The notes beneath the pieces were generated by a model. That model saw only the letters and a program-made list of their open reading frames with translations. It had not been told where the DNA came from and did no database searches. The position numbers and the translations under genes were made by a program. Below, one piece after another: positions 1 to 20,000 of a stretch of DNA of 20,000 nt (its first letter is position 1; each line of letters opens with the position of its first letter). Source of the DNA: an uncultured virus (IMG/VR IMGVR_UViG_3300044845_000975) (lineage: Duplodnaviria; Heunggongvirae; Uroviricota; Caudoviricetes); the IMG/VR virus record IMGVR_UViG_3300044845_000975; one strand, written 5' to 3'.

Positions 1-72
1 AATTTTTTCATATAATTAATTACACATAAAAAATGAAATCTAAAACAAAAATGAAATCTAATTGAAAAATTC

Positions 73-100
73 TTGACAAATAGCAATTCTCTAGTATTAT
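73..100 (+). promoter_or_regulatory. sigma70-like promoter for rIIB
   Basis: TTGACA (73-78), 16-nt spacer, TATTAT (95-100). Confidence 0.7.
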
Positions 101-149
101 TCTTTCGAATCCCCGCAACAAAACAATAAACAAATAGATAAACAAATAA

Positions 150-1142
150 ATGGATTACATCATTAACAGCAGCAGCATCATTCTCTTCCTTGATAATAAG
201 CCAATCAAGTTTGAAAAAAGCAGTCGCCAATACGCGCAAATCATCGAGAAGTTTGACCTTCCCGCAGATCAACAAGAAAAGGCGATTCGAGAAGTTATCT
301 TTGATTCTCCCTCTTCCTTGAATAAAAATGGCTTTAAAGCCACTGATGAAGGAGTCTTTTACAAGGGCGAGAAGCTTCCAGAAGCTCTTGCTGCGAAGGT
401 TCTTAGTCTCAACAAGGAAGGTCTTCCTCTCAACTTGTTTGAAAAGTTCTGGCAGAACATCAAGGAAAATCCTTCATGCTCTTCTGTGAATGAGCTTTAT
501 GAATTCCTTTCTTACAAGGAACTGCCAATCACTGAAGATGGTTGCTTCCTTGCTTACAAAGGTGTTGATAGTAATTTCTGGAGCATTAGCGGCAACAAAG
601 ACACTAATGTTATCAAGGGTAAGGTGAACTCCTCTGGTCAAATCTACAACGCTGTTGGCGAGCGTATTGAGGTTGTGCGCCGAGATGTTGACGATGACCG
701 CAGAAATCACTGCTCTCACGGTTTGCACGTTGGCAGTCTCGACTATGCAAGCAACTTTTCTCGCGGAAAGCTTGTAGTGGTCAAGGTTAACCCGAAAGAC
801 GTTGTTAGCGTTCCAACAGACTACAGTTGCCAGAAGTGCCGAGTGAGCGCTTACGAAGTAATTAGTGAGTTTGGCGCTGAAATCAAGGCTCCCGCTGTTG
901 ATGAAAACAATGAGCCGATTATCAACACTGACTGTGCTGCGCGTGATGCCTTTGTTAACAGGGTAAAAAATTATCTTAATAAGATGATTGATAAGGGCTA
1001 CAGCGAAGTTTGTGTTCGCAAGATTCAGAACAGTTTCTCACCAGAGTATCCTTCTAAGAATCGAGTACTGGACGCTCTTGAAGAGCTTGGTTACTACTGG
1101 CACGAAGATGATGATGGTCTAATGGTGGTTCTTGAAGACTAA
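150..1142 (+). CDS. rIIB: T4 rIIB-like protein
   Basis: Motifs NPS..ELYEFL..LPITEDGCFLAYKGV, VDDDR..CSHGLHVGSLDYA and VKVNPKDVVSVPTDY..KCRVSAYEV are typical of rIIB. Confidence 0.88.
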   Translation: MDYIINSSSIILFLDNKPIKFEKSSRQYAQIIEKFDLPADQQEKAIREVIFDSPSSLNKNGFKATDEGVFYKGEKLPEALAAKVLSLNKEGLPLNLFEKFWQNIKENPSCSSVNELYEFLSYKELPITEDGCFLAYKGVDSNFWSISGNKDTNVIKGKVNSSGQIYNAVGERIEVVRRDVDDDRRNHCSHGLHVGSLDYASNFSRGKLVVVKVNPKDVVSVPTDYSCQKCRVSAYEVISEFGAEIKAPAVDENNEPIINTDCAARDAFVNRVKNYLNKMIDKGYSEVCVRKIQNSFSPEYPSKNRVLDALEELGYYWHEDDDGLMVVLED

Positions 1143-1148
1143 AAAAAT

Positions 1149-1178
1149 AAACGGGGGGAGAAATCCCCCCGTTTTTTT
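1149..1178 (+). terminator. Rho-independent terminator after rIIB
   Basis: AAACGGGGGGA-GAAA-TCCCCCCGTTTTTTT hairpin with T-tract. Confidence 0.92.
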
Positions 1179-1212
1179 GTGTATATTTAAATGCCAGAGT
1201 GTATATATGATT

Positions 1213-1494
1213 ATGGCATATTCTTCTTCACCGCAGACTTACTTAGGAGCGTCTTTAGGTGCTTTTGGCAGCACAATCATCACTGGTACAGGTATTTACA
1301 CTGGTAATTGGTGTGCTATTCGTTCTTTGGACGTTAACTTCACCTTTGGTCAAAACATTTCTGGCGACAATATTACTAATGGAATTTATTTAACAGGCAA
1401 AGCTTTCGCTGCTCCAACAGAAATCTTGGGCAACTTCACTAGAATCCAGTTAATCACTGGTGCTTGTCAAGCTTTTGTTGTTCCAACTACTTAA
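1213..1494 (+). CDS. Small Gly/Thr-rich beta-type protein, possibly virion-associated
   Basis: Track start 1132 runs through the terminator, so ATG 1207 or 1213 is more likely; G/T-rich, low-charge composition. Confidence 0.65.
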   Translation: MAYSSSPQTYLGASLGAFGSTIITGTGIYTGNWCAIRSLDVNFTFGQNISGDNITNGIYLTGKAFAAPTEILGNFTRIQLITGACQAFVVPTT

Positions 1495-1498
1495 TTTT

Positions 1499-2377
1499 AT
1501 GATTGGATTACGACGATCTTTTTTTGCAACTTCTAGTAATCCTCTTTTAAGGGATTTATATTTATTAGGTAAAAAGTACGACGGTTATTTTAATGATGAC
1601 TTGAATTTTTTCACTATTAACGGCCCAATTGCCACAGCGCAAACTTATAATATTTCTGGTTTCACTAACAGCGCAGATAATTATTCTTGGTTATTTAAAG
1701 GATATTTTATTCCAACAACAACCGAGACATACACATTTTATACTAATTCTGACGATGCGAGTTATTTATGGATTGGTGTTGACGCTTCTGGCGATTCAAC
1801 AACGAGCAATGCTCTTGTGAATAATGGCTCCACACATCCGCTTCAAGAAAGAAGTGGTTCAGTAGCTTTACAAGCTAACACACTTTATCCGATCAAAATT
1901 GCTTTTGGAGAAAGCGTTGGCGATGATACTTTAACTGTTTCCTTTTCAACTCCAACAATCAATAAAACAACAAATGGCTTTAACTTCTACAGAGGTGGCC
2001 AATACGCTTGGAATAATTGGAGTGAAAATGTTACGCCAACTCCGACTCCGACTCCAACTCCGCCGCCACCAACTCCGACTCCGCCGCCAGTAAATACGTT
2101 TTCATTAGGGTTTGCCAATATTTCTCAAGAGTCATGCACTGCTTTAAGAACTAATTACTACAGTGATTCTGCTTTATTACAAGCTGGTTCAAGCTTGTAT
2201 CAAGACAACACACTAGCTAACCCTGTCAATGCTGGAAGTTATTCTGATGGAACTGATGTTTTTGTAGTAATTGGTGGTGGTGGGTCTATTTCATACGTAG
2301 AAGCGGGTATTTGTAGTACACCACCTCCTCCAACACCAACACCACCTCCTCCAACGCCTACTCCAACACCTCCGTAA
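1499..2377 (+). CDS. PA14/GLEYA-type domain protein with Pro-Thr linkers (putative glycan-binding virion protein)
   Basis: YSWLFKGYFIP..TYTFYTNSDDASYLWIG..LVNNGSTH..ERSGSVAL..YPIKIAFGE..GDD is a PA14 signature; two P/T tracts; start ATG 1499. Confidence 0.8.
   Translation: MIGLRRSFFATSSNPLLRDLYLLGKKYDGYFNDDLNFFTINGPIATAQTYNISGFTNSADNYSWLFKGYFIPTTTETYTFYTNSDDASYLWIGVDASGDSTTSNALVNNGSTHPLQERSGSVALQANTLYPIKIAFGESVGDDTLTVSFSTPTINKTTNGFNFYRGGQYAWNNWSENVTPTPTPTPTPPPPTPTPPPVNTFSLGFANISQESCTALRTNYYSDSALLQAGSSLYQDNTLANPVNAGSYSDGTDVFVVIGGGGSISYVEAGICSTPPPPTPTPPPPTPTPTPP
2031..2090 (+). repeat. Pro-Thr coding tandem repeat (linker 1)
   Basis: ACTCCG/ACTCCA/CCG repeats encoding TPTPTPTPTPPPPTPTPPP. Confidence 0.85.
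2318..2374 (+). repeat. Pro-Thr coding tandem repeat (C-terminal)
   Basis: Encodes TPPPPTPTPPPPTPTPTPP up to the stop. Confidence 0.85.
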
Positions 2378-2390
2378 GCTTAAATATAAT

Positions 2391-2422
2391 AAAAACCCAC
2401 TCTCAAAAGAGTGGGTTTTTTT
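2391..2422 (+). terminator. Rho-independent terminator (possibly bidirectional)
   Basis: AAAAACCCACTCT-CAAA-AGAGTGGGTTTTTTT. Confidence 0.92.
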
Positions 2423-2471
2423 GTTTCTTGCGTTGAGCCTAGTGATTTAACGAATATATAGCATTATTCTC

Positions 2472-2499
2472 TTGACAAAAGGGTTTTCCTGCGTATAAT
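2472..2499 (+). promoter_or_regulatory. Consensus sigma70-like promoter
   Basis: TTGACA-N16-TATAAT, 9 nt before ATG 2509. Confidence 0.85.
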
Positions 2500-2508
2500 T
2501 TAAGTCCC

Positions 2509-2973
2509 ATGCAAGCTTTAACAGAACAACTCCTGAAACTATGGTACGAATTAATTGGCGGCGATCATCACAAAGATCGTGACTGTCATTTTTACATCGA
2601 AAGAAACTTCTCTACTTATAAGCGATCAAGGTGGAGACTACATCATCGCGGTTATTTGCTTGACGATATTGAAGAAGTTTACAATACTTACAAAGAAGCA
2701 GAAAAAGGATTGCAGGAGCTTTTGACTGAAAAAATCAAAGAATTTTGCGAAACTGACCCTCTTGAAGAGAGGTGCGAGAGAGAAGTCGAAGTATTAAAAA
2801 AACTAAATAAACTTTTGGAAGGGGATGACTCACCTGCTGATGAACCTCAAAAAGATGGAACCATTTGCCCAATTTGCGGGAACGCATTTTTAACTTATTT
2901 TATACCATTAGACCCTTTATCAAAAGAGAATTTAATTTGCGGAGCTTGCAGCAGCGTTTTCAGGTCAGAATAG
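2509..2973 (+). CDS. Hypothetical protein with C-terminal zinc ribbon
   Basis: 154 aa ORF; CPIC...CGAC; HHKDRDCHF motif; own promoter. Confidence 0.75.
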   Translation: MQALTEQLLKLWYELIGGDHHKDRDCHFYIERNFSTYKRSRWRLHHRGYLLDDIEEVYNTYKEAEKGLQELLTEKIKEFCETDPLEERCEREVEVLKKLNKLLEGDDSPADEPQKDGTICPICGNAFLTYFIPLDPLSKENLICGACSSVFRSE

Positions 2974-3016
2974 TAAAAATGTTTTTATTTTAAATTTATT
3001 ATAATATATAACCAGT

Positions 3017-3592
3017 ATGACAACAGAACAAATCAAAGCAATGCAATTAAAAATCGGCGTAACTCCAGACGGATTTTGGGGGCCAAAATCAATCGCTGCA
3101 TGTCAAAAATACCTTCGATCATTAATGCCAAAAGTTAATCCTTGGCCCAAGAGCGATACAGCTTCAATGTGCCGCTTTTACGGTAATCCTGGCGATGAAA
3201 AAAATCTTGTGACTGTGGATTTCCCATTCACCACTTTTTACGAAGGCAAGAAAATCACAAAATTTCGTTGCCACAAGAAAGTCGCAGATTCTCTTGTTCG
3301 AATCTTAAAAAATATCGGAGAAAAATACGGCAAAAACCGTGAAATCATGGAGGAAGCTGAAGATTTTGGCGGCGTTTATAATTTCCGCAATAAGCGGGGA
3401 GGTTCCAGCTACAGCGTTCACGCATGGGGCGCAGCGATTGATCTTGATGCTGATGACAATACTTTTCGCGACTCTTGGCCCATGAAAGCAGACATGCCTC
3501 TTGAAATCATGGAAGAATTCTCAAAAGAAGGTTGGCTATCTGCTGGTGCTTTTTGGAATTACGACGCAATGCACTTCCAGGCAACGAGATAA
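3017..3592 (+). CDS. M15-family metallopeptidase (probable endolysin) with short N-terminal peptidoglycan-binding-like segment
   Basis: GGVYNFR, SVHAWGAAIDL (SxHxxGxAxD Zn motif), DAMHFQ; N-terminal QLKIGVTPDGFWGPKS. Confidence 0.85.
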   Translation: MTTEQIKAMQLKIGVTPDGFWGPKSIAACQKYLRSLMPKVNPWPKSDTASMCRFYGNPGDEKNLVTVDFPFTTFYEGKKITKFRCHKKVADSLVRILKNIGEKYGKNREIMEEAEDFGGVYNFRNKRGGSSYSVHAWGAAIDLDADDNTFRDSWPMKADMPLEIMEEFSKEGWLSAGAFWNYDAMHFQATR

Positions 3593-3640
3593 ATTTAAAA
3601 AACTCTTGACAACAAACCAAACTTGCGCCATGTTTTTGCA

Positions 3641-3841
3641 ATGAACGAAGAAATTGCAATGAAATTAATTCCTCCAGCCCAACGCCTTTATAATATTGTA
3701 ATGGATGAGTTAGATGAGCGATGTGAAATATATGAAAAAAACTTCTTTTCCGATGAAGATAAGTATCATATTCTACGCTATCTAACAAACATGTTGGAAA
3801 CAGAAGAAGCTCAACTCTATAAAAAACTAAATGAAAATTAA
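3641..3841 (+). CDS. Hypothetical protein
   Basis: ATG 3641 follows TTGACA at 3606; acidic 66 aa; overlaps next start. Confidence 0.6.
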   Translation: MNEEIAMKLIPPAQRLYNIVMDELDERCEIYEKNFFSDEDKYHILRYLTNMLETEEAQLYKKLNEN

Positions 3842-4223
3842 GATCACTGAGATTGATACAGAAGAAGGCAAAACGCCAATCGAGCTTGAAGACATTGAAC
3901 TTTCCGAAAACAAGCATGGTCAAATTATTCTGTCTTTTAACACAAAGAATCACAAGTATCTTGACATTGGTTACGGCATTGCATCTTTTCATGTTGATGG
4001 AGAGTATTGCGAGTTTGGATCAAGAGGTTTTGTAATTGAAACGAATGATCTTTTTCAACCAAAGGAGTTATCTTTTGAAATTCCAGAAAGTTCTCTCACT
4101 CTTTACTTGATTCCAGAGAGTGATGAAGAAAAGCAAAAGCTTTGGGGCATCTCAGCTATTTTACCGCAAAAATGGAGTTATGTTATTTGTATTGTTCCAT
4201 ACAAAGACTTTTATAAACATTAA
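3831..4223 (+). CDS. Hypothetical protein
   Basis: 130 aa ORF tightly packed with neighbours. Confidence 0.7.
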   Translation: MKIKITEIDTEEGKTPIELEDIELSENKHGQIILSFNTKNHKYLDIGYGIASFHVDGEYCEFGSRGFVIETNDLFQPKELSFEIPESSLTLYLIPESDEEKQKLWGISAILPQKWSYVICIVPYKDFYKH

Positions 4224-4225
4224 TT

Positions 4226-4501
4226 ATGATTGAAGACATTGCCATTCCTCATGACATTCGGGAAGCTGCCCAAAAGGTTTCAGACTATGCTAAAATGCAG
4301 GGTTGGGGAGATCAGTGGTGCATTGGGGGCGTGTCTAGTCGCGCCACGCACGACGCTTACATTGACTACAAAACTGAATACAATGAGCTACTGAGTATTT
4401 GCGCCTCTATTTGTTATGCGCGAATTGCCATGAACGAGACTCTAGTAAGGAAAGGGTTAAATGAACTTGACAATTACTTTCGAGAAGAGAATGTGAATTA
4501 A
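4226..4501 (+). CDS. Hypothetical protein
   Basis: 91 aa; 2 nt after previous stop. Confidence 0.7.
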   Translation: MIEDIAIPHDIREAAQKVSDYAKMQGWGDQWCIGGVSSRATHDAYIDYKTEYNELLSICASICYARIAMNETLVRKGLNELDNYFREENVN

Positions 4502-4502
4502 T

Positions 4503-4766
4503 ATGAAACTACAATGCAAACTCTGCGGTAAAAATTTACATAGCAACGAAATGCTATCAGCGCCAAACCCTTTTGATGCTGACGATATTCTTCAAGCTTG
4601 CCCAGATTGTAAACAGATTACAGATGGATTCGATCATATCTGCGACATTGACGGCTGTAAAAATTTTGCTGGCTGCGGATTTCCCGTGCCCAAAAAATAT
4701 AAAAGTCTTTTCCCGCAGGATTATCTATACACTTGCCACAAACATTGGAAACAATACGAAAAATAG
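4503..4766 (+). CDS. Cys-rich putative zinc-binding protein
   Basis: CKLC, CPDC, CDIDGC..C, CHKH. Confidence 0.7.
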   Translation: MKLQCKLCGKNLHSNEMLSAPNPFDADDILQACPDCKQITDGFDHICDIDGCKNFAGCGFPVPKKYKSLFPQDYLYTCHKHWKQYEK

Positions 4767-4767
4767 T

Positions 4768-4923
4768 ATGAGAAATTTTATCAAAGAGATCGTAAAGCAA
4801 TTAAAAATTGAAATAAAATTGATAACTTCAAACCCAGAAATTCTTGCGGCGGTTTTTTTGATTTTTTTATACCTCATGTTTTTAGCTTCAATACTCATTT
4901 CTATCTTGACAAAAGTACAATAA
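4768..4923 (+). CDS. Small membrane protein
   Basis: ATG 1 nt after previous stop; 51 aa with one hydrophobic helix. Confidence 0.55.
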   Translation: MRNFIKEIVKQLKIEIKLITSNPEILAAVFLIFLYLMFLASILISILTKVQ

Positions 4924-5030
4924 CAACATACAGTATTTGAATTAAAGAATGAACATTCATCCCTTATGTTATTTTGATATGGCGCAGGAAGAAATCGAAG
5001 CTTTCTTAGCTAAAACACAGTCACAAACTA

Positions 5031-5303
5031 ATGATTAAAATTAGCGAAATCCTTAACTACGGCGGAGCTTGCCCCTTTCAAATCGACGCTCTTACAAATG
5101 ATAATCGAAGAATCTATGGTCGTTATAGACACGGTTATGTTCGCGTTTACATTAGTAAAACTGGTGATTTGACAGATGATGCAGCAATAGATGGTGATTT
5201 AATCTACAGACATGACACTGGCAGACCGTATGATGGATACATGAGCTTAGAAGAGTTTAAAGAAAAAACTAAATCCGTTCTTGACTGGTCTGAAACAAAT
5301 TAA
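5031..5303 (+). CDS. Hypothetical phage protein
   Basis: ACPFQ..IYGRYRHG resembles a widespread small phage family (from recall). Confidence 0.7.
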   Translation: MIKISEILNYGGACPFQIDALTNDNRRIYGRYRHGYVRVYISKTGDLTDDAAIDGDLIYRHDTGRPYDGYMSLEEFKEKTKSVLDWSETN

Positions 5304-5315
5304 ACAATAAATATC

Positions 5316-5567
5316 ATGGGAGAATGGACACATGTAGAAGGCTCTCACAACTCTAAGAGAGTCTCAATGAAAAAATTAACTGAGTTAATCATTGGAGACG
5401 ATGAATTAGTGTTTGGAAAACAAGAGAATGGAGAAGATTTTGTTTTTCATTTTTCTGGTTCTGGACTCGTTGCCGCTAAAAAACTAGAAGCAGTAACCAC
5501 GGAGTTTAAAAGATTAGATAAAAATGCTCGATTGCACATGATCGCAACAATAGATTTTTACGCATAA
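5316..5567 (+). CDS. Hypothetical protein
   Basis: 83 aa; leader AATTAAACAATAAATAT. Confidence 0.7.
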   Translation: MGEWTHVEGSHNSKRVSMKKLTELIIGDDELVFGKQENGEDFVFHFSGSGLVAAKKLEAVTTEFKRLDKNARLHMIATIDFYA

Positions 5568-5605
5568 AGAAAACGGAGCAAAGCATTAATTAAACAATAA
5601 ATATT

Positions 5606-5764
5606 ATGGTGAGTTTTATAATTCAAGCAATGCATCTTTTGTTTTGCTGGTGTTACACAGTGTTTATGAATTTATTATGGCATTTTAATATCGTAAATAC
5701 TCAGTGCAAAAACAGAGCTTCGCGAAATTATCAAAGAGCCGCCGAATCTTTTGGCAAATGTTAG
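5606..5764 (+). CDS. Small hypothetical protein (52 aa, not in ORF track)
   Basis: MVSFIIQAMHLLFCW...FGKC; same 17-nt leader as the ORF at 5316. Confidence 0.45.
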   Translation: MVSFIIQAMHLLFCWCYTVFMNLLWHFNIVNTQCKNRASRNYQRAAESFGKC

Positions 5765-5797
5765 TTGACTAAATAGAAAAACTTGGTATCTTTTTAC

Positions 5798-6091
5798 ATG
5801 CAAAAGCTAAAACGCAACAATTGGAGCAACGACGAAATCGTTTATTTGGTTAACCAAATGAAACTAGAGGAAAACGCAAGTAAATTCTATGAAAGCGTAG
5901 AGAGTTATAATGAAGCGTTGAATGATGTCATGACATTATTCTTGGACTTTGAGCAACCCGTTACTGAATGGGGAGCACTTTCTTATGGCTTGGAAGACAA
6001 ATTCATCGTTCATACAGGCGGAGTGCCAGAAGAACATGAAGAGTATTTCCTCGCGGAGCGAGTAGATAACACTGCAAATATTTTAAATTAA
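5798..6091 (+). CDS. Hypothetical protein
   Basis: Acidic ORF; ATG 5798 preferred over TTG 5783. Confidence 0.65.
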   Translation: MQKLKRNNWSNDEIVYLVNQMKLEENASKFYESVESYNEALNDVMTLFLDFEQPVTEWGALSYGLEDKFIVHTGGVPEEHEEYFLAERVDNTANILN

Positions 6092-6109
6092 TTTAATTTA
6101 CTTAACAAA

Positions 6110-6601
6110 ATGAATAAAATGTATCTAGTATTAGGTGATTGGTCAGATGATGGCCATGGAAAGTATGACAAAGTGCTTGTTGAAAGCAACAAAAGTGTTG
6201 AAGAGATTCAGGATGCATACAAAGCATCTTGCAAGCTAACTGGTGTATCATTTAATCACAACGAAGATTTCACCGAGCGAAAAAGAAATTACAAAGAAAA
6301 ACAAAAGTATCAGATTGCTACTGAATATGAACAAGGCTTTAATGTCTCTGATGAGGCCAAACAAGCACTGAGAGATGCTGGATTCGATGTAGAAAAGCAT
6401 TTTGCTTATGGTATGGATGAAGATAATGACCAGATTGAAGATAATGATGTTATCTTTCTTTACCTCTGGACTGAGTTTGTCAAGCTGAGTTTACCTGATC
6501 TCATTATTAACAAAATTCCAGAAGACGATAATATTCCAGTTATCAATGGTTACTGGGATAAAAATCTCAATGTGCAATTTGGTTACGGATTATATCATTA
6601 A
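6110..6601 (+). CDS. Conserved-looking hypothetical phage protein
   Basis: 163 aa; LGDWSDDGHGK N-terminus and FGYGLY C-terminus. Confidence 0.75.
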   Translation: MNKMYLVLGDWSDDGHGKYDKVLVESNKSVEEIQDAYKASCKLTGVSFNHNEDFTERKRNYKEKQKYQIATEYEQGFNVSDEAKQALRDAGFDVEKHFAYGMDEDNDQIEDNDVIFLYLWTEFVKLSLPDLIINKIPEDDNIPVINGYWDKNLNVQFGYGLYH

Positions 6602-6608
6602 ATTTTAC

Positions 6609-6636
6609 TTGACTTCATCAGGAACCTCTATACATT
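6609..6636 (+). promoter_or_regulatory. Promoter for a leaderless transcript
   Basis: TTGACT-N16-TACATT, 6 nt before ATG 6643. Confidence 0.7.
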
Positions 6637-6642
6637 AACTAC

Positions 6643-6948
6643 ATGAAAAGAATCATTTTAGAAAAAGAAAAAGAAAAACAAACAATTGATTTGGCTGATG
6701 TTAATTACATCGCATATCCACTTATAGGAGCGTGTCATAAATCTTCAAAAGAAAAAGCTTTTGTTGTTATGACTGATTACGAAAACCGTAATGCATACAA
6801 GCTAATGTGTCTAGGTGGTTTTGAAAGAGGTAATAGTTATGATAGCAAAGAGTTTTCTGGTATATTGGAGAACATCTTTAAACATTGTGGGTATGATTTC
6901 TTTTTGTTTGATACACCCAAAGAACTCTTTGCTTGGTTAGCAGAATAA
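6643..6948 (+). CDS. Hypothetical protein
   Basis: 101 aa; own promoter. Confidence 0.72.
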   Translation: MKRIILEKEKEKQTIDLADVNYIAYPLIGACHKSSKEKAFVVMTDYENRNAYKLMCLGGFERGNSYDSKEFSGILENIFKHCGYDFFLFDTPKELFAWLAE

Positions 6949-6959
6949 AGAATAAAAAC

Positions 6960-7358
6960 ATGAAAAGAATCATTAACTTCATCAAAAGCCTTAAATTTAT
7001 TTTCATGCCTCATTACTGGATTATGCTAGGCAAGTATGACTCAGCATGGGATGCTAAACTCAATGAGTTGGCCAAAGAGCATAAGTTTAAATCTGAAGCT
7101 GTAAAACATAGTGACTGCATCTGCTATGCATCTTTGGGTGGTGTTCACATGTGGGTTGGCAGTTACCCTTACTCCTTTTTTGCAAAAGTTACCATAAAAT
7201 CAATATTCACTATTAGTGATGTTGAACGTGTTGTTTTTTATGAGTATCAAGACAATTATACTCAATCTCGTCCAAGTCGTTTAACCATTCATAAACTCAC
7301 TAAGAAATTACTTGCTGATTTGAACATGAAAGACGTTAACCTTAAAATTGAAAAATAA
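6960..7358 (+). CDS. Hypothetical protein
   Basis: ATG 6960 after an A-rich leader. Confidence 0.68.
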   Translation: MKRIINFIKSLKFIFMPHYWIMLGKYDSAWDAKLNELAKEHKFKSEAVKHSDCICYASLGGVHMWVGSYPYSFFAKVTIKSIFTISDVERVVFYEYQDNYTQSRPSRLTIHKLTKKLLADLNMKDVNLKIEK

Positions 7359-7359
7359 T

Positions 7360-7539
7360 ATGAGTGAACAACTATCTAGCTTGTTGGGTTTATTAGCTGT
7401 AATTATTATAACTGTTTGTGCATTTATGGTTGCCGAACAACGAGATCAACTAAAAGCAGAAGCAGTAAAGCGTGGCTTTGCAGAGTGGATTGTAATAGGA
7501 CAAAATCAAACAGAATTCAAGTGGAAGGATAAACAATGA
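7360..7539 (+). CDS. Small single-pass membrane protein (paralog A)
   Basis: N-terminal TM helix; KRGFAEW..TEFKWKDKQ. Confidence 0.7.
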   Translation: MSEQLSSLLGLLAVIIITVCAFMVAEQRDQLKAEAVKRGFAEWIVIGQNQTEFKWKDKQ

Positions 7540-7718
7540 ACGACAATAACATTTTATTAGCAGTTATATTTGTATTTGGGTTAGTTTTTGGCTTTGTTTT
7601 TGGTTTTGCAATAACCTCTGATCATTGGCGACAAGAAATTATTAACAAAGGCTTCGCAGAGTGGCATCTTGTTGATGGAACAAGAGAAACAGAATTCAAA
7701 TGGAAGGAAAAACAGTGA
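7536..7718 (+). CDS. Small single-pass membrane protein (paralog B)
   Basis: ATGA overlap; TM helix; KGFAEW..TEFKWKEKQ. Confidence 0.7.
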   Translation: MNDNNILLAVIFVFGLVFGFVFGFAITSDHWRQEIINKGFAEWHLVDGTRETEFKWKEKQ

Positions 7719-7894
7719 CGAAAACAATAATTATTATGCCATTTTTATTGGCGCTATGGTCTTTGGGAGAGCAATCAGTGTCAATCACTTACTCTCAAAT
7801 CTTTGCCGACAAACAAATTGTCGTCACAGAAAAACTTAAGCTTTGGCAATCTTTAACTATTTTAACTAAAAAAGGATTCATTCGATATGAGTAA
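7715..7894 (+). CDS. Hypothetical protein
   Basis: GTGA start/stop overlap with previous gene. Confidence 0.45.
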   Translation: MTKTIIIMPFLLALWSLGEQSVSITYSQIFADKQIVVTEKLKLWQSLTILTKKGFIRYE

Positions 7895-8111
7895 AAAATC
7901 AAAATATAAAAAATCCCCGTATTATGGGCTTAGAGTAGCCACGAAAAAGGGTGAAACAGCAGTAGTTATTGCGGATTCTTTGTTTCCAAAGTTGAGAATC
8001 GTACTGGATGGTTGTGAAACTGTCTTGCTTATTCACAAAGATGAATTGTATTTTCCCAATCACTCCGAAGGTTATAATCAAAAAGTTTTTACGCTATGCT
8101 CGAAGAATTAA
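7887..8111 (+). CDS. Hypothetical protein
   Basis: 74 aa, overlapping neighbours. Confidence 0.55.
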   Translation: MSKKSKYKKSPYYGLRVATKKGETAVVIADSLFPKLRIVLDGCETVLLIHKDELYFPNHSEGYNQKVFTLCSKN

Positions 8112-8326
8112 GAACTTTTCTAGCTACTTGTGATAACTGCGGATACAGTCAGAAGTTTACATGCGACAAAGAACAGTACCCGCCCCTGTGGGGAAAAGCT
8201 ATTCAGCAGCAGCACATTGGCTCTCGAATGGAAGAGTTGAGAGATGCGTTGTGCCCAGATTGCATTATTAATATTGTTTCTGGAAGCAGCGTAAAATATG
8301 CAAAATCAACTGTTCATAAATATTAA
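8096..8326 (+). CDS. Putative zinc-finger protein
   Basis: TCDNCG...W...LCPDC. Confidence 0.65.
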   Translation: MLEELRTFLATCDNCGYSQKFTCDKEQYPPLWGKAIQQQHIGSRMEELRDALCPDCIINIVSGSSVKYAKSTVHKY

Positions 8327-8355
8327 ATAACTAATAAACAAGAAGAGAATAACAC

Positions 8356-8383
8356 TTGACAAAACATCTAAAGTAGATATAGT
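8356..8383 (+). promoter_or_regulatory. Promoter for a leaderless transcript
   Basis: TTGACA-N16-TATAGT, 6 nt before ATG 8390. Confidence 0.8.
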
Positions 8384-8389
8384 AACATC

Positions 8390-8779
8390 ATGAAAGAAAC
8401 AATCGCTCAGTTCTTAAAGATCAAAGACTTTCCATTTACCATTAAAAATGAAAATGGAAATATAATCTATTACGAGGGTTCGAATGGATATTGGGAAAAA
8501 AGAGAATTTGATCTAAATGGAAATCGAATCTATTACGAGGGTTCAAATGGAGCTTGGGTCAAAAGAGAATTTGATCTAAATGGAAATCGAATCTATTTTG
8601 AAAATTCAAAAGGAGTTTGGTATAAAAGAGAATACGATTCAGATGGAAATGTAATATATTGGGAAGATTCAAATGGACTTGTTAATGATAATCGTCCTAA
8701 GCCAGTTGTCGAAATGACTCTTCAACAAGTTGCAGACAAGCTAGGAGTGGATGTAAAGAGCATCAGGATTAAAGAATAA
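8390..8779 (+). CDS. Protein with 21-aa beta-hairpin repeats (4 units)
   Basis: Repeats of NGN.IYYE.SNG.W.KREFD; C-terminal EMTLQQVADKLG. Confidence 0.85.
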   Translation: MKETIAQFLKIKDFPFTIKNENGNIIYYEGSNGYWEKREFDLNGNRIYYEGSNGAWVKREFDLNGNRIYFENSKGVWYKREYDSDGNVIYWEDSNGLVNDNRPKPVVEMTLQQVADKLGVDVKSIRIKE

Positions 8780-8782
8780 CAC

Positions 8783-8810
8783 TTGACTACATTAGGAAAG
8801 TCGATATAAT
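8783..8810 (+). promoter_or_regulatory. Promoter for a leaderless transcript
   Basis: TTGACT-N16-TATAAT, 6 nt before ATG 8817. Confidence 0.8.
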
Positions 8811-8816
8811 AATATT

Positions 8817-9143
8817 ATGAAACCAACCATCGCTCAATTTTTAAACATCAAAGACTTTCCATTCACCATCAAAGACAAGGATGGTATTCAAATCTATTAT
8901 GAATGCTCAGATGGATATTGGATTAAGCGCGAATACATTTCAAATGGAAAAGAAATCTATTGTGAAAATTCGCATGGATATTGGACTAAAAGAGAATTTG
9001 ATCTAAATAAAAACATGATCTATTTTGAAGATTCAAATGGAACTATTTACGATAACCGTCCTAAACCAGTTGTCGAAATGACTCTCCAAGAGGTTGCAGA
9101 CAAGCTTGGAATGGATGTAAAGAGCATTCGCATTAAAGAATAA
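8817..9143 (+). CDS. Paralog of 8390-8779 (3 repeat units)
   Basis: Near-identical N- and C-termini; exactly 21 aa shorter. Confidence 0.85.
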   Translation: MKPTIAQFLNIKDFPFTIKDKDGIQIYYECSDGYWIKREYISNGKEIYCENSHGYWTKREFDLNKNMIYFEDSNGTIYDNRPKPVVEMTLQEVADKLGMDVKSIRIKE

Positions 9144-9164
9144 AAAACAAGCTATAGTAATAGT

Positions 9165-9569
9165 ATGAATATCTACAATCTACTTGAAACACTGGACGAG
9201 TCTCGCATGGGAGGCTTTTATGATGTAGAAAATCTCGGCTATGAATTTGGTCTTAGTGGAGGCATTTGCTATGGCATGAGCATTGAAGATGACTTCAAAG
9301 AGTGTGAACACCGTGATGTAACTTGGATATGCACAGACACTTTAGTTGGCATTTTCTTTTTATTCCTGTATGATGAGTTTGTCGGTGTGCGCATTCAAAC
9401 TGAACGCAAGAGTGATAGCCATTTTTATTGGAAAGACCAAACCACATACAACAGAGTCAAAGAATGGTTCTGGAATGAATTTCAAAAACAAAATGAAACA
9501 CTTAAACCTTCTTTTGTTGATTTTACACAAGACCTATCCGATTATAACAAACAATCAAGACAACAATGA
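9165..9569 (+). CDS. Hypothetical phage protein
   Basis: 134 aa; WICTDTLVG motif; TATAGT 6 nt before ATG. Confidence 0.72.
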   Translation: MNIYNLLETLDESRMGGFYDVENLGYEFGLSGGICYGMSIEDDFKECEHRDVTWICTDTLVGIFFLFLYDEFVGVRIQTERKSDSHFYWKDQTTYNRVKEWFWNEFQKQNETLKPSFVDFTQDLSDYNKQSRQQ

Positions 9570-9614
9570 AACTTGCCTCCATCGAAATTATCTCTGAAAT
9601 TAAACCCCATCCTA

Positions 9615-9863
9615 ATGCTGACAAAATTGCCGCCAACACATGAAATAGAAGCTGAATTAGAAATGTGGAGGGATGGTAATATCATGCATGAAAACCACAG
9701 AGATCAGTTGGAAAAACTCGAACACGAACGAAACAAAATGCGTAATGCTTTAGAAAGCATCGAAGACCGCTTTGTTGATGGCGAAAATACTTATGACGAT
9801 TGGTTATTCATGGGGACGACTGCACGAACAGTACTATACGAACTTAGAAATCACTTAAGATAA
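9615..9863 (+). CDS. Hypothetical protein
   Basis: Helical ORF; start uncertain (TTG 9573 or ATG 9615). Confidence 0.55.
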   Translation: MLTKLPPTHEIEAELEMWRDGNIMHENHRDQLEKLEHERNKMRNALESIEDRFVDGENTYDDWLFMGTTARTVLYELRNHLR

Positions 9864-9875
9864 TATAAACGATTT

Positions 9876-10343
9876 ATGACAACATCACAAACAAACAACG
9901 GCGGCTACGTTCACCCAACTCCAATGGTTGTCACACCTACAGGCGAGTTGATGCCAACCACTTGCTACGGTTCCTTTGGAGGTATGTCCCTTCGCGACTG
10001 GTTCGCAGGTCAAGCTATTGGTCACTTAGCTGCATACTCAATGCAAGACGGCTGGGCAAGGAGTGGCCCAGAATGGAGAGACGGAGCGGCGAGTGAGGCT
10101 TATAAATTCGCAGACGCAATGATCGAAGCAAGGGAGGAAATAAACGCAACCCTTTTTGATGAGGTAAAAAAACTGCAAGACATTAAACGCAAACATGAGG
10201 AGAACGAGCTTCGCATGGCTCATGAAATTGACCAACTGCGTGCTGCGTTACTAGCAATGCACGAATTCTACCACTATAGTGAGTATAGTATTAGCGGATC
10301 ACTACTCAAGCAAGTGGAAGCTGCACTACAAATCGTTTCTTAA
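9876..10343 (+). CDS. Conserved phage protein with GM(S/T)LRDWFA motif and C-terminal coiled coil
   Basis: GGMSLRDWFAGQA..AYKFADAMIEAR. Confidence 0.75.
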   Translation: MTTSQTNNGGYVHPTPMVVTPTGELMPTTCYGSFGGMSLRDWFAGQAIGHLAAYSMQDGWARSGPEWRDGAASEAYKFADAMIEAREEINATLFDEVKKLQDIKRKHEENELRMAHEIDQLRAALLAMHEFYHYSEYSISGSLLKQVEAALQIVS

Positions 10344-10346
10344 AAT

Positions 10347-10679
10347 ATGAATAAAGAAAAACAGCAAATTAAAATCGCTGAGGCTGTTGGGTGGAAAAAA
10401 TTAAAAGGCTTTTCAGATTCAGGATGGCCACTTCTTCTTACGCCCCCCGAAAAACCGAATAAAGAAGGGTATTTGGAAGCTATTCCAGATTACCTAAATG
10501 ACCTCAACGCCGTTCATGAGTTGGAGCAATGGATGTTCCAGTCCTACGAGACGCTAGAAGGGGCTGAACGTCTTTCTCTTTACACAAAGCTCCTTTGCAA
10601 ATTGGAGCATCCCCTTTTCGCCACCGCATCCCAACGTGCCGAAGCATTTCTTAAAACATTAAATCTTTGGGAAGAATAA
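10347..10679 (+). CDS. Phage protein, possibly ABA-sandwich family
   Basis: IAEAVGW...IPDYLNDLNAVHELE...ATASQRAEAFLK; family from recall. Confidence 0.65.
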   Translation: MNKEKQQIKIAEAVGWKKLKGFSDSGWPLLLTPPEKPNKEGYLEAIPDYLNDLNAVHELEQWMFQSYETLEGAERLSLYTKLLCKLEHPLFATASQRAEAFLKTLNLWEE

Positions 10680-11298
10680 TAGAAAAACACTGATAATTCT
10701 TTTCTGTGCTAAAAACAGGGTATTTTCGCGGTTTTTTAATTGTTTCTAATTAATCACCAATGAATCGCGCCCCTGATGTTATTGTTAAAGTATGCTAATA
10801 ACCATTAGAAACTAATAAATTACTATGTTTAATAAATGCAAAACAACTATTTGTAAATTATCAAAACCGTTTTGAACTGGGAAAACGCTGATAAAAAAGC
10901 AGTTCACAAAGCGATTAGAGAAAAGCCTTTGGGAGAGGCTAGAGAAAGCTCAGGAGAAGCACTCCAAAAAGCAAATTTTAGTTTGAAATCTTGATTAAAA
11001 TCTGGTTAAGAACAAGGGCGCTAGCCCTTGATTACCAACAACTTACACCAAGTACCTATTTACCAGAAAAAACAAGAAAAAAACAACAAGCAAAGAGGGA
11101 GTAAATAGAATAAGAATAAAGAGTAATACTATATATAATAAGAATAATATAGTAGAATATAAAGAAAAAGAAGATAAAAGAGAAAATAAGGGGGATGAAA
11201 GCTTATACAGCGAATTAAAAATGTTTTTATATTCAAAAATCACTTTTTTCCAAGAAAATCTTGACAGGAACGCTTTCATAGATTACTATTACACACGA

Positions 11299-11550
11299 AT
11301 GAAAAACAAAATCACACTAATTCCTTATTTGTTGGGGTTCAACGCATTAGCAGTAGTCTTTACGCTGCTTTGGATGGCAGTAATGTTCCCATATTATTTC
11401 TTTCGTGCAGTAAAAGGAGGCATTAAAGAAGCGTCTCGCCTCATTATAAACGAAAACAAAAGAGCCTACAAAGCGGCTTTCCACACTAGCCCAAAAAGAC
11501 CCAACGAACAAAAACAAACTGAAAATAAGATACCTGGGTGGCTGAATTAA
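11299..11550 (+). CDS. Small membrane protein
   Basis: TTGACA 11261-11266 and TACTAT 11284-11289 upstream; hydrophobic N-terminal half. Confidence 0.6.
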   Translation: MKNKITLIPYLLGFNALAVVFTLLWMAVMFPYYFFRAVKGGIKEASRLIINENKRAYKAAFHTSPKRPNEQKQTENKIPGWLN

Positions 11551-11563
11551 TTAAAATTGACAA

Positions 11564-11592
11564 CAAAAAATCCCAAGCTCACGTCTTGGGTT
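11564..11592 (-). terminator. Rho-independent terminator (minus-oriented)
   Basis: Minus strand: CCCAAG-ACGTGAG-CTTGGG-ATTTTTTG. Confidence 0.6.
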
Positions 11593-11817
11593 CCTAAAGG
11601 TTTTAGATTTAGTTTTTTCGATTAACAGAAAGATTCTTTTAATGAGGCGCGACTTCAAAGAGTCCATTTATTCAGGGTTCCCACCTGTTCCAATCAAAAG
11701 CTCCAATCAATGAATCAATAGTAGCTAAATAATGCGTATTTTTTATACTGAATAAGCAATCAGTCAACACAGTATATTACACTTATTTTTGCGGTTTTCT
11801 ATTTTTTTCTACAAATT

Positions 11818-12570
11818 ATGAAACATTCTCAGCCAAATACAACAACTCAACCAAAGCGGTGCTCAACATACTTTTGCGGAAATGATGCGGTTTATACTCG
11901 CGGCGATCCTTACACGAAAAAATGCCAAACATGTTATGACAAGCGATTCGACAAGTCATCTCCAGCTTGGAGGCTAATAAATAATGAAGAGCAAAGCTCC
12001 AAATATGCAAATTTACAAACGACTAGCTTGCAAATAAAGCCTCAAGTAGTTTGGCTCTATGGTCTTTCGGGCAGCGGCAAAACAACACTCTCGCGAGCAG
12101 TTGCCGAGAAATTAAAAGCATTAAATATTCCTTGCTTAATCTTGGATGGTGATGAGCTAAGACAGGGAATCAGTAAAGACTTGGATTTTACCTTGCTTGA
12201 TCGCTACAAAAATGTTCAACGAGCAGCAGAAATTGCGCGTTTAGCTTGCAGCCAAGGGTTAGTAGTATTGGTGGCCATGATTTCGCCAATGAATATTCAC
12301 CGCCTTGAGGCGCAAAGAATAGTTTCGCCGCTACCATTCACAGAAATCTTTCTTGATTGCTCTCTTGAGAAAGCTATAGAGCGTGACGTTAAAGGTTTAT
12401 ATGCACGGGCAAAAGCAGGAGAAATACCCCTTTTTACAGGATTAGATTCTCGCTTTGTTCCTCCAAGCTGTAATAAAAATACAATAAATACAGACTCAAC
12501 AACAATCCACGGCAGCATCCAAAAAGTTTTAAACATAATGAGCTTGACAAAAGCCCAAGACAGTGTATAA
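11818..12570 (+). CDS. cysC: Adenylylsulfate (APS) kinase with N-terminal Cys-rich extension
   Basis: VVWLYGLSGSGKTT P-loop, LDGDELR, DLDF..DR..N, ISP, RDVKGLY..A..GEI..FTGLDS. Confidence 0.92.
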   Translation: MKHSQPNTTTQPKRCSTYFCGNDAVYTRGDPYTKKCQTCYDKRFDKSSPAWRLINNEEQSSKYANLQTTSLQIKPQVVWLYGLSGSGKTTLSRAVAEKLKALNIPCLILDGDELRQGISKDLDFTLLDRYKNVQRAAEIARLACSQGLVVLVAMISPMNIHRLEAQRIVSPLPFTEIFLDCSLEKAIERDVKGLYARAKAGEIPLFTGLDSRFVPPSCNKNTINTDSTTIHGSIQKVLNIMSLTKAQDSV

Positions 12571-12571
12571 T
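12544..12571 (+). promoter_or_regulatory. Promoter for tRNA cluster
   Basis: TTGACA-N16-TATAAT, 20 nt before the tRNA. Confidence 0.8.
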
Positions 12572-12591
12572 AAAGGGTAACTAATTTCAAC

Positions 12592-12667
12592 AGCGGTTGG
12601 CTAGGCTTGGTGGTCTGGCGAGTCTCATAAGCTTGCAAGCTGAGTTCGATTCTCAGAGCCGCATCCA
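12592..12667 (+). tRNA. tRNA with CAT anticodon (Met/fMet/Ile2 unresolved), atypical
   Basis: GCGGTT/AGCCGC acceptor, loop CTCATAA, T-arm CTGAG-TTCGATT-CTCAG, encoded CCA. Confidence 0.75.
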
Positions 12668-12695
12668 AATTTACGAACACGATTTTTCTTAATAA
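12668..12695 (+). repeat. 28-bp direct repeat, copy 1
   Basis: AATTTACGAACACGATTTTTCTTAATAA. Confidence 0.9.
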
Positions 12696-12703
12696 ACAAA
12701 AAT

Positions 12704-12934
12704 ATGCAAATCATCTACAAAGAAAAACAGCAAAAGAAACTTGTTCTTGCTGACGTTAAAAAAGATCAATTTTTTGTTAATAATTGTGGCCGCTTGTGCC
12801 AAAAATATAATCATGATTCTTATCATATTATTGCTGATGAAAATGGTGTTCCGTGTAGCGGAAGAATCGTTGATATGTCCCGCAACACTATAGTTACTCG
12901 CATTCTTCCAGAAGTAGAAAAAATTGAGTTCTAA
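12704..12934 (+). CDS. Hypothetical protein between tRNAs
   Basis: 76 aa; flanked by identical 28-bp repeats. Confidence 0.72.
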   Translation: MQIIYKEKQQKKLVLADVKKDQFFVNNCGRLCQKYNHDSYHIIADENGVPCSGRIVDMSRNTIVTRILPEVEKIEF

Positions 12935-12960
12935 TTTACGAACACGATTTTTCTTAATAA
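12933..12960 (+). repeat. 28-bp direct repeat, copy 2
   Basis: Identical to 12668-12695. Confidence 0.9.
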
Positions 12961-13036
12961 TCCCAAGTAGCTCAGTGGTAGATGCATTCGGCTGTTAACC
13001 GAAATGTCGAAGGTTCGAATCCTTCCTTGGGAGCCA
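12961..13036 (+). tRNA. tRNA-Asn(GTT)
   Basis: TCCCAAG/CTTGGGA acceptor, TTCGG-CTGTTAA-CCGAA, GAAGG-TTCGAAT-CCTTC, G73, CCA. Confidence 0.93.
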
Positions 13037-13063
13037 ATTTACTAACGCGATTTTTCGTAATAA
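13036..13063 (+). repeat. 28-bp direct repeat, copy 3
   Basis: AATTTACTAACGCGATTTTTCGTAATAA, 25/28 identical. Confidence 0.8.
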
Positions 13064-13166
13064 TGAGCGACTTTTAAACAAATAAGTATTTACGCTCTGC
13101 GCCAGGAATAAAAAATCAATTAATAACATGAGAGCTTCATGTCACAAATTGCGCGAAAGAAAAGTC

Positions 13167-13194
13167 TTGACACTGATTAAATAATCAGTATATT
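13167..13194 (+). promoter_or_regulatory. Promoter with palindromic spacer
   Basis: TTGACA-CTGATTAAATAATCAG-TATATT, 7 nt before ATG 13202. Confidence 0.8.
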
Positions 13195-13201
13195 CTTGGC
13201 C

Positions 13202-13435
13202 ATGAAGCAAACACACCCAAGAACAAATCTGTATCGCTTAAAAAGCAACCCAACTACAATCGTTATGCGGCTTGGTGATCATCAGCAAAAAGTGGTTTGG
13301 ACTGATACTATGGCCAAGTATGGCGTAAATGACGCTTGGATCATCGGCAGATTTATTCCTGATAATGCCGTCAAACTCACAAAAGAAGAGTCGCGAGAAA
13401 TAAAAAACAAAATAAAAGCATTTCTAAAAAACTAA
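13202..13435 (+). CDS. Hypothetical protein
   Basis: 77 aa from ATG 13202; own promoter. Confidence 0.7.
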   Translation: MKQTHPRTNLYRLKSNPTTIVMRLGDHQQKVVWTDTMAKYGVNDAWIIGRFIPDNAVKLTKEESREIKNKIKAFLKN

Positions 13436-13436
13436 T

Positions 13437-13464
13437 TTGACGCCGATTAAATAATCAGTATATT
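13437..13464 (+). promoter_or_regulatory. Repeated promoter, copy 2
   Basis: TTGACG-CCGATTAAATAATCAG-TATATT, 7 nt before ATG 13472. Confidence 0.8.
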
Positions 13465-13471
13465 ATCCGCC

Positions 13472-13660
13472 ATGAATAAAGAACTTAAAGAACTTAACGA
13501 ACAACACCGATTATTTGGTCTTTTTGTTTTGCGCGTATTAGAGCGCGAAGCAGAATGGAGCGCAGACATTGTGGATGAAATCTCTGATGCTGCAATGGAT
13601 CTTTGTCTTGCATACACAGACAATGAAGGAAAATTCAAAGCCATCCTTGACAACAAATAA
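13472..13660 (+). CDS. Small acidic hypothetical protein
   Basis: 62 aa; own promoter. Confidence 0.72.
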   Translation: MNKELKELNEQHRLFGLFVLRVLEREAEWSADIVDEISDAAMDLCLAYTDNEGKFKAILDNK

Positions 13661-13674
13661 ATAATCAGTATATT
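13647..13674 (+). promoter_or_regulatory. Repeated promoter, copy 3
   Basis: TTGACA-ACAAATAAATAATCAG-TATATT, 7 nt before ATG 13682. Confidence 0.8.
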
Positions 13675-13681
13675 CTCTCCC

Positions 13682-13852
13682 ATGAACACACTATTTGAAC
13701 TCATCCCCCTCTTCAACGAATACTCTCACGAATGGGAGGTTCGCGAAACTGACGAAAACGATAATACGCTGGAAGTCTATGGCTTCGCCACAGAAGAAGA
13801 AGCAGAAAAGTTTGTTGATGCATGGATTCGTCGCGGAGAACTTTCGGCATAA
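13682..13852 (+). CDS. Small highly acidic protein (56 aa, not in ORF track)
   Basis: MNTLFELIPLFNEYSHEWEVRETDENDNTLEVYGFATEEEAEKFVDAWIRRGELSA; own promoter; paralog at 15503-15661. Confidence 0.85.
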   Translation: MNTLFELIPLFNEYSHEWEVRETDENDNTLEVYGFATEEEAEKFVDAWIRRGELSA

Positions 13853-13893
13853 AATCCTTGACACTGAATAAAAAGTCCTTATATTATCTCACT

Positions 13894-14187
13894 ATGAATA
13901 CCGAAACAAAACGCCGTGGCCGCCCATCAGGAGCTAAATCACTTGTTAACATCACGCTGAGGCAGCTTAATGAACTTTTTCCTCTTGATGCTTCTGTGCC
14001 AGTTGGCGCAATCTGGCTTCGCGAATACGGTGTGACCGTGAAATCCCACGCTCCCATTGTAGTGCATGAAGCAGAACCAGAGATTGAAGAAGAAGAAAAA
14101 ATCCAATTCACCGTTACTCATTACAGCGGCGAAAATGAACAACTTCCTGATCCCCCTGATGAGATTTTTGTTGACATGAGCGAGTAA
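13894..14187 (+). CDS. AT-hook-like putative DNA-binding protein with acidic tail
   Basis: KRRGRPSG near N-terminus; promoter TTGACA-N16-TATATT at 13858-13885. Confidence 0.7.
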   Translation: MNTETKRRGRPSGAKSLVNITLRQLNELFPLDASVPVGAIWLREYGVTVKSHAPIVVHEAEPEIEEEEKIQFTVTHYSGENEQLPDPPDEIFVDMSE

Positions 14188-14198
14188 TCGCTTATAGT
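14171..14198 (+). promoter_or_regulatory. Promoter for ruvB-like gene
   Basis: TTGACA-N16-TATAGT. Confidence 0.7.
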
Positions 14199-14223
14199 AT
14201 CAGCCTTAACAAGAACCACCCTT

Positions 14224-15132
14224 ATGAACAAAGCATTCAACGAAATCGTCGGACAAGAACACATCAAGCGTCAACTCAGCTTCTACTTGGACTCTTACAA
14301 GGCAACGGGCGTTTTGCCCTTCCTGATGTTCAACGGTCAGCGCGGCATTGGCAAAACAGAATTCGCTCGCGCTGTTGGCACTGCTTGCAAGAAAACCTTC
14401 TACGAGATTAACAGCAGCAGCATTAAAAACGAAAAACAATTCTTCGAGCAAATGATGCCGCAGATTCAAGACACTGAATGCTGCTTGTTCTTTGATGAGA
14501 GTCACGAACTCCCGCGCAAGCTGGTTGTTGCTTTCCTCAGCGTTCTTAACACTGAAAAGAAAAGCGTCGTTTACTACACCTATCAGGATGTGGAATACCG
14601 CTTCGACTTCACAAAGATGAGCTTCATCTTCGCAACGACTGAAATGGATCGTTTGTTTGCGCCCTTCAAGGATCGCCTTACTGTAGTGGACTTTGTGCCA
14701 TACAGCAATGATGAAGTTAAACGCATTATTCAAAAGCGTTTGCCTGATGTGAAGTTTGAAGCTGGCGTCTTGAATGAGATTAGCACCACGATTCGCGGCA
14801 ATGCTCGCAGTGCAGTTAAACGCGCAAAAGATATTGAGATGTATTGTGAGGCAAACAACAACCCTAGCTTCACTATGCCTGATTGGGTTAACCTTTGCGA
14901 CAAGGCCAACATTAACAAGCGCGGCCTCAGCAACACTGAGATTCAAATTCTCAATGCTCTCAAGGAGCGCGGCCCGCTCACTCTCACTATGCTTTCCGCC
15001 ATCACTGGCCTCAGCGTGCAAGCTCTTCGCAAGGATGCTGAACTTCACTTGCTCAAGATGAACTTGATTCGCATTGATGGCAAGCGCGAATTAACAAGCG
15101 TAGGAATGCGCTTTCTTGAAACAATTGTCTAA
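14224..15132 (+). CDS. ruvB: RuvB-like Holliday junction branch-migration AAA+ ATPase
   Basis: FNEIVGQEHIK, Walker A GQRGIGKT, Walker B LFFDESH, FATT, PFKDR, RGNAR, C-terminal wHTH (GLSNTE..E.HLL..LI..R.LT..G). Confidence 0.85.
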   Translation: MNKAFNEIVGQEHIKRQLSFYLDSYKATGVLPFLMFNGQRGIGKTEFARAVGTACKKTFYEINSSSIKNEKQFFEQMMPQIQDTECCLFFDESHELPRKLVVAFLSVLNTEKKSVVYYTYQDVEYRFDFTKMSFIFATTEMDRLFAPFKDRLTVVDFVPYSNDEVKRIIQKRLPDVKFEAGVLNEISTTIRGNARSAVKRAKDIEMYCEANNNPSFTMPDWVNLCDKANINKRGLSNTEIQILNALKERGPLTLTMLSAITGLSVQALRKDAELHLLKMNLIRIDGKRELTSVGMRFLETIV

Positions 15133-15192
15133 CGGTGGTTCGTTGACAGCCCCCCTTTCTCTTGGTTGCTAGGGGATTGGGGGGCAAATAAT

Positions 15193-15268
15193 GCGCTCGT
15201 AGCTTAATGGACAAAGCACCGTTTTTCTAAATCGGTGATTACAGGTTCGAGTCCTGTCGAGCGTGCCA
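15193..15268 (+). tRNA. tRNA-Arg(TCT)
   Basis: GCGCTCG/CGAGCGT acceptor, A20 in D-loop, loop TTTCTAA, ACAGG-TTCGAGT-CCTGT, CCA. Confidence 0.9.
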
Positions 15269-15347
15269 AATCAAAAAATGCCAAATAAGAAAGCGCCAAA
15301 TAACAAATAACAAAAAGGCAAATAACAAATAAGAAAACGCCAAATAG
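15265..15347 (+). repeat. Degenerate tandem (GC)CAAAT(AA) repeats
   Basis: About seven CAAAT units separated by A-rich spacers after tRNA-Arg. Confidence 0.7.
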
Positions 15348-15408
15348 TAAACACGATTTCTCTTAATAAGAGATAAGCAAAAAACTCCTAGTCTGTAGGT
15401 GAGAGTAT

Positions 15409-15455
15409 TAGGGATTATACCTACCCAGGGCCGCCTGCTATAGGTATTTTACCTA
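15409..15455. repeat. 47-bp palindromic element, copy 1
   Basis: TAGGgattataCCTA-cccagggccgcctgcta-TAGGtattttaCCTA. Confidence 0.9.
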
Positions 15456-15468
15456 GGTAGAGGGCATG

Positions 15469-15493
15469 AAAAAGCGCGGTTTCCCGCGCTCTT
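15469..15493 (-). terminator. Rho-independent terminator
   Basis: Minus strand: AGCGCGG-GAAA-CCGCGCT-TTTT. Confidence 0.85.
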
Positions 15494-15502
15494 GTTATTT
15501 AT

Positions 15503-15661
15503 TTAATGCCTTTCAATCCACTTGTCAACAAAGTTTTCCGCTTCTTCTTCCGTGTCGAAAGAATAAACTTCTAGCGCATTATCGTTTTCATCAGTTTCGC
15601 GGACATCCCATTTCAGAGTCTCGTCGTTAAATTCAGGGCAGAGGTCAAGCAGGATTTCCAT
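15503..15661 (-). CDS. Small highly acidic protein (52 aa, not in ORF track)
   Basis: MEILLDLCPEFNDETLKWDVRETDENDNALEVYSFDTEEEAENFVDKWIERH; 33/52 identical to 13682-13852. Confidence 0.85.
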   Translation of the reverse strand: MEILLDLCPEFNDETLKWDVRETDENDNALEVYSFDTEEEAENFVDKWIERH

Positions 15662-15665
15662 AGTG

Positions 15666-15971
15666 TTATTTAAGATACGCCATTCCGTAAGGGCCGCAAC
15701 CAGAAAGCGCGTCCTGATTAAAAATATTTCCGCGAGCGTGCATGGCTGGCGCTTTCCAGCTTGCTGCTTTCAGCAAGTCTCCATTGCTCAAGTCAATGAA
15801 ACCATAAGCACTAGTATTAGAACCATCTTTTTTAATGATTCGCGCAAAGCGTTTTCCCATAGAGATTTCTACTTTAGGCGCTGGCAATGTTGGGAATGTT
15901 TTGTTGTGATGCTTCTCAAGCATATCTTGAAGAGAGGCACAAAATGTTTCGATTTGTTTGGTGATGTCCAT
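15666..15971 (-). CDS. Conserved small phage protein (KAASWKAPA family)
   Basis: SAYGFID..NGDLLKAASWKAPAMHARGNI; promoter TTGATT-N16-TATCTT 5 nt before ATG 15971. Confidence 0.8.
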   Translation of the reverse strand: MDITKQIETFCASLQDMLEKHHNKTFPTLPAPKVEISMGKRFARIIKKDGSNTSAYGFIDLSNGDLLKAASWKAPAMHARGNIFNQDALSGCGPYGMAYLK

Positions 15972-16030
15972 GGGATAAGATAGCAGAAAGTGAGAATGAA
16001 TCAACTCTTTTTTATCTATTTTTATTTGCT

Positions 16031-16077
16031 TAGGAGGTTTACCTAACCAAGGCGGCCCTGGGTAGGTATTTTACCTA
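16031..16077. repeat. 47-bp palindromic element, copy 2
   Basis: TAGGaggtttaCCTA-accaaggcggccctggg-TAGGtattttaCCTA. Confidence 0.95.
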
Positions 16078-16092
16078 GGGACAAGACATAAG

Positions 16093-16114
16093 AAAAGGGG
16101 CGGTTTCCCGCCCC
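16093..16114 (-). terminator. Rho-independent terminator
   Basis: Minus strand: GGGGCGG-GAAA-CCGCCCC-TTTT. Confidence 0.85.
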
Positions 16115-16128
16115 CGTAGGGATTTTGT

Positions 16129-16899
16129 TTAAGCTTCCATCATTAGCTCACTTTTGTCGATTTCCGTTTGAATCACTGAGTTGTGCCCAGCGCGAGCATC
16201 AAAGATGCTCTGCATGGTCATCGTTCGGGCGGGCAGCTTGCTAAGGTCGCCACCTTTGAGGCATTCAGTAACGCCATTGTAAAGGCTCCATAGAGTGTGC
16301 CCGTTGAATTCGGGATGATTAGGCGTGCGAAACTGCTGCATGATGGGGTAAACTTCGCGGGCGGGGATTGCCTTAGCGTCTGCCAGTGACATGATGAGGC
16401 CCGCCGCTTCATCTTCAACAAGTTCGATTGTCTTATAGTTATCAATGCGGTTAGTCATGTCCGAGAAGTGAGAGACACAACGGCCAACAGCTTCCGACAG
16501 CACCCGCGCAATGTCGCGCAAGATGTTTGTCGTGTGCTTGCGGGCAAGCTTGATGTCAGAAGAGAAGCAAAGATTTTCACACACAAGCATTCGATTTCCG
16601 ATGCAAATGCTGGCAGCAAAGCTCTTGTCGTGCGCGTTGCGCAGGCCAAGCACTAGTTCACGGTCGGTGGCATTGACATCTTTCCCGACGATTGAGAAGC
16701 CGCCAAAATAGCGTTGGCCCATGCGGGCGAGCGCGTGTTCCTCTTCTTTGATTGAAAAGCCAGCGCGGGCGATTGCTTCGCGCATCTGGTCAACAAGAAG
16801 AGCATGGCCGATGGGCTGGAAGCTTTCCGTGGCGGCAGGGGTAGCGACGGTCAAGAGTTGTTCAGCGGATACTTTGTTTTTTGCGATGAGGAGTGACAT
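16129..16899 (-). CDS. DUF932-family protein
   Basis: LRNAHDKS..IGNRMLVCENLCF..RKHT and TLWSLYNGVTE; promoter TTGACT-N16-TATCTT upstream. Confidence 0.8.
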   Translation of the reverse strand: MSLLIAKNKVSAEQLLTVATPAATESFQPIGHALLVDQMREAIARAGFSIKEEEHALARMGQRYFGGFSIVGKDVNATDRELVLGLRNAHDKSFAASICIGNRMLVCENLCFSSDIKLARKHTTNILRDIARVLSEAVGRCVSHFSDMTNRIDNYKTIELVEDEAAGLIMSLADAKAIPAREVYPIMQQFRTPNHPEFNGHTLWSLYNGVTECLKGGDLSKLPARTMTMQSIFDARAGHNSVIQTEIDKSELMMEA

Positions 16900-17008
16900 G
16901 ATTTTTTTGTTTTCTATTTGGTTCGTTGGTTTCTTTAACGTGCATAAGATAACAGAAAGGAAACAAAAGTCAACAGTGAACAGCGTTTTTTCTGCATTTT
17001 TATTTGCT

Positions 17009-17055
17009 TAGGTGTTTTACCTATCCAGGGCGGCCCTGGGTAGGTATTTTCCCTA
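17009..17055. repeat. 47-bp palindromic element, copy 3
   Basis: TAGGtgttttaCCTA-tccagggcggccctggg-TAGGtattttcCCTA. Confidence 0.95.
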
Positions 17056-17068
17056 GGGCTAACTTAAG

Positions 17069-17096
17069 AAAAAGAGGGCGGATCACTCCGCCCCCC
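17069..17096 (-). terminator. Rho-independent terminator
   Basis: Minus strand: GGGCGGA-GTGA-TCCGCCC-TCTTTTT. Confidence 0.8.
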
Positions 17097-17163
17097 TAGG
17101 TGATTTAGCTAATTCGTCTGAGCGCGGCGATTACAGCCACTAAGAAGATGACTAGTATTTCCA

Positions 17164-17796
17164 TTAGTGCTTAGGGTAAAAGACTACGGGTTGATTCTTA
17201 TCCCAGCAAGCGCGGCAAGGGCCGCACACTCCGCCTTGCTTGTAGGCGGGGCAGGTAACTTTCTCAGGGTTACTAGTAACGCCCGACATAGTAACGCCCG
17301 CACGTTCAGCCGCGCCCGTAGGCAATGGCCCATCCATCATATAGGCAGAAAGCCTAACTGTCAAATTCTCAGGAAAGCTGCCATGCTTAAGAACATAGGC
17401 ATTAACCGTAGCATATTCCCTAGTTGGAATCCAGTGGCGCACGTCAGAAGTTTTCTTACATACGGCAACGATATTCTCTAGATGTTCGAGGGATTGAATG
17501 TCTCCCGAATCATGCCAGCGGAAAACATTAATTCCCGATTGCATGATTTGAAAAGCCATCGCTTCAACCCACAGGGGATGAGAAAGACTTTCAAGACGAC
17601 GTTGCAAAGCACGCTTCACATTGCCAAACACATAACGCCCCTTTAGAGCGTAGCATTTAGAGCAGATGGAGCCAGCAACGGCACGAAGCTTACTGCCGAC
17701 AAGGCAAGCCTGCGCGGGGATGGAATAGGCAAACCCTGGCATTTTAGATGGCTTAGACAAGCCGCCAGTGATTTCTTTAGCAAGTAGTGGAGTCAT
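17164..17796 (-). CDS. GP88-like Cys-rich (putative Fe-S) phage protein
   Basis: LSKPSKMPG..C..GS.CSKCYALKG.Y, FRWHDSGD, HWIPTRE, NLTVRLS, CPA..CGPCRACW. Confidence 0.8.
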   Translation of the reverse strand: MTPLLAKEITGGLSKPSKMPGFAYSIPAQACLVGSKLRAVAGSICSKCYALKGRYVFGNVKRALQRRLESLSHPLWVEAMAFQIMQSGINVFRWHDSGDIQSLEHLENIVAVCKKTSDVRHWIPTREYATVNAYVLKHGSFPENLTVRLSAYMMDGPLPTGAAERAGVTMSGVTSNPEKVTCPAYKQGGVCGPCRACWDKNQPVVFYPKH

Positions 17797-17814
17797 GGTT
17801 TACAGGTTAGCAGA

Positions 17815-18054
17815 TTAATCTTCAAAGTCAATACCCATGGAACGCAATTCGCGCCCCACGTTAGCGAGTGAAACAAGATGTTCTTTTGAATCCTCGCCCT
17901 CGTCTTCACCATAAGCAAAGTCAAAAGCAGAAAACACCGTGTCGGCGTCTAGTTTGAGCGCATCAAAAGCGGGTGCTAGTGCTTCACGGTTATTATTCAT
18001 CATCCAATCAACTAGGTTAACTAGGACATCAATGGCTTGTGTTTGTTTTTTCAT
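17815..18054 (-). CDS. Acidic hypothetical protein
   Basis: 79 aa; promoter TTGCGC-N16-TAATAT upstream. Confidence 0.7.
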   Translation of the reverse strand: MKKQTQAIDVLVNLVDWMMNNNREALAPAFDALKLDADTVFSAFDFAYGEDEGEDSKEHLVSLANVGRELRSMGIDFED

Positions 18055-18220
18055 AGGCGAGTAGATATTAACACAGGAGAAAAGAAGCGCAACTCTTTTT
18101 GTGCATTTTTTAATCTTTTTTTATTCTCAGGACTTGGCACGGCTCTTGCTAGGGGAAAGCGTGTCAAATGATTTATTTATTTATTTTTTCGCTTGACAAG
18201 GGAGGCTTAGGGATTTCGCC

Positions 18221-18267
18221 TAGGAGTTTTACCTACCCAGGGCCGCCTTGGGTAGGTATCCTCCCTA
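18221..18267. repeat. 47-bp palindromic element, copy 4
   Basis: TAGGagttttaCCTA-cccagggccgccttggg-TAGGtatcctcCCTA; extra TAGG-N7-CCTA box at 18208-18222. Confidence 0.95.
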
Positions 18268-18356
18268 GTCCCCCCACCTAGGGTAAGCCGCTGCTTTTCA
18301 GCTTTGGTCGAGGCATGGAGCCTCTTGTCCCCTAGGCGAGAGAAAATCAGGAAAGT

Positions 18357-18527
18357 TTAGAGCAAGTCAAAAATGTAATCAGGCTCTAGCCCAAATTCTT
18401 CAAGAAGAATTTCTTCAGGGTCTTCACCGTCATGGACGCGAGCGCGAGCTTCTTTCAATGCTCTACGCGCTTCTTCAACGGTATAATTGTCACGGCGGAT
18501 AAGGATTTTTTCAACGGTGGTCATCAT
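18357..18527 (-). CDS. Small phage protein with GLEPDY motif (56 aa, not in ORF track)
   Basis: MMTTVEKILIRRDNYTVEEARRALKEARARVHDGEDPEEILLEEFGLEPDYIFDLL; promoter TTGCCT-N17-TATCTT 7 nt upstream. Confidence 0.8.
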   Translation of the reverse strand: MMTTVEKILIRRDNYTVEEARRALKEARARVHDGEDPEEILLEEFGLEPDYIFDLL

Positions 18528-18548
18528 GGCTTATAAGATAACAGATTT

Positions 18549-18689
18549 TTATTCTTCAGGCAAGTCTTTTTTGCTGTTTTTTCGCGAATAATCTTTTGCG
18601 CTCTTATGTTTCTGTGGCGGCGGTGGGAGGTCTTTGCGAATTTTCTTTTTTAATTCGCGGTCATGTAGTGTGCCGATATTGATTTTCAT
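18549..18689 (-). CDS. Small basic protein (46 aa, not in ORF track)
   Basis: MKINIGTLHDRELKKKIRKDLPPPPQKHKSAKDYSRKNSKKDLPEE; ATGA overlap with upstream gene. Confidence 0.6.
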   Translation of the reverse strand: MKINIGTLHDRELKKKIRKDLPPPPQKHKSAKDYSRKNSKKDLPEE

Positions 18690-18877
18690 TGTTTTTCGCG
18701 GGAATAGATTTTTTCGATGTAGTCCCTAGCCTCTGGCACAAAAACAATTAAGTTTTCAAGTAAGCCTTTGAAGTAGGCGCGGTCATAAATCATTTGCACT
18801 TCATGCGTCATGGCTGGACGATCAATGCTTGAGAGTTTAATCAAGAGATTAGCAGCGGTTTCGAATGTGTGGTTCAT
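18686..18877 (-). CDS. Hypothetical protein
   Basis: 63 aa; TACAAT 6 nt before ATG. Confidence 0.7.
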   Translation of the reverse strand: MNHTFETAANLLIKLSSIDRPAMTHEVQMIYDRAYFKGLLENLIVFVPEARDYIEKIYSREKQ

Positions 18878-18899
18878 AGTATTATTGTATCGAGTTTAC

Positions 18900-19046
18900 T
18901 TACTTGGTGTTCAAGATTGTCGCTTCTCTCCTATACCATACAGAGCGATAAGAAACTTCCTTAGCCATTGCTTCATTAGCATAAACGCCGATGATCTCAC
19001 AATCACGTTCATCATATACTACCCAAACTGTTTGTTGTTCTTTCAT
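18900..19046 (-). CDS. Small hypothetical protein (48 aa, not in ORF track)
   Basis: MKEQQTVWVVYDERDCEIIGVYANEAMAKEVSYRSVWYRREATILNTK; TTGCAG-N16-TAAAAT 6 nt before ATG. Confidence 0.7.
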   Translation of the reverse strand: MKEQQTVWVVYDERDCEIIGVYANEAMAKEVSYRSVWYRREATILNTK

Positions 19047-19067
19047 GCTATTATTTTATCGAGTTTT

Positions 19068-19274
19068 CTACCATCTGCAATCATTATAACCTTGTTCGTA
19101 AAAGTATTTTTTTAATTCGCGCCAGAAATCGCCATCGCTTTCTGTTGAATCCCACCAGAAAGCATCGCGCCTATCTTTACTTTCGATAATTGTTTTATCT
19201 GTTTCTTCACAATACTTAACGGTAAAATCGTAAGCTGCTGCGGCTTGAATGAATGCTGGATTGATTTCTTTCAC
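19068..19274 (-). CDS. Hypothetical protein
   Basis: 68 aa, GTG start; TTGCAC-N16-TAAAAT 6 nt upstream. Confidence 0.72.
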   Translation of the reverse strand: MKEINPAFIQAAAAYDFTVKYCEETDKTIIESKDRRDAFWWDSTESDGDFWRELKKYFYEQGYNDCRW

Positions 19275-19401
19275 GCCTATATTTTAACACTTTTTTTTCT
19301 GTGTGCAAGTATAAAATAGCAAATTCGAAACGCTTTAATAGTAAATAGTGTGTTTTAGGGTTTTTTCTTAGGGAAAAGTAAGAATTCTACCTAAGAGAGC
19401 C

Positions 19402-19448
19402 TAGGAGTTTTACCTATCCAGGGCCGCCCTGGGTAGGTATCTTCCCTA
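19402..19448. repeat. 47-bp palindromic element, copy 5
   Basis: TAGGagttttaCCTA-tccagggccgccctggg-TAGGtatcttcCCTA. Confidence 0.95.
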
Positions 19449-19504
19449 GGGGGATGGAGTAGGGAGGAACACGCACCAGAAAAACCTCCCTACCCCCTTT
19501 CCGC

Positions 19505-19738
19505 CTACAACCTAACGAATAGGCTAGAAATTTTTTCTGAAATTGTTTTGACTTTTTTCTTGATTATTTGGTTGCTAGCAATTTTGATTTGTTTTTGAGG
19601 ATACGGGCCTTTTAATTTTAAGAGTCTCAGATTCAGGGGAGTGATTTCGTTCACTGGCTTGGAGAAACTTTTGCCAGTGTGCAAGAGATATTCCCAAGCG
19701 GCGTTTGCTTGTGTCACGGATGTTTCGAGGCGATGCAT
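19505..19738 (-). CDS. Hypothetical basic protein
   Basis: 77 aa ORF with A-rich leader after the tRNA-like RNA; no recognisable motif. Confidence 0.4.
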   Translation of the reverse strand: MHRLETSVTQANAAWEYLLHTGKSFSKPVNEITPLNLRLLKLKGPYPQKQIKIASNQIIKKKVKTISEKISSLFVRL

Positions 19739-19758
19739 ATTTTTTATTGATTAAAAAG

Positions 19759-19896
19759 TGGTGAGCGCGGCAGGATTTGAACCTGCAAAGATTTGGAACC
19801 CGATCCACAGGGAGTCTGCATCTTGCCTGCCGTCTAACTGCAAGCCTTCATTGCTACTCTTTATCCTGTTGCGTCTTTACATTTCGCCACGCGCTC
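19759..19896 (-). ncRNA. tRNA-like RNA (Leu-type frame) with 53-nt structured anticodon region
   Basis: Acceptor GAGCGCG/CGCGCTC-A-CCA, D-stem GCG/CGC, stem ACAGG/CCTGT, long variable region, T-arm GCAGG-TTCAAAT-CCTGC. Confidence 0.8.
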
Positions 19897-19904
19897 AAAT
19901 TGTT

Positions 19905-20000
19905 TTACTGCCAAGCAAGTTCAAGACCTGCAATGTGCAAGGAACGATATTTTTCTTCGTTGTTGTCGTCGTGGTCAACCACTTTGGCAGTGATGTAAGT
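19905..20000 (-). CDS. 3' end of a hypothetical protein (start outside window)
   Basis: ...TYITAKVVDHDDNNEEKYRSLHIAGLELAWQ*; stop 8 nt before the tRNA-like RNA. Confidence 0.55.
   Translation of the reverse strand, partial: TYITAKVVDHDDNNEEKYRSLHIAGLELAWQ

Follow-up and report, generated by a model that had tools for sequence, protein, structure and literature searches.

A conserved 47-bp compound palindrome separating early transcription units in a large uncultured lake phage

In this study, we analysed a stretch of 20,000 nucleotides from an uncultured virus (IMG/VR record IMGVR_UViG_3300044845_000975), referred to here as the window, in which five co-oriented 47-bp compound palindromes separate early transcription units on the minus strand between positions 15409 and 19448. 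Each 47-mer has the layout TAGG-N5-TACCTA, a 17-bp GC-rich centre and TAGGTA-N5-CCTA. All features described below are on the minus strand and are given in gene direction. The final gene of the cassette lying next upstream (19505..19738; ORF list and relative G1) precedes copy 5 of the 47-mer (19402..19448), which has a further TAGG-N7-CTTA unit 8 nt downstream; judged from relative G1, the array continues past the window end. Cassette 4 has a sigma-70-like promoter (19281..19308) 93 nt past copy 5 and five small ORFs of 68, 48, 63, 46 and 56 aa without assigned function (18357..19274). Copy 4 (18221..18267), the end of which is overlapped by an extra TAGG-N7-CCTA at 18208-18222, stands before cassette 3, where a promoter 128 nt past the copy (18065..18092) is followed by genes (17164..18054) for an acidic 79-aa ORF (17815-18054) and a GP88-family protein (17164-17796), and by a predicted intrinsic terminator (17072..17097) that ends 16 nt ahead of copy 3 (17009..17055; DNA fold -10.7 kcal/mol, z -3.4). 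Cassette 2 consists of a promoter (16946..16973) 35 nt past copy 3, a single gene for a 256-aa DUF932 protein (16129..16899) and a predicted terminator (16096..16115) ending 18 nt ahead of copy 2 (16031..16077), a copy recognized by its sequence and by a core pattern match. In cassette 1, the promoter (15977..16004) lies 26 nt past copy 2, the genes (15503..15971) encode a DUF7717 protein (15666-15971) and a 52-aa ORF (15503-15661), and the predicted terminator (15472..15491) ends 16 nt ahead of copy 1. Copy 1 (15409..15455) closes the array past its last gene, with no cassette behind it; its centre is degenerate, a variant that is also kept by relatives G1, L020 and G2.

The initial annotation of this DNA had described five copies with these coordinates and this geometry, 0.6-1.2 kb apart, and both a direct sequence check and a repeat family search bear this out, with successive 47-mers spaced 622, 978, 1212 and 1181 bp. 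It had also described the intervals as self-contained minus-strand units, three of the four with a terminator abutting the next repeat. Indeed, every ORF in the four intervals is on the minus strand, each interval has its own sigma-70-like promoter, and a hairpin with a T run is present at copies 1, 2 and 3 and absent at copy 4. The recurrence of the palindromes is far above chance. A 29-nt core pattern allowing up to three mismatches matched copies 2-5 on both strands (eight matches) and gave no match across 200 shuffles; copy 1, with its degenerate centre, escapes this pattern, yet has both TAGG-N7-CCTA halves. The window contains 12 occurrences of TAGG-N7-CCTA, with 0.07 expected, and every one is within 15409-19448: ten are in the five elements, one is that adjoining copy 4 (18208) and one is intragenic (17342). 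CCTAGG, with nine occurrences against 1.55 expected, is likewise found only in the array.

The 47-mer belongs to a family of 95 copies (69-70 distinct), distributed over the window, nine viral contigs and 13 lake-water metagenome loci, with one array of at most 10 copies per phage. Scans of whole records, in which reversed-pattern controls gave 0 matches, placed all copies in one 5-9 kb stretch in G001 (9 copies), G002 (8) and G004 (10); the six copies of G008 are in the final 5 kb of its 51 kb, and G005 has a single one at base 110 of 91.6 kb, with none outside the array. A profile search at E<=10 added one diverged copy, itself in an array, and nothing outside arrays. None of 50,697 GenBank phage records contains the 47-mer, nor does any of 185,579 bacterial species genomes, in which the sole match has an AT-rich centre. 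Over the 69 distinct copies the centre (82% GC) and the spacers (80% AT) are variable, but the arms are invariant or nearly so. Part of this invariance is by construction, since the search patterns themselves fixed the arms, a bias that the profile search and the scans with only 12 fixed bases mitigate. The initial annotation had noted T-rich spacers on the plus strand in all copies; this is correct for the window but is not a rule in the relatives, where 31 of the 69 distinct copies are fully symmetric and four are inverted, and co-orientation is a strong tendency.

In its fullest form, seen at window copies 2 and 3, which are similar beyond the 47-mer (96 nt at 81%), the intergenic module reads in gene direction stop codon, intrinsic terminator, about 16 nt, 47-mer, A/T-rich stretch and sigma-70-type early promoter; some other module copies have a third TAGG-N7-CCTA unit and short tandem repeats ahead of the promoter. 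Counted over 69 distinct contexts with full flanks, a canonical terminator ends 15-18 nt upstream of the 47-mer in 21, a TTGnnn-N16-18-TAnnnT promoter lies within 260 nt downstream in 59 (14 of these at 25-27 nt), and a third TAGG-N7-CCTA unit is found 7-20 nt downstream in 24. One 47-mer closes each transcription unit, including the last, behind which the promoter is absent, and the first unit has no preceding copy. This arrangement is more in keeping with a 3'-end or boundary element than with a promoter operator. Furthermore, the -35 lies 25 to more than 130 nt past the 47-mer, a long distance for a site of simple repression, and this counts against an operator-like role.

Pairing within the 47-mer is accounted for by column conservation alone. 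The proportion of paired cells is 85.5%, against 85.2 +/- 0.6% with the 3' letters shuffled (136 of 500 shuffles as high), and over the 69 distinct copies there is no covariation beyond column composition (score 0.087 against 0.081 shuffled, 90 of 500 as high). A left-arm TAAG and a right-arm CTTA never occur together, pair 3-45 having 0 double changes. Pairing fails at columns 16/32 in 52 of 69 copies and at columns 17/31 in 32, and the CCAGG and CCTGG blocks move register independently of each other. The RNA fold has no strand bias, being stronger for sense in 34 copies and for antisense in 36, and G-T and A-C mismatches are balanced (11 and 11, 6 and 6), G-U-type being as frequent as A-C-type on the sense strand. 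Pairing of this kind, with neither covariation nor RNA strand bias, suggests that the 47-mer most likely acts as double-stranded DNA. The conserved blocks are spaced about 10-11 bp, and the centres of the two TAGG-N7-CCTA units, which flank the CCAGG...CCTGG centre, are 32 bp apart, or about three helical turns. A hairpin or cruciform role may still exist, because 62 of 70 copies have a centre of greater stability than their centre-shuffled controls and the 47-mers fold as DNA (-7.4 to -12.5 kcal/mol, z down to -4.2).

These values, together with a mean RNA fold of about -20 kcal/mol, could also point to a structural signal in RNA or single-stranded DNA, in which a 29-nt hairpin serves as terminator, RNA 3'-end stabilizer or RNase III-type site on read-through transcripts, or as an antisense terminator on the opposite strand. 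On the plus strand of the window the hairpin is followed by TTTT and a simple scan labels copy 3 a terminator; in addition, 48 of the 69 contexts have no canonical upstream terminator, and at these the 3' signal could be provided by the element alone. We nevertheless regard such a signal as unlikely. Apart from the lack of covariation and the even mismatch types, AA rather than a T run stands behind the sense-strand hairpin in 60 of 69 copies, the 31 symmetric copies have a T run on neither strand, and Rfam gives no match at E<=1. Moreover, where a canonical terminator exists, the element sits past it and ahead of the next promoter and so is mostly untranscribed.

The explanation that we favour, if only tentatively, is that the 47-mer is a dyad-symmetric protein-binding site on double-stranded DNA at the boundary of a terminator/47-mer/promoter module, and that cassettes are exchanged by general homologous recombination. 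The 47-mer would be the conserved core of a repeated intergenic module that sets each early transcription unit off from the next within a single locus, hyperplastic and rich in ORFans, of this large uncultured lake phage. Its two operator-like TAGG-N7-CCTA units would be bound by a sequence-specific dyad-symmetric protein, phage- or host-derived, which would control or insulate the adjacent units. The initial annotation had offered an array of protein-binding sites as one of its alternatives, and the absence of covariation and strand bias agrees with this, binding being predicted from sequence. No helix-turn-helix or other DNA-binding family was found among 51 (Pfam) and 45 (PHROGs) cassette representatives or in the flanking genes. 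Mycobacteriophage stoperators and other multi-copy operators are likewise present in many intergenic copies, mostly in one orientation to transcription, and a single regulator, proposed or demonstrated, binds such sites and blocks or tunes transcription across the units; however, stoperators are short, asymmetric and genome-wide in temperate phages and their repressor is known, whereas the 47-mer is 47 bp long, dyad-symmetric and confined to one locus.

The element could also be a selfish or neutral repeat, a MITE- or REP-like mobile or gene-converted linker in concerted evolution, the sole effect of which would be to provide homology for recombination. The element is short and palindromic with TA ends and often lies within a longer similar stretch, as in copies 2 and 3. 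The centres of orthologous copies differ by register shifts resembling conversion between copies, and, between one and the same pair of genes, G4 and G2 differ in having or lacking a module together with a small gene. Bacterial REP/REPIN elements and MITEs are also short palindromic intergenic repeats, sometimes inverted doublets and often near terminators, but they are dispersed genome-wide and linked to RAYT or other transposases. In contrast, the 47-mer family is restricted to phages and to one locus, where every copy marks a unit boundary and none is dispersed, and no transposase was recognized in the approximately 130 kb examined. Between phages with about 70% gene identity, 20 specific arm positions are conserved although spacers, centre and flanks diverge, which argues for selection on sequence and makes a selfish origin improbable.

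We consider it equally improbable that the 47-mers act in cis in DNA entry, packaging or replication, such as by pausing or anchoring first-entering DNA, as proposed for the T5 injection-stop region, where repeats and palindromes are described as abundant (bioRxiv 10.1101/866236). The array is an early block with host-type promoters, about 7 kb from the large terminase gene and divergent from the late structural operon, and a GP88-like gene, of the kind carried here as cargo, is found at the genome ends of some cultured podophages. However, all records are classed as linear fragments, which do not give the position of the array relative to physical ends, the T5 repeats lie in untranslated blocks rather than between each transcription unit, and one element per transcription unit is unexpected for an entry or origin signal.

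Comparison of relatives showed that the elements bound self-contained cassettes, as initially annotated. Cassette order varies between G7, G4 and L024, and the 47-mers are mosaics in which the left half tracks the upstream gene and the right half the downstream gene. The proposal that gene content and order change exactly at the repeats holds in part: both differ, and among 12 distinct indel events two have both junctions in 47-mers (presence or absence of a lysozyme cassette, in L024, and of a four-ORF cassette, in G7) and two more have one junction within 17 nt, but the other eight lie elsewhere. No integrase, resolvase, transposase or HUH gene was recognized in the approximately 130 kb examined, and the window, in which the initial annotation had seen no recombinase, a 24-kb relative and the 91.6-kb relative yielded no recognizable tyrosine or serine recombinase, transposase, HUH enzyme or protelomerase in searches with PHROGs (88 of 103 G005 ORFs) and Pfam (54 G005 and 18 window ORFs), which also took in the other window ORFs, the ORFs of G1 and G2 and the cassette cargo. 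The gene adjoining the upstream end of the array is tail-tube-like and not an integrase. A UvsX-like recombinase is encoded by the phage and suffices for exchange between repeats. The idea of a dedicated cassette recombination system thus finds no support in these data, and the indel pattern appears to fit general homologous recombination between repeated modules better.

As the modules are direct repeats, such recombination would now and then delete, insert or reorder whole cassettes, a mechanism reported as demonstrated for the promoter-early stem-loops (PeSLs) of T4-type phages (Arbiol et al. 2010, PMC2839356; Comeau et al. 2014, PMC4122927). As described there, PeSLs too are repeated intergenic modules that combine a terminator stem-loop with an AT-rich stretch and a strong sigma-70-like early promoter; they flank small ORFan genes in a hyperplastic region, contain insertion, deletion and replacement junctions and occur in phages with an efficient recombination system, as here, and the conserved stem-loop was speculated to be a protein target (PMC2839356). 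Cassette exchange at the 47-mers is therefore most likely much like that of known T4-type regulatory cassettes, the new part being the extra 47-bp palindrome with invariant arms between terminator and promoter, which is the best-conserved part of the module. The 47-mers also lie in one locus, whereas PeSLs are described as scattered over several regions, and mini-circles belong to the PeSL description only. The phage itself, which is large and without a close cultured relative, has a tape measure and J-like tail genes and is therefore not T4-type.

Integron attC arrays resemble the locus in having co-oriented cassettes (0.4-2.5 kb), each closed by an imperfect palindrome with two inverted box pairs and a variable centre, in having a site behind the last cassette and none before the first, and in variable cassette order. 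The two box pairs, unpaired 5x5 spacer and variable GC stem of the 47-mer may resemble a folded attC. If the 47-mers were cut by a recombinase encoded elsewhere in the genome or by an unrecognized ORFan, with circles excised and re-inserted at other sites, the two whole-cassette events and the mosaic copies would be explained, and the 91.6-kb relative, estimated as 67% complete (CheckV), leaves some genes unseen. This is, however, very unlikely, since no integrase or tyrosine recombinase was seen in the approximately 130 kb examined, the neighbouring divergent gene is tail-tube-like, cassettes have their own promoters and terminators, pairing has no strand asymmetry, most indels are off-site and, in line with the initial annotation, the attC core is lacking (right-arm chance match to GTTRRRY in 7 of 69 copies, inverse RYYYAAC core at the left arm in 0/69, both in 0/69).

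The repeats of halovirus HF2 are also described as a conserved intergenic family tied to transcription-unit starts (PMC8707807), but as AT-rich carriers of the promoter, whereas the 47-mer is separate from the promoter and GC-rich in its centre. A further difference from PeSLs is that many array genes look leaderless and have no Shine-Dalgarno sequence. In cassette 4 the GTG start (19274) is 6 nt past the -10, and in cassette 1 the ATG at 15971 is 5 nt past it, so that the cassette 1 mRNA is probably leaderless.

The initial annotation had reported five copies of a 47-bp compound palindrome (here the 47-mer) starting at 15409, 16031, 17009, 18221 and 19402, and inspection of the sequence found all five at these positions. 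Each has the layout TAGG-N5-TACCTA, 17 GC-rich bases and TAGGTA-N5-CCTA, and its central 29 bases form a near-perfect palindrome. With up to three mismatches the core pattern matched copies 2–5 on both strands and had no match in 200 shuffles; copy 1 has a degenerate centre, yet it keeps both TAGG-N7-CCTA halves. The window holds 12 occurrences of TAGG-N7-CCTA (0.07 expected) and nine of CCTAGG (1.55 expected), all of them within 15409–19450. Successive copies lie 622, 978, 1212 and 1181 bp apart, and the description of the intervals as minus-strand units (cassettes) is borne out by the fact that every ORF in them is on the minus strand. A hairpin followed by a T run on the plus, antisense strand had been described as well; this is present in the window but is not conserved in the relatives.

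Pattern scans found the 47-mer in nine related viral contigs (G1–G9, or G001–G009) and in 14 metagenome loci on 13 contigs (L-numbers), and in total 95 copies, 70 of them distinct, were gathered from 23 sequences. The alignment comprises 69 distinct copies; L025, whose two copies equal window copies 4 and 5, was left out of it and of the context counts because its strand call was unreliable, and L012 was left out since it belongs to the contig of L013. G1 is 95% identical to the window over 15499–19060, has nine copies and shows that the array continues past the window end, and G2, also with nine copies, is syntenic with the window at about 70–75% identity. When whole records were scanned with only 12 bases fixed, G001 to G009 gave 9, 8, 4, 10, 1, 3, 7, 6 and 6 copies, respectively, confined to one stretch per record, and a reversed control pattern gave none. 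The sole copy in G005 (91.6 kb) lies in its first 150 bases and all six copies in G008 (51 kb) in its last 5 kb. A profile of the 47-mer, as had been proposed, added at E ≤ 10 one diverged copy, inside an array, and none elsewhere in the window or G005. The 125-nt boundary module had no match at E ≤ 1 among 50,697 GenBank phage records, the 7.9-kb region matched GenBank phages by its tRNA genes alone, and literature searches on phage palindromes and intergenic repeats gave no description of the 47-mer.

The description of the units as self-contained could be upheld, as promoters and terminators of their own were found in the array. The boundary order in the window, read in gene direction, is stop codon, terminator, 47-mer, A/T-rich DNA and promoter; the terminators (15472–15491, 16096–16115 and 17072–17097) each end 16–18 nt before a 47-mer, and copies 2, 3, 4 and 5 are followed by promoters at distances of 26, 35, 128 and 93 nt, respectively. 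Counts of sequence context used 69 of 77 contexts, the other eight being without full flanks. The pattern TTGnnn-N16-18-TAnnnT is present within 260 nt downstream of the 47-mer in 59 of these 69, and in 14 of the 59 it stands at 25–27 nt, preceded by an A-rich stretch. Of the 69 contexts, 21 have a canonical hairpin with T run, always 15–18 nt before the 47-mer, and the remaining 48 have only the hairpin of the 47-mer itself or other hairpins. Single TAGG-N7-CCTA units also stand alone, 7–20 nt downstream of 24 of the 69 elements. One 47-mer is found at every internal unit boundary, and the last unit is also closed by one, namely a conserved variant whose centre is degenerate; no 47-mer precedes the first unit. 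This arrangement is more in keeping with a mark of boundaries or 3' ends than with a promoter operator.

Several smaller features accompany these boundaries. At two window promoters the start codon lies 5–6 nt downstream of the −10 box, so that their mRNAs are probably leaderless. A start codon 5–7 nt past the −10 box, with no Shine–Dalgarno sequence, is seen at 13167–13202, 13437–13472, 13647–13682, 15971–16004 and 19274–19308; many early mRNAs of this phage are probably leaderless on this pattern, and this may be a hint at the kind of host. The window positions noted for 22-bp tandem repeats and related iteron-like units are 15261–15351 and 19314–19345; the tandem repeats stand behind tRNA-Arg, and in the relatives iteron-like units separate many 47-mers from the promoter that follows. 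Relatives G2, L015 and L024 conserve the spacer of 165 nt behind copy 4 (18060–18220), which has two TTGACA-like boxes and a conserved stretch rich in GC and could contain a second promoter or else a small RNA.

Is the 47-mer recognised by its structure or by its sequence? As DNA, the copies fold at −7.4 to −12.5 kcal/mol (z −1.0 to −4.2); in 62 of 70 the stability of the centre exceeds that of controls with shuffled centres. The palindromy is real, and it is fully accounted for by conserved columns: pairing cells amount to 85.5%, against 85.2 ± 0.6 with the 3' letters shuffled (136 of 500 shuffles as high), and the covariation score is 0.087, against 0.081 in the shuffled control. Among the 69 copies, pairing is lost at 16/32 in 52, at 17/31 in 32 and at 19/29 in 22, with independent variation; compensation between the outer-arm variants TAAG and CTTA is never seen, and the CCAGG and CCTGG centre blocks, which come in two registers, combine almost freely. 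The arms are (nearly) invariant, whereas GC makes up 82% of the centre and AT 80% of the spacers. Considering the dyad symmetry, the 10–11 bp spacing of the blocks, the solitary TAGG-N7-CCTA units and the lack of structural covariation, we predict a regulator site: the 47-mer would be recognised as double-stranded sequence by a dyad-symmetric protein, rather than being a hairpin selected for pairing, and the predicted target of this protein is the two operator-like TAGG-N7-CCTA units, whose centres are 32 bp apart.

Two readings in which the hairpin itself is the functional part are disfavoured. As an intrinsic terminator the 47-mer should be followed by a T run on the sense strand, which is the exception; AA directly follows TAGGTA on the promoter-side arm in 60 of 69 copies (gene direction), and a T-rich 3' spacer on the sense strand is seen in only 4 of 69. 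By orientation, 31 copies are fully symmetric, 27 have a purine-rich spacer on the 5' side and 4 are inverted. A conserved structured RNA is disfavoured because covariation equals that of the shuffled control, G-T and A-C mismatches are equally frequent and Rfam has no match to the 47-mer, tRNAs alone reaching the gathering score and nothing in 15300–19700 scoring at E ≤ 1; RNA folds of the sense and antisense strands are also equally good (34 versus 36 copies).

It had further been suggested that cassette content and order change at the 47-mers. Both do vary. The f1...f7 cassette stands ahead of the f6-f2 cassette in G1, G2, G4, G8, G9, L013 and L015 and after it in G7, and a lysozyme gene, the last of a multi-gene cassette near the array start in G1, G3, G6 and G7, stands in L024 as a cassette of its own further down the array. 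When trimmed arrays were compared at the nucleotide level, 24 rows of indels collapsed to 12 distinct events. Two of these are whole cassettes with both junctions within 47-mers (L024 2937/2962–3707/3718 and G7 1422–2461) and two further ones have one junction no more than 17 nt from an element, but the other eight, which are single-gene or small, lie away from the elements and include an endonuclease-VII-like ORF in G1 and a 365-bp stretch of the window (18915–19280) missing from L025. The 47-mers are themselves mosaics, with the left half tracking the upstream gene and the right half the downstream gene; the CTTA end goes with the lysozyme gene in five contexts and is replaced in L024. One module is present together with a small gene in G4, G8 and G9 and not in G2 or L013, with the junction right after the terminator. 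Among the sequencing runs listed for this sequence none is of RNA; assembled contigs of four lake-water runs revealed further variants. The sole well-supported skipping joint (18890>19288, side 90) takes out two small genes and lies away from the 47-mers, and several others, whose sides at 90% likeness are shorter than 30 letters, are weak. Two back-joints (17058>16095 and 17061>16097) have 14 other letters between their sides and are indistinguishable from paralogous boundaries of the relatives, and loose ends at 19449, which match the flank of another cassette in G1, were not counted because the extent of the matching side is not shown. Cassette recombination at the 47-mers is partly supported as an evolutionary effect.

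A small gene of cassette 1 (15503–15661, minus strand) has an inverted paralogue at 13682–13852 on the plus strand (147 nt, 74% complementary), and a weak contig joint hints at a population variant without the cassette copy. The close relative (L026:3129-3785 and L026:9348-9923) carries an HNH/NUMOD3 homing endonuclease without counterpart in the window and also an endonuclease-VII-like ORF inserted within a cassette, an ORF of the same family being found in a different cassette of L018.

The undescribed recombination system raised in the initial annotation is, as a dedicated system, not supported, since no recombinase was recognised and the attC cores are absent. In its boldest form the array would be an integron-analogous phage platform: a recombinase of unrecognised family, its gene being one of the ORFans or lying in the third of the genome not yet seen, would use the 47-mers as attC-like sites and would capture, excise and reorder self-expressed early cassettes with host-takeover or anti-defence functions; we consider this very improbable. 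Integrons have an IntI-type tyrosine recombinase beside the array, whereas here no Phage_integrase or other recombinase family was found: family searches recognised none in the window, as had been stated, and the recombinase or HUH genes looked for in relatives were likewise not recognised in G1, G2, G005 or among the cargo representatives (51 searched against Pfam and 45 against PHROGs), 46 of the 51 being without a Pfam family. The PHROGs scan of G005 covered 88 of 103 ORFs, and Pfam was run on 54 further ORFs; this contig is 67% complete by CheckV, and a recombinase could therefore lie in the unseen DNA. F34, the gene adjoining the array where an integron integrase would sit, was rejected as an integrase, as language-model look-alikes, which are a lead rather than proof, make it tail-tube-like. 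Integron sites carry RYYYAAC ... GTTRRRY cores; here GTTRRRY is found at the right arm in 7 of 69 copies and RYYYAAC at the left arm in none, so that no copy has both, in line with the absence of attC cores noted before. Integron cassettes are promoterless and share a common promoter, whereas the present units have promoters and terminators of their own.

In the window, the plus strand up to 15268 carries the genes for an rIIB-like protein, an endolysin, three tRNAs, an APS kinase and a RuvB/clamp-loader-like ATPase, and the minus-strand block follows; G+C is 0.46–0.50 at 14–18 kb and about 0.35 elsewhere in the window. The cassettes encode a DUF7717 protein, a DUF932 protein, a GP88-family protein and eight small ORFs without significant family match. 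The array has the ATPase/tRNA-Arg side at one end and a dCMP deaminase operon at the other; this operon is divergent from the tail-tube-like gene, from PhoH and, some 7 kb further along, from the terminase. The tail genes of G005 are a 2318-aa tape measure, a J-like central fibre and minor tail proteins, and this contig also encodes a large terminase, a family-A-like DNA polymerase, primase, DnaB-like helicase, UvsX-like recombinase, SSB, ribonucleotide reductase, thymidylate synthase, PhoH, two sigma-like proteins and an ERCC4-type nuclease with zinc finger. The best cultured matches of the large terminase are Bacillus siphophage terminases at 27–28% identity. G005 is therefore a large tailed phage from an uncultured lineage and, by its tail genes, not a T4-type myovirus.

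By analogy, the closest described system is the promoter-early stem-loop (PeSL) of T4-type phages, a terminator stem-loop, AT-rich stretch and early promoter repeated between ORFans; exchanges and mini-circles between PeSL copies are reported, and whether a dedicated protein helps is left open there (PMC2839356, PMC4122927). The array is similar in context and evolutionary effect: its module has a sigma-70-like early promoter preceded by an AT-rich stretch, with the promoter pattern in 59 of 69 contexts, indel junctions of the relatives fall within modules (both inside 47-mers in two of 12 events, one within 17 nt in two more), and order also changes. However, the array has an additional 47-bp element with invariant arms, its elements are at one locus whereas PeSLs belong to a T4-type myovirus with several hyperplastic regions, and its phage is not T4-type, judged by tape measure, J-like fibre and minor tail genes. 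The T5 injection-stop repeats, as outlined in 10.1101/866236, bear only a loose resemblance to it. Our preferred reading, held tentatively and at somewhat less than even confidence, is that the 47-mer is a predicted protein-bound boundary or control site within a PeSL-like module. Early ORFan-rich regions hold the host-takeover and counter-defence genes of phages, and their organisation and reshuffling are only partly understood. The array offers a clean natural case outside T4-type phages, with one strictly conserved 47-bp signal at every unit boundary of the locus and whole units moved at this signal. If protein-bound, the 47-mer would provide strong promoters that are packed closely together with a compact and portable boundary or control site, and it would also be a handle for locating early-gene islands in uncultured phage genomes; if it were a recombination site, it would define a new viral gene-cassette system.

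A phage sigma-factor promoter (TACCTA-N17-TAGGTA, with −35/−10 spacing) was rejected because the remaining 91 kb of a relative with two sigma-like genes lack the motif, and TAGGTA occurs 8 times there (4.9 expected). A host REP origin was dropped, since a 20-base pattern had one match in 185,579 bacterial and archaeal species genomes, on a MAG contig, and this was read as chance because of its AT-rich centre; REP/RAYT or MITE elements would be dispersed and have a cognate transposase, whereas the 47-mers are at a single locus, with no true bacterial match and no transposase found. Avoidance of CTAG (152 versus 158 expected) or CCTAGG (0 versus 2.9 expected) is not supported as a reason for the restriction to one locus.

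Some further observations concern the phage as a whole. CCGG is absent from the 20-kb window and from 91.4 kb of G005 (58 expected), in which GTAC is depleted (28 versus 105 expected), and this scarcity looks like restriction-site avoidance. A 37-nt repeat (family D4; 12668, 12933, 13036 and 15342) stands beside each of the three tRNA genes. Adjacent paralogous genes at 8390–9143 encode 129 and 108 aa, with 263-nt repeats of 63–77% identity (family D1), and 1460–2377 encodes a 305-aa protein with PA14/GLEYA carbohydrate-binding domains followed by Pro/Thr-rich tandem repeats (2036–2089 and 2324–2365). The window carries an APS (adenylylsulphate) kinase gene at 11818–12570, and a relative (L068, L069) has several sulfotransferase-like and glycosyltransferase genes; together these may constitute a phage-borne sulfation pathway.
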